Origin: Microcoleus sp.
GTDB lineage: Bacteria > Cyanobacteriota > Cyanobacteriia > Cyanobacteriales > Microcoleaceae
DNA: 64,000 nt
Assembly (NCBI GenBank): GCA_042408215.1
Contig: JAYFMW010000005.1
Span: 416,001 to 480,000, forward strand
Reading direction: 5' to 3'
The position numbers were made by a program, and so were the translations under genes. The notes beneath the pieces are model-generated. The model made no database searches and was not told where the DNA came from. It worked only from the letters and a program-made list of their open reading frames with translations. Of this stretch, positions 1 to 64,000 are shown piece by piece. Every line of letters begins with the position of its first letter. Positions within the stretch are counted from its first letter, which is position 1.

Positions 1-188
1 TCTGCTTCTTCTGGATCTACGGTGGCGATCGCCACCCCTGCATGAATAATTGCATAATCACCGATCTGCGCTTCTGGCAAATAGGCAAGATTGACCTCTT
101 TCACAACACCACTAAAACTAATTTTACCCGATCGCATCAAGTCTTCGCCTTGAATAGAAAGGATTTTTCCAGGTACTGCCAAACACAT
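1..188 (-). CDS. hypC: Hydrogenase maturation chaperone HypC (3' end runs off the window)
   Basis: Manual translation from ATG at 188: MCLAVPGKILSIQGEDLMRSGKISFSGVVKEVNLAYLPEAQIGDYAIIHAGVAIA. Carries the MCLAVP HypC signature and lies downstream of hypF. Not in the ORF track. Confidence 0.95.
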   Translation of the reverse strand, partial: MCLAVPGKILSIQGEDLMRSGKISFSGVVKEVNLAYLPEAQIGDYAIIHAGVAIATVDPEEA

Positions 189-313
189 AATTTTTATCTC
201 CTGAATCTACTGTTTGAGGGGATTATATAGCATTTCTCAGTTGAGTGAAGTGCAGATTTCCGGTAGGGACACGGCAGTGCCGTGTCCTACAGCTCAGACA
301 CTTTTCGGGTGCC

Positions 314-533
314 CATTAGTGTCAACTTAAGCCTGAAACCCTTGGTATATCTCGCTTTTACCTAAGTCTAGATCCCCCTAAATCCCCCTTAAGAAGGGGA
401 GTAGGGGGTGACTTTGAGAAGACTCCTGTCCCCCCCTTCTTAAGGGGGAGTAGGGGGCAAGCTAAGGGGGGATCTGGCCTTAATAGTCAAACAGCATTCT
501 CTGACTGGGTTAGAAGTTAAGTTGACACCAATG
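314..533. mobile_element. ~200-220 bp MITE, copy 1 (TIR CATTAGTGTCAACTTAA ... TTAAGTTGACACCAATG, internal CCCCC/GGGGG palindromes)
   Basis: Terminal inverted repeats; homologous to copies at 14123-14321 and 61828-62035. Confidence 0.8.
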
Positions 534-558
534 GGCTCCTGGAGTGTCCCTACAGTCC

Positions 559-3195
559 CTACAGCCTGAGCGAAGTCGAAGTCAACGCCGCCATAATTTG
601 TCCTGCGGCAATACCACCATCGTTAGGTGGAATTTGATGATGACAATAGGGCTGAAATCCTGCTTGCTGCAATTTGTACATCGCTCTCTCGGTTAAATAT
701 TGATTTTGGAAACAGCCTCCTGTCAAAAGGATTTGCTCGATCCCGAATTGCTTTGCTACGATCGCGATCGCTTCCACCAAGGTATTATGAAATTTGGCGG
801 CGATTGTTTCAAGTGTAATCTCGGTTTTCCTATCTTCTAATATAGCTTGAATAAGCGGCGACCAGTCAATTTCTCCTTGATTCTTAACATCAAATTTAAT
901 GTTAAGTTTGTAAGAGTCGGAAGTGTTGGCACGACTGCAAAGGTTTTCTAAGGCGATCGCCGCTTGTCCTTCAAAACTAGCGATTTGGCAAATACCCAGC
1001 AGAGAGGCGATCGCATCGAATAACCTGCCCATACTAGAAGTTTGTGGTATGTCGCTCTGCTTGGTTAATAAAGTTTTGAATATTGCTAATTCGGCCACTG
1101 TGAAGGCCTGTAAGGGCGCTAAATCGCGATTCCAGAGGCGATCGCCCAACATCTCCCATAAGAGCCCTAATGCGACGCGACGCGGTTCTTTCGCCGCTTT
1201 ATCGCCACCTAAGAGTTTAAACTTTCGCAGATGTGCGACACGCTCAAAGCCAGAATTTGTCACCTTGAGAAACTCCCCACCCCACATCGTACCATCGGTG
1301 CCGTAACCCGTGCCATCCCAAGCAATACCTAATACAGGCGGTTTGAGTTGATTGTCTGCCATACCAGCGAGAACATGAGCATAGTGGTGTTGTACAGGAA
1401 TTAGGGGAATTTGTAAAGATTGCGATAGCTGCTGCGCGTATTGACTAGAGAGATAATCGGGATGAGCATCACAGGCGATCGCTTCAGGATGGAATTCATA
1501 AGCCTCGCTCAATTGGTTAATGATGCGTTGAAAATGCTCAAAAGATTTTAGAGTCTCCAAATCGCCAATGTGTTGACTAATGACAATTGAATTAGCGCTT
1601 GAATTACTAATAGAAAAGGCGATCGTATTTTTGAGATGTCCACCCAGAGCGAGAATGTTCTGAGGCGATTTCTGATCGTTAAAATCTCGGATAATTTGAC
1701 TTCGACTACGCTCAGTCAAAGTTGGAATTGGCTCAGTCAACGTTGGAATTGGCTCAGTCAAAGTTGGAATTGGCTCAGTCAACGTTGGAATTGGCTCAGT
1801 CAACGTTGGAATTGGCTCAGTCAACTTTGGAATTGGCTCAGTCAAAGTTGGAATTGGCTCAGTCAACTTTGGAATTGGCTCAGTCAACTTTGGAATTGGC
1901 TCAGTCAAAGTTGGAATTGGCTCAGTCAACTTTGGACTTGGCTCAGTCAACGTTGGCTGAGCGAAGTCGAAGCCAACGTTGGTAGATGAGATGATAATCG
2001 GTGACGGCGCATAACCTCTAGCACGTCGCAACAGTACGGGGCGATCGCTAATTACGCGCACCACCGAATCATCGACAGGTTGAGAAATTCCCCGATTATG
2101 CAACAGAAATAAATCGGCAATATTTCCTAAATTGGCGATCGCTTCTCGATTATCAATACAAATCGGTTCATCAGAAAGATTGCCGCTAGTAGCAACAATC
2201 GGAAATTGCAATTCTGCCATTAATAAGTGATGGAGTGGTGTATAGGGCAACATTGCGCCCATACAGGAATTATTGGGTGATATCAGGTTAAGTCTATTGT
2301 TGTGAGGTAGCTTTTGGAGGAGAACGATCGGTGCTTCAGGCGATCGTAATAACTGCGCTTCCACTTCCGATACTTGACAATCTGTTTGAATGCTCTCTAG
2401 ATTGGGATACATCAGCGCCAAAGGCTTATGGGGGCGGTGTTTACGTTTTCTTAGCTGAGTTACTGCCTCTAAATTAGCAGCATCTACAACTAGATGAAAA
2501 CCCCCTAATCCTTTGATTGCCAAAATTTTGCCTAATCGAATCGCCTCAGCAGTTTCTAATAGAGCGCGATCGCCTGTTGCTAATACTTGGCGATCGCGAT
2601 TCCAGAGCTCTAAGTGTGGGCCACAGCGAGGGCAAGCGTTTGGTTGAGCGTGAAACCGCCTATTTAAGGGATTGTGGTATTCGGCTTCGCAATCCGCGCA
2701 CATTTGGAAGTCGTGCATTGTGGTGTTGTGGCGATCGTAAGGTAGTGCGCTGATAATGCTATAGCGCGGGCCGCAGTTAGTGCAGTTAGTGAAAGGATAG
2801 CGATCGCGCCGGTTAGCAGCATCAAAGATCTCACGCAAGCAATCGTCACAGGTGGCAATATCTGGCAGGATTACAGCCGTTTTTTTGTGAGAATTATTAG
2901 ATGATTCCCGAATCTCAAATGTCTGATAATTTAGCGGTTCTTTCCATGCGCTAATCATACTGTGAATTTGCGATCGCGCTGGCTTCTCTTGTTGCAAACG
3001 TTCTTGAAATAGATTGAGTTGGCTCGCATTACCTTCCACTTCAATCGCCACACCCTGAGCGTTATTATTCACCCATCCTTTCAGATCCAATTCTGTCGCA
3101 AGGCGATAGACAAAGGGGCGAAAACCAACTCCCTGAACTGCTCCATGAATTGTTAAACTCAACAGCTTTAGCTTTTGACTTCCCATTAAGATCAC
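559..3195 (-). CDS. hypF: Carbamoyltransferase HypF with in-frame 21-bp repeat expansion
   Basis: Acylphosphatase GAVQGVGFRPFVY, zinc fingers CxxC...CTNCGPRY, YrdC-like domain, HHYAH, PPNDGGIAAGQ. Confidence 0.97.
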   Translation of the reverse strand: MILMGSQKLKLLSLTIHGAVQGVGFRPFVYRLATELDLKGWVNNNAQGVAIEVEGNASQLNLFQERLQQEKPARSQIHSMISAWKEPLNYQTFEIRESSNNSHKKTAVILPDIATCDDCLREIFDAANRRDRYPFTNCTNCGPRYSIISALPYDRHNTTMHDFQMCADCEAEYHNPLNRRFHAQPNACPRCGPHLELWNRDRQVLATGDRALLETAEAIRLGKILAIKGLGGFHLVVDAANLEAVTQLRKRKHRPHKPLALMYPNLESIQTDCQVSEVEAQLLRSPEAPIVLLQKLPHNNRLNLISPNNSCMGAMLPYTPLHHLLMAELQFPIVATSGNLSDEPICIDNREAIANLGNIADLFLLHNRGISQPVDDSVVRVISDRPVLLRRARGYAPSPIIISSTNVGFDFAQPTLTEPSPKLTEPIPTLTEPIPKLTEPIPKLTEPIPTLTEPIPKLTEPIPTLTEPIPTLTEPIPTLTEPIPTLTEPIPTLTERSRSQIIRDFNDQKSPQNILALGGHLKNTIAFSISNSSANSIVISQHIGDLETLKSFEHFQRIINQLSEAYEFHPEAIACDAHPDYLSSQYAQQLSQSLQIPLIPVQHHYAHVLAGMADNQLKPPVLGIAWDGTGYGTDGTMWGGEFLKVTNSGFERVAHLRKFKLLGGDKAAKEPRRVALGLLWEMLGDRLWNRDLAPLQAFTVAELAIFKTLLTKQSDIPQTSSMGRLFDAIASLLGICQIASFEGQAAIALENLCSRANTSDSYKLNIKFDVKNQGEIDWSPLIQAILEDRKTEITLETIAAKFHNTLVEAIAIVAKQFGIEQILLTGGCFQNQYLTERAMYKLQQAGFQPYCHHQIPPNDGGIAAGQIMAALTSTSLRL
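1699..1974. repeat. 11 full plus 1 partial 21-bp tandem repeats (encode PIP[T/K]LTE) inside a REP-like palindrome
   Basis: Unit TTGGAATTGGCTCAGTCAA[AG/CG/CT]; flanked by the arms CTTCGACTACGCTCAG and CTGAGCGAAGTCGAAG. Confidence 0.95.
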
Positions 3196-3668
3196 CTATA
3201 ACTGTTAACTGTTCACCTATAACTGTTCACTGTTCACCTATAACTGTTCACTGTTAATACCAATTTAATGGGTCGTTGCATATATCTCGATCCCCCTAAA
3301 TCCCCCTTAATAAGCAGGGCTGTTTCATTCTCTTGTAGGGGCGGTGCCAAGAGTGCCCGCCCCAATCTCTGAAACACATACAAAATCGTGGACGAAGAGG
3401 GTAGGCACGGGGAGTAGGGGTCGCACTACCCCTACAAAATCATCGTTTTCCTGAGAATGAAACAGCCCTGCCTTAATAAGGGGTGACGAAAGAGCAGAAT
3501 CTTGTTCCCCCCTTATTAAGGGGGGTTAGGGGGGATCAGATTCTATGCAGCCTCATAAAAAACTGGTATAACTGTTCACTGTTAACTGTTCACTGTTAAC
3601 TGTTAACTGTTCACTGTTAACTGTTCACTGTTAACTGTTCACTGTTCACTGTTAACTGTTCACTGTTA
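3196..3668. repeat. Heptamer STRR (ACTGTTA/ACTGTTC) tracts around nested REP-like palindromes
   Basis: Visible tandem heptamers; nested IRs CAGGGCTGTTTCATTCTC/GAGAATGAAACAGCCCTG and CCCCCTTAATAAG/CTTATTAAGGGGG. Confidence 0.85.
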
Positions 3669-4479
3669 CCTTTGTTTGCAGAAGTTCGCACCAATTTTCC
3701 ATCCCTTCGCCTGTTTTAGCGGAAACTTCTAAAATTTTGGCTTGGGGCGCAATTTGTCGGATATTCTGCCAAGCTAACTCTCGATTAAATTCTACTGCTT
3801 CCGCCAGATCTATTTTGCTAATCAGCACGATATCGGCGGTTTTGAACATGACAGGATATTTCAACGGTTTATCTTCGCCTTCTGTTACCGAAAAGAGCAC
3901 GACGCGCAGATGTTCACCGAGGTCGTAAGCAGCAGGACAGACGAGATTTCCGACATTCTCGATCGCCAACAACTTCACACCGTCAAGGTGCATTTGCTGC
4001 AAAGCTCGCGAGATCATTTCTGCTTCCAAATGACAGACTGTTCCCGTGGTAATTTGAATTACTTCTGCACCCGATCGCTGCAACCTTTTAGCATCATTAT
4101 CTGTCGCCAAATCGCCGACAATTATTGCTGACTTCAGGCGATCGCGCAATTCAGTCATTGTCCGTTCCAGCAAGGCCGTTTTCCCTGCGCCCGGTGAAGA
4201 AAGTACATTCAAAACGCTTAAACCTTTTGCCAGGAAATAACCGCGATTGCGCTCGGCCCATCGGTCATTTTGCGAAAGAATTGATTGAGCGATCGAAATT
4301 GTGCGCCGATCGCTTTCTAGGGTAATATGTTCGCGATCGTGTTCGTGAGGATGAATATGATCGTGAGGGTGTTCGCGATCGTGAGGATGAATATGATCGT
4401 GAGAATGCTCATGATTACCGTGAGTGTGAATCTTGACCATTCCTTCAGGAATAACACTACAACCGCAGTCTTGGCACAT
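3652..4479 (-). CDS. hypB: Hydrogenase nickel incorporation GTPase HypB
   Basis: MCQDCGC, His-rich linker, [21 protein letters not shown]. Confidence 0.97.
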
Positions 4480-4480
4480 A

Positions 4481-4834
4481 TTATGAAACCTCTATAGAAA
4501 TTAGCTGCAATTCTCTACCTTGGCGAATCTCGCGGCTAATGCGATCGCACCGAGGACAGACATAAACCCAATCGAGGGGCGTAAATTCTGCTTGGCATTC
4601 GGGACAATAGCATACAGCCTTCACCCATTCAATCTCTAGCTTAGCATCAGCAGCGATCGTACCTTGCGTACAAGAGGCAAAAGCAAACTGCAAAGCTTCA
4701 GGTACAACTCCCGAAATCTCCCCCACGCGCAAATTTAACTGGTGGATTTTTGTGTGCTCCTGTGGTGTTTCCGAAGAGCGCGCTTGGCTAAAAGCAATGT
4801 CTAGCATTGATTGGATGATACTAATTTCGTGCAT
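4481..4834 (-). CDS. hypA: Hydrogenase maturation nickel metallochaperone HypA
   Basis: MHE N-terminus, two CxxC motifs, GREL. Confidence 0.96.
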
Positions 4835-5337
4835 AGTGTTCTGATGAAATCGACGGCTTGCTCAATACTTTTGCTGGTTATGTCGGATAATTGTTCGCCA
4901 AATTCCCAGTTCACCCCTGGCAACAACAGCGAGTATACTACAGGAGTGTTACCGTAAACTTGTTGAGCTAATAAAAGTAGCGATCGCGGATCGGATAGAT
5001 GCCCGATCCCCGCAGTTAGATCGTTAGCTGACAAGCCATTTGCTAGGTTTTCCGTCAACAAAATTTTCTGTACTTGCATTGTCGGCTTTGATTTCGTCTG
5101 CTGACTAACAAAATCACTAACATTATTACTAACACAAGCATCGACAAAAATTGTCAGATCAGATTGGGCGATCGGCTCAGCCAGTTCAGGCGTGAGTTGA
5201 TGCACAGTTAGCGATCGCACATAGGGCAAATCCCAGCTAGCCACAATATCTGCCACCCGACACCCAGCACCGTCATCGCTTCTAAGGGAATTGCCATAGC
5301 CAATGACAAGAATCGTTTCACAATTAGAATTAGCCAA
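4801..5337 (-). CDS. hoxW: Hydrogenase maturation endopeptidase (HoxW type)
   Basis: VIGYGNSLRSDDGAG, HQLTPELAE, FVDA; Hox gene context. Confidence 0.88.
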   Translation of the reverse strand: MANSNCETILVIGYGNSLRSDDGAGCRVADIVASWDLPYVRSLTVHQLTPELAEPIAQSDLTIFVDACVSNNVSDFVSQQTKSKPTMQVQKILLTENLANGLSANDLTAGIGHLSDPRSLLLLAQQVYGNTPVVYSLLLPGVNWEFGEQLSDITSKSIEQAVDFIRTLCTKLVSSNQC

Positions 5338-6297
5338 TTTTTTGAGTTCTTTAAGTAATGTTTAATGGAGCGGTTTACCAAGAATGCAATGCTCGCAACT
5401 GGGGTGTTTTTTTCGACTGGTGGGCTTCCATCCGAGTCAGGACATCATCCAGAATGGTGATGGCTTCAGCAATAAACGGGCCTTTATTTAACATGACGCA
5501 CTCAGCGCGTTCAGCCATTGCTGCATCCGTCATCTCTCCCCGTGAAGGTGCTCCATTTTTGACCAAGCTTTCTAGCACTTGCGTTGCCCAGATTACAGGA
5601 ACATGAGCTGCTTCGCAAAGCCAGAGAATTTCTTCTTGAATCTCGCTCAATCGTTGGTATCCGATTTCAACGGCTAAGTCACCTCTAGCAATCATCACGC
5701 CAAATGATTGTTTACCCGCCGCATGAATGATTAATTCTGGCAGATTACAAACCGCGATCGAAGTTTCAATCTTTGCCACGATCGCCGGACTGGTTAAACT
5801 TCCTCCTAAACGGCGATTCAACTCTTGTTGAAGTAACTCAATATCGGCCGCTCGCTGCACAAAAGAGTAACCAATAATATCTGCGTGAATGGCGACAAAA
5901 TCCAGGTCACATAAATCTTTCGCAGTCAGGGGACTAAGCGGCAAGATTGTGTTCGGAAAATTTAACCCCTTTTCGGGTCGAAGTTTGACCCCTTTTGGGC
6001 TAGCATGAGTAACTTGCAATAACAGTCCTAGTTGCCCATCTGGTAATGGGAATTGAGTGTCAATCACGCGAGTCCGTATCTTGCCATCATCAATATACAG
6101 GGGTGCGTCAACAACTAATAAATCGAGAATTTCGGGAACCGTACAGCAAAATTGGAAATTGTCTACAGGTGATGGGATTGGCTCACCTGACTCTACTTCA
6201 CTTCCGGGTTCAGGTACGCACCGCGACAGCAAGATCCTGACGGTGTTACGCTTTACAACCCTGAACAAACAGGGCATACGCGATAGCAATACTCTCA

Positions 6298-7617
6298 CTA
6301 TTGATAGAGAGAGCTCTCGTAGCCGTCCCTCAAAGCTCGAATCATAATGTTTCGAGCGCCGCCCCAATCTCGGTCATGTTCGTGACCGCAGTTGGGGCAT
6401 TTAAATGTTTTTGAACCACCAAGCTTTGAATGTTTGTGTCCGCATTTGGTGCAAGTTTTGCTAGTGTAGGATTCGTTAACGTCAATAACAACAACACCCC
6501 GTTTTTTAGCTGATTGCTTGAGGTGGCATTCAAAACGATAATGCCCCCAAGTGAGCATCTGCCTAGCAGTCTTGGTGCGTAACTTGCGCTTTGATTTAAC
6601 AACCATTTGTGATGTTTCAAATGTAGGCAGCAATATGACTTTGTATTGACTTGTCAGGTAATTAACTACCTGCTTGTGGCACTCATCAACTAAGTTGCGA
6701 ATCCTGATTCTCAGCTTGCTTGCCGCTTTTAGCATCCGGCGTTTCTGCTTTCTACTAGCTTTTGACACACGTCCCATTAGTTTGTCAAGGTGAGAACACA
6801 ATCTTTGAATGCGTCCAATGTCTGCCTTACCAAATTCTTGAAATGAGTCACCGTCGTAGCCAGTTAAAAAAGTTCTAACGCCAGGGTCAAGTGCAATTAC
6901 CTTATCCAGTTCCTTCGTCCTCACCTCTTCTGTTACTGGGATACAAGCGAACCATCGCTTTTTGTCTCTAATAAGTTGGGTCGCAAACTCGGTCTTTTGA
7001 ATTGGCTCTGTACTTCTAAAGCTAAGCCCTTTAACTAAGGATGGGAACCAAGTCTCGCCGTTGAAATTAACCTTGTGGAATTTGATTGATTGCGAGGGTT
7101 GACGGCAACTCCTAAAATTTGCCTCTCCTTTTACAAACTTGGCTTGTTTCCAGGCATCCCAAGCGTCAAAAATAGCATTTTCTTTTGGGTGAGACGGTGC
7201 TGACTTAACCCAATCAGGTAAGTCCAGTCCTAACACGTAGTCCCTCAAAGAATAAGCACTGGTTATTTTTTCGCCTGCTTTCAAGGCTGCAATAGCCTTG
7301 TTGTAGCAGTAACGCGATGCTGATAGCCAAGACTTCCATTTTTGGTGCAGTCCCAGCTCAGGATAAACCCGAATCTTAAGTGTTTTGTTGGGCGACTTCT
7401 TCTCCTTCTTGTGCCTTGGATTCGACTTGTAACTCCTGCTTGATTTGGTTTTCAAGTCTTCTAATGGAGTAAAGTCGGCTGGAAAAGCTGTGGAGGATTG
7501 CGACGATATCTTGAACGAGTTCGGCGTGTGGAGAGAGACTGATTTGGTTGAGAACCACGATTTTGCAGTCAAATTGCTCACAGAGCCATTCGATAATGTC
7601 GAATCCGAATCTTGCAA
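6298..7617 (-). CDS. tnpB: TnpB RNA-guided nuclease, rearranged RuvC (pro-Fanzor-like); true start probably near 7456
   Basis: KIRVYP N-terminus, ALDPG (RuvC-I), LLPTFE, VNESYTSKTC..C zinc finger, DRD (RuvC-III). Confidence 0.9.
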   Translation of the reverse strand: MQDSDSTLSNGSVSNLTAKSWFSTKSVSLHTPNSFKISSQSSTAFPADFTPLEDLKTKSSRSYKSNPRHKKEKKSPNKTLKIRVYPELGLHQKWKSWLSASRYCYNKAIAALKAGEKITSAYSLRDYVLGLDLPDWVKSAPSHPKENAIFDAWDAWKQAKFVKGEANFRSCRQPSQSIKFHKVNFNGETWFPSLVKGLSFRSTEPIQKTEFATQLIRDKKRWFACIPVTEEVRTKELDKVIALDPGVRTFLTGYDGDSFQEFGKADIGRIQRLCSHLDKLMGRVSKASRKQKRRMLKAASKLRIRIRNLVDECHKQVVNYLTSQYKVILLPTFETSQMVVKSKRKLRTKTARQMLTWGHYRFECHLKQSAKKRGVVVIDVNESYTSKTCTKCGHKHSKLGGSKTFKCPNCGHEHDRDWGGARNIMIRALRDGYESSLYQ

Positions 7618-8003
7618 GTCGGTCTTTGTGGGGCAACCACAATAATTGCGATATCACCTCGCAGAACTCGTCCCAAAAGCTTGATGAGTCCTTTCCTCCT
7701 AAAATTGAGTCCTCCTCCCACTTCCTTAACGACTTCAGCGCCTGGGTAGAGCGTTGATAGTCGTTCAACTTGTCGATCGAGGTCTGCCTTTTGTGGTCTG
7801 GTAGAGACGCGAGCATAGACAACAGTGGCGCGTCCAGAGTCTGGCTCTGATTCCTGTTTGATGAACTTTTCGATGTCGTACCGTCTTTGACCTGACGGCG
7901 TTTTGACGGTGGAGATATTGCCGTTTGCTTCCCATCGTCTGAGGGTTCGCAGGCAAACTCCCAGAGTGTTAGCTGCTTCATTGGGTTTCACATATTTAGC
8001 CAT
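7376..8003 (-). pseudogene. tnpA: IS607 TnpA serine recombinase with a +1 frameshift near 7632
   Basis: MerR-like HTH and YARVST; continues as HKDRLARFG in another frame (GCCCCAC where GCCCAC is expected). Confidence 0.9.
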
Positions 8004-8831
8004 AGGAAAACTTTCGCACCATATGTGCTTGTTGTCCAGCTTTTTCCAATTAATTAATTATTAGAGGCTAACCGATCGCCTCGAAACACCCGTTTTTGAG
8101 CCCGTGGCGCAAGTACCGATCCCGTGCGGATTTTGGGGCCTCCTAAGTCCATCATCACTTTACAACAGGTTCCGAGCTCCTGTTCCGCTTGACGAATACG
8201 ATCGATCATGCGCTCCCATACCTCGGTGGAATCGTGGGCGCAGTTAATTCGCAAGCAGTTAGCACCCCGTCGGACAAGTTCTCGCACAAAAGCATAGTCT
8301 GTGGCAGCTTCGGTAGGTAATGTGACCATAATTCTGACTTGGCGATGAGTCAAGGTTGGCCCGAATAATTCCTCGGTGTGCTGTCGCAGTAAACGATTCC
8401 CCTCAAAAAAGGACTCGATCGCAGGGCGGTGGAGCACCTCGTCAGAGTCTTTGCCGCAAATGACTTGCAATGTGGCAATAACGGCATCGAGATTGGGCAT
8501 TACCCGCGCTTCAATCCGTCCTAAGGATGATAAGCCCCAAGGCATTAGAGCGGCTTGGAGTTCGCGTAGATCGTGCTGTCGTAATGCTAGATACTGAGCT
8601 AAATTCAAAGCACTAGAAAGAAACTCAGTCCGCTGAATGTGCGATCGCCATTGGCTAAAGGTGGCTTGTCCTTCGCTTTCAACAGTCTGTCGCAGTGCTT
8701 GCAGAGTCGATAGCAAGACCTGTGGACTAGATAGATGCAACGGTTTAGCACTAAGTTCTTTCATTTGGGCTAATCATAGATCAAAGACTCCTGAGTAGAT
8801 GCGCGCGACCTTTGAACTCAATTATATATTT

Positions 8832-9145
8832 TGGACAGTCCCCGGTCTCGCATACGCGGGGATTCTTGAGGACAAGTTTTGGGGAATGAATCCGCCCAAA
8901 TTTTTATTCTTAAAGGGTTTGTCTATTACCCACTCCCCACATCGCGAGATTATTTAGACTGTGGCTAATGTTGCTTTCCTGATGATTTTGACCGCACCAT
9001 TAACGTCTGCATTGATGAATGATCCAGTGTTACATCGGTACAAACCTCCCTTGATTCCTTTACCCGAAGGTTGCCAGTTGTCGGGTTTTTCACCGACATT
9101 TACTGGCAGAAAGTCTCGGTCTAAAAAACTACTTTTAGAGGTATC
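8832..9145 (-). pseudogene. tnpB: 3' remnant of tnpB with IS200/605-type right end
   Basis: SSFLDRD...SGKGIKGGLY...INADVNGAVKIIRK followed by AGAATCCCCGCG...GGGACTGTCCAA on the minus strand. Confidence 0.8.
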
Positions 9146-9183
9146 AAGCGATCGGAGCAAATCTCATCGCTGATGCTGTTTAC

Positions 9184-10377
9184 CTACTGATCGTCAATGC
9201 TCGTTTCTCCCACATAGATACCGATGTCCCGCGCCGTTCGCACCAAAAAACCTTGAGGATCGACCCGCGAAGGTGCTTTATTCTCTCTGCGTCCCTTTTT
9301 AATTTGCTCGATCACACGGCTGATCGGCACGCTGCTCACCCTGCCATTTTGCCAAATTACCATCTGGTTGTAGTTACCGTTAGCAATTAAATTTACTGCT
9401 TCCCGACCAAAAGCAGTAGCCAGGAGTCGATCGGTCGAAGTTGGATTTCCTCCTCTCTGTAAGTGTCCCAGTAAAGTAACGCGAGTATCGAGGGTGGGAA
9501 GGCTCAACGAATCTGGCAAATCGGTATTGTGAGACTGGCTACTGTACTCCTGAATGCGCTGCGCCAAGTAGTCACCGATGTAATGTTCCTTTTGACCGAG
9601 ATGATTTGTGACTCCTTCCGCCACCACCACAAGAGCAAACCTGCGCCCCTGCTTGTGCAATTTAGCAATGTGATGGCAGATTCCCTGAATTACAGATTCA
9701 TCCAAAATGGGAGTTAGTTCGGGAATGAGAATGGCATCTGCGCCACCCGCAATTCCTGCTTCCAAGGCTAAATAACCAGCATCTCTTCCCATCACCTGCA
9801 CTAACATGACGCGATCGTGACTAGCAGCAGTGAACGTTAGATCGTAAAGAGCTTGGGTAACGCGATTAACTGCGGTATCAAAACCAACCGATGCTTCTGT
9901 AAACGGAATGTCATTATCTATGGTTTTGGGGACGGCGACCCAGTTCCAAGCTTTGCCTTGTTCAGCAGCTTTTTGAGCTAAATTTTCTAAAATTTCGATA
10001 CTACCATCCCCACCCATTCCAATGAGGGCCGTTAATCCCAACTTCTCATAACCTCGAATGATCTCGTCCGCATGGAGTTCTGGATCGCCTTTGCTAATCG
10101 ATCCCAAAACACTACCACTGAGAAAATGGAGAATATCTAATCCCTGTACTAATCCGGGGATATCATAGCCGTGATCTCTAATCCTCAAGTCCTCTGGCTG
10201 GCGTTTGCCTAAAAGTACCTCTATGAAGCCATCGGTTCCATAGGGAATGCCATAGACATCCCAACCGTATTTATACGTCGCCACCTTCACAACTGCACGA
10301 ATGACAGCGTTGAGTCCAGGACAATCTCCCCCACTGGTCAGGATACCGATACGTTTAGGCTTGTGGCTATTTACCAT
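9184..10377 (-). CDS. pfkA: 6-phosphofructokinase
   Basis: LTSGGDCPGLN, GGDGS, PKTIDND, MGRDAG, LGHLQRGG. Confidence 0.95.
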   Translation of the reverse strand: MVNSHKPKRIGILTSGGDCPGLNAVIRAVVKVATYKYGWDVYGIPYGTDGFIEVLLGKRQPEDLRIRDHGYDIPGLVQGLDILHFLSGSVLGSISKGDPELHADEIIRGYEKLGLTALIGMGGDGSIEILENLAQKAAEQGKAWNWVAVPKTIDNDIPFTEASVGFDTAVNRVTQALYDLTFTAASHDRVMLVQVMGRDAGYLALEAGIAGGADAILIPELTPILDESVIQGICHHIAKLHKQGRRFALVVVAEGVTNHLGQKEHYIGDYLAQRIQEYSSQSHNTDLPDSLSLPTLDTRVTLLGHLQRGGNPTSTDRLLATAFGREAVNLIANGNYNQMVIWQNGRVSSVPISRVIEQIKKGRRENKAPSRVDPQGFLVRTARDIGIYVGETSIDDQ

Positions 10378-10648
10378 TAGATTTTCCTATCTACTGATTA
10401 TCTAATCAATCTAACTTAAACGAATGAGAATTCTATCTCACCTAATATTCTCGCCTTTAGATTGACGAATTCTATCCTTAAACAAAAGTTAAGAAAATCT
10501 CTCAATTTTTGCAACATAAGTTCACAATCACCCCTAAGTATTTAAGTTTTATGTTTTTTTCGCCACTTTCAACCAGAAATTAGAGAATGGAATAGACACA
10601 GTGCAAAATACCTCCACTTGAACAATAAAGGTGTTGTTTATGCTGTCG

Positions 10649-10737
10649 GTCAGCACCCCGCTCTTTCAGAGACGGGGCCATTACAGCCTCCAACTTTAGA
10701 TAGCTGACCAGCCTAAGTCCCGCCAGGACTAGGTTTA
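10649..10737 (+). ncRNA. Truncated 5' part of an IscB/IsrB omega-RNA (HEARO-like)
   Basis: GTCAGC...GCTGAC P1, CCCCG/CGGGG hairpin, CAGCCTAAGTC...GACTAGGTT; cut off by the next IS end. Confidence 0.6.
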
Positions 10738-10885
10738 ACCAATGCGAACGGCAAGTCCCGCACTCTATCCGTTTACAGGATGAGTGACGGGATGAAAGCG
10801 CAGCCCAAAATAAATTGAGCGGTAGAGAATCAAGATCAATTCTATCTGCTATAATAATCTAATCAGCATTCGACAATCTCGATAA

Positions 10886-11160
10886 ATGTATAGAGCCTAC
10901 AAATACAGAATCTCTCCCACAAGTGAGCAATAAACCTTGCTTGCAAAGTCTTTCGGCTGTGCGAGATGGTTCTGGAACTATGCTCTAAACCTATGTCAAG
11001 AAACTTATAAGAATACTGGGAAGGCGTTATCTAGAGGATACATACAAGGCTTGCTTCCTGCGCTCAAAAAAGAATATGAATGGTTAAAAGAACCATATTC
11101 TCAATGTCTGCAAGTCGTAGCTTTGAATCTATCAACTGCCTATAAAAACTTCTTTGACAA
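10886..11160 (+). pseudogene. tnpB: 5' fragment of IS605-type tnpB with premature stop
   Basis: MYRAYKYRISPTSEQ*TLLAKSFGCARWFWN...AYKNFF; truncated by another IS200/605 end (AATGGGATTCAAGCCCCGTCCTTTTAGGACGG). Confidence 0.85.
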
Positions 11161-11271
11161 AAAGAATGGGATTCAAGCCCCGTCCTTTTAGGACGGCTTT
11201 ATATTAGACCTCTTGCCAGAAAAATCCCTGAAAGCCCACCCCTAAGCGGGTCGGATGAAAGGGCTGCGGTT

Positions 11272-11415
11272 TTAGTCCCCGCCTTTAGGTTCTGGAAATT
11301 TAGCAATTAAATGTCTAATCAATTCTGATTTTGTCATTCCTCGTCTCATAGCTTCTTCTTCTAATTGCCTCATTTGATCATCAGATATTCTGATCTGTAA
11401 ATAACAATTTTTCAT
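11272..11415 (-). CDS. 47-aa ribbon-helix-helix (CopG-like) protein, divergent from tnpB
   Basis: Manual translation: MKNCYLQIRISDDQMRQLEEEAMRRGMTKSELIRHLIAKFPEPKGGD*. Confidence 0.75.
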   Translation of the reverse strand: MKNCYLQIRISDDQMRQLEEEAMRRGMTKSELIRHLIAKFPEPKGGD

Positions 11416-11500
11416 GGTTTTGTATTGCCAAACATCAATACATATATGATAATGGAATTAAGAAAAAATAGAAAGGTCGATTTCTGTTAGAGGTAAAGAA

Positions 11501-12991
11501 ATGTTGTTAAGCTACAAATACAAGATTAGACCCAATCAAGAACAATCAATTAAGCTAAGTAAATGGCTTGATCTGCTCAGGGCTACCTATAATTGGTGTC
11601 TGAAAGATAGAATTGATGGCTGGTATCAACAGTTTCTTATGGGGGAATATTGCGATTTACAAACCCAAGCCATCGCCACACCTTTAACTTGTGCAGTTGT
11701 GAAGGGGACTCAATTAGCGAATCCTTGGAAAGATGGAAATGGGAAAGCCCAAAAAGAAGGAGAAAAAGATAAATCACCTAAACGTACACCATCTTTAATG
11801 CAAGATGCTAATCTACAAGATTTAAAAGCGGCTAGACCTTGGTATCAAAATATTGATCTAGGAGTTTTACAATTAATTCCGGCAAGGGTGAATGAGTCTT
11901 TTAACAAGTTTTTCAAGGGTGCAGGCTTCCCAAAATTCAAGCGTCGTCACGATTTTAAGTCCTTCTCTTATAAGCCAGGACGGGTGAAATTTAAGGGAAA
12001 TAAAATCTATTTGCCTAAAATCGGATGGATGCGTTTTTATAATTCGCGCTCTATTCCCGTTGGGTTTCAAATTAAAACTGTTACAGTAAGGCAAAAAGTA
12101 GATGGTTGGTATGTTTCAGTCAGATTAGAGGATAAATCTGTTCCTGATTTTCCTAGGCGAGCCGATTCTGAAGTAAAAACAATTGTTGGCTGTGATATGG
12201 GATTAGGTAAATTGGTTTATTTGTCGGATGGAAGTGTCATCGACAATCCTCGTTTTTCTACGAATAAGAAAACTCGTCATTTAATGAAAGTTAGACAACG
12301 ACGAGTTAATCGCAAACAAAAAGGGAGTAAAAATCGTTCCAAGGCTCAACAGCTTGTTAATAAACTGCATAACAAAATTGCACAAAGACGCGAGTCTCAC
12401 CAATGGGATGCAGCTAATCGAATTGTCAAAAAAGCTGACGCGATCGCGGTTGAAGATTTGAATATTTCTGGCATGATGAAACGGTGTAAACCTGTTAAGT
12501 CTGAAACTGGCAGATTTCTTTCAAATGGACAGTCAGCTAAACGCGGTTTAAACCGTTCAATTGCCGATGCGTATTGGTATGCGTTAACCCAAAAACTTGA
12601 GTATCTGGCGGCAAAGTCAGGAAAGAGATTATACCGAGTTAATCCTAAACATACCAGCCAAACTTGTAGCCAATGTGGTCATATTGATCGAGCTAGTAGA
12701 AATGGTGAAAAGTTCATTTGTACTAACTGTGGTCATATAGATGACGCTAATTTGCAGGCTGCCAGAAATGTCAAGCAAAAAGCGATTTTCCAGAAAGGTT
12801 TAAATATTGTTAAGATTTTCAAGAAAAAGGTACGGGGGGACTCTCCGAAACCAATACAAACGACTCTTTTTGATGTCGGATTGTATGAACGCCTATCAGA
12901 TAATACGGTGCTTCCTAAAAGAAGCAAACGCCGTGTGGGTAGGAACCAAGTCGAACAATTAAGTTTGTTTAATTTGGATATTTTGGCTTAA
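11501..12991 (+). CDS. tnpB: TnpB (IS200/IS605 family)
   Basis: SYKYKIRP, GFPKFK, GCDMG, AVEDL, zinc finger, DANLQAARN. Confidence 0.92.
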   Translation: MLLSYKYKIRPNQEQSIKLSKWLDLLRATYNWCLKDRIDGWYQQFLMGEYCDLQTQAIATPLTCAVVKGTQLANPWKDGNGKAQKEGEKDKSPKRTPSLMQDANLQDLKAARPWYQNIDLGVLQLIPARVNESFNKFFKGAGFPKFKRRHDFKSFSYKPGRVKFKGNKIYLPKIGWMRFYNSRSIPVGFQIKTVTVRQKVDGWYVSVRLEDKSVPDFPRRADSEVKTIVGCDMGLGKLVYLSDGSVIDNPRFSTNKKTRHLMKVRQRRVNRKQKGSKNRSKAQQLVNKLHNKIAQRRESHQWDAANRIVKKADAIAVEDLNISGMMKRCKPVKSETGRFLSNGQSAKRGLNRSIADAYWYALTQKLEYLAAKSGKRLYRVNPKHTSQTCSQCGHIDRASRNGEKFICTNCGHIDDANLQAARNVKQKAIFQKGLNIVKIFKKKVRGDSPKPIQTTLFDVGLYERLSDNTVLPKRSKRRVGRNQVEQLSLFNLDILA

Positions 12992-13032
12992 AACCAAAAG
13001 AATCCCATCCCCTTTAGGGGTGGGAGTGTCAA

Positions 13033-13164
13033 CCCTTAGAGGAACTCTGTAGCATGGTGAAAGCGATGAGTCTCTGCGGTTTAGGACAATCGGCCCCAAA
13101 TCCGATCCTAAGTACAGTCCGCCACTTCCGCGATGAATATTTAGCACTGATCCAAACCAAGTAA
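13033..13164 (+). pseudogene. hoxF: 3' remnant of a second, divergent hoxF
   Basis: [43 protein letters not shown] aligns with the C-terminus of HoxF at 33198-34784. Confidence 0.9.
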
Positions 13165-13213
13165 CGGTGGAACTTTAGTGCTTAGAAAATAATGCCACAC
13201 ATGGTGAAAAAAA

Positions 13214-13930
13214 ATGGCTGTAGTAACCCTAAAAATTGACGATATCGAAGTTGCCGCCGAGCAAGGTCAAAGCATTCTTGCTACTGCAAAAGAAGCAGGA
13301 ATCCAGATTCCGACGCTCTGTCACCTTGAGGGTGTCACCGATGTGGGAGCCTGTCGCTTGTGCATGGTCGAAGTCAAAGGCAGTTCTAAATTGTTAGCCG
13401 CTTGCGTAACTCAAGTTGCCGAAGGAATGGAAGTGCAAACCCATACCGATCAGTTAAAGAATTATCGCAAAATGGTAGTGGAAATGCTCTTTGCTGAGGG
13501 CAATCATATTTGTGCTGTGTGCGTTGCGAATGGTAACTGTGAACTGCAAAATATGGCGATCGCCACAGGGATGGAGCATTCTCGCTTTCCCTATCAATTC
13601 CCTCAACGCGATGTGGATGTATCCCACGAACTCTTTGGCATCGATCGCAACCGTTGCATATTCTGTACGCGCTGTGTGCGAGTCTGTGACGAGATCGAAG
13701 GAGCACACGTTTGGGATGTGGCCAATCGTGGCGCAGAGTCACGCTTGATTACAGGACTCGATCAGCCTTGGGGTGAAGTCGATGCTTGTACATCTTGCGG
13801 TAAATGTGTCGATGCTTGTCCGACGGGCGCAATCTTTGATAAAGGTTCGGCTGTTGGTGAAATGGAACGCGATCGCACCAAACTAGAATTCATCGTCACC
13901 GCCAGGGAGCAGAAGCAATGGACAAGATAA
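13214..13930 (+). CDS. hoxU: Bidirectional hydrogenase diaphorase subunit HoxU
   Basis: IPTLCH, GACRLC, HICAVC..NGNCELQ, two 4Fe-4S motifs. Confidence 0.96.
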   Translation: MAVVTLKIDDIEVAAEQGQSILATAKEAGIQIPTLCHLEGVTDVGACRLCMVEVKGSSKLLAACVTQVAEGMEVQTHTDQLKNYRKMVVEMLFAEGNHICAVCVANGNCELQNMAIATGMEHSRFPYQFPQRDVDVSHELFGIDRNRCIFCTRCVRVCDEIEGAHVWDVANRGAESRLITGLDQPWGEVDACTSCGKCVDACPTGAIFDKGSAVGEMERDRTKLEFIVTAREQKQWTR

Positions 13931-13953
13931 AATTAGCTAATGTTTGGTTAGCA
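13918..13953 (+). pseudogene. hoxY: 5' stub of hoxY
   Basis: MDKIKLANVWLA versus [12 protein letters not shown] of the intact hoxY; overlaps the hoxU stop. Confidence 0.8.
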
Positions 13954-14001
13954 GTTGGAAAATCAGGACTTAGGCATCAAAACCTTCATAACCGGGTTTC
14001 G

Positions 14002-14568
14002 ACAGTTCGCTCAACGATGCACGGACAAAAATGTTAAATCCCAAGTGGTATGAAGGGATGTCAACGCACGGATATGAAGGAGTGCGGTAATTATCCAAGC
14101 GTCTCGTTAATACAATGGGATGCATTGGTGTCAACTTAAGGCTGAAATTCTTGATAAATGTCGCTTTTAGGCGAAGTCTAGATCCCCCTAAATCCCCCTG
14201 ATTGTTGGGGGACTTTGAACAAGTTCTTGTCCCCCCCTTCTGAAGGGGGGCTAGGGGGGATCAGGCGTTAATAGTCAAACAGCAGTCTCTGACTGAGTTT
14301 GAGCTTAAGTTGACACCTATGAATGGGATGGAGTGCCACCGCGATCGCCGTTGACAATTGGGTGTATGAGGATGTAAATGAGACGTCGATCAACGATGAA
14401 GCGATGCAGAAGCGTTTGATGAACTTAAATCCTCATTCATTCCCTAAGATGGCGATCGCATTATTAGAGGTGAATGGACGCGGTTATTGGGAGACTTCTG
14501 AGAGTAATTTGGATCGTTTACGGGAGTTATATCAGGATGTGGAAGATGGGATTGAAGGGGTAGAATAG
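14002..14568 (+). pseudogene. chlH: 3' fragment of magnesium chelatase subunit H, with stop codon and MITE insertion
   Basis: [32 protein letters not shown][MITE][12 protein letters not shown]...RGYWETS...IEGVE. Confidence 0.85.
14123..14321. mobile_element. MITE copy 2 with 9-bp TSD AATGGGATG
   Basis: 17/18 TIR; TSD at 14114-14122 and 14322-14330. Confidence 0.9.
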
Positions 14569-14621
14569 AGATAGTTTAGGGCAGGCTTTTTGCCTGCTTT
14601 TTAACAGAAGGAGAAACCGGG

Positions 14622-14720
14622 TTTCTGAGCGCGATCGCGTCTTTTTTTGTGCTGATTTCTCTTTCTGTTTGTCTCTGTGCCTTTGTGTTTCACTCTCAGA
14701 AAACCCATCAATTATGTATA
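14622..14720 (+). repeat. ~100-bp direct repeat, second copy at 16940-17038
   Basis: Shared GTCTCTGTGCCTTTGTGTTTCACTCTCAGAAAACCCATCAATTATGTATA. Confidence 0.85.
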
Positions 14721-15260
14721 GCAGTCGCCAAGGCGATGAGAGTCATTGCTCCCTGAGCGGAGTCGAAGGGAGCAATGACTAAAGCACCTTAACAGCCTTG
14801 GCGGTTGCTATATAATAGAGAAACCGGGTTTCTGAGGGCGATCGTCTAGGTCGAAACCGGGTTGCTCACAGTCATCACTGGGCCACGAGTATTAGTAAAC
14901 AAACCCGGTTTCTGCGATCGTCATTAATAGAAATTAATATTTTTTTCACTATTTAGTGGTAGAATCAATAATAAGTATTTATCCTCAAGCTAGATCGGCT
15001 AAAGTATGTAGAAAGTATGTAGGGATACTAATGGTGCTTTAAATATTATAATGTTGAAAGCTCATGAAGGGTACGCCGTTCATTCTTACGGATGATGCTA
15101 TCGAGGTTTTTCCGGTGTCGGATCAGTCCTAGATGCCTGAAATATATCGCGTAAATGTACCACACTGTCAAAGCATCTTGGATGCTGCTCGACCTGTGGA
15201 GCCTCTAATTAAGACTTCCCAAATAGGAATCAAGAATCATCAATTGATCGGGTACAGAAA

Positions 15261-16478
15261 ATGGAAATCAAACCAGTTAGCCGTCCTGTTGTTCACAAAG
15301 TCGCAGTTATTGGTGGTGGGCTTGGAGGTCTAGCAACGGCGATCGCCCTGCGAAAACAAGGCATTGATGCCCATGTCTATGAACGAGCCAAAGAATTTCG
15401 CCCAGTGGGAGCGGGTTTGGCTCTATTTGCGAACGGCTTAAACTCCCTTGATGCCATCTCTCCAGGTATCGTCGAGGAGCTCAAACGCGCCAGCAGCCAA
15501 CTAAATCAGAGTTTTTTCAAAAAACATACAGGAGAGACAATCACACAAAACACAGCCACCCACCAGGAGAAATACGGACAGCCAACGTTGCTTTTCTGGT
15601 GGTGGCGCTTGCAGCAAGTCTTGGCCTCCGCACTCCCCCCGGAAGCGATCCACTTGGATTATCGCTGCATCGGCTTTGAGCAAGATGAGAACGGAGTGAC
15701 AGCCCATTTTGATGGGGGTAAATCGGTACGGGCTGACCTGTTGATTGGTGCAGATGGATTAAACTCAGCAGTTAGACAAACTCTGATCGGTGATGAGGAA
15801 GCTCGTTATTTGGGCAGTATGTCTTGGCGGGCGGTGATCGAGTATAACCACGAATTGCTAAATCCCAATGAACTGATTTTGATGAAGGGAGAGCAAAAAG
15901 TTCTTTTCTTGTTTGATGTGGGCGGTGGCTACAGATGTTGGACGTTACGGGCGTTGATGCCAAAATGTCCAGTGCCTGAGAGTGCAGCAGAAATTAAGTC
16001 TAGCATTTTGGAGAAATTATCGACTTGGTGGGAACCCGCAAGGGGGATCGTTGAAGCCACTGATCCAAAGCAGATTTTATTTTTCCCACTCTGCGATCGC
16101 CTGCCTTTGAAGAGTTGGAGCCAAGGACGGGTGACACTTCTAGGCGATGCTGCCCATCCCATGTCCCCTTCTGCTGGACAGGGAGCCAATAGCACTTTTG
16201 AAGATGCCTACGAACTGGCTCAATGCCTTTCCCAGTCGTCCAGCATTGAAGAAGCCTTGACCACCTATGAGAACCGACGCATCCCGCGTACCCAAGCAAT
16301 CCAAGCCCGAAGTGCTTTCGGCGAACAGCGCCTCTATGCAATGGACATAGGAACAGAAGACCCAGAAAAAGCGGCGCGAGAACGGGTCGCTTTTGAAGAG
16401 TTTCAGAGTTGGGCCTATGGGTATGACCCCAATAGTGAATCGCGTTTGAAACCCTGGATGGAAATATCAGCAACATAA
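15261..16478 (+). CDS. FAD-dependent monooxygenase (aromatic hydroxylase family)
   Basis: GGGLGG, ADLLIGADG, LLGDAAHPM..GQGAN motifs. Confidence 0.92.
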   Translation: MEIKPVSRPVVHKVAVIGGGLGGLATAIALRKQGIDAHVYERAKEFRPVGAGLALFANGLNSLDAISPGIVEELKRASSQLNQSFFKKHTGETITQNTATHQEKYGQPTLLFWWWRLQQVLASALPPEAIHLDYRCIGFEQDENGVTAHFDGGKSVRADLLIGADGLNSAVRQTLIGDEEARYLGSMSWRAVIEYNHELLNPNELILMKGEQKVLFLFDVGGGYRCWTLRALMPKCPVPESAAEIKSSILEKLSTWWEPARGIVEATDPKQILFFPLCDRLPLKSWSQGRVTLLGDAAHPMSPSAGQGANSTFEDAYELAQCLSQSSSIEEALTTYENRRIPRTQAIQARSAFGEQRLYAMDIGTEDPEKAARERVAFEEFQSWAYGYDPNSESRLKPWMEISAT

Positions 16479-17853
16479 TCCTTAGACATCTCCTAAAAAT
16501 AAGGTCAAAGGCCGGCTGGATGCCTGCCCTACAATAGTTTTTGGAGATGTCTATTAGACAAACCTTAACAGGACTGTTCGAGCTTTTTTGAGCGCCGCGA
16601 AAGTTGAAAGCGCCGCGCTACGATCCCACTTAAAAGTTTTCTAACCGGCGCAATTGTTACCAAAAGAAGCAGATCCGAAACTAGATATAGCCCTTCTCTG
16701 TTCAATGAGGTACGCTTGGGGATTGGGCATAGGGCATAGGGCATTGGGCATTGGGCCTAGGGCATCGATCGGCTTGTACCTCATGCGGTTGAAAACCGCT
16801 ATATAGGTGTAGGGAGGGTGAGAAGGAGAAACCGGGTTTGAGACAGTCATCAGTGAACCTGTAGGGGCGGGGAACCCCTATCTATGCCACGAAACAGACA
16901 GGCTGGAAAACCAGCCCCGAAACCTGGTTTTTGCGCGCTTTTCTGGGCGCGATCGTGTCTTCTTTTGTGCTAATTTTTCTTTCTTTGTGTCTCTGTGCCT
17001 TTGTGTTTCACTCTCAGAAAACCCATCAATTATGTATAGAGAAACCCGGTTTCTGAGCGCGATCGCGTCTTTTTTTTTACCGCATATAAACGAAAATAAA
17101 CACAGATGAAAGAGGAGAAAATTAACGGGATCGCACCCTCTGCCGCATCAGGTTTTTCTTGAGGCTTTTCCCATTAATTCACGGGAAAGTATCGGTAAAT
17201 ATCTTTCCGGTGTAACACCCTAACAAAAGTAATAGTTTCGTCCTCAAAATAAAAACCTATTCGATAGTCGCCAACCCTAAGCCGATACGCATTGTCATCG
17301 CCTTTTATTTTTTTTAAGTTATAGCATTCGCCAAGGCGGTTAGGTCACGATCGCCCAACGGCTGCGTTTATCCGCTCGCGTATTCGAAGGGCGAGGATGA
17401 CCATCCATGTCTTAACCACCTTGGCGGTTGCTATACCTCCCTAGAGCTATTTTCTTTATTTACTTATCTTAACATAGTTTTGTTTTTCCTTGCCGACTTA
17501 CTTAGATTTTTATTTTGTGTTAAAAAAAGCTAAATTTTGGGTTGAATGTGCCTCTATTTGTTGGATAATATAAACAGGAAAGTTTGGGAGAATAGTTTAA
17601 ATACGAATTTCCTAAAACATTGATCGATAAGGCTTTCACTCATACTGTCCCGATCGATCGAACACAGAAAAACAACCATACTGTTGTTTAAAGTAAGTGC
17701 AGGTTCGTTAACTTTTGTGAATACTGCTTGAAAATTTTAGATCTTGATTACATCAGCCAAAGGGCAAGTTTTACGAAAATTAGACGGAGGAATAATAGCC
17801 AAAAATTCTGTGAAAAACTGAACAATACCAGCAATAACTAAAGGTTTGAACTT

Positions 17854-20800
17854 ATGACTGAAAGAACTTACGCAACCATAGATGGCAACGAAGCGGTCGC
17901 TTATGTCGCCTACCGCCTGAATGAAGTGATCGCAATTTATCCGATCACACCTTCATCGCCGATGGCCGAGTGGTCCGATGCCTGGACCGCAGAAGGGAAG
18001 CCGAATATTTGGGGTACAATTCCGTCGGTGGTGGAAATGCAGAGCGAAGGCGGCGTGGCTGGGGCTGTTCACGGCGCACTGCAAACGGGATCATTAACAA
18101 CCACGTTTACCGCGTCCCAAGGCCTGTTATTGATGATCCCCAATATGTACAAGATTGCTGGGGAACTTACGCCGACGGTGTTTCACATTGCAGCGCGATC
18201 GCTGGCGGCCCAAGGGCTCTCAATTTTTGGGGATCACAGTGATGTCACTGCGACACGCACTACCGGTTTTGCGATGTTGTGTTCGGCTTCAGTGCAGGAA
18301 GCCCACGATTTTGCTTTGATTTCCACCGCTGCTACCTTGCGATCGCGCATTCCTTTCTTACATTTCTTTGACGGTTTCCGTACCTCCCACGAAGTGCAGA
18401 AAGTGGAAATGCTGACAGAAGATGATTTGCGATCGCTCGTTCCCGATGAACTCGTATTCGCCCATAGAGCGCGATCGCTCACCCCCGATCGCCCAGTATT
18501 GCGCGGTACTGCTCAAAATCCCGACGTTTATTTCCAAGGCAGAGAAAGCGTTAATTCTTATTATACCGCCTGCCTAGATATCACTGAACAAGTGATGAAT
18601 GATTTTGCTCAACTAACAGGACGGCAATACCAACTCTACGAATATTACGGCGATTCCGCAGCAGAAAAGATCGTCATTATCATGGGTTCTGGTTGCGAAT
18701 CCGTCCATGAAACCGTAGATTATCTAAATGCCAAAGGTGAAAAATTAGGCATTGTCAAAGTACGGATGTATCGCCCATTCGACGGTAAACGACTGATGGC
18801 TGCCATACCCGAAACAGTAAAATCCATCGCCGTTTTAGACCGCACCAAAGAACCAGGTGCCGGTGGGGAACCGCTTTATTTAGACGTAATTACCGCCCTA
18901 GTAGAACAAGAACGCACCGCCATTAAAGTAGTAGGTGGACGTTACGGCTTATCATCTAAAGAATTCACCCCATCAATGATTAAAGCCGTATTTGATAACC
19001 TCAGCGCGGCCAAACCCAAGAATCATTTTACAGTAGGAATTAACGACGACGTTACCCACACCAGCCTAGACTACGACCATGAATTTAACATCGAATCTGA
19101 TAGCGTAGTTCGAGCTATTTTCTACGGATTAGGCGCTGATGGTACGGTAGGAGCCAACAAAAACTCCATCAAAATTATCGGCGAAGAAACTGATAATTAC
19201 GCTCAAGGTTACTTCGTCTATGACTCTAAAAAATCTGGTTCCGTCACCATTTCTCACCTCCGCTTCGGGCCCCAGCCAATTCGTTCTATTTATCTCATAG
19301 AAAGAGCGAATTTTGTCGCCTGTCATCAATGGGGATTTATGGAACAATTCGATATGCTGAAAGAGATTGTTCCCGGTGGCACATTCCTAGTAAATAGCAT
19401 CTATGGCCCCGAGGATGTTTGGATTCGGCTACCGCTGTCAGTACAAGAGACAATTATTCAGAAAAAACTGAAATTTTATGTCTCCGATGCTAATAAAGTT
19501 GCCCGTGAAGCAGGCATGGCAGGACGCATAAATACAGTCATGCAAGCCTGCTTTTTTGCCCTCTCTGGAGTATTGCCGCGAGCAGAAGCGATCGCCCAAA
19601 TTAAAAAGGCAATTAAAAAGAGTTACGGCAAAAAAGGCCCAGAGATTGTCAAGATGAACATGGACGCTGTAGATCGTTCATTGGAATATCTTTTTGAAGT
19701 AAAAGTTCCCGATACTGCCAACAGTGAAATTACCTTGCGTTTGCCCGTTCCTGATACCGCTCCAGCCTTTGTGCGCGAAGTTTTAGGGGCAATGATCGGC
19801 AAGTGCGGCGACAATTTGCCCGTCAGTGCAATGCCCGTAGATGGTACTTATCCCACCGGCACTTCTAAATGGGAAAAACGCAATATTGCCACAGAAATTC
19901 CCGTTTGGGATACCGATGTTTGTGTGCAGTGCGGTAAATGTGTAATGGTTTGTCCTCACAGCGTTATTCGCTCCAAAGTTTACGAACCAGAACAGTTAGC
20001 AAATGCACCAGAAACATTCAAGAGCAAAGATGCTAAAGACCACGATTGGCAAGGCTTAAAATTCACCATTCAAGTTGCTCCTGAAGACTGTACAGGTTGC
20101 GGACTCTGTGTAGATGTTTGCCCCGCCAAGAACAAAACCCAGCCTAAATTAAAGGCAATTAATATGGCAGAACAATTGCCATTGCGGGAACCTGAACGGG
20201 AAAACTGGGATTTCTTTCTCGGTTTGCCAAATCCAGATCGGCGGGAATTAAAATTGAATAAAATCAATCAACAGCAAATGCAAGAACCGCTGTTTGAATT
20301 CTCTGGAGCTTGTGGAGCTTGCGGCGAAACGCCTTATCTCAAATTAGTTAGTCAACTCTTTGGCGATCGCATGGTAGTTGCTAATGCTACCGGTTGTTCT
20401 TCCATTTATGGCGGTAATTTACCAACAACACCTTGGACAACCAACAGCGAAGGACGCGGCCCCGCTTGGTCAAATTCCCTATTTGAAGATAACGCCGAAT
20501 TTGGGTTAGGTTTCCGAGTCTCCATTGACAAGCAAACTCAATTTGCCACTGAATTATTGCAACGAATTGGCGGCGAAATAGGCGACAATTTAGTGCATGA
20601 TATCCTAGCTTCCGAACAAAAAAACGAGGCGGATATTTGGGAACAGCGGGAACGAGTAGTTCAACTCAAACAAAAACTGCAAGAGATTGATTCCGCTACC
20701 GCCAAACAGTTGCTAAGTTTAGCTGATTTTCTAGTAAAAAAGAGCGTCTGGATTATCGGCGGCGACGGTTGGGCCTATGATATTGGTTACGGCGGTTTAG

Positions 20801-21438
20801 ATCACGTAATTGCTAGTGGTCGCAATGTGAATATCCTAGTTTTGGATACCGAAGTTTACTCAAATACTGGCGGTCAAATGTCAAAAGCAACGCCGCGAGG
20901 AGCCGTTGCCAAATTTGCTGCTGGTGGCAAACCTGCTGCTAAGAAAGACTTGGGTTTAATTGCTATGACTTACGGCAATGTTTACGTTGCGAGTGTCGCA
21001 ATGGGAGCAAGGGATGAACATACTTTGCGGGTATTTTTAGAGGCAGAAGCTTACGAAGGCCCGTCTTTAATTATTGCTTATTCCCATTGTATTGCTCACG
21101 GGATTAATATGGCTGGTGGGATGCAGCAACAGAAAGCGGCGGTAGAATCAGGCGCAAAATTGCTTTACCGTTACAATCCCGATCGCACTCACCAGGGCGA
21201 AAATCCTTTGCAATTAGATTCGCGATCGCCTAAAATTCCGCTCGAACAATATATGTATGCGGAAAACCGTTTCAAGATGCTAAAAGCCAGCAAACCAGAA
21301 GATGCACGGCGGTTATTAGCAGAAGCTCAAGAAGATGTGAAGTCCCGCTGGGCCATGTATCAATATCTCGCCCAACGTCCCCTATCTAATGGGCATCAAG
21401 ACCAGGCAAATCATAATTCCGGCGGACAACAAAAATAG
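17854..21438 (+). CDS. nifJ: Pyruvate:ferredoxin/flavodoxin oxidoreductase
   Basis: YPITPSS, two 4Fe-4S motifs, GGDGWAYDIG, YSNTGGQ; 1194 aa. Confidence 0.98.
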   Translation: MTERTYATIDGNEAVAYVAYRLNEVIAIYPITPSSPMAEWSDAWTAEGKPNIWGTIPSVVEMQSEGGVAGAVHGALQTGSLTTTFTASQGLLLMIPNMYKIAGELTPTVFHIAARSLAAQGLSIFGDHSDVTATRTTGFAMLCSASVQEAHDFALISTAATLRSRIPFLHFFDGFRTSHEVQKVEMLTEDDLRSLVPDELVFAHRARSLTPDRPVLRGTAQNPDVYFQGRESVNSYYTACLDITEQVMNDFAQLTGRQYQLYEYYGDSAAEKIVIIMGSGCESVHETVDYLNAKGEKLGIVKVRMYRPFDGKRLMAAIPETVKSIAVLDRTKEPGAGGEPLYLDVITALVEQERTAIKVVGGRYGLSSKEFTPSMIKAVFDNLSAAKPKNHFTVGINDDVTHTSLDYDHEFNIESDSVVRAIFYGLGADGTVGANKNSIKIIGEETDNYAQGYFVYDSKKSGSVTISHLRFGPQPIRSIYLIERANFVACHQWGFMEQFDMLKEIVPGGTFLVNSIYGPEDVWIRLPLSVQETIIQKKLKFYVSDANKVAREAGMAGRINTVMQACFFALSGVLPRAEAIAQIKKAIKKSYGKKGPEIVKMNMDAVDRSLEYLFEVKVPDTANSEITLRLPVPDTAPAFVREVLGAMIGKCGDNLPVSAMPVDGTYPTGTSKWEKRNIATEIPVWDTDVCVQCGKCVMVCPHSVIRSKVYEPEQLANAPETFKSKDAKDHDWQGLKFTIQVAPEDCTGCGLCVDVCPAKNKTQPKLKAINMAEQLPLREPERENWDFFLGLPNPDRRELKLNKINQQQMQEPLFEFSGACGACGETPYLKLVSQLFGDRMVVANATGCSSIYGGNLPTTPWTTNSEGRGPAWSNSLFEDNAEFGLGFRVSIDKQTQFATELLQRIGGEIGDNLVHDILASEQKNEADIWEQRERVVQLKQKLQEIDSATAKQLLSLADFLVKKSVWIIGGDGWAYDIGYGGLDHVIASGRNVNILVLDTEVYSNTGGQMSKATPRGAVAKFAAGGKPAAKKDLGLIAMTYGNVYVASVAMGARDEHTLRVFLEAEAYEGPSLIIAYSHCIAHGINMAGGMQQQKAAVESGAKLLYRYNPDRTHQGENPLQLDSRSPKIPLEQYMYAENRFKMLKASKPEDARRLLAEAQEDVKSRWAMYQYLAQRPLSNGHQDQANHNSGGQQK

Positions 21439-21733
21439 GAATTAGATGTAAATTGGCGGATAATTTTGATAATTATCTGCCGATTATATGATTTCTATTT
21501 GATGCGGAATTGTATTATTTCCAATTCCGTAGGGGCGGGTTCACCGAGATATTTGATAACTATAGCAGAATCCTATAAACCCGCCCCTCCCATACAATTC
21601 CTCTCTTCCTCTTACCTCTGCGTCCTCTGCGTCCTCTGTTCCAAACAAAGGAATAGCTAACCCCAACTTAATATTCCATTCAACATTTCGCTGTACCAAA
21701 GAAAAAGCTCACAAAAATCAAAGGAGAGATCAA

Positions 21734-22744
21734 ATGAATTTGACCACTAATTATCTAGGATTAGAGCTACGTTCCCCCTTAATTCCCTCCGCCGCCGCAC
21801 CTTTAACAGAAAATATTGACAATCTCAAACGCATGGAAGATGCGGGTGCGGGTGCTGTTGTGCTGCATTCATTGTTTGAGGAACAAATTCGGCAAGAACG
21901 TTTTGAACTGGAACATCACCTCACCTATGGTACTGATAGCTTTGCCGAATCTCTTACCTATTTTCCTGAACCAGAAATATTTCATGTCGGGACTCAAGAG
22001 TATTTGAATCATATCTCTAATGCTAAAGATATGGTGGATATTCCAATTATCGCCAGTCTTAACGGTTCAACAGTTGGCGGCTGGGTTAAGTACGCCAAAG
22101 AAATAGAATTAGCTGGGGCTGATGCACTGGAATTAAATGTGTATTATGTGCCGACAAATATGGAAATGAGCGGCGCACAAATTGAGCAGAATTATATTGA
22201 TATTCTGCGAGCCGTTAAATCCGAGGTAAGAATTCCGGTTGCCATTAAGCTGAGTCCTTTCTTTAGTAATATGGCAAATATGGCGAAACAGTTAACGGAA
22301 GCGGGAGCTAATGCTCTCGTTTTGTTTAACCGATTTTACCAGCCGGATATTAATATCGAAGAGTTAGAAGTGCAGCCGAATGTGTTGTTAAGTACGCCTC
22401 AAGCCATGCGTTTACCTTTGCGCTGGATTGCGATTTTGTATGGTCGCCTTGATGTTGATTTTGCTGCTACTAGCGGTATCCAAAAAGGTCAAGATGCGAT
22501 TAAAATGCTGATGGTTGGTGCTAATGCTACGATGCTTTGTTCAGTGTTATTGCGGCATGGAATTGAGCATATTAGCGTCATTGAAAAAGAGATGATTCAT
22601 TGGATGGAAGAACACGAATATGAGTCGGTAAAACAGATGCAGGGTTCGATGTCGCAGCTTAATTGTCCTGATGAATCAGCCTTTGAACGAGCACAGTATA
22701 TGAAGGCTGTCAATTCGTATAAACCGGAGCGAATCTTAGTTTAA
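21734..22744 (+). CDS. Dihydroorotate dehydrogenase-like flavoprotein (nifJ-linked)
   Basis: SLFEEQ, LELN, KLSPFF, LFNRFYQPD, AFERAQY. Confidence 0.88.
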   Translation: MNLTTNYLGLELRSPLIPSAAAPLTENIDNLKRMEDAGAGAVVLHSLFEEQIRQERFELEHHLTYGTDSFAESLTYFPEPEIFHVGTQEYLNHISNAKDMVDIPIIASLNGSTVGGWVKYAKEIELAGADALELNVYYVPTNMEMSGAQIEQNYIDILRAVKSEVRIPVAIKLSPFFSNMANMAKQLTEAGANALVLFNRFYQPDINIEELEVQPNVLLSTPQAMRLPLRWIAILYGRLDVDFAATSGIQKGQDAIKMLMVGANATMLCSVLLRHGIEHISVIEKEMIHWMEEHEYESVKQMQGSMSQLNCPDESAFERAQYMKAVNSYKPERILV

Positions 22745-22858
22745 GCAACTTTCAAAACTATTCGTAACGCCGCCGTCTCGGCGGTTACTTTACCGAGCAA
22801 GGGTGGTGGCGTTACTGAACAAGCCTGCGTAAGTCCTCAAAAAATAATTACAATTGCA

Positions 22859-22900
22859 TTGACACAAATTACAATTATACTCTATAATTGTAATTTGTGT
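22859..22900 (+). promoter_or_regulatory. Sigma70-like promoter covered by a perfect 18-bp inverted repeat
   Basis: TTGACA-N18-TATAAT; ACACAAATTACAATTATA-ctc-TATAATTGTAATTTGTGT. Confidence 0.6.
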
Positions 22901-22925
22901 ATCAACCATTACCAAGGATCAAAAT

Positions 22926-23125
22926 ATGTCAGAATTCCTAGATTTTATCCGGCATCAATTTGCTTAGGTCGCCTTCGGAGAATTCTAACCAGGTAAATTT
23001 GAAGAAGCCCAGCAACTCGATCGGAAGGCTGTTTCCACCTAGGGTCATGGTTTGAAAGGAGCGGATCTATTGCAATTACCGGAGACAGATCGAGGAATTG
23101 CGATCGTTTTTTGGGAAAGCATAAG
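22926..23125 (+). pseudogene. Decayed small gene resembling ABM-domain (antibiotic biosynthesis monooxygenase) proteins
   Basis: MSEFLDFIRHQFA*VAFGEF*PGKFEEAQQL...GIAIVFWES with three in-frame stops. Confidence 0.5.
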
Positions 23126-23264
23126 TAGGTCATCGAAAAAAAACAATATCCAATCTTAAATTGTAGTGGCTGGTTTAGTTACGGTCATGGTAGGATCGAG
23201 TTTACTGCTGCAAAACCCACCTCCCATGTTATATTTATTTGTACCCACTTACTTTGAAGAGATT

Positions 23265-23510
23265 GTCAGGAACCTCAGCCTAAAGGCATGAGGCTTGAAA
23301 GAGAAATCAACCCAAGCCATTCTGACCAGACCACCTAGCAAATAGGTAGCCGTTACTTGAGTCACGACACCCTGTGGATGCGAAGCTAGTCCCCTCCTCT
23401 GTCGCTAGTAGTTAAACAGTCTTAAGGTCACTGAGACAGTGCTGCGAGCAACGACAAGCTCTTGTAACAGGTCGAAGCTAACATTACCCCGCAAGGGAGG
23501 CTACTTAGTA
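23265..23510 (+). ncRNA. Orphan omega-RNA (HEARO-like)
   Basis: GTCAG/CTGAC P1; shares GTCACGACACCCTGTG, CTCTGTCGCTA and AGTTAAACA with the iscB upstream RNA; ends CCCGCAAGGGAGG. Confidence 0.8.
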
Positions 23511-23668
23511 GCAAAACACTATGCGTACAGGGCTGCAAGATTTGAAACGGTAACTGTCCCGTTGAAAGTGCAATACAAAGGTACACCGAACTCTTGCAGT
23601 TCCAAGGCGGTAGTGGCAAGAAATGTAAAGCCGTCCTAAAAGGACGGGGTTTCAAACCCATTTTTCTG
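23265..23668 (+). mobile_element. Non-autonomous IscB/IsrB element: omega-RNA, internally deleted ORF, IS200/605 end
   Basis: Begins GTCAG; ends AAAGCCGTCCTAAAAGGACGGGGTTTCAAACCCATTTTTCTG followed by ATGA (TAM-like). Confidence 0.8.
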
Positions 23669-23735
23669 ATGACAATGACTAATTTTTCCGATCGTATTAG
23701 CATATTCTGGTTATAGACGATCGTTTTTTAGCCTC

Positions 23736-23885
23736 GTAGCCAAGGAAAGTTGTGAACGGCAAAATATGGCGATCGCCACAGTCGTGGAGTATTCCCGCTT
23801 TCCCTGTCAGTCAGCTATGGAACGCGATCGCACCAAACTAGAATTCATCGTCACCGCAAGGGAGCAGAAGTAATGGACAAGATAA
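23736..23885 (+). pseudogene. hoxU: Internally deleted hoxU remnant
   Basis: Two blocks similar to hoxU ~13524-13598 and 13862-13930, with a CAA>TAA change. Confidence 0.85.
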
Positions 23886-24424
23886 AATTAGCTACTGTTT
23901 GGTTGGCTGGCTGTTCGGGCTGTCATATGTCTTTTTTGGACTTGGACGAATGGCTATTTGAACTGGTGAAGTATGCCGAGATTGTGCATAGCCCGATCGC
24001 CGACATCAAAGAATATCCTGAGAATGTCGATGTTTGTCTGGTGGAAGGGGCGATCGCCAATGAAGAGAATCTGGAATTAATTCATAAAATCCGCGATCGG
24101 ACCAAATTTCTAATTTCCTTTGGCGACTGTGCGGTGACAGCCAATGTGCCTGGGATGCGGAATATGATGGGCCGCGATAATGCCGATCTGGTGCTACGGC
24201 GCAGCTATCTAGAATTAGGAGATATCACGCCTCAATTACCAAAGGCCCCCGGTATTGTTCCCGAATTATTAGAGCGCGTTTTCCCTGTTCACGAAGTTGT
24301 CAAGGTCGATCTGTTTTTACCAGGTTGTCCACCTTCAGCCGATCGGATTAAAGCAGCGATCGCGCCATTGCTTGAAGGGAAAATGCCTCTAATGGAAGGT
24401 CGAGACATGATCAAATTTGGATAA
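23873..24424 (+). CDS. hoxY: Bidirectional hydrogenase small subunit HoxY
   Basis: [21 protein letters not shown]. Confidence 0.96.
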
Positions 24425-25865
24425 AAGGCAGGAGATTTTTATGACAAAAACAATTGTAATCGATCCAGTCACCCGCATTGAAGGTCATGCCAAAATCTCA
24501 ATCTTTCTGGATGATCTTGGCGAAGTCTCAGACGCGCATTTTCATGTAGTGGAATATCGCGGGTTTGAGAAATTTTGCGAAAATCGCCCCATGTGGGAAA
24601 TGGCGGGGATCACATCGCGGATTTGTGGCATCTGTCCCGTTAGTCATTTACTTGCATCAGCCAAAACAGGCGATAAACTGCTGGCTGTAAAAATTCCGCC
24701 GGCGGGGGAAAAACTGCGCCGCTTGATGAATCTTGCCCAAATCACCCAATCTCACGCCCTTTCTTTTTTCCATTTAAGTTCTCCTGATTTTCTCCTCGGC
24801 TGGGATACCAATCCTGCAATCCGCAATGTATTTGGATTGATGTCTGCTAATCCCGAACTAGCAAGAGGAGGAATTCGTCTGCGTCAGTTTGGACAGCAAA
24901 TTATTGAAATATTGGGCGCGAAGAAAATCCATACCGCTTGGGCTGTCCCCGGTGGTGTGCGATCGCCCCTGTGCGAAGAAGGTAGAGCATGGATTCGCGA
25001 TCGTCTCCCTGAATCTCTTGCTACGATTGAAAATGCCCTGACTCTGTTTAAGAATTTATTAACTGAATTAAAAACAGAAGTCGATGTATTTGGCAATTTT
25101 CCTTCGCTGTTTATGAGCTTAGTTGGGAAAAATGGCGAATGGGAACATTACGGTGGACATATTCGCTTTACTGATAGTCATGGGCAGATTGTCGCTGATA
25201 ATCTGAGCGAAGATGACTATCAACAATACATCGGTGAAGCGGTTGAGCCTTGGTCATATTTAAAGTTTCCCTATTACAAACCGCTTGGTTATCCCGATGG
25301 CATCTATCGCGTGGGCCCCTTAGCACGCTTGAATGTTTGTACGCATATCGGTACGCCCAAAGCCGATCGCGAACTCCAAGAATTTCGCGATCGCGCAGGT
25401 GGTGTGGCGCTTTCTTCGTTCTTCTATCATTACGCTCGTTTAGTTGAGATTTTGGCAGCGATCGAGAAGATTGCCGAACTGATTGATGATCCTGATATCA
25501 CATCACCGCATACTCGCGCCAAGGCAGGGATCAACTGTCTAGAAGGTATTGGCGTAAGCGAAGCGCCTCGCGGTACATTGTTTCATCATTACAATGTCGA
25601 TGAGAATGGGATGATTAAAAAGGTGAATTTAATCATTGCAACGGGACACAATAACCTCGCGATGAACAAAACCGTTACTCAGATTGCCAAACATTACATT
25701 CACAATGGTGATGTTTCAGAAGGCTTACTCAACCGAGTCGAGGCTGGTATTCGCAATTTCGATCCTTGTCTAAGTTGCTCCACCCATGCTTTCGGAAAAA
25801 TGCCTTTGCTAATAGAGTTACTTGGTTCTGATGGTAAATTGCTTCAGCAATTAAACCGATGCTAA
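24417..25865 (+). CDS. hoxH: Bidirectional NiFe hydrogenase large subunit HoxH (likely start ATG 24441)
   Basis: [25 protein letters not shown]. Confidence 0.97.
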
Positions 25866-25870
25866 TTATA

Positions 25871-26105
25871 GCTATCCGCGAACCACTGGACAAACCTGGA
25901 CAATCCAGAGAAATCCTTGGTAGAGATAGCCCGGTTAAGTCTAACCACAGACTACGTTAAGAAGGTCACGACACCCTGTGAGTGCTTGCCAGCTCCTTGC
26001 TCTGTCGCTACCAGTTAAACATCTTTATTTCGCTAAGGAAGTGCTGCTAGTCTGACAAGCCCTCTTAACATTACCAAGGCAAAAATCACCCGATTATTCG
26101 GAGGC
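25871..26105 (+). ncRNA. IscB omega-RNA (HEARO-like)
   Basis: GCTATC/GATAGC P1, AAGTC...GACTACGTT, GACACCC, CTCTGTCG, CCCGA...TCGGAGG immediately upstream of iscB. Confidence 0.85.
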
Positions 26106-26110
26106 TCAAT

Positions 26111-27448
26111 ATGAGCAAAATATTCGTTGTAGACACCAACAAAAATCCTCTAAATCCTATCCATCCAGGCCGATCCAGGATGCTGCTTCAAGAGGGCAAA
26201 GCCGCTGTCTGGAAACGTTACCCGTTCACCATCATCCTGAAAGATGTTCTACCAAATCCCCAAATTGCACCCTGGCGATTAAAAATAGATCCTGGTGCTA
26301 AATTGACTGGCTTAGCACTGGTAGATGATGCAACAGGAGAAGTAGTTTGGGCCGCCGAACTAGAACATAGAGGCTTTCAAATTCGCGATGCTTTAACCAA
26401 ACGCCGCCAGTTAAGAAGAGGAAGACGCCATCGAAAAACTCGGTATCGTCAACCACGCTTTGATAACCGGAAACGCCCTACAGGGTGGCTCCCACCCAGT
26501 CTGCAAAGCCGAGTTGAGAATATCGTAACTTGGGTTCGTAGGTTACAAAAGCTAGCGTTGATTTCTGATATTTCTCAGGAATTAGTCAAGTTTGACACTC
26601 AACTCATGGAGAATCCAGACATCAGTGGAGTCGCATACCAACAAGGTGAGTTAGCTGGTTACGAAGTGCGAGAATTTCTGCTTTTCAAATTCAATCATAC
26701 CTGTATGTACTGTGGGGCTAAAGATACTCGTTTGGAGATTGAGCATCTTTTACCGAAGTCTAAAGGTGGTTCAAATAGAATTAGTAATTTAGGCATTGCT
26801 TGTAGGAATTGCAACCAAAAAAAAGGCCGTCAAGCTCTCAGAGAATTTTTAGCCCAAAAACCTGACTTGTTACAGCGCATTCTGAGACAAGTAAAACAAC
26901 AGAAAGCCGACACTGCTGCCGTTAATTCTACCCGTTGGGCATTATTTAATCGACTCAAAGAGACTGGATTATCCGTGGAAGTTGGGACTGGTGGGCGGAC
27001 AAAGTTTAACCGATGTCGTCAAAACCTACCTAAAACTCACTGGCTGGATGCTGCCTGTGTTGGGGCATCTACACCCCTCAAACTAAAAGTTTCAGGGGTA
27101 GTGCCGCTGTCAATAAGGGCTGTTGGTTATGGAAATCGTCAAATGTGTCAAGTTGACAAATTTGGCTTTCCTAAGCGTGGTAAGGAAGGTAAGCTAATCA
27201 AACGTGAGCGACAGAAAAATTACTTTGGTTTTCAAACGGGCGACATGGTTAAAGCTATTGTTCCTACTGGGAAACACGCTGGTACTCACGTTGGTAAAGT
27301 CACCGTCAGAAAATCCGGTGCATTTGATTTGACTGTGGCTCATGTGCGCTTGCAGAGTATTCGTTGGAAGCACTGCCGCGCGGTGAACCGCTTTGATGGT
27401 TACAGTTATGCCTCTTTGTCCACCAATGTCGAGTTTTTAAACGATTAG
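26111..27448 (+). CDS. iscB: IscB RNA-guided endonuclease (split RuvC + HNH)
   Basis: PLMP-like N-terminus (PLNP), KIDPG, Arg-rich RRxRR bridge helix, SQELVKFD, CxxC...EH...NL...CxxCN, HWLDA. Confidence 0.95.
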   Translation: MSKIFVVDTNKNPLNPIHPGRSRMLLQEGKAAVWKRYPFTIILKDVLPNPQIAPWRLKIDPGAKLTGLALVDDATGEVVWAAELEHRGFQIRDALTKRRQLRRGRRHRKTRYRQPRFDNRKRPTGWLPPSLQSRVENIVTWVRRLQKLALISDISQELVKFDTQLMENPDISGVAYQQGELAGYEVREFLLFKFNHTCMYCGAKDTRLEIEHLLPKSKGGSNRISNLGIACRNCNQKKGRQALREFLAQKPDLLQRILRQVKQQKADTAAVNSTRWALFNRLKETGLSVEVGTGGRTKFNRCRQNLPKTHWLDAACVGASTPLKLKVSGVVPLSIRAVGYGNRQMCQVDKFGFPKRGKEGKLIKRERQKNYFGFQTGDMVKAIVPTGKHAGTHVGKVTVRKSGAFDLTVAHVRLQSIRWKHCRAVNRFDGYSYASLSTNVEFLND

Positions 27449-27490
27449 AGGCGTACCGATCGCCTTCATGCTGAGGACAAATTAAAACCC

Positions 27491-27530
27491 AGAAAGCTAG
27501 GGGCAATTTATGAATTTCCTCTAGCTTTCT
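27491..27530. terminator. Hairpin between convergent hoxH/iscB and hypE
   Basis: AGAAAGCTAG...CTAGCTTTCT inverted repeat. Confidence 0.55.
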
Positions 27531-27533
27531 CTA

Positions 27534-28610
27534 CTAGCAAATGCGTGGTAATTGCTCACCACTTAGCATACTCAAAATGCGGGTAAGGCCGATTTGACCG
27601 CGCAGGGATACTAGAGATTTAGCCCGATCGACAACTCGCCCGATCGCTTTCATCTGTCCACCAGCTTCTGGAAAATTACTGGCGATCGCGATCGCTTTCT
27701 CCACCTCAGATTCAGGGACAAATGCCACAAATCTCCCTTCGTTTGCTACATAGAGCGGATCGAGTCCCAAAATCTCACAGACAGCCCGCACATCCTCCCG
27801 TACAGCGATCGCCGTCTCTTCCACCATCATGTGCAAATTTGTGGCGCTAGCCAGTTCATTTAGCGCCGTGGCTAGCCCACCGCGAGTCAAATCACGCATA
27901 GCATGAATCTCTACACCGCCTTCTAGCAAAGCCATGACGAGTTCTGCTAATGCCAAACTATCGCTCTGAATCTCTGACTCAAATTCTAAACCTTCCCGCG
28001 CCGCCATAATCGCGATTCCGTGACGACCAATATCACCATTTAAAAGAATTACATCACCCTCACAGATAGATTGTGGTAAGATTTCTAAGTTGGTGGCGAT
28101 CGCGCCAATTCCTGCTGTATTAATAAAGATGCCATCGCCCTTACCGCGATCGACAACTTTCGTATCACCTGTCACAATTTGCACCCCTGCAATCTCGGCG
28201 GCGAGGCGCATCGACTGGACGATTTGCCAAAGGGTATCCATCGCCAGTCCCTCCTCCAAAATAAAGCCAGCACTGAGATAAAGCGGTCGTGCTCCCATCA
28301 TTGCCAGATCGTTAACGGTACCGTTAACTGCTAAACTGCCAATATCACCACCAGCAAAAAAGAGCGGTTTTACTACATAGGAATCTGTCGTAAATGCTAG
28401 TTTTGATTGCTGTGGAAGCAGAGAAAAGATGGCGGCATCTTGTTGGGCGCGATCGCCCATCGCAAAGGCGGGCGCAAATATTTCCGCAATCAATTGATGC
28501 GTCAATCTACCGCCGCCGCCATGTGCTAAGATAATCTGCGGATATTGTTGGAGAGCGATCGGGCAGGAGCGGTTCTTTTCTAGCGACATAATTTTTGCCA
28601 ATGCGTCCAA
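27534..28610 (-). CDS. hypE: Hydrogenase maturation protein HypE
   Basis: [28 protein letters not shown]-terminal LPRIC. Confidence 0.97.
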
Positions 28611-28804
28611 ATAATCACCATTGCCATCGGATCAAGGCGACAAACTTTCAACCTGATCTAGAATGGCATATTAATAAGTATGGTCTCAAAAATTATTTAT
28701 TAAGTTTTGTAACGTTTTGATAAGATTTTGATTTTAAGTGATGGATTAAGTTTATAATGGATACATAAAGATGAACGATTCACATCTTTAAAAATCGCAA
28801 AATT

Positions 28805-31051
28805 TTGAAAATTAAAGCTATGTATGCAGAATGGCAAGGCTTTACAGGCGGCAGTTGGACAAAGGAAGTCAATGTAAGGGACTTCATTCAAAAGAATTAC
28901 ACACCCTATGAAGGGAATTCTGAGTTTCTCGCTGAACCAACTACAAGGACTAAAAAGCTTTGGCATGAAGTCTTGGAACTGATGAAACTAGAACGCGAAA
29001 AGGGGATCTTGGATGTTGACACTAAAGTGCCATCATCAATAGTAGCCCATGACGCTGGATATATCGATCGCGAACTAGAAAAAATAGTCGGTTTGCAGAC
29101 AGATAAACCTCTGAAACGTGCCATCATGCCCAACGGCGGCATTCGCGTTGTCGCCGCTGGTTTGAAAGCCTATGGCTATCAACTCGATCCCCAAACCGAA
29201 GAAGTTTTCACGGCTTATCGCAAAACCCATAATGACGGGGTGTTTGATGTCTATACCCGTGAAATGCGAATGGCAAGACGCTCTGGCATTATCACAGGTT
29301 TACCCGATGCCTACGGGCGCGGACGGATTATTGGTGATTATCGCCGTGTCGCTCTCTATGGAGTCGATCGCCTGATCGATGACAAGAAGAATCAGCAAGA
29401 ATTCCTCGAACTGGACATGATGGACGAGGCAACAATTCGTCTGCGTGAAGAGTTATCCGAACAGATTCGGGCTTTGTTTGAACTCAAGGAAATGGCAGCG
29501 AAGTACGGCTTTGATATTGGTCGTCCTGCGGTCGACTCTCAGGAAGCGGTGCAGTGGCTCTATTTTGGCTATCTAGGCGCTGTCAAAGAGCAGAATGGGG
29601 CGGCGATGTCCCTCGGTCGGGTATCGACCTTTTTGGATGTATATTTTGAGCGTGATTTACGCAATGGGGCGATCGCCGAAGTCGATTTGCAAGAACTGAT
29701 CGATCATTTCGTGATGAAGCTCCGCATGGTACGCTTTTTGCGAACCCCTGACTACAATAATCTGTTCTCAGGCGATCCGACATGGGTAACGGAAGCGATC
29801 GGTGGTATGAGCGCCGATGGTAGAACTTTGGTAACAAAAACCAGTTATCGATTCTTGCACACACTCTCCAACCTCGGTGCAGCACCAGAACCAAACCTGA
29901 CGGTATTATGGTCTGAACATTTACCAGAAAGCTTCAAACAATTCTGTGCCAAGATTTCTAGTGATACCAGTTCCATTCAGTACGAAAATGATGATTTGAT
30001 GCGCCAGACTTATGGCGATGATTATGCGATCGCCTGTTGCGTATCAGCCATGCGAATCGGCAAACAGATGCAGTTTTTTGGCGCAAGGGTGAATCTTGCG
30101 AAAACCCTGCTCTATGCGATTAATGGCGGCAAAGATGAAAAATCTGGCGACCAAATCGCGCCTCTATTCGCACCAATCACTGCTGAAGGATATCTGGATT
30201 ACAACGAAGTAAATGCACGCTTGCAGCAAATGATGGCATGGCTAGCCAAAGCCTACATCAATACGCTCAACGTCATTCACTATATGCACGACAAGTATTG
30301 CTACGAGCGGATCGAAATGGCTCTGCACGATCGCGATGTCTATCGGACGATGGCTTGTGGGATTGCAGGCTTGTCAGTGGTGACTGACTCGCTTTCAGCG
30401 ATTAAATATGCCAAAGTCAAGGTGATTCGCAACGAGCAAGGCTTGGCTGTGGATTATCAGGTCGAAGGTGATTATCCCAAGTACGGCAACAATGACGATC
30501 TCGTTGATAGTATTGCGATCGACTTAGTGCAACGTTTCATGAATGAGATCCGTAAGCACAAAACCTATCGCGACGCAGTACCAACGCAATCGGTGCTCAC
30601 GATTACTTCTAATGTAGTCTATGGCAAGAAAACAGGCAGCACTCCCGATGGACGCAAAGCGGGCGAACCTTTTGCTCCCGGTGCGAACCCAATGCACGGA
30701 CGAGATGCTTGTGGGGCGATCGCTTCCCTGGCATCTGTGGCAAAATTGCCCTATAGTGACTGTCAAGATGGTATCTCGAACACCTTCTCAATTCTGCCTA
30801 CGGCTTTGGGAAGATTGGAAAGCGATCGCACCAATAATCTAGTTGGTTTGCTCGATGGCTATTTCCACGATGGCGGTCATCATATCAATGTCAACGCCCT
30901 CGATCGCACCACTTTACTCGATGCGATGGAACATCCTGAAAACTATCCTCAATTGACAATTCGCGTGTCGGGCTATGCAGTGAACTTCATCAAGCTCACC
31001 CGCGAACAGCAATTGGATGTAATTAAACGGACTTTCCACGAACGAGTCTAG
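28805..31051 (+). CDS. pflB: Pyruvate formate-lyase (likely start ATG 28820)
   Basis: IACCVS active site and IRVSGY glycyl-radical motif. Confidence 0.98.
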
Positions 31052-31184
31052 AATCGGGCTGACGCATAAATAGCAAAGAAACCGGGTTGTTCAAACCAGT
31101 TAAATACTCAAAGCCAGTATTTACCTAAAAAACCCGGTTGCTCAAGGCTAAAAAGCAGCTATTAAGGAACTAAAAGCGAAATTA

Positions 31185-31925
31185 ATGTCTGGAATTGGAC
31201 GCATTCATTCGATCGAAACCTTTGGTACTGTTGACGGGCCAGGAATTCGCTTTATTGTCTTCACTCAGGGTTGTCCCTTACGTTGTCTATATTGTCATAA
31301 TCCTGATTGTCGCAATGCCCATGATGGCAAAGAAGTCACAGTTGACTATCTGATCGATCAGATTCAAAAATGTAAATCCTACATTCGTAAAGGCGGCGTG
31401 ACTGTCAGCGGTGGCGAACCCTTGATGCAACCGGAATTTACGAGAGAAATATTCGATCGCTGTCATCAACTAGGCTTACATACCGCCCTTGATACCTCTG
31501 GCTATTGTGCTTTAGAAGTTGCAAAACCAGTTCTAGACATGACCGATCTAGTGCTACTAGACATCAAATCTTACATTCCCGAACTCTATTACAAAGTGAC
31601 CAATGTTTCCATTGAGCCAACTTTGGCAATGGCAAAATACCTCAGCGAAATTGGCAAGCCTGTATGGATTCGGTTGGTCTTAGTTCCCCATCTCACCGAT
31701 CGTATTGACAACATCCATCAACTAGCAGATTTTATCGCTACACTCACAAATGTCGAGAGATTGGAAGTTCTACCATTTCATAAAATGGGGGAATATAAAT
31801 GGGAACAATTAGGACTGCCCTATGCCCTCAAAGACACACCACCAGCCTCTCCTGAACTCGTGCAGCAAACTGTTGATATATTTCGCGATCGCGGGATCAA
31901 GTCGGTTGGTGCGATCGCGCTATAA
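31185..31925 (+). CDS. pflA: PFL-activating radical SAM enzyme
   Basis: VDGPGIR, GCPLRCLYCHNPD, SGGEP. Confidence 0.97.
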   Translation: MSGIGRIHSIETFGTVDGPGIRFIVFTQGCPLRCLYCHNPDCRNAHDGKEVTVDYLIDQIQKCKSYIRKGGVTVSGGEPLMQPEFTREIFDRCHQLGLHTALDTSGYCALEVAKPVLDMTDLVLLDIKSYIPELYYKVTNVSIEPTLAMAKYLSEIGKPVWIRLVLVPHLTDRIDNIHQLADFIATLTNVERLEVLPFHKMGEYKWEQLGLPYALKDTPPASPELVQQTVDIFRDRGIKSVGAIAL

Positions 31926-31990
31926 ACCATGAGGAGATTTCTCAAAACAGCCAAGTAAAGCAGCTAGTGTCCTAAATTTAATCAGGCTGT

Positions 31991-32464
31991 CAAAAAGTGA
32001 TTCAATTTTAGCTAGACAGGAATCCCCACAATATACCTAAAGAAGGTTAGTGTAGGATGAAGGCACTGGCTCCGAGGATTCCACCCGTGGTCGATGAGCC
32101 CTTCAGATCCAACCCATAGCTCAGGACTCAGGGTAAACTCTGTCGAACCGTTCATCATCTCATCAGCATAGCTTTGAGCAGTGAACCGGTGGATGACGAT
32201 CCGAACCCAACGACTGCGTCGATCCGCTCGCGAAGCCTTGTACCCTCGAAGTGTCGAAGTGTTCGACTACCCACGCACCATCGAAGGGCGATCGGGCATC
32301 GCAAATTCCTTGTTATCATATGATCGGTGAGACCCGACCAGTTCCTCACTTGAAAACGCCATAGAGGGAAACGATGGTCGTACCAGCCCAGGAAGTTCAA
32401 GGGTATCCTTCACAGGACTGAGGCGCCCAAACCAGAACCCTTGCGATTGGTGTGGGAGTGTCAA
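31991..32464 (+). mobile_element. IS200/605-derived non-coding element (PATE-like) upstream of hoxE
   Basis: LE-like AGGAATCCCCAC...GTGTAGGATGAAGGC; RE GGGAGTGTCAA as at 13022-13032; no credible ORF. Confidence 0.6.
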
Positions 32465-32492
32465 ATATTGAACTTTAGATTGTTAAAAAATT

Positions 32493-33020
32493 ATGGATTC
32501 CACTTCTGTCAAGGTAAAAGGTAAAGCCACCGGAGTTACCGCAACAGCGCATCCCAGCGGCGATAAGCGCTTCAAAGTTCTAGATGTAACTATGAAGCGC
32601 CATCGGTATCAGCAAGATGCGCTGATTGAAATTCTCCACAAGGCTCAAGAATTATTCGGCTATCTCGAAGACGATCTCTTACTTTACGTGGCCCACAGCT
32701 TAAAACTGCCACAAAGCAAAGTTTATGGGGTAGCAACTTTCTACCATTTATTCTCACTAAAACCCAAGGGAGTTCATACTTGCGTGGTATGTACGGGAAC
32801 CGCTTGTTATGTAAAAGGTGCCCAAACTTTGTTAGCAACCGTAGAAAAGTTTGCTAATATTCACGCAGGTGAAACAACACCAGATAACCAACTTTCCTTA
32901 ACCACAGCCCGTTGTATTGGGGCCTGTGGGATTGCGCCGGCGGTGGTGTTTGATGGTAAAGTGGCGAGTCAGGTGACACCAGAGGCGGCGTGCGATCGCA
33001 TTAAAGATTGGATTGGGTAA
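32493..33020 (+). CDS. hoxE: Diaphorase subunit HoxE
   Basis: GVATFYHLF, CTGTACYVKG, RCIGACGIAP. Confidence 0.96.
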   Translation: MDSTSVKVKGKATGVTATAHPSGDKRFKVLDVTMKRHRYQQDALIEILHKAQELFGYLEDDLLLYVAHSLKLPQSKVYGVATFYHLFSLKPKGVHTCVVCTGTACYVKGAQTLLATVEKFANIHAGETTPDNQLSLTTARCIGACGIAPAVVFDGKVASQVTPEAACDRIKDWIG

Positions 33021-33137
33021 TTGGTAATTGGTAATTGGTAATTGGTAATTGTTAATTGCTAATTGCTAATTGCTAATTGCTAATTGTTAATTGCTAATTG
33101 CTAATTGTTAATTGCTAATTGCTAATTGCTAATTAGT
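33016..33137. repeat. Heptamer STRR tract (GGTAATT/GCTAATT/GTTAATT, ~17 units)
   Basis: Directly visible between hoxE and hoxF. Confidence 0.9.
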
Positions 33138-33197
33138 AAAAAGTAATTCCTAATTTCCAAGTCCTAATTACCAATTCGTCATAATGGAGATAAAAAT

Positions 33198-34784
33198 ATG
33201 GAGTTAACTGAACTGCTAGAGATTGGAGAAAAAGAGCGCAAACAACAGAAAAATATTCGCGTTCATTGTTGCACCTCAACGGGTTGTCAAGCTGCTAACT
33301 CGCTGTTGGTAAAAAAAGAGATGGAACAGGCGGTAGTAGCCAATGGATTGAGCGATCGCGTGCAAGTTGTTGGAGTCGGTTGCATGGGATTTTGTGGTAT
33401 GGGGCCAATCGTAGAAATCGAGCCTCAAGATACACTTTACGAAAAAGTTACCCCCGAACAAGCTCCCTCAATTATTGAGGCTTTAAATGGTGGCGAAACC
33501 ACAGCTTTAAAAGGCGATCCCAATCATCCATTTTTTGCCCAACAGTTGAAAATTGTCCGGGAACATAGCGGCAAAATTGACCCGGAAAAAATCGAAGAAT
33601 ATATCGCAATTGGTGGCTATCAAGCGCTTTATCATGCTATCCATGAAATGACCCCCGCTGAAGTAGTTCAAGAAATCACTAAATCGGGATTACGGGGACG
33701 AGGTGGTGCAGGTTTTCCCACAGGTTTAAAGTGGGCAACTGTGGCAAAAATGCCAACCGGACAAAAGTATGTAATTTGCAATGGTGACGAAGGCGATCCG
33801 GGGGCGTTTATGGATCGTAGCGTATTAGAAAGCGATCCCCATAAAGTATTAGAAGGAATGGCGATCGCAGGTTACGCCGTCGGTGCCAATCAAGGCTATC
33901 TTTATGTTCGGGCTGAATATCCTTTAGCCATTCACCGCTTAGAAATTGCCATCAAACAAGGTAAGAAGCTAGGCGTTTTAGGTTCTCAAGTCTTTGGTTC
34001 TTCCTTCGATTTTCGCATAGATATCCGCGTCGGTGCCGGGGCCTTTGTCTGCGGTGAAGAAACGGCTTTAATTTCCTCCGTTGAAGGCGGGCGCGGCAAT
34101 CCCCGTCCTCGTCCACCTTACCCCGCCCAATCTGGTTTGTGGGGGAATCCAACGCTAATTAATAACGTGGAAACCTTAGCAAATATCGCGCCAATTATTG
34201 ATAGAGGCGCCGACTGGTTTGCGAGTATTGGGACAGAGAAAAGTAAAGGCACAAAAATCTTTTCTTTGACCGGAAAAATCCGCAACAATGGTTTAATTGA
34301 AGTGCCGATGGGCATTAGTTTGCGGGAGATAGTTGAAAACATGGGTGGCGGTGTTCCCGGAGGTAGTGTAAAGGCTGTACAAACGGGTGGGCCTTCTGGG
34401 GGTTGTATTCCGGCGACGGCGTTAGATACTCCTGTGGATTATGAGTCTTTAGCGAAGCTGGGATCGATAATGGGTTCTGGGGGAATGGTAGTTTTAGATC
34501 GGGATAGTAGCATGGTCGAAATTGCCCAATTTTATATGGAATTTTGCCAGGGCGAAACCTGTGGAAAGTGCATTCCCTGTCGTGCGGGGACTGTGCAAAT
34601 GTATCAAGCTTTAACTAAGATTTTAAATCGGCAAGCAACGATGGATGATTTAGAACAGTTAGAGCAACTTTGTGAAATGGTAAAAGCTACAAGTTTATGC
34701 GGTTTGGGACAATCAGCACCCAATCCAGTATTAAGCACATTGCGCTATTTCCGGCATGAATATCTGGAATTAATTAGTCATTAG
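33198..34784 (+). CDS. hoxF: Diaphorase FMN/NAD-binding subunit HoxF
   Basis: [42 protein letters not shown]. Confidence 0.97.
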
Positions 34785-34896
34785 TCATCGATCATTGGTA
34801 ATTAGTGGGTACTAATTACCAATGACTAATCACCATTGAATTTCTGAAATTCTTTGAATTCGTGTTACGATCGCTGCTCAAAAAAACTCTAGAGAA

Positions 34897-37524
34897 TTGA
34901 AAATGAAAGTCACGAATGTTGATGAATTGGAATTGTTGATTCAAAGGGTAAAAGCGGCGCAAACTGAATTTGCCACCTATACTCAAGAGCAAGTCGATCG
35001 CATCTTTAAACAAGCTGCTCTCGCTGCTAGTGCTGCCCGTATTCCCTTAGCCAAGGCGGCGGTGAAAGAATCTGGCATGGGTGTGATCGAAGATAAAGCG
35101 ATCAAAAATCATTTTGCCTCAGAAATGATTTACAACAAATACAAGAATGACAAAACTTGTGGCGTAATTGAATCAGACAAACATTTTGGCTATGAGCGCA
35201 TTGCCGAACCCGTCGGACTCCTAGCGGGGATCGTACCTGTCACCAATCCCACTTCGACCACCATTTTCAAGTCTTTGATTGCTTTAAAAACGAGAAATGG
35301 GATCATTTTCTCACCCCATCCACGCGCTAAAAACTGCACGATCGCCGCGGCAAAAATTGTGCTTGATGCCGCCGTGGCTGCGGGTGCGCCCCCAGATATC
35401 ATTGGCTGGATTGATGAGCCAACCGTGCCACTTTCCCAAGCTTTGATGCAGCACCACAATATCAAGCTGATTTTGGCAACAGGTGGGCCAGGGATGGTCA
35501 AAGCCGCCTACTCTTCAGGACATCCTTCCCTCGGTGTGGGCGCAGGTAACACTCCCGCGATCGTTGATGAAACCGCGCATATTCAAATGGCGGTGAGTTC
35601 GATTCTGCTGAGTAAAACCTTTGACAATGGCACGATTTGCGCTTCAGAACAGTCGGTGATTGTGGTAGATGCAGTTTATGAAACTGTCAGAGAGGAATTC
35701 ATCAAGCGCGGTGCTTATTTCCTCAATTCAGAAGAACGTGACCAAGTACGAAAGGTGATTTTAACCGATGGACGTTTGAATGCTGAAATCGTTGGACAGT
35801 CGGTGCTCAAAATCGCAGAAGTTGCTGGTTTTGAAGTGCCAGTGAATACAAAAGTTTTGATTGGAGAAGTCGAAACGATCGCCAAAGATGAACCCTTTGC
35901 TTATGAGAAACTTTCGCCGATCCTGGCCATGTACCGCGCTCAGGATTTTAATGATGCCGTAGAAAAGGCTGAATCATTGATCTTCTTCGGTGGACATGGA
36001 CATACTTCGGTGCTGTACACGGCTCCAAACAATCAGAAGCATATTCATTATTTTGAAACCAAGGTCGAAACTTCGCGGGTGCTGATTAATACACCATCTT
36101 CTCAAGGGGCGATCGGCGATCTTTACAATTTTCGACTCGATCCCTCACTGACACTTGGTTGTGGTAGCTGGGGCGATAATTCCATTTCGGCAAATGTGAC
36201 ACCACATCATCTGCTGAATATCAAAACCGTCGCCTCGCGTCGTGAGAATATGCTATGGTTTCGCATCCCACCGAAGATTTACTTCAAATCGGGCTGTTTA
36301 CCTGTGGCGCTGCGGGATCTGGCCGGCAAAAAACGCGCTCTGATTGTCACCGATCGCCCTTTATTTGAACTCGGTTTGATCAAAGAAGTCACTGATAGTT
36401 TGGAAGAAATCGGCATCGCCCACTATACCTTTTATGATGTCGAACCAGATCCTTCCTTAGCCACAGTTAACAAAGGTTTGGAAATCTGCAATAGCTTCCA
36501 TCCCGATGTGATTATTGCCTTTGGTGGTGGCTCGCCGATGGATGCCGCCAAGGTGATGTGGTTGATGTACGAACATCCCGAGATCGAGTTTGAAGGATTG
36601 GCGATGCGGTTTATGGATATTCGCAAGCGTGTCTATGAGCTTCCACCCTTGGGCGGAAAAGCAATCATGGTATCAATTCCCACCACATCGGGAACTGGTT
36701 CAGAAGTTACACCTTTTGCGGTGGTGAAAGATGAGAAATCTGGCATCAAATATCCCCTGGCCGATTATGCTTTGACTCCGAATATTGCGATCGTCGATCC
36801 CGAACTGACGATGCATATACCAAAACGACTCACAGCCTATGGCGGCATTGATGCGCTGACTCATGCGCTCGAAGCTTACGTTTCGGTATTGGCTTCTGAA
36901 TATACCAATGGATTAGCACTAGAAGCAATTCGTCTGTTGTTCAAATATCTGCCCAGTGCTTACAAAAATGGTGCGAATGATCCCAAAGCACGGGAAAAAG
37001 TCCATTATGCCGCCACCATCGCCGGCATGGCATTTGCTAACGCTTTCCTAGGAGTTTGTCATTCCATCGCCCACCAGTTAGGCGGAACTTGTCACATTCC
37101 GCATGGTTTAGCAAACGCGCTGATGATTTCCCATGTGATTCGTTACAATGCGACAGATGTTCCGTTTAAGCAAGCGATTTTCTCGCAGAACAAATATCCC
37201 AATAGCAAGTGGCGCTATGCGCGGATTGCGGACTATCTGAATTTGGGTGGTGAGACTGAAGAGGAAAAAGTGGTGAAGTTGATTGAGGCTGTGGAAGATC
37301 TAAAACGTCAAGTTGATATTCCTGACACAATTCAAGAGGTACTCTCAGCCCAGGGTGTCAGCGATGACTTTTTCTTGGCGCGTGTCGAAGAAATGGCAGA
37401 TCAGGCTTTTGACGATCAATGCACAGGCGCAAATCCTCGCTATCCTCTGATTGAAGATCTCAAGCAGTTGATGATGCAAGCCTATTCTCATACAGCACTT
37501 GGCGTTCTAACTAAAACTAAATAG
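34897..37524 (+). CDS. adhE: Bifunctional acetaldehyde-CoA/alcohol dehydrogenase (likely start 34903)
   Basis: PVTNPTST, ATGGPGMV, CASEQ, GGGSPMD, TSGTGSE, His metal ligands. Confidence 0.97.
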   Translation: MKMKVTNVDELELLIQRVKAAQTEFATYTQEQVDRIFKQAALAASAARIPLAKAAVKESGMGVIEDKAIKNHFASEMIYNKYKNDKTCGVIESDKHFGYERIAEPVGLLAGIVPVTNPTSTTIFKSLIALKTRNGIIFSPHPRAKNCTIAAAKIVLDAAVAAGAPPDIIGWIDEPTVPLSQALMQHHNIKLILATGGPGMVKAAYSSGHPSLGVGAGNTPAIVDETAHIQMAVSSILLSKTFDNGTICASEQSVIVVDAVYETVREEFIKRGAYFLNSEERDQVRKVILTDGRLNAEIVGQSVLKIAEVAGFEVPVNTKVLIGEVETIAKDEPFAYEKLSPILAMYRAQDFNDAVEKAESLIFFGGHGHTSVLYTAPNNQKHIHYFETKVETSRVLINTPSSQGAIGDLYNFRLDPSLTLGCGSWGDNSISANVTPHHLLNIKTVASRRENMLWFRIPPKIYFKSGCLPVALRDLAGKKRALIVTDRPLFELGLIKEVTDSLEEIGIAHYTFYDVEPDPSLATVNKGLEICNSFHPDVIIAFGGGSPMDAAKVMWLMYEHPEIEFEGLAMRFMDIRKRVYELPPLGGKAIMVSIPTTSGTGSEVTPFAVVKDEKSGIKYPLADYALTPNIAIVDPELTMHIPKRLTAYGGIDALTHALEAYVSVLASEYTNGLALEAIRLLFKYLPSAYKNGANDPKAREKVHYAATIAGMAFANAFLGVCHSIAHQLGGTCHIPHGLANALMISHVIRYNATDVPFKQAIFSQNKYPNSKWRYARIADYLNLGGETEEEKVVKLIEAVEDLKRQVDIPDTIQEVLSAQGVSDDFFLARVEEMADQAFDDQCTGANPRYPLIEDLKQLMMQAYSHTALGVLTKTK

Positions 37525-37566
37525 TTTTTGTAAAAGGGTGTTCTAGAATTAGAGATAGTGCCGTAA

Positions 37567-37830
37567 TATCAAGTCCGTTAGCAACAGACTTGATATTACT
37601 GGAAATGTTACCGCTTTACGCAATCCTTGTAGGGACACGGCAATGCCGTGTCCCTACCGTGTTTCATAACAGTAGGGACACGGCAATGCCGTGTCCCTAC
37701 TGCTGTATCAAGACACGGCAATGCCGTGTCCCTACTGCTGTATCAAGTCCGTTAGCAACAGACTTGATATTACTGGAAATGTTACCGCTTTACGCAATCC
37801 TTGTAGGGACACGGCAATGCCGTGTCCCTA
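37567..37830. repeat. Two ~90-bp direct repeats and four REP-like GACACGGCAATGCCGTGTC palindromes
   Basis: Directly visible; the same palindrome family occurs at ~263, ~59127 and ~61693. Confidence 0.85.
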
Positions 37831-37910
37831 TCTGTATGGCAACGCGCCGATCGCATAGTAAGAGTTAAAAAATGTTAAGAAACCAGAGATTATGTAGATC
37901 AGCTAATTAA

Positions 37911-38975
37911 TTGATGTATAATGTAGTCAATCAAATTTTAAACTCCTGGATAATTATCATGGTACAAAATACAAAATTTCAAGCCTATGCCTCTTTAAAG
38001 GTAGGCGAAAAACTCCAACAATGGGAATATGAACCAGCCCCTTTATCTCTCAATGATGTGGAGATTGAAGTTACTCACAATGGGTTGTGTCACACCGATA
38101 TTCACATGAGGGATAATGACTGGAATGTTAGTAAATTTCCCCTCGTAGCAGGTCATGAAGTAGTCGGAAAAGTAACTCAACTTGGGGAAGAAGTTACTGG
38201 TTTGCAAATCGGCGATCGCGTCGGTTTTGGGTGGATTCGTAATTCTTGTCGAGTCTGTGACGCTTGTTTACGCGGAGAAGAAAACGTTTGTCGCCAAGGC
38301 TATACAGGATTAATTGTGGGGAATCATGGCGGCTTTGCGAACAAATTACGAGTTTCCGCTGATTTTGCCTACAAAATACCTGATGGTTTAGATTCTGCCA
38401 GTGCAGCCCCCCTATTATGTGCTGGAATTACGGTTTATAGCCCCTTAAGGACCTATATCAAATATCCGGGGGCAAAAGTGGGAGTGGTGGGGATTGGAGG
38501 ATTAGGACATCTGGCGATTAAATTTGCCCGTGCAATGGGAGCAGAAGTTACTGCTTTTTCTACATCTCCTGATAAAGAAGCTGAAGCTAAAGAATTTGGG
38601 GCGCATCATTTCTGTAATTGGAAAAATGCCGAACAAATCAAAGAAGCAAGTGCTACGCAAGATCTACTTTTAAGTACAGTTTCCTCGGAAATTGATTGGG
38701 AGCAAGCCTTTGGTTTATTAGCAAATAACGGAGTTTTATGCTTGGCGGGGCTTCCTGTTTCTATCCTGAATATTCCCCTACTTTCTTTAGTATTTGGTCA
38801 AAAAGCGATCGCAGGTAGTGTAGTTGGTGGACGGCGTTTTATGAAAGAAATGCTGGAATTTGTCGCCCTTCACCAAATTAAACCGATGATTGAAACCATG
38901 CCGATTTCGCAGATTAATGAAGCAATGGATAAAGTAGTAGCAAATAAAGCTCGTTATCGAATTGTTTTAGTTTAA
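37911..38975 (+). CDS. Zn-dependent NAD(P)H alcohol dehydrogenase/aldehyde reductase (likely start 37959)
   Basis: CHTD, GHEVVG, CxxCxxC...C, GIGGLG, ARYRIVL. Confidence 0.92.
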   Translation: MMYNVVNQILNSWIIIMVQNTKFQAYASLKVGEKLQQWEYEPAPLSLNDVEIEVTHNGLCHTDIHMRDNDWNVSKFPLVAGHEVVGKVTQLGEEVTGLQIGDRVGFGWIRNSCRVCDACLRGEENVCRQGYTGLIVGNHGGFANKLRVSADFAYKIPDGLDSASAAPLLCAGITVYSPLRTYIKYPGAKVGVVGIGGLGHLAIKFARAMGAEVTAFSTSPDKEAEAKEFGAHHFCNWKNAEQIKEASATQDLLLSTVSSEIDWEQAFGLLANNGVLCLAGLPVSILNIPLLSLVFGQKAIAGSVVGGRRFMKEMLEFVALHQIKPMIETMPISQINEAMDKVVANKARYRIVLV

Positions 38976-39171
38976 TCATTAGGGTGCGTGATCTTTCAAT
39001 AACACGCACCTTATTCCTTCAGAAACAGGAGTTAATTCTTTTAACATTTGAAACGTCAAGTTGATCTGACTGCCACAATTCAAGAGGCACGATTTAGAAG
39101 CAAGAAGCAAGAAGTAATAAGGAAGAATGCTCATATAGCAAGCTTTTGAGCCATCTGTATCTTAGGTTGAA

Positions 39172-41703
39172 TTAGGTGGATTCACCTAAAAGTTGTTGAA
39201 TAGTGGTTACCAATTGCTTCAGCTTAACTGGCTTAGTTATATAATCATTGGCTCCTGCTTCTAAGCAACGATCGCGATCGCCCGTCATGGCTAAAGCAGT
39301 TAGGGCAACGATCGGCACATCGACTAAGTTTGGAATACGACGGATCTGCTGCATAGCTTCTATTCCATCCATCCCAGGCATTTGGATATCCATCAAAATC
39401 AAATCAGGCTGCTGACTTATTGCCAGATCAATAGCTTCTTGACCATTTTTAGCCTGCAGAATGCGATAGCCCTTAGCTCCCAGGTAGCTAGAAACCGTAC
39501 TGATATTGGCTTCATTATCTTCTGCTAAGAGGATCAGGGGCTGCTCGACAACAACAGGTTGAGGAAAGATTTTAGATATAGCGATCTCTTCCAGACTTTG
39601 AACTGGATCGGGAGATAGAGATAAAGTTAGGTTTGGCTGGTTTTTTGTGCGGCACAGATAAGGCAACCGGACAGTAAAACAGCTACCCTTTCCCATTTGG
39701 CTATGAAGGCTGATATCCCCTCCATGTAGTTCGACAATTTGCCTCACCAGCGTCAGTCCCAACCCTGTACCTTCGTATTGACGGTTGAGTTTACTGTCCA
39801 CCTGCACAAAGGGGCGAAAGATTTTGCTCTGATCGTTAGAATCAATGCCAATGCCTGTATCAATCACAGAAATACAGAGGTAATACCTGTTTTCCAAAGG
39901 ACAGGATTCTAAATTTGAGTAAAGCTGAGACATCTCCTGTGGCTTAGTCAAAAGTATGTGTTCTGCTAAGTTTATTTCTATCTGTTGATAGTACACTTTT
40001 AGGCTTACTTGCCCTCCGGTGAGGGTAAATTTAACCGCATTAGTCAACAGGTTGATCAACACCTGTCGGATGCGGCGTTCATCTAGAAACATTTCTCTCA
40101 GATCTGGCGGTAAGATCAAATTTAGTTGAATCTTTTTTTTGAAGGCCTGTGATTTAACAAAGTCCAAACTGGATTGGCAAAGATGCGCGACTGAAATTGA
40201 GGTGCAATCTAGTAATATCTGTCCAGCTTCAATTTTGGCCACATCCAGAATATCATTGATCAACGACAGCAAATGAGAACTACTCCGCTCAATGGTTTGC
40301 AATGCTTTAATTTGTCGCTCATTCACCACGCCAAAGACATTTTCTTGTAGCCCTTCAGTCATGCCTAGAATGGCATTTAAGGGAGTGCGAAGTTCGTGAC
40401 TCATACTAGCGAGAAACTCGTCCTTAAGACGGGTGGCACGGGTGAGTTCCTCATTGGTTGTTTGCAATTCAACTTCATATTGTTTGCGATCGGCAATATC
40501 TGTAATCGTACCAATCGCCCTGACAGATGTACCATGCTTATTTTTTACCACTTGCCCCCGCGATAAAAACCAATGGGTCGTACCATCCGCCTTGAGGAGA
40601 CGATGTTCGCAAGAAAACTCAGAAGTTTTTTCTTCTAAATGGGCTTGTAATGCTTGTAAAAACAGAGGGCGATCGTCAATATAAATATAATTGACCCAGG
40701 TCTTAAGATGAAAATTCTTGCTGAATTCAAAATTTTCATAACTCAGCCACTCTTGAATACCTCGATCTAAAATAAATATATTGGTTTTCAGATCCAAATC
40801 CCACACCCATACTTTGGCCGCACGGGTGGCTAATTCATAGCGTTGGGCAACCTGGGCATATTTACGCTCAACTATTTCTAGTTCCATTTGCTTGTAGGCT
40901 TTTAACTCTTGAAAAACCGCTGCAAATGTTGCCCCTAAAAAACTAATTTCATTGTTAGGCAAGGTAGGTAAAGAAAACACATCTTGACCTTCACTCTGGA
41001 TAATGGCTAGATTAATTTTATCTAAGGGAGATAACACTAATCGCCGAATTAGCCAACTCATAAATACTAGAATTAGCAAGGCACTGACTGCCATCGTCAG
41101 AATAGAAGATAAGGCACTTTGCAATGCGTCTTGCTCCATTTTTTGCAGATCCATCACGGCGATCGCTACTCCTCGGTGTTTCCTATCCGCCGGAGAACCA
41201 ACCCCTACTTGATTGAATAAAGTGCTACTAAAGGGCAGCATTTGGACCACAACAGTTTTTCCCTGCAAAACCGTGTGGATATTCTTGTCTATCCCCTGCT
41301 CAGAAACCTGTTGCCAGGTTAAGGCCAGAGTTGGGTGAAGTTTGGCATAGTGGCGGTCCTCGATCGCATTTAGGGCAAATTCATTGCTATGGGCCAGCAA
41401 AATTCCTTGAGGATCGACAATGGAAACTTCTATTACTGCCGGCAAGGTAGCATAGTTTTGAACAATGCGTTCTAAAAGAAGCATTTCTTTAATTTCAATC
41501 AATCCTTCAGAAGCAAATTCAAGCCCATAGGTAATGCTCTCTGCTCGTTGTTGTATTTGTTCCTCCAAATTGTGCCGCAGGGAAGCAGAAGTAATCGACA
41601 ATGTGGCGATACTAATCACAATTAAAGATAATGCAAAACCCCCCAGCAATTGCTGAAATAGTTTGCGTTTATGAAATCGTTTTGGCTTTTTCATTGCTGC
41701 CAA
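39172..41703 (-). CDS. Membrane-bound hybrid histidine kinase (2 TM, PAS, HisKA, HATPase, REC)
   Basis: [29 protein letters not shown]. Confidence 0.93.
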   Translation of the reverse strand: MAAMKKPKRFHKRKLFQQLLGGFALSLIVISIATLSITSASLRHNLEEQIQQRAESITYGLEFASEGLIEIKEMLLLERIVQNYATLPAVIEVSIVDPQGILLAHSNEFALNAIEDRHYAKLHPTLALTWQQVSEQGIDKNIHTVLQGKTVVVQMLPFSSTLFNQVGVGSPADRKHRGVAIAVMDLQKMEQDALQSALSSILTMAVSALLILVFMSWLIRRLVLSPLDKINLAIIQSEGQDVFSLPTLPNNEISFLGATFAAVFQELKAYKQMELEIVERKYAQVAQRYELATRAAKVWVWDLDLKTNIFILDRGIQEWLSYENFEFSKNFHLKTWVNYIYIDDRPLFLQALQAHLEEKTSEFSCEHRLLKADGTTHWFLSRGQVVKNKHGTSVRAIGTITDIADRKQYEVELQTTNEELTRATRLKDEFLASMSHELRTPLNAILGMTEGLQENVFGVVNERQIKALQTIERSSSHLLSLINDILDVAKIEAGQILLDCTSISVAHLCQSSLDFVKSQAFKKKIQLNLILPPDLREMFLDERRIRQVLINLLTNAVKFTLTGGQVSLKVYYQQIEINLAEHILLTKPQEMSQLYSNLESCPLENRYYLCISVIDTGIGIDSNDQSKIFRPFVQVDSKLNRQYEGTGLGLTLVRQIVELHGGDISLHSQMGKGSCFTVRLPYLCRTKNQPNLTLSLSPDPVQSLEEIAISKIFPQPVVVEQPLILLAEDNEANISTVSSYLGAKGYRILQAKNGQEAIDLAISQQPDLILMDIQMPGMDGIEAMQQIRRIPNLVDVPIVALTALAMTGDRDRCLEAGANDYITKPVKLKQLVTTIQQLLGEST

Positions 41704-42689
41704 TTTTTAGTAGCTTTGACGATTGGTTGAGCGTTAATTTCTACATAATCGCGAATGAGCCGCCCGTGCCGAGGATCTGCTAATAACAATTGTCTAGTCT
41801 GTTGCGAGGCTGCTTGTAACCGGCCACCTTCAAACATTCGGCGATTCATTTCCAAGTCACCTTTTTTCAGTCCTGCGTAATCTTTTGCAAATATCTCCAC
41901 TGTTGTTCCAAGTTGTTTGGCGACAGAAGCAAAAACTTCCTGGGGCTTAGTTTCTAGATCTTTCATTACATCAAACCAAGTTTCAATAAACCGGGTCAAT
42001 TCATCTTGTTTAGTCGTGGTAATACTCGAACGAGTTGCTAATCCATCAATCACCACACTATCCACATCCGCAGTGGTATAGATGACCTTTCTACCTTCTG
42101 CTTTAGCGGTATTTGATAAGAGCGGTTCCCAGAGTACAGATGCATTAACTTTGCCTTGCTTGAGCATGGCGGCTCCCCGTTCATTGATTGCATCCACAAT
42201 TTCTATCTCATTTGGTTGAAGTTGATTTGCCTTGAGCGCCTCCAACAAAACCAAGTGAGGAACAGTACCAAGCTTGACACTAACTTTCTTACCTTTTAAA
42301 TCTTTAACCGAGGTGATTTGAGACTCAGCCACAATGCCATCAGAACCAGTAGAAATATCAGCAACCATAATATAAACAGGAGCTTCCTGGTTGGGATCAA
42401 CCTGAATAACTTCGGCTAAAGGGACAAAGCTGGCATCTTGTGCGCCCCGCATGGTAGAGCGGATATTGTCTTGCTGATTAGTAAAGCGGACAAATTCCAC
42501 CTCTAAACCATGTTTGCGAAATAGCCCCGTTGCTTGGGCATATAAAGCCACTTGATAACCGGGCCAAGTATTCAGCCCCACCTTAAATGGTTTCAAGGCT
42601 CCTGCACCGAAACTACAACCCTTGATGAAAATTGCCATCAAGAAAGGTAAAAAAATTAAGGTTAAGAAAGTTAATTGCTGAGATTTCAT
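41691..42689 (-). CDS. NitT/TauT-like solute-binding lipoprotein
   Basis: Signal peptide ending in Cys, WPGY, DISTGSDGIV, DLKGKKV, WEP. Confidence 0.85.
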   Translation of the reverse strand: MKSQQLTFLTLIFLPFLMAIFIKGCSFGAGALKPFKVGLNTWPGYQVALYAQATGLFRKHGLEVEFVRFTNQQDNIRSTMRGAQDASFVPLAEVIQVDPNQEAPVYIMVADISTGSDGIVAESQITSVKDLKGKKVSVKLGTVPHLVLLEALKANQLQPNEIEIVDAINERGAAMLKQGKVNASVLWEPLLSNTAKAEGRKVIYTTADVDSVVIDGLATRSSITTTKQDELTRFIETWFDVMKDLETKPQEVFASVAKQLGTTVEIFAKDYAGLKKGDLEMNRRMFEGGRLQAASQQTRQLLLADPRHGRLIRDYVEINAQPIVKATKNWQQ

Positions 42690-42692
42690 AAT

Positions 42693-45600
42693 TTATGAGT
42701 TTGTTTTTTTCAAGGTTAAAAACTGTTGAATGATGGCAGCCAACTGTTTGAGCTTAACTGGCTTAGTCATGTAATCATTGGCTCCTGCTTCCAAACAACG
42801 ATCGCGATCGCCCGTCATGGCTAAAGCAGTTAGAGCAACGATCGGCACATCGACCAAGATTGGAATACGACGGATTTGCTGCATAGCTTCTATTCCATCC
42901 ATCCCAGGCATTTGAATATCCATCAGAATTAGATTGGGGTTTTCAGACTGAGCTAGAGCGATCGCCTCCCGTCCGTTTTTTGCCAAGAGAATGCGATAGC
43001 CTTTGGCTTTCAGGTAGCTCGAAATGGTACTGATATTGGCTTCGTTATCTTCTGCGAGCAAGATTAAGGGATTGGAAATGGGTAATTGGGAATTGGAAAT
43101 GGGGGATTGGGGATTGGGAATTGGGGATTGGGAATTGGGAATTGGGAATTGGGAAGAGGAGGGCGCACCGGCGGCGCAATACAGGTCGATCGCGAAACAA
43201 CTTCCTACTCCTACTTCGCTGGTGAGCGATACCTGTCCGCCGTGGAGTTCGACAATACGTTTGACTAGGGCAAGCCCCAAGCCGGTGCCTGTATATTCAC
43301 GATTCAGGGCGCTATCAATTTGGATGAAAGGCTGAAATAGTTTGTTGATATCTTCTGGAGCAATGCCAATACCTGTGTCAATTACGGCTATTCGCAGATA
43401 GTTTTGGGGTAAACTATCGGTAGAATAGGGGTCGGTGTGTGGGGGTTGATGGCTAATTTTTAGGGTGATAAGTCCGCCGGCGGGTGTGAATTTGACGGCG
43501 TTGTTGAGCAGGTTGATTAAGACTTGGCGGATGCGCCGTTCATCTATGAATAGGTCGGGCAGATTTGGTGGCTGTTCAATGGTAAGCTGGATGCGTTTTT
43601 GCATGGCTTGTTGTTTGATAAATGCCAGACTGGATTGACAGAGATGATTGACAGAAACTAGGGTGCAATCTAGTATTATTTGACCGGATTCAATTTTGGC
43701 GACATCCAAAATGTCGTTGATTAATTCTAGTAGGTGAGAGCCACTGCGCTGGATGGTTTGTAAGGCTTTGATTTGTGGTTCGTCCAGGATGCCAAAGATG
43801 CCTTCTTGTAGCCCTTCGGTCATGCCTAGAATGGCGTTGAGGGGGGTGCGGAGTTCGTGGCTCATGTTGGCGAGAAATTCGTCTTTGAGGCGGGTGGCGC
43901 GGATGAGTTCTTGGTTGGTTGCGTGCAGTTGGGCTTCGTATTGCTTGCGATCGCTAATATCGCGGCAGACACAAATCAACAGTCCATCTTCTGTGAGTGT
44001 CAGAGATAGCCCTTCGGCAAAAGTAGAACCATCTTTACGGATGGCGATCGCCTCACCTTGCCAAGCCCGATCGCGCTCCAGGATTGGAAAGACTTCCCGC
44101 TCAAACCGTTCCAACTCTTTGGTCGAATACAAGAGTTTCCAAGATTTGCCCAACAGCTCAATGGTTCGACTCCGCTCGATGGTTCGACTCCGCTCACCAA
44201 CCGCCGGGCGATCGTAGCCAAACAGTTCTAAATGGGCTTGATTCACATAGAGGTAGCTGTCTCCTTGGATAATCGCAATGCCGTCGATGGCCGCTTCAAT
44301 GGCCGCTAGTTGTTGTTTTAAGGCTGATTCGGCTCGTTTGAGATCGGTGATATCTGCAAAATAGCCAACAATCTCGATTGGGGTACCTTGTTCATCTCGC
44401 ACTAGGCGCAGTTCATCTCGCATCCAAATGTAGTGACCGTCGTGATGCAAGAAACGATATTCATGCTGATGAGTGTTGTGCTCAAAGAGAGCGGATAGAT
44501 CTGCAAAAACTTTCTGAGCATCTTCTGGGTGAATATGGTTGGCCCAGAATCCGGGGATTGATAAAAATTCTGATGCTTTGTAGCCCAAAATGGCTTCGAT
44601 GTTTTTGCTCATAAAGGTGGCTCCATAGTCGCCATAGGGCTTGCAGCTATAGATCATGGCGGGACTGGAGAAGAGCAGAAATTCGAGGCGTTCTTTTAAT
44701 AGGCGATTTTCTCGCTCTGTCTGTTGGCGATCGGTAATGTCTTGGATGAGGGCGAGTATATAGATCGGTCTATCATCGCTAGATAGGACTGAGGTGGAAA
44801 TGGAGATGGTGCGCTTCTGTCCATCTTGACGCTGGATTTCCCTTTCCTGGGCGTTCTGATTTTCTTGTCCTATGCCTTTCTGCTGGGCGATGGCCTGTTT
44901 TTGAGCCTGTGGATCGGGGTACAAACTTTGATACCAACCCAGGCGGTTGATTTGTTCTAAGGTGTAGCCCGTAATCGCTTGCATTTGCTGATTCCAAATC
45001 GTGAAGCGGATCAAGGGAAATTCTTCAATTTGATGGAAAACGCACAGCCCTTCTGTCATGTTTTCTACAATTTGTTGACGGAAGGTGTTTTCGTGCTGGA
45101 GTGTTGCTTCGGCCAATTTGCGATCGGTAATGTCGAAGCGAATGGCTAGATACTGAAAAGGTCGCCCTTGTTCATCCAGAAAAGGAACGATGGTGCTAGC
45201 AACCCAATAGGGGCTACCGTTTTTGCTGCGGTTGCAAATTTCGCCGCGCCAAACTTGACCGCTCGAAATGGTGCGCCACAGGTTTTGGAAAAAACTGGGG
45301 GGATGGTAGCCAGAGTTGACAATGCGATGGGTTTGACCGATGAGTCGATCGCGGGAGTAGCCGGAGACTACACAGAAGCGATCGTTGACGTAAGTAATCA
45401 CGCCTTTTGGATCGGTGATGACTACAATGGCTGACTGATCTAGGGCTTGTTTAAAGGCTGATAATTCTTGTATTAACTGTTGTCGTTCGAGTTCTGCTTG
45501 TTTGCGATCGCTAATATCAAAGTTGATTCCAATCATGCTCTGGGGATTACCCTGGGCATCTCGCACGACGACTCCATAGGCTTTGATAAAGTGGATGCTG

Positions 45601-48345
45601 CCATCGGGATGTATAACCCGATACTCAGTATCATATTCGGCTTCTCCGTCTAGGGCTTGATGGAGCAATGTTTCGGTATAGGTGCGATCGCCCGGATGGA
45701 GCCCGTTTGCCCAAATGTCGTATACCAGACGGGTATCTGTTTGTTTTGTGACACCATACAGTTCGTACATCCGCTCATCCCAAACGATGAGGTTCTGTAG
45801 GTCCCATTCCCAACAGCCGATCGCCCCTGATTTGAGGGACAAGGCGAGGCGATCGGATAGTTTCTGTAGTTCTGCTTCTGCACGGAGGCGATCGCTGATG
45901 TCTTTCGCGATGCCCAAAAAGCCGATAATTTGCCCCTTGACATCTTTGAGGGCGGTGATGGATAGCGACACGGGAATTCTAATGCCATCTTTGCGGATAT
46001 AAGTCCACTCTGTTTCGCTGATTAGTCCCAGGCGTGCTTTAGCAACAAAAACTTCAAAGCCGGGGGGAATTTCTTGCTTTAGTTCGGCGGAGAGTATGGC
46101 TGCTTGTTCGATTATTTCGTTTGGATCGTGGATGAGTGCAGGGGTGGTTTTACCGATGATTTCTTGAGCATCGTAACCGAGCATCCTTTCGGCTGCGGCA
46201 TTGAAGGTTTGGATGATGCCTGTTGGGTCTGTGGAGATGATGGAGTAGTCGGCACCATTGAGGATGGCGCGTTGCAGGCTATTGACTTGATGAAGCTCTT
46301 GGGTGCGTTCTGCGACTTTGGCTTCTAGTTCTTGGTTGAGTTGCTGGAGTTTTTGTTCGGCTCCTTTGCGATCGCTAATGTCGGTAACTGTTCCTACATA
46401 GCCGACTATTTGCCCTTCTGTGTTGAGTTCGGCAACGCACTGCCCATATACCCAGGTAACAGTACCGTCGGGACGTTGAAAGCGATATTCGATCCCAAAA
46501 GGGCGTTGGTCAAAGCTTTGATTTTCCTCTGCAAGAAGCGCAACGGGTTGCGTTTTTGCAATTTGGATGTATTGCTGCCATTGGGCGATGACCCAATCGG
46601 GATCGTCGGGGTGCATTCCTTGTTGCCATCCTTGTCCGATAATGGCTTCTGGTGTGAGTCCGCCGATCTGACAGTAGCGATCGTTGACATAGGTGCATAG
46701 CCCATTCGCATCGGTGCGGAATATCCCCACGGGTGCAGCGGCGGCAAGGGTGGCGTAGCGTTGTTCGCTTTCGATTAGGGTGGCTTCGATCTCGCTGTCG
46801 CTTTGTTAGTTCATTCTGCAATTTTTGGTGGGTGGTGGCTTGCTCAAGGGCGATCGCCACCTGTAGAGAAACTTGCCGCAGGAGTTCGATTTCGTCTGTA
46901 GTCCAATGGTGCGGCTTTTCTCGATAGCTGGCGAGCATTAACCCCCACAGTTGTTCCTCAATCACGATCGGCACCATCAGCTTGGCGCGAATATCAAACC
47001 CCACTAACATTTCCTGATGGCACAGCGTCATTGCTTCGCCGTAGATGTCATTGACGATGCGAATTCTGCCCTGGCGATAGGGTTCAAGCCATTCTGGGCT
47101 AATGCAAGGGTCCTGGGCTTCGCTGTGGAGCACCGATCGCCCGGTGCCGGTTATGGCTTCGGCGATGACGGTGCCGCTAAAGTCTGGTCGAAATTGGTAA
47201 ATGATGACCCGATCGCATTCCAGAAGCGATCGAATTTCCTGCACTGTAGTATCGAGAATATCGGATAAGTTTAGGGATGAGCGGATCTGCTCGGCTATGG
47301 TGTTCAGCAGTTGCTCTCGATGGGCTTTTGCTTTGAGGATGAGGGTACGCTCTGCTACTTGCTGTTCGAGTTCAACAGTGCGATTTTCCAGCAGGGCGAC
47401 TTTTTCGGCTTCTAGGCGTACTACCTTTTGTTCCAAAACCTCTGCTAGTTTGTATAGTTCGAGGGGGTTGAGGGCTTGCAGCAAACTGGTCTGGGTGACG
47501 ATTCCTAATAGTTCTCCGAGTTCTCCTGTCACGGCTAATCGACGGATCGATCGCTGTTCCATGATCTGCTGTACTGTCCAGAGCGATTCCTCTGGTTTGA
47601 CCTGAAAAATCGGTGTACTCATTACTGCTTCAGCCAGACAGGTTTCCAGGTTCAAGCCCAAGGCTTGAAATTGCACAATATCCCGCTCGGTAACAATCCC
47701 CACTGGTATTTGCAGCGTAAGCGTAGAGATTCCGCCTGGGTGCACAATCATCACGGAACTGACGCGGTGTTCTGCCATAAGTTGGGCGATCGCCAGTAGG
47801 GAAATATCTGGTGCTGCACAAATTACTTCGCGGGTCATCACTTCAGATACCAGTCGCAACCGCAGCAAGTCGATCGGTCTGGAAATTTGCCGCAGACTTT
47901 CGTGAGTCACTAGGCCCACTAGGCGATCGTGCTCGTCCAGGATGGGTAAATGGCGAATGTGGTGCTGTTGGAGCAGGTTAATGGCAAAAAACAAGTCGGT
48001 GAAGGCGGACTCGCCCAGGGTGACGACGGGATGTGCCATCACCTCCCACATCGCCAAACGGTCAAGGGGTTGCTGCTGGGCACTCAGCCGCACCACGTCT
48101 CGCTCGGTGAGTAGGCCTACTACGCGCTCGTTTTCTACTACTAATACGCAGCTTGACCGGGCTTCTAGGTGGTGGTTGTTTTGTTGATTTTCTGCGGTTC
48201 TGCTGGTGTTGCAGTGCGATCGTACGCTACTCATTTGGGCGATCGCTTCGAGCACTGTCGTATCGGGCGAAACCACCAACGGTTTTCGGGCGATCGCAGC
48301 CCTAAGTTGTTCTATTGGGGTGAGAGCCGTAGTACGAATGAACAT
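42693..48345 (-). CDS. CBS-GAF-multi-PAS hybrid histidine kinase with a +1 frameshift near 46793 (ORFs 46510-48345 and 42693-46730)
   Basis: CBS pairs and GAF; removing one base gives ...[28 protein letters not shown], then PAS domains, HisKA and REC. Confidence 0.85.
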
Positions 48346-48719
48346 GAGTTTATCAAAAATACAGAAAGCGAAAAGCCCCGTCCCTTTAGGCGCCGGATGA
48401 AAGCGAATTGGGACTCAAGTCCCCTGCAAATTTTCCCGATGATTTGTGAATATATTAACATCAGCCAACCAAAGTTATGCACGCAACACAAAAAGATGTT
48501 TGGAAACCGACAAAATAACGAGAGTAATTGTTACCAAACTCCTGAATTGGTCAAATAAACTTGACCAATTCGGCACTTACGAAGGTGGTCAAGTTTTTTT
48601 GACTGACGGCGGTGGTTCGAGTTACCCCCAAGCTAGAGGCATATAGCTGGCAAAAGTATAGTCATTTATAGACATGGGAGGCTTCAAGTCCCTCCCCCTT
48701 CACTTTTACTTTGAGCGGA

Positions 48720-49931
48720 TTAACCCGCCTCGGCTGAACTACGCAGCTCTCTATCAAGAAAGCTGAACGCATTTGGGATTGCTTTTCTGAGAATGTTATA
48801 CGCTGCGTTCACGTCAGAATTAATTAACTGACCAGTCGATGTTTTGTACAAACCTCGCTCGATCCGTTTACCAGTGAACACAGGCTCTTTTTCTGTTTTC
48901 CCATAAACAGGCATTGGGTCTAAACCCACAAAACTTGCTCTGGACCTGTAGGATTCTTCCTGCACAATCACTGTGATTCCCACCAAGCGAGCTTTGTATT
49001 CTAACATCTCAATCAATCGAGAGTAAGGAATGCTGACCAAGTTTTGGTTGGTTTGCTTCCCTAGATCAATTTCAGTTTTCCACTGTGCATTCTTGCCAAT
49101 TACTAGCGTCCCAATTTGTTTTGTATTTAAAATGGCAACAATCACAGGACTAGCATGATGCAAGTAATTATCAACTTTCTGATTGCGACAGCGAGTTAAT
49201 CGCTGAATCCTGGGTGAGGTTTGACGGTTCCCTTTTAACTGGGATTGTAATCGGGATTTGCGTTTGTTATAGAACTGGTTAATCGATTTTAATGGTCGCC
49301 CGTTAATCAACAAAGGAATAAATCCCGGTTGATTTGAAGTTAACGCCACTAAATTGTCCAGTCCCAAATCAATACTAGCTACAGAGTTGGCATTGCTGAT
49401 GGTGGACTCCGGTTCATCATAAATCACCTCAATTACATAGGAATCACATTTTGGAACCAGCCTGACTTGGCAAACCTGGTCGGGATTGACTTTGGTTTTA
49501 ATTGAAAGTTCCGTGCCAGAAAGTTTAATGATTCCTTGTTTCAATTGTTGGCTGCTAATCGCTTGAATCGTGTAGACGAGAAGGTTTCGCCCTTTGACCT
49601 GAGCTTTGTACAACGGCCGTTTGGGGCGACCTGTGAACTTAGAATAATCAGCCTTGTAAGCTTTAACTGCTTCAAAAAACGATTTCCAATTCTTGTCTAA
49701 CACCATTAAGATTTGCTGACTTACTTTAGCAGGCAAAGCCTTATATGCTTCGTGAGACTTCATCAATCGGTTGATTTCGTTGTAATTGACATAGCCCCAC
49801 CCATAAATAAAGCTCTGACGAATAACGTAATTGGCGGCATTGTACAGGTTTTTGGACTTGAAAGCTAGTTCGTCAATTTGGGCGAAACGGTGTTCCGTTG
49901 ATTTAATGATGTGTCTCTCTGTTAACTGCAT
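48720..49931 (-). CDS. tnpB: TnpB (no zinc finger; IGKN..WK / EESY clade)
   Basis: SKNLYN, SIDLGLDN, QEESY, NSDVNAAYNI. Confidence 0.9.
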   Translation of the reverse strand: MQLTERHIIKSTEHRFAQIDELAFKSKNLYNAANYVIRQSFIYGWGYVNYNEINRLMKSHEAYKALPAKVSQQILMVLDKNWKSFFEAVKAYKADYSKFTGRPKRPLYKAQVKGRNLLVYTIQAISSQQLKQGIIKLSGTELSIKTKVNPDQVCQVRLVPKCDSYVIEVIYDEPESTISNANSVASIDLGLDNLVALTSNQPGFIPLLINGRPLKSINQFYNKRKSRLQSQLKGNRQTSPRIQRLTRCRNQKVDNYLHHASPVIVAILNTKQIGTLVIGKNAQWKTEIDLGKQTNQNLVSIPYSRLIEMLEYKARLVGITVIVQEESYRSRASFVGLDPMPVYGKTEKEPVFTGKRIERGLYKTSTGQLINSDVNAAYNILRKAIPNAFSFLDRELRSSAEAG

Positions 49932-50521
49932 TCAGAGCCTCCATCTTTTAACTCAGCGATTATTTTTTCCCTCTTTCTGCTAGCGCGACGTTGCCCATAA
50001 AGTCGTGCAGCAAAACTTGTGACTATCGCTACTAAGTCTTGCATTCACTCATCTTTGCCGTTCTCAGCAAGATTAACTATTTCTAGTTTGACTCCTAATC
50101 GAAGAAGCAATACGCTTAAATAATTCGTACCAAATCGAGCCAATCGGTCTTTATGCTCCACTAGCAAAATGTCGTAGTCATCTTGTTGTAGCAGTGTTTC
50201 CAACAGCTTCCTGTGGTCATTCAATCCGCTGCCGATTTCTTTTACATTCCTAATAATTTGATAACCATTGGCAATTGCGTACTCGGTCAACCGCTCTGAT
50301 TGGCGGTTAAGATTTTCTTTATTTTCGGACGAAGAGACTCTACTATAAATAGCGACTCGATTCTTCTTCACTTCGGTGGATGGTGCTTGTGGCACGTAGT
50401 CAACGATGATTAAACCGCTTTCTGTTTGTCGTGCCGGATGTGGTAGTTTATTCGCTTTCCACCACCGCCACGCAGTTGTGTAACTTATGCCTATTGCTTT
50501 GGCGTAGTCAGGTAGTTTCAT
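49922..50521 (-). pseudogene. tnpA: IS607 TnpA with in-frame TGA at 50045-50047
   Basis: YSRVSS, HKDRLARFG; reads on after the stop as MQDLVAIVTSFAARLYGQRRA. Confidence 0.9.
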
Positions 50522-51060
50522 TTTAACCTCCTGACTACATATTACCATCTTTGCTTACTAATGCTTATAAGCTTAATGAATTTTTACAATACTATATTTA
50601 CTTACGGTTCGCTCTTGCATGAAATGAGTTAGGGAAATTGGGCGACTGTCAGGTAACGCTCTTTCATCACTCTCATGAGCGCATAAACAGAGAAAGTGCC
50701 GTCAACCCTTTACTGGAATATGTTTGAGGCCATATCACTCGCTGCGATCGAATTTGCGGTGCCCGCTCGCGTAGTCGAAGGGTTGACGATTACTGTCACA
50801 ATTAGTCACAGTAAGGTGCGCCTCGGCGCACCCTAGGAATAGACTGTCACAATTATAGCCTTTCTCAGTAACAGTGCGGTGTACGCTTGATAAGCGGGCC
50901 TAGGGCCTAGGGCCTAGGGTTATAGGGCATACCTCATCAAGATTGAGAACTGCTATAGTCTCAGTAAGGTGCGCCCCTAAGCACCCTAGGAAGAGTAAGT
51001 CCCTAGGTCTCCTATTGTCTAGATTGTTAACTGTTAACGGTTAACGGTTAACAGTTAACG

Positions 51061-53238
51061 GTGAAGGGGTTGCTGCTGGGCACGCGCGCCGCACCACGTC
51101 TCGCTCGGGGAGAAAGACTAGGAAATCCACCGGTAAATCTCATGCTTGGAATCACACTCAGTAGTCGCTACAGCATTATCCGTCATTTGGGAGGCGGCGG
51201 ATTTGCTCAAACTTACCTAGCTGAAGATCAGCAGCTACCAGGAAATCACCTCTGCGTCGTCAAACAACTCAAACCCCAAGCAACTGATCCGGAAACTCTA
51301 CAGGTAGCAAGACGTTTGTTCGATACCGAAGCACAAGTTTTGTACAAGTTGGGAAATCACGATCGCATTCCTCAACTTTTTGCTTACTTTGAAGAAAATC
51401 AAGAGTTTTATCTCGTTCAAGAATTTATAGAAGGTCATGATTTAAGTCAAGAAATTATACCAGTTGCTGCCGCTGCAACTGCGGCCAGTATGAAGGAAGA
51501 TGAAGTCATTATTATCTTGCAGGAAATTCTCGAAATTTTAGACTTCGTACACCAGCAAAATGTCATCCATCGCGATGTCAATCCCCGCAATATAATTCGG
51601 AGAGTTCGAGATGGAAAATTAGTTTTAATTGACTTCGGTGCAGTCAAAGAAATCACGACTCAAATTACCAATCCTCAGCCTAAAAATAGCTTGAGCGTGA
51701 GCATTGGTACTCCCGGTTATATGCCTAGCGAACAAGCTCACGGCAACCCGAAACTTAGCAGCGATATCTATGCCACAGGTACGATCGCAATTCAATGTCT
51801 CACTGGCATATCTCCCCACCAATTACCAAAAGATCCCGACACAGAAGAGATAATTTGGCAGAACAAAGCATCAGTCAGTCCTGAATTTGCTAAGGTTTTA
51901 GATAAAATGGTGCGCTACGATTTTCGGCAGCGTTATGCGAGTGCCGCCGCAGCATTGCAAGCTATTAAAGAATGTAAAACTTCGATCGCCGGTACTATTC
52001 CTGTATTGATTCCTGTTGTTACTCCCAATAAGCCGGCCAAGTCTCGAAGCAAACTGTATTTGAAAATTTCGGCGATCGCCTGTTTAGTTGGTATCAGTAT
52101 TGTCGGTTCTAGTTATGTGATTAATACTCTGAATTCGGCTAATGCAACTGAGCTACATAACCGAGGTAATACTCTTTACAATTTAACTCGATTTGAAGAA
52201 GCTCTGGCAGTTTACGATCGCGCCATTAATCTGAGACCAGATTACGCGGAAGTTTGGCAAGAAAAAGCTAAAACTTTGTATGAACTCAAAAAATACCAAG
52301 AATCGCAATCAGCCTATGACAAAGCAATAGAATTAAAGCCGGAATACCTAGAAGCTTGGACTGGACGTGGTTATGCTTTGGATAAATTGCAGCAGTCTCA
52401 AGGGGCGATCGCCTCTTTTGAACAGGCTTTAAAAATTCAGCCAGACTATCCCGCAGCGTGGCAAGGAAGAGGCGATGCACTGTTAAATTCGCAGCGGTAC
52501 GAAGAAGCGATCGGAGCCTACGAAAAAGCCGTCAAATTTCAGCCAAACTTGTACCAAGCTTGGTACAATCAGGGACAAGCTTACCAGAATTTAAAACAGT
52601 ATGAACAAGCTGTACAATCCTATCAAAAAACAGTCGAAATTAAATCAGATAACCCTGAAGCATGGTATGATTTAGGTAATGTTTTTTTAGAATTGAACAA
52701 AAATCAAGAAGCCTTAGAAGCTTACGAGAAAGCCGTGCGCTTCCAACCAAATTTTTACCAAGGATGGTACAGTAAAGGCATCGCTTTGCTGAGAATGCGG
52801 AGGAATGAAGAATCTGTAGCAGCTTACGAACAAGCTGTTAAATTAAAACCAGACTATTATCAAGCATGGTACAATTTAGGCTGGTCGTACCACGAATTAC
52901 GCAGGTACGAACAAGCAATTGAATGTTACAGCAAAGCCCTTGATTTAAACCCGAAAGAATCTCAAGCTTGGTACAATAGAGGCAATGCACAATATAATTT
53001 GAAGCGGTACGAAGATGCGATCGCCTCTTACAATGAAGCCGTTTATGTCAAGCCAGACCACTGGGAAGCCTGGTACAGTCGCGGTAATGCCCTGGTGGCA
53101 GTAAAAAGATACCAAGATGCGATCGCATCCTATGACAAAGCAATTCGCTACAAACCGGATTACGGAGCGGCAATAGAGGCAAAAAAGCGGGCGGAAAGTC
53201 AGCTAGGAACCAGTCAACCACAGCTCAAACAACAATAG
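51061..53238 (+). CDS. Ser/Thr protein kinase with TM segment and TPR repeats (likely start ATG 51142)
   Basis: LGGGGFAQTY, VVKQL, HRDVNPRN, DFG, GTPGY; many AWYNxG TPRs. Confidence 0.94.
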   Translation: MKGLLLGTRAAPRLARGERLGNPPVNLMLGITLSSRYSIIRHLGGGGFAQTYLAEDQQLPGNHLCVVKQLKPQATDPETLQVARRLFDTEAQVLYKLGNHDRIPQLFAYFEENQEFYLVQEFIEGHDLSQEIIPVAAAATAASMKEDEVIIILQEILEILDFVHQQNVIHRDVNPRNIIRRVRDGKLVLIDFGAVKEITTQITNPQPKNSLSVSIGTPGYMPSEQAHGNPKLSSDIYATGTIAIQCLTGISPHQLPKDPDTEEIIWQNKASVSPEFAKVLDKMVRYDFRQRYASAAAALQAIKECKTSIAGTIPVLIPVVTPNKPAKSRSKLYLKISAIACLVGISIVGSSYVINTLNSANATELHNRGNTLYNLTRFEEALAVYDRAINLRPDYAEVWQEKAKTLYELKKYQESQSAYDKAIELKPEYLEAWTGRGYALDKLQQSQGAIASFEQALKIQPDYPAAWQGRGDALLNSQRYEEAIGAYEKAVKFQPNLYQAWYNQGQAYQNLKQYEQAVQSYQKTVEIKSDNPEAWYDLGNVFLELNKNQEALEAYEKAVRFQPNFYQGWYSKGIALLRMRRNEESVAAYEQAVKLKPDYYQAWYNLGWSYHELRRYEQAIECYSKALDLNPKESQAWYNRGNAQYNLKRYEDAIASYNEAVYVKPDHWEAWYSRGNALVAVKRYQDAIASYDKAIRYKPDYGAAIEAKKRAESQLGTSQPQLKQQ

Positions 53239-53431
53239 TTTTTAACTGAATTTGGTATTATTATTAGTCCCCCTCTGCGGGGACTTTGTTTGTGTAGTAG
53301 CGATTTCAATCGCCGAGTTTTATAGCCAAAGTCAGGATTCAGGATTCAGGATTCAGGATTCAGGAGTAGGATGCTTAACTATTAATGGTTTCAGGAATCG
53401 TTAATGTCCTAACACTGGCGATTGCTATATC

Positions 53432-53477
53432 CAGGACTTACGCAGGCACACTATATAGTGTGCCTGCGTAAGTCCTG
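53432..53477. repeat. Perfect 46-bp palindrome
   Basis: CAGGACTTACGCAGGCACACTAT|ATAGTGTGCCTGCGTAAGTCCTG. Confidence 0.9.
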
Positions 53478-53565
53478 TTTAATTATGCACTACAGAAACT
53501 AAATTCGTCAATAAATTCGTCAATCATTTTGTTATAATCTAGATAGTTCCTAAACGAGGTTATCT

Positions 53566-54021
53566 ATGGAAGGAGATCTGACTGACCACGAAATCCATAA
53601 AATCAAGGTAAGAAGAAAGGGAAGAGATGTAGATTATGGGATTTGGTATGAAATCCGAAATGATGATATGGGTGACATTCTTGCTACCGATGAGGATGGT
53701 CAATTTTGGTTGATAGACGACATTGATTGCCGTCGATACAATTACGCATTTGATGATTACGATTCAGCTTATGAAAGTGCTTTAAAATATGAACAAACAG
53801 AGCAACATCGGTTGACAAAAGAAGCACAACAACAAGTTCTTAAAGAAAAGCGTGAGAAATGGCGCATCAAAGAGTTACAACGTCAAGAATTTCTCAAAAA
53901 TAACCCTTCTTATGCGGATGAAAATAAGCCTCCTTATGTGGATGAAATTGGTCTTGCTTATGCGAATGAAAATGGTCTTTTTTATGTGGATGAATCTGCC
54001 ATAAATTTCACACGCGAATGA
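53566..54021 (+). CDS. Hypothetical acidic protein
   Basis: 151-aa ORF with GAGG RBS; no recognised motif. Confidence 0.6.
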   Translation: MEGDLTDHEIHKIKVRRKGRDVDYGIWYEIRNDDMGDILATDEDGQFWLIDDIDCRRYNYAFDDYDSAYESALKYEQTEQHRLTKEAQQQVLKEKREKWRIKELQRQEFLKNNPSYADENKPPYVDEIGLAYANENGLFYVDESAINFTRE

Positions 54022-54024
54022 AAT

Positions 54025-55830
54025 TTAGTAAGGAGAAAACAAAATCTCTTTGAAAACATTGGGGTTGTATTTAAGTTTAGCTCTCGTTGCTATTCCGGCG
54101 GTGAGAGCTTGGCAATTAAGGACAAGCACTCCTAATTCTACTGGTGTTTGACCAGTACCAAAGACACAAGAAACTAAAACTCTAGGAACTTTAGATTGTT
54201 TAGGTGGAAGCTCAACTTCTTTTACCGACAATCTAACATCTTTCCATTCACCAGGCGATGGGACTGGGTATTGAGGAAGTGGAAGAATTAAATACCATTT
54301 CTCTTTAGCCCCTTTTACTGTAACATCAACGGTTTTGAGACTCCATCCACCTTTCTGTAGTGGGTGTGAAATTATTTCACACTCCAAAACTTGACCATAT
54401 TCGATCGAACTGCTATTAATAGATGTTATCCCCGCATTAATCCAATTTAAACCATTCTTAACCTTCACATTTAGGGTATCTTCTTTCTCTTTGACTCGCT
54501 TCATTCTTGGGTGAGGACGTTCATACATTGTTGTCACCGAACCGTCTTTTCTTAGGTAAACATATTGTCCGGCCTCTAAAAGTCTATCGAGGATTAATTT
54601 TCCTTTAGTATCAAAGATTTTACTGTCTTTGACAACAGCGTAGACAGTACCATCATTATCAAAAAAGTTGGGTGTTCTAAAATTCAAAGCTATCCAGCCA
54701 GCGCCGTTGACAAAGACTTGTTGATTCTTAGAATCGTTATCGGGAATGGATTTATATCTATCCATGAATTTGTAAGTGCCAAGCAGAAAGACAGACGTTT
54801 TTTGAGTAATGGGGAGACGATCTAGAATGCTGGGAGCTTCATCGTGTTGAAAACCATAGATGCTAAAATCGTACCTTTCTCTTAGTAATTGTCCGGCAAT
54901 AATGTCGGGAAAAAGTAGAAAAGGAAAACTTGCTTTACCTAATGCATGGTTGATGACTGGTCTTTCATTATGAGCAACCCACCAATAAGCCGTAGCCCAA
55001 CTAAAAAGTTTTTGACTAGTTTCTACTTCCGAAAGTTGGCTTTTTTTCAGGCGATATTCTAAATCTTTGCGAACTTCTTTCACCTGTTTCATTAACTTTG
55101 AAATCGCACTGCTTTCATTTTTGCTAGAAACTGCGATCGCCTGTCGTAACCTTTGATAGTATCGAAATTGCACAGGAACTTTATCATTATCAGTCGCAAT
55201 TCCATCTAATAATTCTACCAACAAATCTGAATTGATTTTGCCGTGAGCATCCCCGGTGCTGTACTTGTTATCGTAGTCATCATCGGGACGGTTGTTGGTT
55301 AATTTCAAATCTGGAACTACCAAAATCTTGGCATTATCTAGACAAAATAATGCTTTGGATTCACTCAAACTGATTGACCCGTAGTTGATTCGACCCATGT
55401 TAGCTTTCTCTGGGGGAAAGTAGAACTCTCCAACCGTTCCTTTGGTCTTTTCATTCTTTCGAGTACACACAAAATGCCCATGTTTGCGCGCACCGCCCGC
55501 TATGTCAAGAGAAAAGTTTTCATAGTCGTCTAAAAGTTCTGTATCATCTACTCTTGAATCTGTAGGAATTGCACAAATAGAAAACTCTGTATCAGGGTGC
55601 AATTGAGACAACATGATGTTTTTGTAGACAGTTTCATTTAATCTTGCAGTTTTGCTACCATCGGGTTTTGTTTTGTACATCCACTGTTTTTGTTTGCCGT
55701 TCCACACACCAAACTTACTGGTAGATTTAATGCGAATTAGTCGATCGCCATAGATAGCTGAACCTAAAGCAATGAGGTTATAGGTAAAAACAAAACGTTC
55801 GGGAGGAACAGGTTTTTTAGGGTCTGGCAT
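54025..55830 (-). CDS. RdRP-like (YonO/QDE-1-related) RNA polymerase relic, apparently lacking the catalytic core
   Basis: GDAHGKIN...VPVQFR resembles the DG.G.IS...FQ.R block; AYWWVAH...SFPFLLFPD resembles the C-terminal block; no DxDGD. Confidence 0.5.
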   Translation of the reverse strand: MPDPKKPVPPERFVFTYNLIALGSAIYGDRLIRIKSTSKFGVWNGKQKQWMYKTKPDGSKTARLNETVYKNIMLSQLHPDTEFSICAIPTDSRVDDTELLDDYENFSLDIAGGARKHGHFVCTRKNEKTKGTVGEFYFPPEKANMGRINYGSISLSESKALFCLDNAKILVVPDLKLTNNRPDDDYDNKYSTGDAHGKINSDLLVELLDGIATDNDKVPVQFRYYQRLRQAIAVSSKNESSAISKLMKQVKEVRKDLEYRLKKSQLSEVETSQKLFSWATAYWWVAHNERPVINHALGKASFPFLLFPDIIAGQLLRERYDFSIYGFQHDEAPSILDRLPITQKTSVFLLGTYKFMDRYKSIPDNDSKNQQVFVNGAGWIALNFRTPNFFDNDGTVYAVVKDSKIFDTKGKLILDRLLEAGQYVYLRKDGSVTTMYERPHPRMKRVKEKEDTLNVKVKNGLNWINAGITSINSSSIEYGQVLECEIISHPLQKGGWSLKTVDVTVKGAKEKWYLILPLPQYPVPSPGEWKDVRLSVKEVELPPKQSKVPRVLVSCVFGTGQTPVELGVLVLNCQALTAGIATRAKLKYNPNVFKEILFSPY

Positions 55831-57020
55831 GGTTTATTTCTCCTCTGTTTCTTCTTCTTCAAAGTCGTAAAAGAATATATCAAAACTTTCGTATTCAATA
55901 TCCTCGTCCTTTTCTTTCTCCTCTTTCTCGAAAACTTGAGCAAGTTTATTTTTAGACTAGAAAAAGAGATTGCGTCTTGTGTTCCGGGAGAGTCATCACC
56001 GTTGCTAAAAGCGTAAAGTGAATGGCATTCGTAAACAATAACTTTGTTACGTTCCGGTCCAGCGTTGGCGCGTTCGTTGGAAAATTCCACAGTTCGATCG
56101 GGTGGAAAATATTTAGGTTTGAAACCGGGGGCGATCGTCCCATCTTTTAACCGAGTTTTCTTCTGAACCCATCGGGCATTATGAATCAGAGTTTTCAAAC
56201 CTCTAGCTTTGGCGGCTTTTTCGGCAAAAGTATCAGCTCCTGTTGCGCCACCGGAGACGAGGGTGCAAGATGCGGGGAGAGCGTTGACGAATTGTGCGAT
56301 CGCATCTTCAGCCCATCTGTCTTTGAACTCTCGGCTTCCGACAACAGCAACGTAGGTATTTGGGGGAACGGCTGCGCCATACTTAGCAAAGCGTTGAGGG
56401 TCTTTGAACTCTGGAAGGGGATTAGGAAGTCGAACATTGGGCAAACGGTAATAAGCAACGAGCGCTTTACTCCCGGCAGCTTTGATTAATGCTCCAATAT
56501 CTGGGTCAACTTCATCCCATTGAGCGTGCAGATAATGAAACTTTGCGGGGTCAAAAGGTGCATCAGTTTCTACCCAACCTTCGGGAGCTTCGTTAGGAAG
56601 TTTGCCATGAACGATGACATCTTTGTATCTTTCACGATAGAGATAGCGTTGAACTTGTCCATCAAAACCAACTTGGGGGCCGGCGATTTTACCGCCAACA
56701 CCGCGCACATGAATCACGGGATTTTTGGTAGGTACACCGTTAAGTTTTAGATACCATTCCCGGTGTTTGTTATCAATGATACTTTCAATTTCTAATTCAG
56801 ATGTGGGATTTAAACCTTCAATCCAATTGCGTCCGACCATGCCAACATGAAGTCGATCGTCTGAAGTTAGGGGTTCATCGGGAGTTGAGGGCACTTTGTT
56901 CTCCTTAATCATCCATAGAGCAGCGTTTCTTATTATATCGCCATGACAAGCGAGTGGTTTGCAATGACATACCAATTCCAAATCTTTGCCAGAGGCGAGT
57001 AAGGAGGAATTTGTGGCCAA
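55764..57020 (-). pseudogene. DUF4326-like + SLOG (SMF/DprA/YspA-like) protein, frameshifted at both ends
   Basis: LVCHCKPLACHGD; VAVVGSR...LVSGGATGAD...GPERN...SPGT; acidic natural C-terminus in another frame ends at 55834. Confidence 0.7.
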
Positions 57021-57217
57021 CGTTTGCTAGTTGTGGGATGAATTTTGGTGTATCCTAGTGAGCCAAACCATCCATATTTTCCACAATTCGTCATTCCGCA
57101 CCCAGAGCGATCGACTCTAGCATTGAATGGCGGAGCTGTTTCGACAATCGATTCTATTTCTTTCAGAACTGCCTCTTTTTGAGGCGCAGCATATCCTCTA
57201 ACTCTTGTAATTGCCAT
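56933..57217 (-). pseudogene. N-terminal fragment of an AlkB-like dioxygenase
   Basis: MTNCGKYGW...GY...HPTTSKRWPQIP matches the AlkB lid region; no HxD motif follows. Confidence 0.6.
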
Positions 57218-57226
57218 GAGTTTTTC

Positions 57227-57655
57227 CTAGATTGGTTTCCCTGCTCCCATGTGAATATTGAGCGAGTGCTTGTTCTTAAACTCTTCCAGAAATTTTATAG
57301 CATCTGGGATACTCATAATAACAGGAACATCAGTTGATAAATTATATCCTCCTGCTACTTGGAGCGGCTCTAGCGAAGGGTCTTTTGCTATATCTTCTGG
57401 CTTATTAACTTTAAGTCCCACACCGTAGATTCCCGAATAAGCTACGGTCGCTAAAGCCAATAAATCTTTCTTCATTTTAGCAAATTCGATCGTAGCGTCA
57501 TCAGCATTTTGAATGCTTGCATAAGCAAAGCCCGGATATTTTTCATGTTCAGCCAACAGGTAGAAATGCTCGAACAGAACCTTTTGTTTCTTGTTCATGG
57601 CTAATATAATAATAATCGACACAACTAATATTGGGACAGCCGCCAACAAAAACAT
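57227..57655 (-). CDS. Hypothetical protein
   Basis: 142-aa ORF co-oriented with the decayed operon. Confidence 0.55.
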   Translation of the reverse strand: MFLLAAVPILVVSIIIILAMNKKQKVLFEHFYLLAEHEKYPGFAYASIQNADDATIEFAKMKKDLLALATVAYSGIYGVGLKVNKPEDIAKDPSLEPLQVAGGYNLSTDVPVIMSIPDAIKFLEEFKNKHSLNIHMGAGKPI

Positions 57656-57678
57656 CCCTCCTGTGGGCTGCTAAACTT

Positions 57679-58413
57679 TTAGCGAACAGCAGGAGCAATT
57701 AGGGTGACGCGGCGGCTGTCTACTAACATTGGCCAAAAACCTCGATCGCTCAGTGTTTTTACCGCAGCAGTAGCAGCGTTTTGATCCGTTGTATAAGCGA
57801 TGAATAAAAACGGACGTTGGCCATAGGAAGCTAAGCCTACTTGCGTGCCTAATACTTGCTTGACTTGGGCTGCTAATTCGGGTTGATTAAAGTAATCTAC
57901 CAACACTGCATAACCAGGGCCGAGGGGTTGGGGATTAAAGGCGAAACTGTCATTTGGAGGAGCGGCGGCTGGTTGAGGATAGGTGGCTGGTTGAGGATCG
58001 TAGACTGGCAAATTTTGGGGTAGGCCGGCCAAGGGCGATCGCACTACGTAAGCCGTCAATCCGACAATATCTTGGATGTATTTAACCCAATCGCTGGCGA
58101 TTTCCGAGTTGCGAAAGCCACCAACTCGCGTTACGGTGTCGTTGATATATCGGCAAACTGTATTGTTAGTATTTCCGGGAAAAGAGCGTTTTGCTCTTTC
58201 TTGCTGTTCCGGGGTTTTCGTGACAATTAACAGTAGATATTCGTCGGACTTTGGCGGTTCGCAGAGCCTTTGAGCATTGACAGAATTCGGTAAAATTGTC
58301 AAGCCCAAAACAGCGATCAAACTAGCAGAAAATAGAGGCTGATAGAGTATATATTTGTACAATATACTCCTCAGTCTTGTTAATTGTTTTGTTGATTTTT
58401 GGGCGAGGTTCAT
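57679..58413 (-). CDS. Putative exported cyanobacterial protein
   Basis: Signal peptide-like segment, Pro-rich linker; overlaps the ycf54 stop. Confidence 0.7.
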   Translation of the reverse strand: MNLAQKSTKQLTRLRSILYKYILYQPLFSASLIAVLGLTILPNSVNAQRLCEPPKSDEYLLLIVTKTPEQQERAKRSFPGNTNNTVCRYINDTVTRVGGFRNSEIASDWVKYIQDIVGLTAYVVRSPLAGLPQNLPVYDPQPATYPQPAAAPPNDSFAFNPQPLGPGYAVLVDYFNQPELAAQVKQVLGTQVGLASYGQRPFLFIAYTTDQNAATAAVKTLSDRGFWPMLVDSRRVTLIAPAVR

Positions 58414-58739
58414 GCTATCTGTAGAGATGCGAGGGCATCGGGGATAGTTTCTGAGGGTGCTTGAAATTCACCAGTGAGTACATATTCTAATCGCAGTTTC
58501 AACCAGGTGATGAATTTAGGATCGGTGGAAATAATGGCGGCTGAGGGCTGAGGGCATTTTGCCTTGATCGACGCCATTGTTGGTGCTTCGATGAAGGCTG
58601 GCTGTTTGACTAACCAGAAGTCTATTTGTTTTTCTTGTTCTTTGTAGTTGCGAATTCTTTCTTTCAACACTTCAATATCCAGGGCTTCTTCTTCTAGCAA
58701 AAAGCGTTGGCTGGCCAAAACGTAGTAGTATGTAGACAT
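58410..58739 (-). CDS. ycf54: MgPME oxidative cyclase accessory protein Ycf54
   Basis: YYYVLASQRFLLEEE...EVLKER...DFWLVKQPAF...FITWLKLRL. Confidence 0.93.
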   Translation of the reverse strand: MSTYYYVLASQRFLLEEEALDIEVLKERIRNYKEQEKQIDFWLVKQPAFIEAPTMASIKAKCPQPSAAIISTDPKFITWLKLRLEYVLTGEFQAPSETIPDALASLQIA

Positions 58740-59250
58740 TTTTGTTACTGGTTAGGGGTTATTGGTTAGCGGTTAATGTCGCCTCTACTAGCCAGTTTTG
58801 CTGGCGCAGGGGCGGATTTGCGACCGTTGCGGGTTGGCGCGAGCGATCGCACCCACCAACCCGAACTCTGGACTCTTGTGCCATTTACTTTACCTTATTT
58901 GCTGTCATTTTGGGTAGGTGCAGAACTAGACAAAGGATAAATGTTACAAAATTTACTGAGTCTGGTATAATGGCGATTTCAATTGCAGGTCGAATAATTA
59001 CCAGTTACCAAGGTATAGGCGGAGTCAGGAGTCAGGAGTAGGATGCTTAACTATTCAGGGTGGAAGCAATCATTAATACAGCGGTTTCCGCTGTTATGAG
59101 GTACACCAACTTATCGATCAACCCTCGTAGGGACACGGCTCTTGGAGTGTCCCTACCATACTTCATAAGTGTGGAATCTGCTGTATCATGTCCGCCTGGG
59201 CTTCTGCTATAACATAGCGCTGATTGTGTCGGACTCGGTATGACTTGTCT

Positions 59251-59475
59251 ATGCAAAATTCTCCAAATTCGATCGAGATTTCGATTGCTTGGTGTCTGGC
59301 TTGGGGCTCAGGGTGCGAACCTCTGTTTGATTTAAGTGTGTTGCGCCAAATGCGATCGGCTTTAAATTCTGGCGAGGAAGTACCCCAAGATGTGAGAGAA
59401 ATTGTAGATGGAGTCAGGGAACTACAAGAGCTTCCGTTTCCGCATAGGATAGAAGAGCGATCGACTGACTCCTAA
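59251..59475 (+). pseudogene. Probable N-terminal remnant of a cyanobacterial type III-B Cas10/Cmr2
   Basis: IAWCLAWG...P.FDLSVLRQMRSAL recalls the N-terminus of cyanobacterial Cmr2; truncated after ~74 aa. Confidence 0.5.
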
Positions 59476-59810
59476 AGAAACCAAATCATCAAAGAATTTC
59501 AGATCCTATAAACAGAAGCTAATTTTATTATTGAAACAGCTTTCAGTCTCTCTGAATACTGCCGCGAAAACTTGCAAACCGTTATGAACTATACCAGCTT
59601 TTTGCTGTAGTTAATTAGAGCTTTAAACAGTGTGAATCGCAGCTAAATCAATTGGTAGCTGTTGAATTTTTAGATATTATTAGGACTTACGCATTTCAAC
59701 GTAATCCTGTCATTCTGAGAGAAGCGAAGAATCTTCGAGATGCTTCGCTACACAGCGTTTCTGAATTATATGAGGTACAAAAAAATATCCCCCCTAGCCC
59801 CCCTTAATAA

Positions 59811-60019
59811 GGGGGGAACTGGAAAAGCCCCTCTTATTAAGGGGGGAACCGGAAAAGCCCCTCTTATTAAGGGGGGAACCGGAAAAGCCCCTCTTATTAA
59901 GGGGGGAACCGGAAAAGCCCCTCTTATTAAGGGGGGAACCGGAAAAGCCCCTCTTAATAAGGGGGAACTGGAAAAGCCCCTCTTATTAAGGGGGGAACCG
60001 GAAAAGCCCCTCTTATTAA
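59811..60019. repeat. Seven 30-bp tandem repeats GGGGGGAACCGGAAAAGCCCCTCTTATTAA inside a REP-like palindrome
   Basis: Directly visible; no spacers. Confidence 0.95.
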
Positions 60020-60068
60020 GGGGGTTGGGGGGATCGAACTATTGTACCTCAGCAGACAGAGAAATGCT

Positions 60069-60230
60069 ATAGTATTCATGTTCGGGTAACGGTGTCATAA
60101 TTTCTAAAGTTCCACGATCATAGGCGACTCTAGCAGCACGGGTTTCGCCGAGTTCCAGCAGTAACTTTTCAAATTGTTAACTGATATTATACAAAACAAC
60201 TCGATCGGCGCGAGGCTTAGTTAGTAACAT
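60069..60230 (-). pseudogene. Uma2-family endonuclease 5' remnant
   Basis: MLLTKPRADRVVLYNIS*QFEKLLLELGETRAARVAYDRGTLEIMTPLPEHE. Confidence 0.75.
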
Positions 60231-60469
60231 AAATTTTGCTCAAAACTGTTTGACAGATAATCCTATTATATCGCGATTCTCAAAAAAAAGAATACCCAGA
60301 TACCCGACTTATTCAAGAATTATGGCATCTCAAGTCCGATCGCATTTTACGTTTAATTAGAGCGGCTTACTTAATTATAAAATATCAAATATAAAATCGA
60401 ATTCCTTGACTTTTATCAATTCGAGGCTAAAATAATCTTAAGTTTAACCATAACATTTTCTCCCTGTTC

Positions 60470-61678
60470 ATGAACATCGCTTATTTAGTTAACCAATATC
60501 CCAAAGTCAGTCACAGCTTCATCCGCAGAGAAGTGCTAGCAGTCGAAACTTGCGGCATGAAAGTCGCACGTTTTTCGATCCGATCTTGCGAGTCAGAACT
60601 CGTTGACAGCACGGACAAACTAGAGCAAGAATTGACGAAAGTAATCTTAGGTATGGGAATACAGGGCTTAGGAGCGGGTTTACTCCGCGTTGCTCTCACC
60701 AAACCAGTTAGATTCCTCGAAGCTTTGCGGTTAACATTTAAAGTAGGCTGGTACTCTGAAAGAGGCATCATACTTCATCTAGCTTATTTAGCAGAAGCTT
60801 GCGTTCTTTTAAATTGGTTTTCAGAACAGGGAATAGCGCACGTTCACGCTCACTTCGGCACAAATTCAACCACAGTAGCGATGCTGTGCCGCGTACTCGG
60901 CGGCCCCACTTATAGCTTCACTGTTCACGGCCCTGAAGAATTTGATAAAGCGACACTTCTTTCCTTAGAAGAAAAAATTAAGCGATCGACCTTTGTAGCA
61001 GCCGTTAGTTCCTTCGGTAAAAGTCAGCTTTTTCGGTGGTGCGATCGCTCTTTTTGGTCAAAAATTCACGTAATTCACTGCGGTGTAGACGCTGCATTTT
61101 TAGTTCATCCCCACGTCCCCATCCCCGCAGCACCCCGCTTAGTTTGCATTGGCAGACTCAGCGAACAAAAAGGTCATTTGTTATTGCTAGAAGCAGCTCA
61201 TTTGCTAGCAGTTGAAGGCTTGGATTTTCAGTTGGTATTTGTCGGAGACGGCCCGCTGCGGGCAGATATTGAAAAGCAGATTGCACAGCTCAACCTGCAA
61301 AAACATATTGAAATTACCGGCTGGGCTAGCAGCGATGAAGTTCGACAACAGCTTTTAGCTTCGCGGGCAATGGTATTGCCAAGTTTTGCTGAAGGTTTGC
61401 CGGTAGTAATTATGGAAGCTCTTGCTCTAAATCGACCCGTAATTAGCACCTATGTTGCTGGTATCCCGGAGTTAGTAGAACCTGGTGTTTGCGGTTGGTT
61501 AGTTCCTCCCGGTTCAGTAGAAACATTAGCGATTGCAATGCGTGCGGCATTGGAAGCACCTTTAGAAAAGCTAGAAGAGATGGGGAAAGCGGGAGCCGAA
61601 AGAGTTGCTCAACAACACAATGTCGCCCTAGAAGCTAAAAAATTAGTCGCGCTGTTTGAGAAAGCTGTTGAGACGTGA
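60470..61678 (+). CDS. GT4 glycosyltransferase
   Basis: YPKVSHSFIRRE, HAHF, GRLSEQKG, EGLPVVIMEA. Confidence 0.92.
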   Translation: MNIAYLVNQYPKVSHSFIRREVLAVETCGMKVARFSIRSCESELVDSTDKLEQELTKVILGMGIQGLGAGLLRVALTKPVRFLEALRLTFKVGWYSERGIILHLAYLAEACVLLNWFSEQGIAHVHAHFGTNSTTVAMLCRVLGGPTYSFTVHGPEEFDKATLLSLEEKIKRSTFVAAVSSFGKSQLFRWCDRSFWSKIHVIHCGVDAAFLVHPHVPIPAAPRLVCIGRLSEQKGHLLLLEAAHLLAVEGLDFQLVFVGDGPLRADIEKQIAQLNLQKHIEITGWASSDEVRQQLLASRAMVLPSFAEGLPVVIMEALALNRPVISTYVAGIPELVEPGVCGWLVPPGSVETLAIAMRAALEAPLEKLEEMGKAGAERVAQQHNVALEAKKLVALFEKAVET

Positions 61679-61827
61679 GCAAAAAGCAACGGAGGACACG
61701 GCAATGCCGTTTCCCTACCTCAAGCAACGGAGGACACGGCAGTGCCGTTTCCCTACCCCAAAATAATCACGAGTGCTCGCGAGGAGCTCACCATCGCACG
61801 ATTAATTGTAGGGACACTCCAAGAGCC

Positions 61828-62035
61828 CATAGGTGTCAACAATCGCCTAAAACCCATAATAAATGTCGCTTTTAGGCGAAGTCTAGATCCCCCTAAATCC
61901 CCCTTAAGAAGGGGAGTAGGGGTTGACTTTGATCGGAATCTTGTCCCCCCCTTCTTAAGGGGGGTTAGGGGGGATCTGGGACTAATAGTCAAACAGCAGT
62001 CTGTGACTGGGTTAGAAGTTAAGTTGACACCAATG
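61828..62035. mobile_element. MITE copy 3, inserted in a REP-like palindrome
   Basis: CATAGGTGTCAAC...GTTGACACCAATG ends; homologous interior. Confidence 0.8.
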
Positions 62036-62081
62036 GGCAATGCCGTGTCCTGACTGTGGATAATATTAATTCCAATGCTTT

Positions 62082-62990
62082 TTAAGGAATAGCAACCGAT
62101 CGCAATAATCGATCGACAATCGTCTTAGCCCTCCTTCCCCCCGCCGGAATCAAACGGTGAGAAAGTACGTGTGGTGCCAAATATTTCAGATCATCAGGAG
62201 TCGCATAATCCCGGCCATCCATAAACGCCAACGCCTGGGAAGCACGGTACAAAGCCACCGCACCCCGGGGACTCACCCCCAGAGTAATCTCTTCATCCTT
62301 CCTGGTCGATCGCACCAAATCCACAATATACTGTTTCAAAGACGCTTCTACCTTCACAGCCCCGCACAAACGGCGCAACTCCTGCACTTCTTCCAAAGAA
62401 ATACAAGGCTGCAAATCCTCCACCGCAAAACTATCAGAAAGCCGTTCCAACATTTGCAACTCTTCCAACTCCGCAGGATAGCCCAAAGTCAAAGATAAAG
62501 TAAACCGATCCATCTGCGCTTCTGGTAGCGGAAAAGTACCTTGATATTCGATCGGATTTTGAGTAGCAATCACAAAAAAAGGTGCCGGAACATTCCGAGA
62601 CACCCCATCCACAGTCACCTGCTTTTCCTCCATCACCTCCAGCAAAGCTGACTGAGTTCGAGGCGTCGCCCGATTAATTTCATCGGCCAGCAAAACATTA
62701 GCAAAAACTGGCCCTGGCAAAAACTCAAACTTCCCGCTGCTAGGATTCCAAATATTAGTACCGGTGATATCTGTTGGTAACAAATCGGGAGTGCACTGAA
62801 TCCGCTGAAACTTACCATCGATCGATCGCGCCAAAGACTTAGCCAACAGCGTTTTGCCCACACCAGGCACATCCTCTAACAGTGCGTGTCCCCCCGAAAG
62901 CACCGCTACAATCACCAAGCGAATCGCATCCGCTTTACCGACAATAGTCTTGCCTAGATTTTGCTTGAGCCGCTCAATATGTTCTCTCAT
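62082..62990 (-). CDS. MoxR-family AAA+ ATPase
   Basis: EDVPGVGKT, RIQCTPDLLP, DEINRA, ATQNP, GVSPRG. Confidence 0.95.
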   Translation of the reverse strand: MREHIERLKQNLGKTIVGKADAIRLVIVAVLSGGHALLEDVPGVGKTLLAKSLARSIDGKFQRIQCTPDLLPTDITGTNIWNPSSGKFEFLPGPVFANVLLADEINRATPRTQSALLEVMEEKQVTVDGVSRNVPAPFFVIATQNPIEYQGTFPLPEAQMDRFTLSLTLGYPAELEELQMLERLSDSFAVEDLQPCISLEEVQELRRLCGAVKVEASLKQYIVDLVRSTRKDEEITLGVSPRGAVALYRASQALAFMDGRDYATPDDLKYLAPHVLSHRLIPAGGRRAKTIVDRLLRSVAIP

Positions 62991-63282
62991 ATCCCTGATT
63001 GCTAATTGCTAATTGTTCATTAAACAAGGGTGAAACCATGTCCGATCGATTGACCAGAATATACCGGCCAGGGCGGGTTTTTGAGATTGTCAATTATTGG
63101 CGATTATTGTTGGTAAACCCGCCCCTACCCTATGGGGGTAATCGACCGGACATGATATGAAACTATTGCAGGAAATTGTATTTCCATTCTTCCTTCTTCC
63201 TTCTTCCTTACATCCGTTACATCCGTTACATCCGTTACATCCGTTACATCCGTGGAGCGAATCCGTTGCCGAACTTCCTTCG

Positions 63283-64000
63283 CTATAACACCCTTCTAGC
63301 AACATCACAGTCTGCCTGAATTTGTGTTTTGAGAGCTTCCAGATCGGCGAACTTTTGTTCGGGTCGTAAAAACTCTACCAAACTCGCACTCAAAGTTTGA
63401 CCATACAAATCCCCAGACCAATCTAACAAATGAATTTCGATAGTGGGTTGCCGACCATCTACCGTCGGGCGACAGCCAACATTCATCACCCCATTTAGAA
63501 TAGATAAATCCGATCCAAAGCCTGAGATTAGAGATTTAGGACTTTCCCACTCATAGGAAGAACTTTGATCTTTGATTTTTCCGGCTTCACTCTTCGATAA
63601 CCTACTCACCAATACTTGCACCGCGTACACGCCAAAACGCGGCAAAAACTTTGGGAGTGGTAACTCGATATTAGCGGTAGGAAATCCGATCGTCCTTCCC
63701 AGTCGCTGTCCTCCAACCACTGTCCCAACTAAACTGTAAGGACGCCCCAGCAACAGATTCGCTCTTTTGAGGTCGCCCGACGCTAGACTTTCGCGGATGA
63801 CAGAACTGCTGATCCGTTCGCCTTCACCGCAGGTGTGGAGCCCTATGAGAGTAACATCAATGCCGTAGCTAGAGGCGATCGACTGCAAATCAAGGGCCGT
63901 TCCAGCCCTTCCCCGTCCAAAACGAAAATCCATCCCCACACTAATTCGACTCGCTTGTAGTTGTCGCACCAAAATTTGCTCGACAAACTCAGAAGCCGTC
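63283..64000 (-). CDS. ribF: Bifunctional riboflavin kinase/FAD synthetase (5' end off window)
   Basis: GMDFRFG, ISSS.IR, GRTIGFPTAN, GVY, EIHLLD, LRPEQKF. Confidence 0.95.
   Translation of the reverse strand, partial: TASEFVEQILVRQLQASRISVGMDFRFGRGRAGTALDLQSIASSYGIDVTLIGLHTCGEGERISSSVIRESLASGDLKRANLLLGRPYSLVGTVVGGQRLGRTIGFPTANIELPLPKFLPRFGVYAVQVLVSRLSKSEAGKIKDQSSSYEWESPKSLISGFGSDLSILNGVMNVGCRPTVDGRQPTIEIHLLDWSGDLYGQTLSASLVEFLRPEQKFADLEALKTQIQADCDVARRVL

Follow-up and report, generated by a model that had tools for sequence, protein, structure and literature searches.

The 64,000-nucleotide stretch of Microcoleus sp. DNA analysed here (contig JAYFMW010000005.1, positions 416,001 to 480,000; the window) carries an IscB/omega-RNA element between hoxH and hypE, and the question it raises is what kind of recombinase moves it. 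In surveys of OMEGA systems the transposase partner is read from the neighbouring genes, and tnpB, not iscB, is placed with serine recombinases (PMC10055086; PMC10691335), and a 2026 review assigns IscB only to IS605 (PMC13565253). A link between iscB and a serine recombinase is absent from the main texts of the literature examined; supplements might list rare neighbours. A first-pass annotation, made from the letters of the window, had proposed that the element is bounded by IS607-type ends. This reading is supported by the register of both termini, by insertion at a dinucleotide core, by the lack of hairpins and by recurrence in many genomes. We regard it as probable that the locus holds a non-autonomous IscB/omega-RNA element with IS607-type serine-recombinase ends, inserted in HIP1 and moved in trans by TnpA(S).

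Boundaries and insertion site

The element is 1585 bp long, with its body at 25873-27455 (Table 1), and sits exactly on the final GC of a HIP1 octamer in the host DNA, GCGATCGC. Read on the LE-to-RE strand of the element, the insertion point is 5'-GCGATC|GC. These boundaries, 25871/25873 to 27455/27457, follow from a second copy (C21) and from two empty sites in a sister genome (G008). The second copy is 99.7% identical and inserted at a TCGATCGC site; the two copies have 25868/25871 to 27462 in common, and their flanks upstream of 25871 are not alike. In G008 both sites are empty and show neither duplication nor scar, reading ATTATA-GC-GATCGCC at the hoxH-hypE site and GATCGATC-GC-AATTTC at that of the other copy. 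An empty hoxH-hypE allele in a relative is thus at hand, a check that the annotation had proposed. Sequencing runs, compared on contigs, provide the same joint: in metagenome contigs from runs X11 and X2, 25871 is joined to 27457 and 1585 bp are skipped. A further contig (X14) apparently has the empty allele GCTATCGC, which a core cut does not predict, and it is weak since its shorter side covers only 30 bases. In the contigs of the four runs compared, out of 23 listed, neither circle junctions nor transcript ends are visible, and cover in RNA libraries is no sign of expression. The two empty sites and the metagenome joints describe the conservative core-dinucleotide insertion of the IS607 family, with no target duplication, no loss of host bases and one crossover dinucleotide per junction.

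The span of 25850..27464 given in the first-pass annotation is accordingly misplaced, and neither of its candidates for the 5' junction, CC at 25856-57 or at 25876-77, is the core, which is GC at 25871-72. The gene hoxH retains its own stop codon. Crossovers at AT, CG or CC in other registers fail to fit both copies together with the other lineages. The start of the Rfam HEARO match was rejected as an exact boundary marker, the length of the hit ranging from 155 to 221 nt across loci.

An IS607 element in pyk served as reference. In G008 the pyk site is empty, with the sequence AAGAT-CC-GATCGCC and the reading frame restored, RVFRGDRILLSR, and the insertion mode of this element is the same as that of the IscB element. 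If the IS607 is taken out at a CC core at 8079-80, the pyk frame is broken, and the empty site puts the core at 8072-73. Other IS607 lineages of the genome were rejected as a source of the ends, the termini of the 11 other tnpA + tnpB loci being different.

Table 1. Features of the IscB element and of the reference IS607 in the window
Feature	Position	Strand	Evidence or remark
Host flank just 3' of the hoxH stop; predicted omega RNA guide	25855..25870	+	Inferred from the IscB guide rule; length of ~16 nt assumed
Core dinucleotide GC, RE junction	25871..25872	+	Empty G008 site ATTATA GC GATCGCC
Omega RNA scaffold (HEARO, RF02033)	25871..26089	+	Rfam, 101.7 bits (gathering score 83)
RE subterminal region, 10-bp-phased CTGGACAA at 25886 and 25896	25873..25917	+	IS607 RE match of 24-26/45 when core-anchored, 8-15 when slid 1-6 bases
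iscB, 445 aa, intact	26111..27448	+	ORF; Pfam RRXRR and HNH; solved IscB structures
LE subterminal region, into which the iscB 3' end extends	27416..27455	+	Repeats TTGTCCAC (27416) and ATGTCGAG (27426); terminal box ATTAGAGGCGTA (27444-27455)
Core dinucleotide CC (GG when read from LE to RE), LE junction	27456..27457	+	Empty site
GATCGC, rest of the host HIP1 octamer, target and not element	27458..27463	.	In the empty G008 allele; X11 and X2 joints
Reference IS607 in pyk	6236..8073	-	Cores CC at 6236-37 and 8072-73; second copy on C26; empty G008 pyk site
tnpB of the pyk IS607	6298-7617	-	TnpB domains
tnpA of the pyk IS607, frameshifted by one extra C in a C-run near 7633	7376-8003	-	Pfam Resolvase/MerR
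GATCGCC, HIP1-like target of the pyk IS607	8074..8080	.	In the empty G008 pyk allele

Nuclease and omega RNA

The nuclease, of the family ancestral to Cas9, is intact, as had been annotated, with matches to Pfam RRXRR (2.6e-71) and HNH_5 (4.9e-15) and to solved IscB structures at 1e-29 to 4.7e-44. It has the organization of an IscB/OMEGA protein, with an RRXRR/PLMP-type N-terminus, a split RuvC and an inserted HNH. Residues D60, E157, H212, N235, H310 and D313, which we take to be catalytic, are invariant across four diverged homologues. Directly upstream of iscB lies a HEARO-type omega RNA, the hit covering positions 1-211 of the RF02033 model. In IscB systems the guide is located 5' of the omega RNA scaffold and outside the element.

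The ends are related to those of IS607

The ends of genuine IS607 elements (tnpA-S + tnpB) match both ends of the IscB element in register with the crossover dinucleotide. Left ends of the two kinds agree at 24-39 of 57 positions, ungapped from the core, and IscB left ends among themselves at 27-50. At the right end, 17-26 of 45 positions match in register and 4-15 (19 in one case) when the alignment is slid by 1-6 bases. The terminal box is common to both kinds of element, as are two 10-bp-phased GGACAA repeats per end, the spacing from core to repeat (32 nt at LE, 23 nt at RE), the target GCGATCG[C/G] and the mismatched GG/GC cores. The pairing of GG at LE with GC at RE recurs in genuine IS607 copies whose tnpA is intact (L108, L110, L112), and a preprint reports experimental evidence of mismatched cores for a TnpA(S) (10.1101/2023.11.20.567912).

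Several of the sequence features on which the first-pass annotation relied are reproduced, namely the ungapped 36/49 match of 27416-27464 to 8032-8080, the equal offset from TTGTCCA to CC (27416 to 27456 and 8032 to 8072), the repeats of 10-bp period at 25886 and 25896, and the reversed orientation of iscB relative to tnpB with respect to the ends. The 49-base match is only in part a match between elements. Its last seven bases, GATCGCC (27458-27464), are HIP1 target DNA of the host, and only 27 of 40 element-internal positions therefore match. Taken alone, this raw similarity lies close to the noise level of the genome: in a scan of 14.7 million positions, seven reach at least 27/40, comprising two self-matches, two IS607 left ends, two other IscB-type ends and one unrelated sequence. 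The weight of the match lies in its in-register position at the termini. Both the target bases and the noise level would suit an unrelated remnant beside iscB that resembles IS607 by chance or through HIP1, and yet such a remnant is hardly conceivable. The second copy shows that the end moves along with the element, neither empty site has it, and at 31 of the 80 related loci, from many genera, IscB is followed by it. These observations together refute this explanation, and the right end matches as well.

The usual assignment of IscB would make the element an ordinary ISC element of the IS200/IS605 superfamily, moved as single-stranded DNA by a Y1 (HUH) TnpA, with GCGATC as the target motif beside LE. 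Most IscB elements are so described (PMC4810608), this genome has about 24 IscB loci, the majority with hairpin ends, and duplication-free insertion is also compatible with Y1 transposition. The structure of the ends argues otherwise. DNA folding gave no significant hairpin at LE (the 3' end; -5.7 kcal/mol, z -0.45) or at RE (z -1.3, the pairing being the omega RNA stem), in agreement with the annotation and unlike the orphan HEARO element (z -2.3); four of five 3' ends of hairpin-type IscB elements in the same genome give -12 to -14 kcal/mol (z -1.7 to -3.0). The subterminal imperfect hairpins that mark both ends of IS200/IS605 elements are thus lacking in these folds. What is present is the arrangement of the IS607 family: several phased direct repeats below each terminus, no terminal inverted repeats, and homology in register to elements with tnpA(S). 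With the dinucleotide shared at both junctions and a GG/GC mismatch as in genuine IS607, Y1 transposition of this element seems very unlikely.

The partner enzyme

The element encodes no serine recombinase TnpA with an N-terminal MerR-like HTH and is therefore a non-autonomous derivative of the IS607 family and not a full member, in line with the annotation. The latter had also suggested a search for IscB copies that carry tnpA(S). Among 80 related loci none was found inside an IscB element, which leaves no candidate there for an autonomous iscB + tnpA(S) element; TnpA(S) occurs within 4 kb at one of the 80 loci, 1.6 kb upstream of a hairpin-type IscB and outside the element.

We infer that an IS607-type TnpA(S) acts in trans. 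In this genome both cognate tnpA copies share the same frameshift, which confirms that the gene at 7376-8003 is in need of repair, as had been noted. The 15 other intact-like TnpA(S) genes of the genome are only 31-56% identical to the cognate one. Movement here thus needs another TnpA(S) or predates the tnpA frameshift.

The ends may, on the other hand, be of IS607 type and the mover not the local IS607-lineage TnpA(S), being instead another small serine recombinase or a HIP1-specific recombinase. Such IscB elements are also present in five genomes from other genera; of the 17 TnpA(S) loci examined there, none has a matching LE box, and IS607 with a matching LE box was seen only in the genus of the window, Microcoleus. 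Moreover, although both cognate genes are broken, the frameshifted IS607 is found at two sites, of which the one in pyk is unoccupied in G008, and this hints at help in trans. Against this, intact cognate tnpA genes of 208-215 aa occur in sister genomes, where the terminal box, TA(T/C)GCCTCTAAT, is nearly identical and the target is the same, and the search for further enzymes linked to the ends yielded no candidate. Thirty loci were found by the LE pattern; 16 adjoin IscB, two adjoin tnpA + tnpB and 12 adjoin neither, and in the ORF listings of nine of these 12 no transposase-like ORF stood out. We consider a different enzyme unlikely and the cognate type of TnpA(S) the better candidate.

Distribution and origin

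The same LE follows IscB in 31 of the 80 related loci, spread over many cyanobacterial genera. Its core is GC in 18, CC in 10 and CT in three. At the right end, GC precedes TAT in all 15 ends recovered by regular expression, which left the other 16 of the 31 loci unmatched. When 33 serine-type IscBs were constrained to a single clade, the likelihood was better than that of the free tree (p-AU 0.689). In this test L061 was left out, its row being from the wrong IscB of the locus, and L041 and L070, which have degenerate ends, were counted as serine type. A single origin of the group is not rejected in this comparison of sequences, and the IS607-ended IscB elements appear to be an old, widespread cyanobacterial clade rather than the product of a local swap of TnpB for IscB, as had been envisaged for this locus.

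Proposed mechanism and relation to known systems

In the mechanism that we propose, an IS607-type TnpA(S) supplied in trans would bind the 10-bp-phased GGACAA repeats at both ends and excise the element as a double-stranded circle with the predicted junction ...GAGGCGTA-[GC/CC]-TATCCGCG... A cut at the 2-bp core would then allow the circle to integrate at HIP1-like sites. The 5' end of the omega RNA would lie in the host flank, its transcription probably fed by read-through of hoxH, and the guide would therefore match that flank. After excision, IscB would recognise the guide match and GCGATCG, the predicted TAM, at the emptied site and cut there, and copying from the sister chromosome would restore the element. 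With its sequence GCTATCC, the occupied site would escape cutting. HIP1 is most likely both the integration site and the predicted TAM.

The cargo is that of ISC elements as described by Kapitonov et al. (2016; PMC4810608): IscB with RRXRR, RuvC and HNH, no transposase gene, a HEARO omega RNA directly upstream that starts at the element boundary, and iscB placed between the ends in the opposite orientation to tnpB. Unlike those elements, the one in the window has hairpin-free ends with phased GGACAA repeats that are homologous to IS607 and not to IS605, and it inserts at a 2-bp core within an 8-bp palindrome instead of beside a 4-5-nt motif. The mode of insertion resembles that of the IS607 IStron of Clostridium botulinum (10.1101/2023.11.20.567912) in the conservative core-dinucleotide insertion without inverted repeats or duplication, the repeat units at both ends, the GG/GC mismatch between the cores, a target motif that would also serve as TAM and, by prediction for the window element, a guide taken from the flank at the right end. 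It differs from IS607 in carrying IscB and a 5' omega RNA instead of TnpB and a 3' omega RNA, in having no tnpA, and in its target, which is a long palindrome, GCGATCG(C/G) with a GC or GG core, and not TGGG, AGGAG or GAGGG.

We lean towards the broader view that a cyanobacteria-wide IscB/omega-RNA clade switched its Y1 transposase for a serine recombinase of the IS607 type and that HIP1 serves it both for integration and as the TAM of IscB, and hold it with less assurance than the reading of the element itself. If true, this would be the first pairing of IscB with a serine recombinase and these would be the first mobile elements known to exploit HIP1, with IscB performing restorative homing at HIP1 sites. 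It is their ends rather than nearby genes that assign a large group of cyanobacterial IscB elements to the IS607 mode of movement, and the group would be a second, independent case of a nuclease and a transposase converging on one DNA motif. An unusually long, palindromic and GC-rich TAM is predicted for a compact IscB, and the elements may offer a natural record of core-dinucleotide mismatches.

The function of HIP1 is still debated (PMC13756078), and the elements would provide a link between HIP1 and mobile DNA. No description was found in the literature of HIP1 or GCGATCGC with TnpB, IS607 or the target sites of insertion sequences. Targeting of HIP1 had also been missed in the first-pass annotation. 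The octamer occurs 5123 times in this genome.

The same ends also occur apart from the nuclease, as in stand-alone omega RNAs and miniature OMEGA derivatives. L020 has a HEARO RNA and the same LE but lacks iscB, and 12 of the 30 LE loci are without a nuclease gene, whereas the copy in the window is full-length and intact.

Results

The window covers 416001-480000 of contig C5 in a 7.36 Mb cyanobacterial genome. The limits of the IscB element between hoxH and hypE could be fixed from a second copy and from empty sites. The copy, on another contig of this genome (C21), is 99.7% identical across window 25868-27462. The sister genome G008, about 98% identical in the hoxH-hypE region, reads ...GCTAATTATA-GCGATCGC-CTTCATGC... 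at the empty hoxH-hypE site and ...AGATCGATC-GC-AATTTCAC... at the empty C21 locus. In contigs of two public sequencing runs (X11 and X2), 25871 is followed directly by 27457, with the 1585 bp missing, and contigs of a third (X4) bridge both occupied junctions. The empty sites and the X11/X2 joints therefore delimit the element body, with one crossover dinucleotide per junction (Table). Thus, the empty alleles that the first-pass annotation proposed to seek in relatives do exist, but neither of its two 5´ junctions holds, as the second copy and the G008 sites place the crossover elsewhere, and 27458-27464, which it counted as element end, is the rest of the host palindromic octamer HIP1 and is present in the empty site. 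Insertion into HIP1 was conservative and used a 2-bp core; site polymorphism together with the near-identical copies shows that the element was recently mobile.

Table. Coordinates of the IscB element, the reference IS607 and neighboring features (window positions unless a contig is named)
Feature	Position	Strand	Remarks
hoxY, hoxH	left of element		hoxH stop TAA at 25863-65
HEARO RNA	25871-26089		Rfam RF02033, 101.7 bits, full model
iscB ORF	26111-27448		445 aa; Pfam RRXRR (2.6e-71) + HNH; matches solved IscB structures
hypE	right of element	opposite to hoxH/iscB reading order
IscB element body	25873-27455		second copy, G008 empty sites, run joints
Crossover dinucleotides	GC 25871-72; CC 27456-57		one per junction
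Host HIP1 remainder	27458-27464; 8074-8080		target DNA beside IscB element and reference IS607, respectively
Reference IS607	6236-8073	minus	inside pyruvate kinase gene (pyk)
tnpA extra C	~7633; contig C26 ~12150	minus (window)	C-run

Two further observations concern these loci. One metagenome contig of run X14 that lacks the element seems to read GCTATCGC and not GCGATCGC (window 25873/27459 joint, the shorter side only 30 bases); a strain variant or an inexact deletion could account for it. Beside the C21 copy (locus L026, ~280-430) lies a ~150-bp repeat that occurs in 31/31 genomes of the genus searched, in many of them at dozens of copies, and resembles a family of miniature mobile elements.

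The reference IS607 has a 439-aa TnpB and a tnpA with MerR and Resolvase domains (Pfam) split across two frames. A second copy, on contig C26, spans the equivalent of window 6236-8080, and the empty pyk site in G008 (...GCAAGAT-CC-GATCGCC-TCGAAAC...) has the reading frame RVFRGDRILLSR restored. Each of the three empty sites resembles GCGATCG(C/G), and the crossover falls on its last two bases. GATCGC directly follows the left-end (LE) core in 24 of 31 related IscB loci, and CGATC directly precedes the core in 5/5 aligned IS607 left-end flanks. HIP1 occurs 5123 times in the genome against ~73 copies expected by base composition (0.70 per kb, ~70x expectation), and the chance of a random site abutting it in this register is about one in a thousand.

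Read from LE to right end (RE), the IscB element and the reference IS607 alike start ...GCGATC[GG]T(A/T)(C/A)GCCTCTAAT, with (C/G)TGGACAA 32 nt on and a weaker copy one helical turn before it, and finish with a pair of TTGT(C/T)CAG-like units, of which the outer lies 23 nt from the core. Both the 36/49 ungapped match between the iscB 3´ end and the IS607 LE and the two CTGGACAA repeats (25886, 25896) were reproduced. In core-anchored, ungapped comparisons, 5 IS607 and 10 IscB left ends share 24-39/57 positions, inside the range of the IscB ends among themselves (27-50/57). Right ends share 17-26/45 in register and only 4-15/45 after a shift of 1-6 bases, apart from a single 19 at a locus that has lost 1 nt. 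DNA folding gave no significant hairpin at the IscB LE (z -0.45) or the IS607 ends (z -0.61, -0.52), compared with z -1.7 to -3.0 in 4/5 hairpin-type IscB 3´ ends of the genome. The 40 element-internal LE bases are weak evidence alone, as 7 of 14.7 million genome positions, one of them unrelated, reach at least 27 matches; the assignment is based on the register of the match, its presence at both ends and the common mode of insertion, not on raw similarity. On these grounds the central proposal of the first-pass annotation, IscB and omega RNA bounded by IS607-type ends, stands with corrected boundaries: the element combines an OMEGA IscB cargo with an IS607-type chassis and targets HIP1.

The window also holds an orphan HEARO omega RNA without iscB (23265-23487, plus strand, 118.3 bits); its neighbors are a dihydroorotate dehydrogenase-like gene and hoxY. 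On its 3´ side a hairpin forms near 23630-23650 (z -2.3), which makes it the usual hairpin type, unlike the IscB element, a difference already noted at first pass.

The target core was GC at both IscB insertion sites and is now GG at LE and GC at RE. RE cores are GC in 15/15 IscB right ends matched by regular expression. Copies of the pyk-lineage IS607 in sister genomes, with intact tnpA (208-215 aa), always have GG at LE; their RE core is GG or GC.

About 24 IscB loci are found in the genome, mostly hairpin-ended. Four have the serine-type end (window, C21, C5:413358-414632 and C30:110624-111907), and a solo end lies on C19. The C5 locus (L024), 1.4 kb before the window start, has an intact IscB of 424 aa, 58% identical, with serine-type ends, and abuts GCGATCGC. 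The flanks of other copies, as the annotation had proposed to align, show the same association in the C21 copy and, by regular expression, in 31 of 80 public-genome loci taken as the best IscB hits; these 31 belong to Microcoleus, Coleofasciculus, Scytonema, Nostoc, Tolypothrix, Westiellopsis, Brasilonema and others. An LE pattern gave 39 matches in 19/27 genomes and none with the reversed control; among 30 fetched loci, 16 adjoin IscB, 2 adjoin tnpA and tnpB, and 12 neither. One locus of this last kind (L020) has omega RNA and this LE without iscB. End type is strongly clustered on a 91-row IscB tree (6 changes; shuffle mean 26.7). After three mislabelled rows had been corrected, holding the 33 serine-end IscBs as one clade scored 15.4 log-likelihood units above the free quick tree (p-AU 0.689); a single origin is therefore not rejected, nor is it proven.

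Discussion

Several findings, the X14 contig among them, speak against this interpretation. The first-pass annotation had suggested looking for IscB copies with their own tnpA(S), but none of the elements at 80 loci contains one, and the single tnpA(S) within 4 kb of an IscB lies outside a hairpin-type element. A matching LE box was found in 0/17 TnpA(S) loci of five genomes from other genera; IS607 elements bearing the box were seen in the window's genus alone. The two cognate tnpA copies carry the same additional C (CCCC vs CCC in sister genomes), which may be real or a homopolymer assembly error. If real, the frameshifted IS607 would still have moved, as pyk is empty in G008, which would imply help in trans. 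Fifteen other TnpA(S) genes of the genome look intact, at only 31-56% identity to the cognate protein.

An IS607-family TnpA(S) is described in one preprint as having a strict core dinucleotide, scarless excision and circle intermediates, and a donor with altered core is reported to integrate with mismatched GC/GG cores at its ends (10.1101/2023.11.20.567912); the GG/GC pattern of the IscB element fits this chemistry. In the mechanism considered likeliest, TnpA(S) supplied in trans would act on the GGACAA repeats and excise the element by way of a circle. The guide of the omega RNA would be taken from the host flank (25855-25870), probably fed by hoxH read-through, with GCGATCG as predicted TAM 3´ of the target. 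IscB could then cut the emptied site and the element be copied back in restorative homing, while the occupied site would be spared because it reads GCTATCC.

Relevant passages of the literature place IscB elsewhere: Y1 mobilization is predicted for ISC elements, with serine transposases less common in ISC-bearing genomes (PMC4810608), TnpB is contrasted with IscB and IsrB on serine-recombinase association (PMC10691335), and a 2026 review treats IscB only under IS605 (PMC13565253). Most IS607 TnpB TAMs are given there as AGGAG or GAGGG (also PMC11061315). Nothing relevant tying HIP1 or GCGATCGC to target sites of IS607, TnpB, IscB or insertion sequences was found in the literature, including passages of PMC13756078.

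The genome is heavy in RNA-guided nuclease elements, with well over 100 TnpB matches in addition to its IscB loci and intact-looking TnpA(S) genes. Within the window, TnpA(S) (49985-50521, minus strand, 35% identity with one stop) and TnpB (12278-12787, plus strand, 27%) each have a weak tblastn match, suggesting additional decayed elements of the IS607 or TnpB kind.
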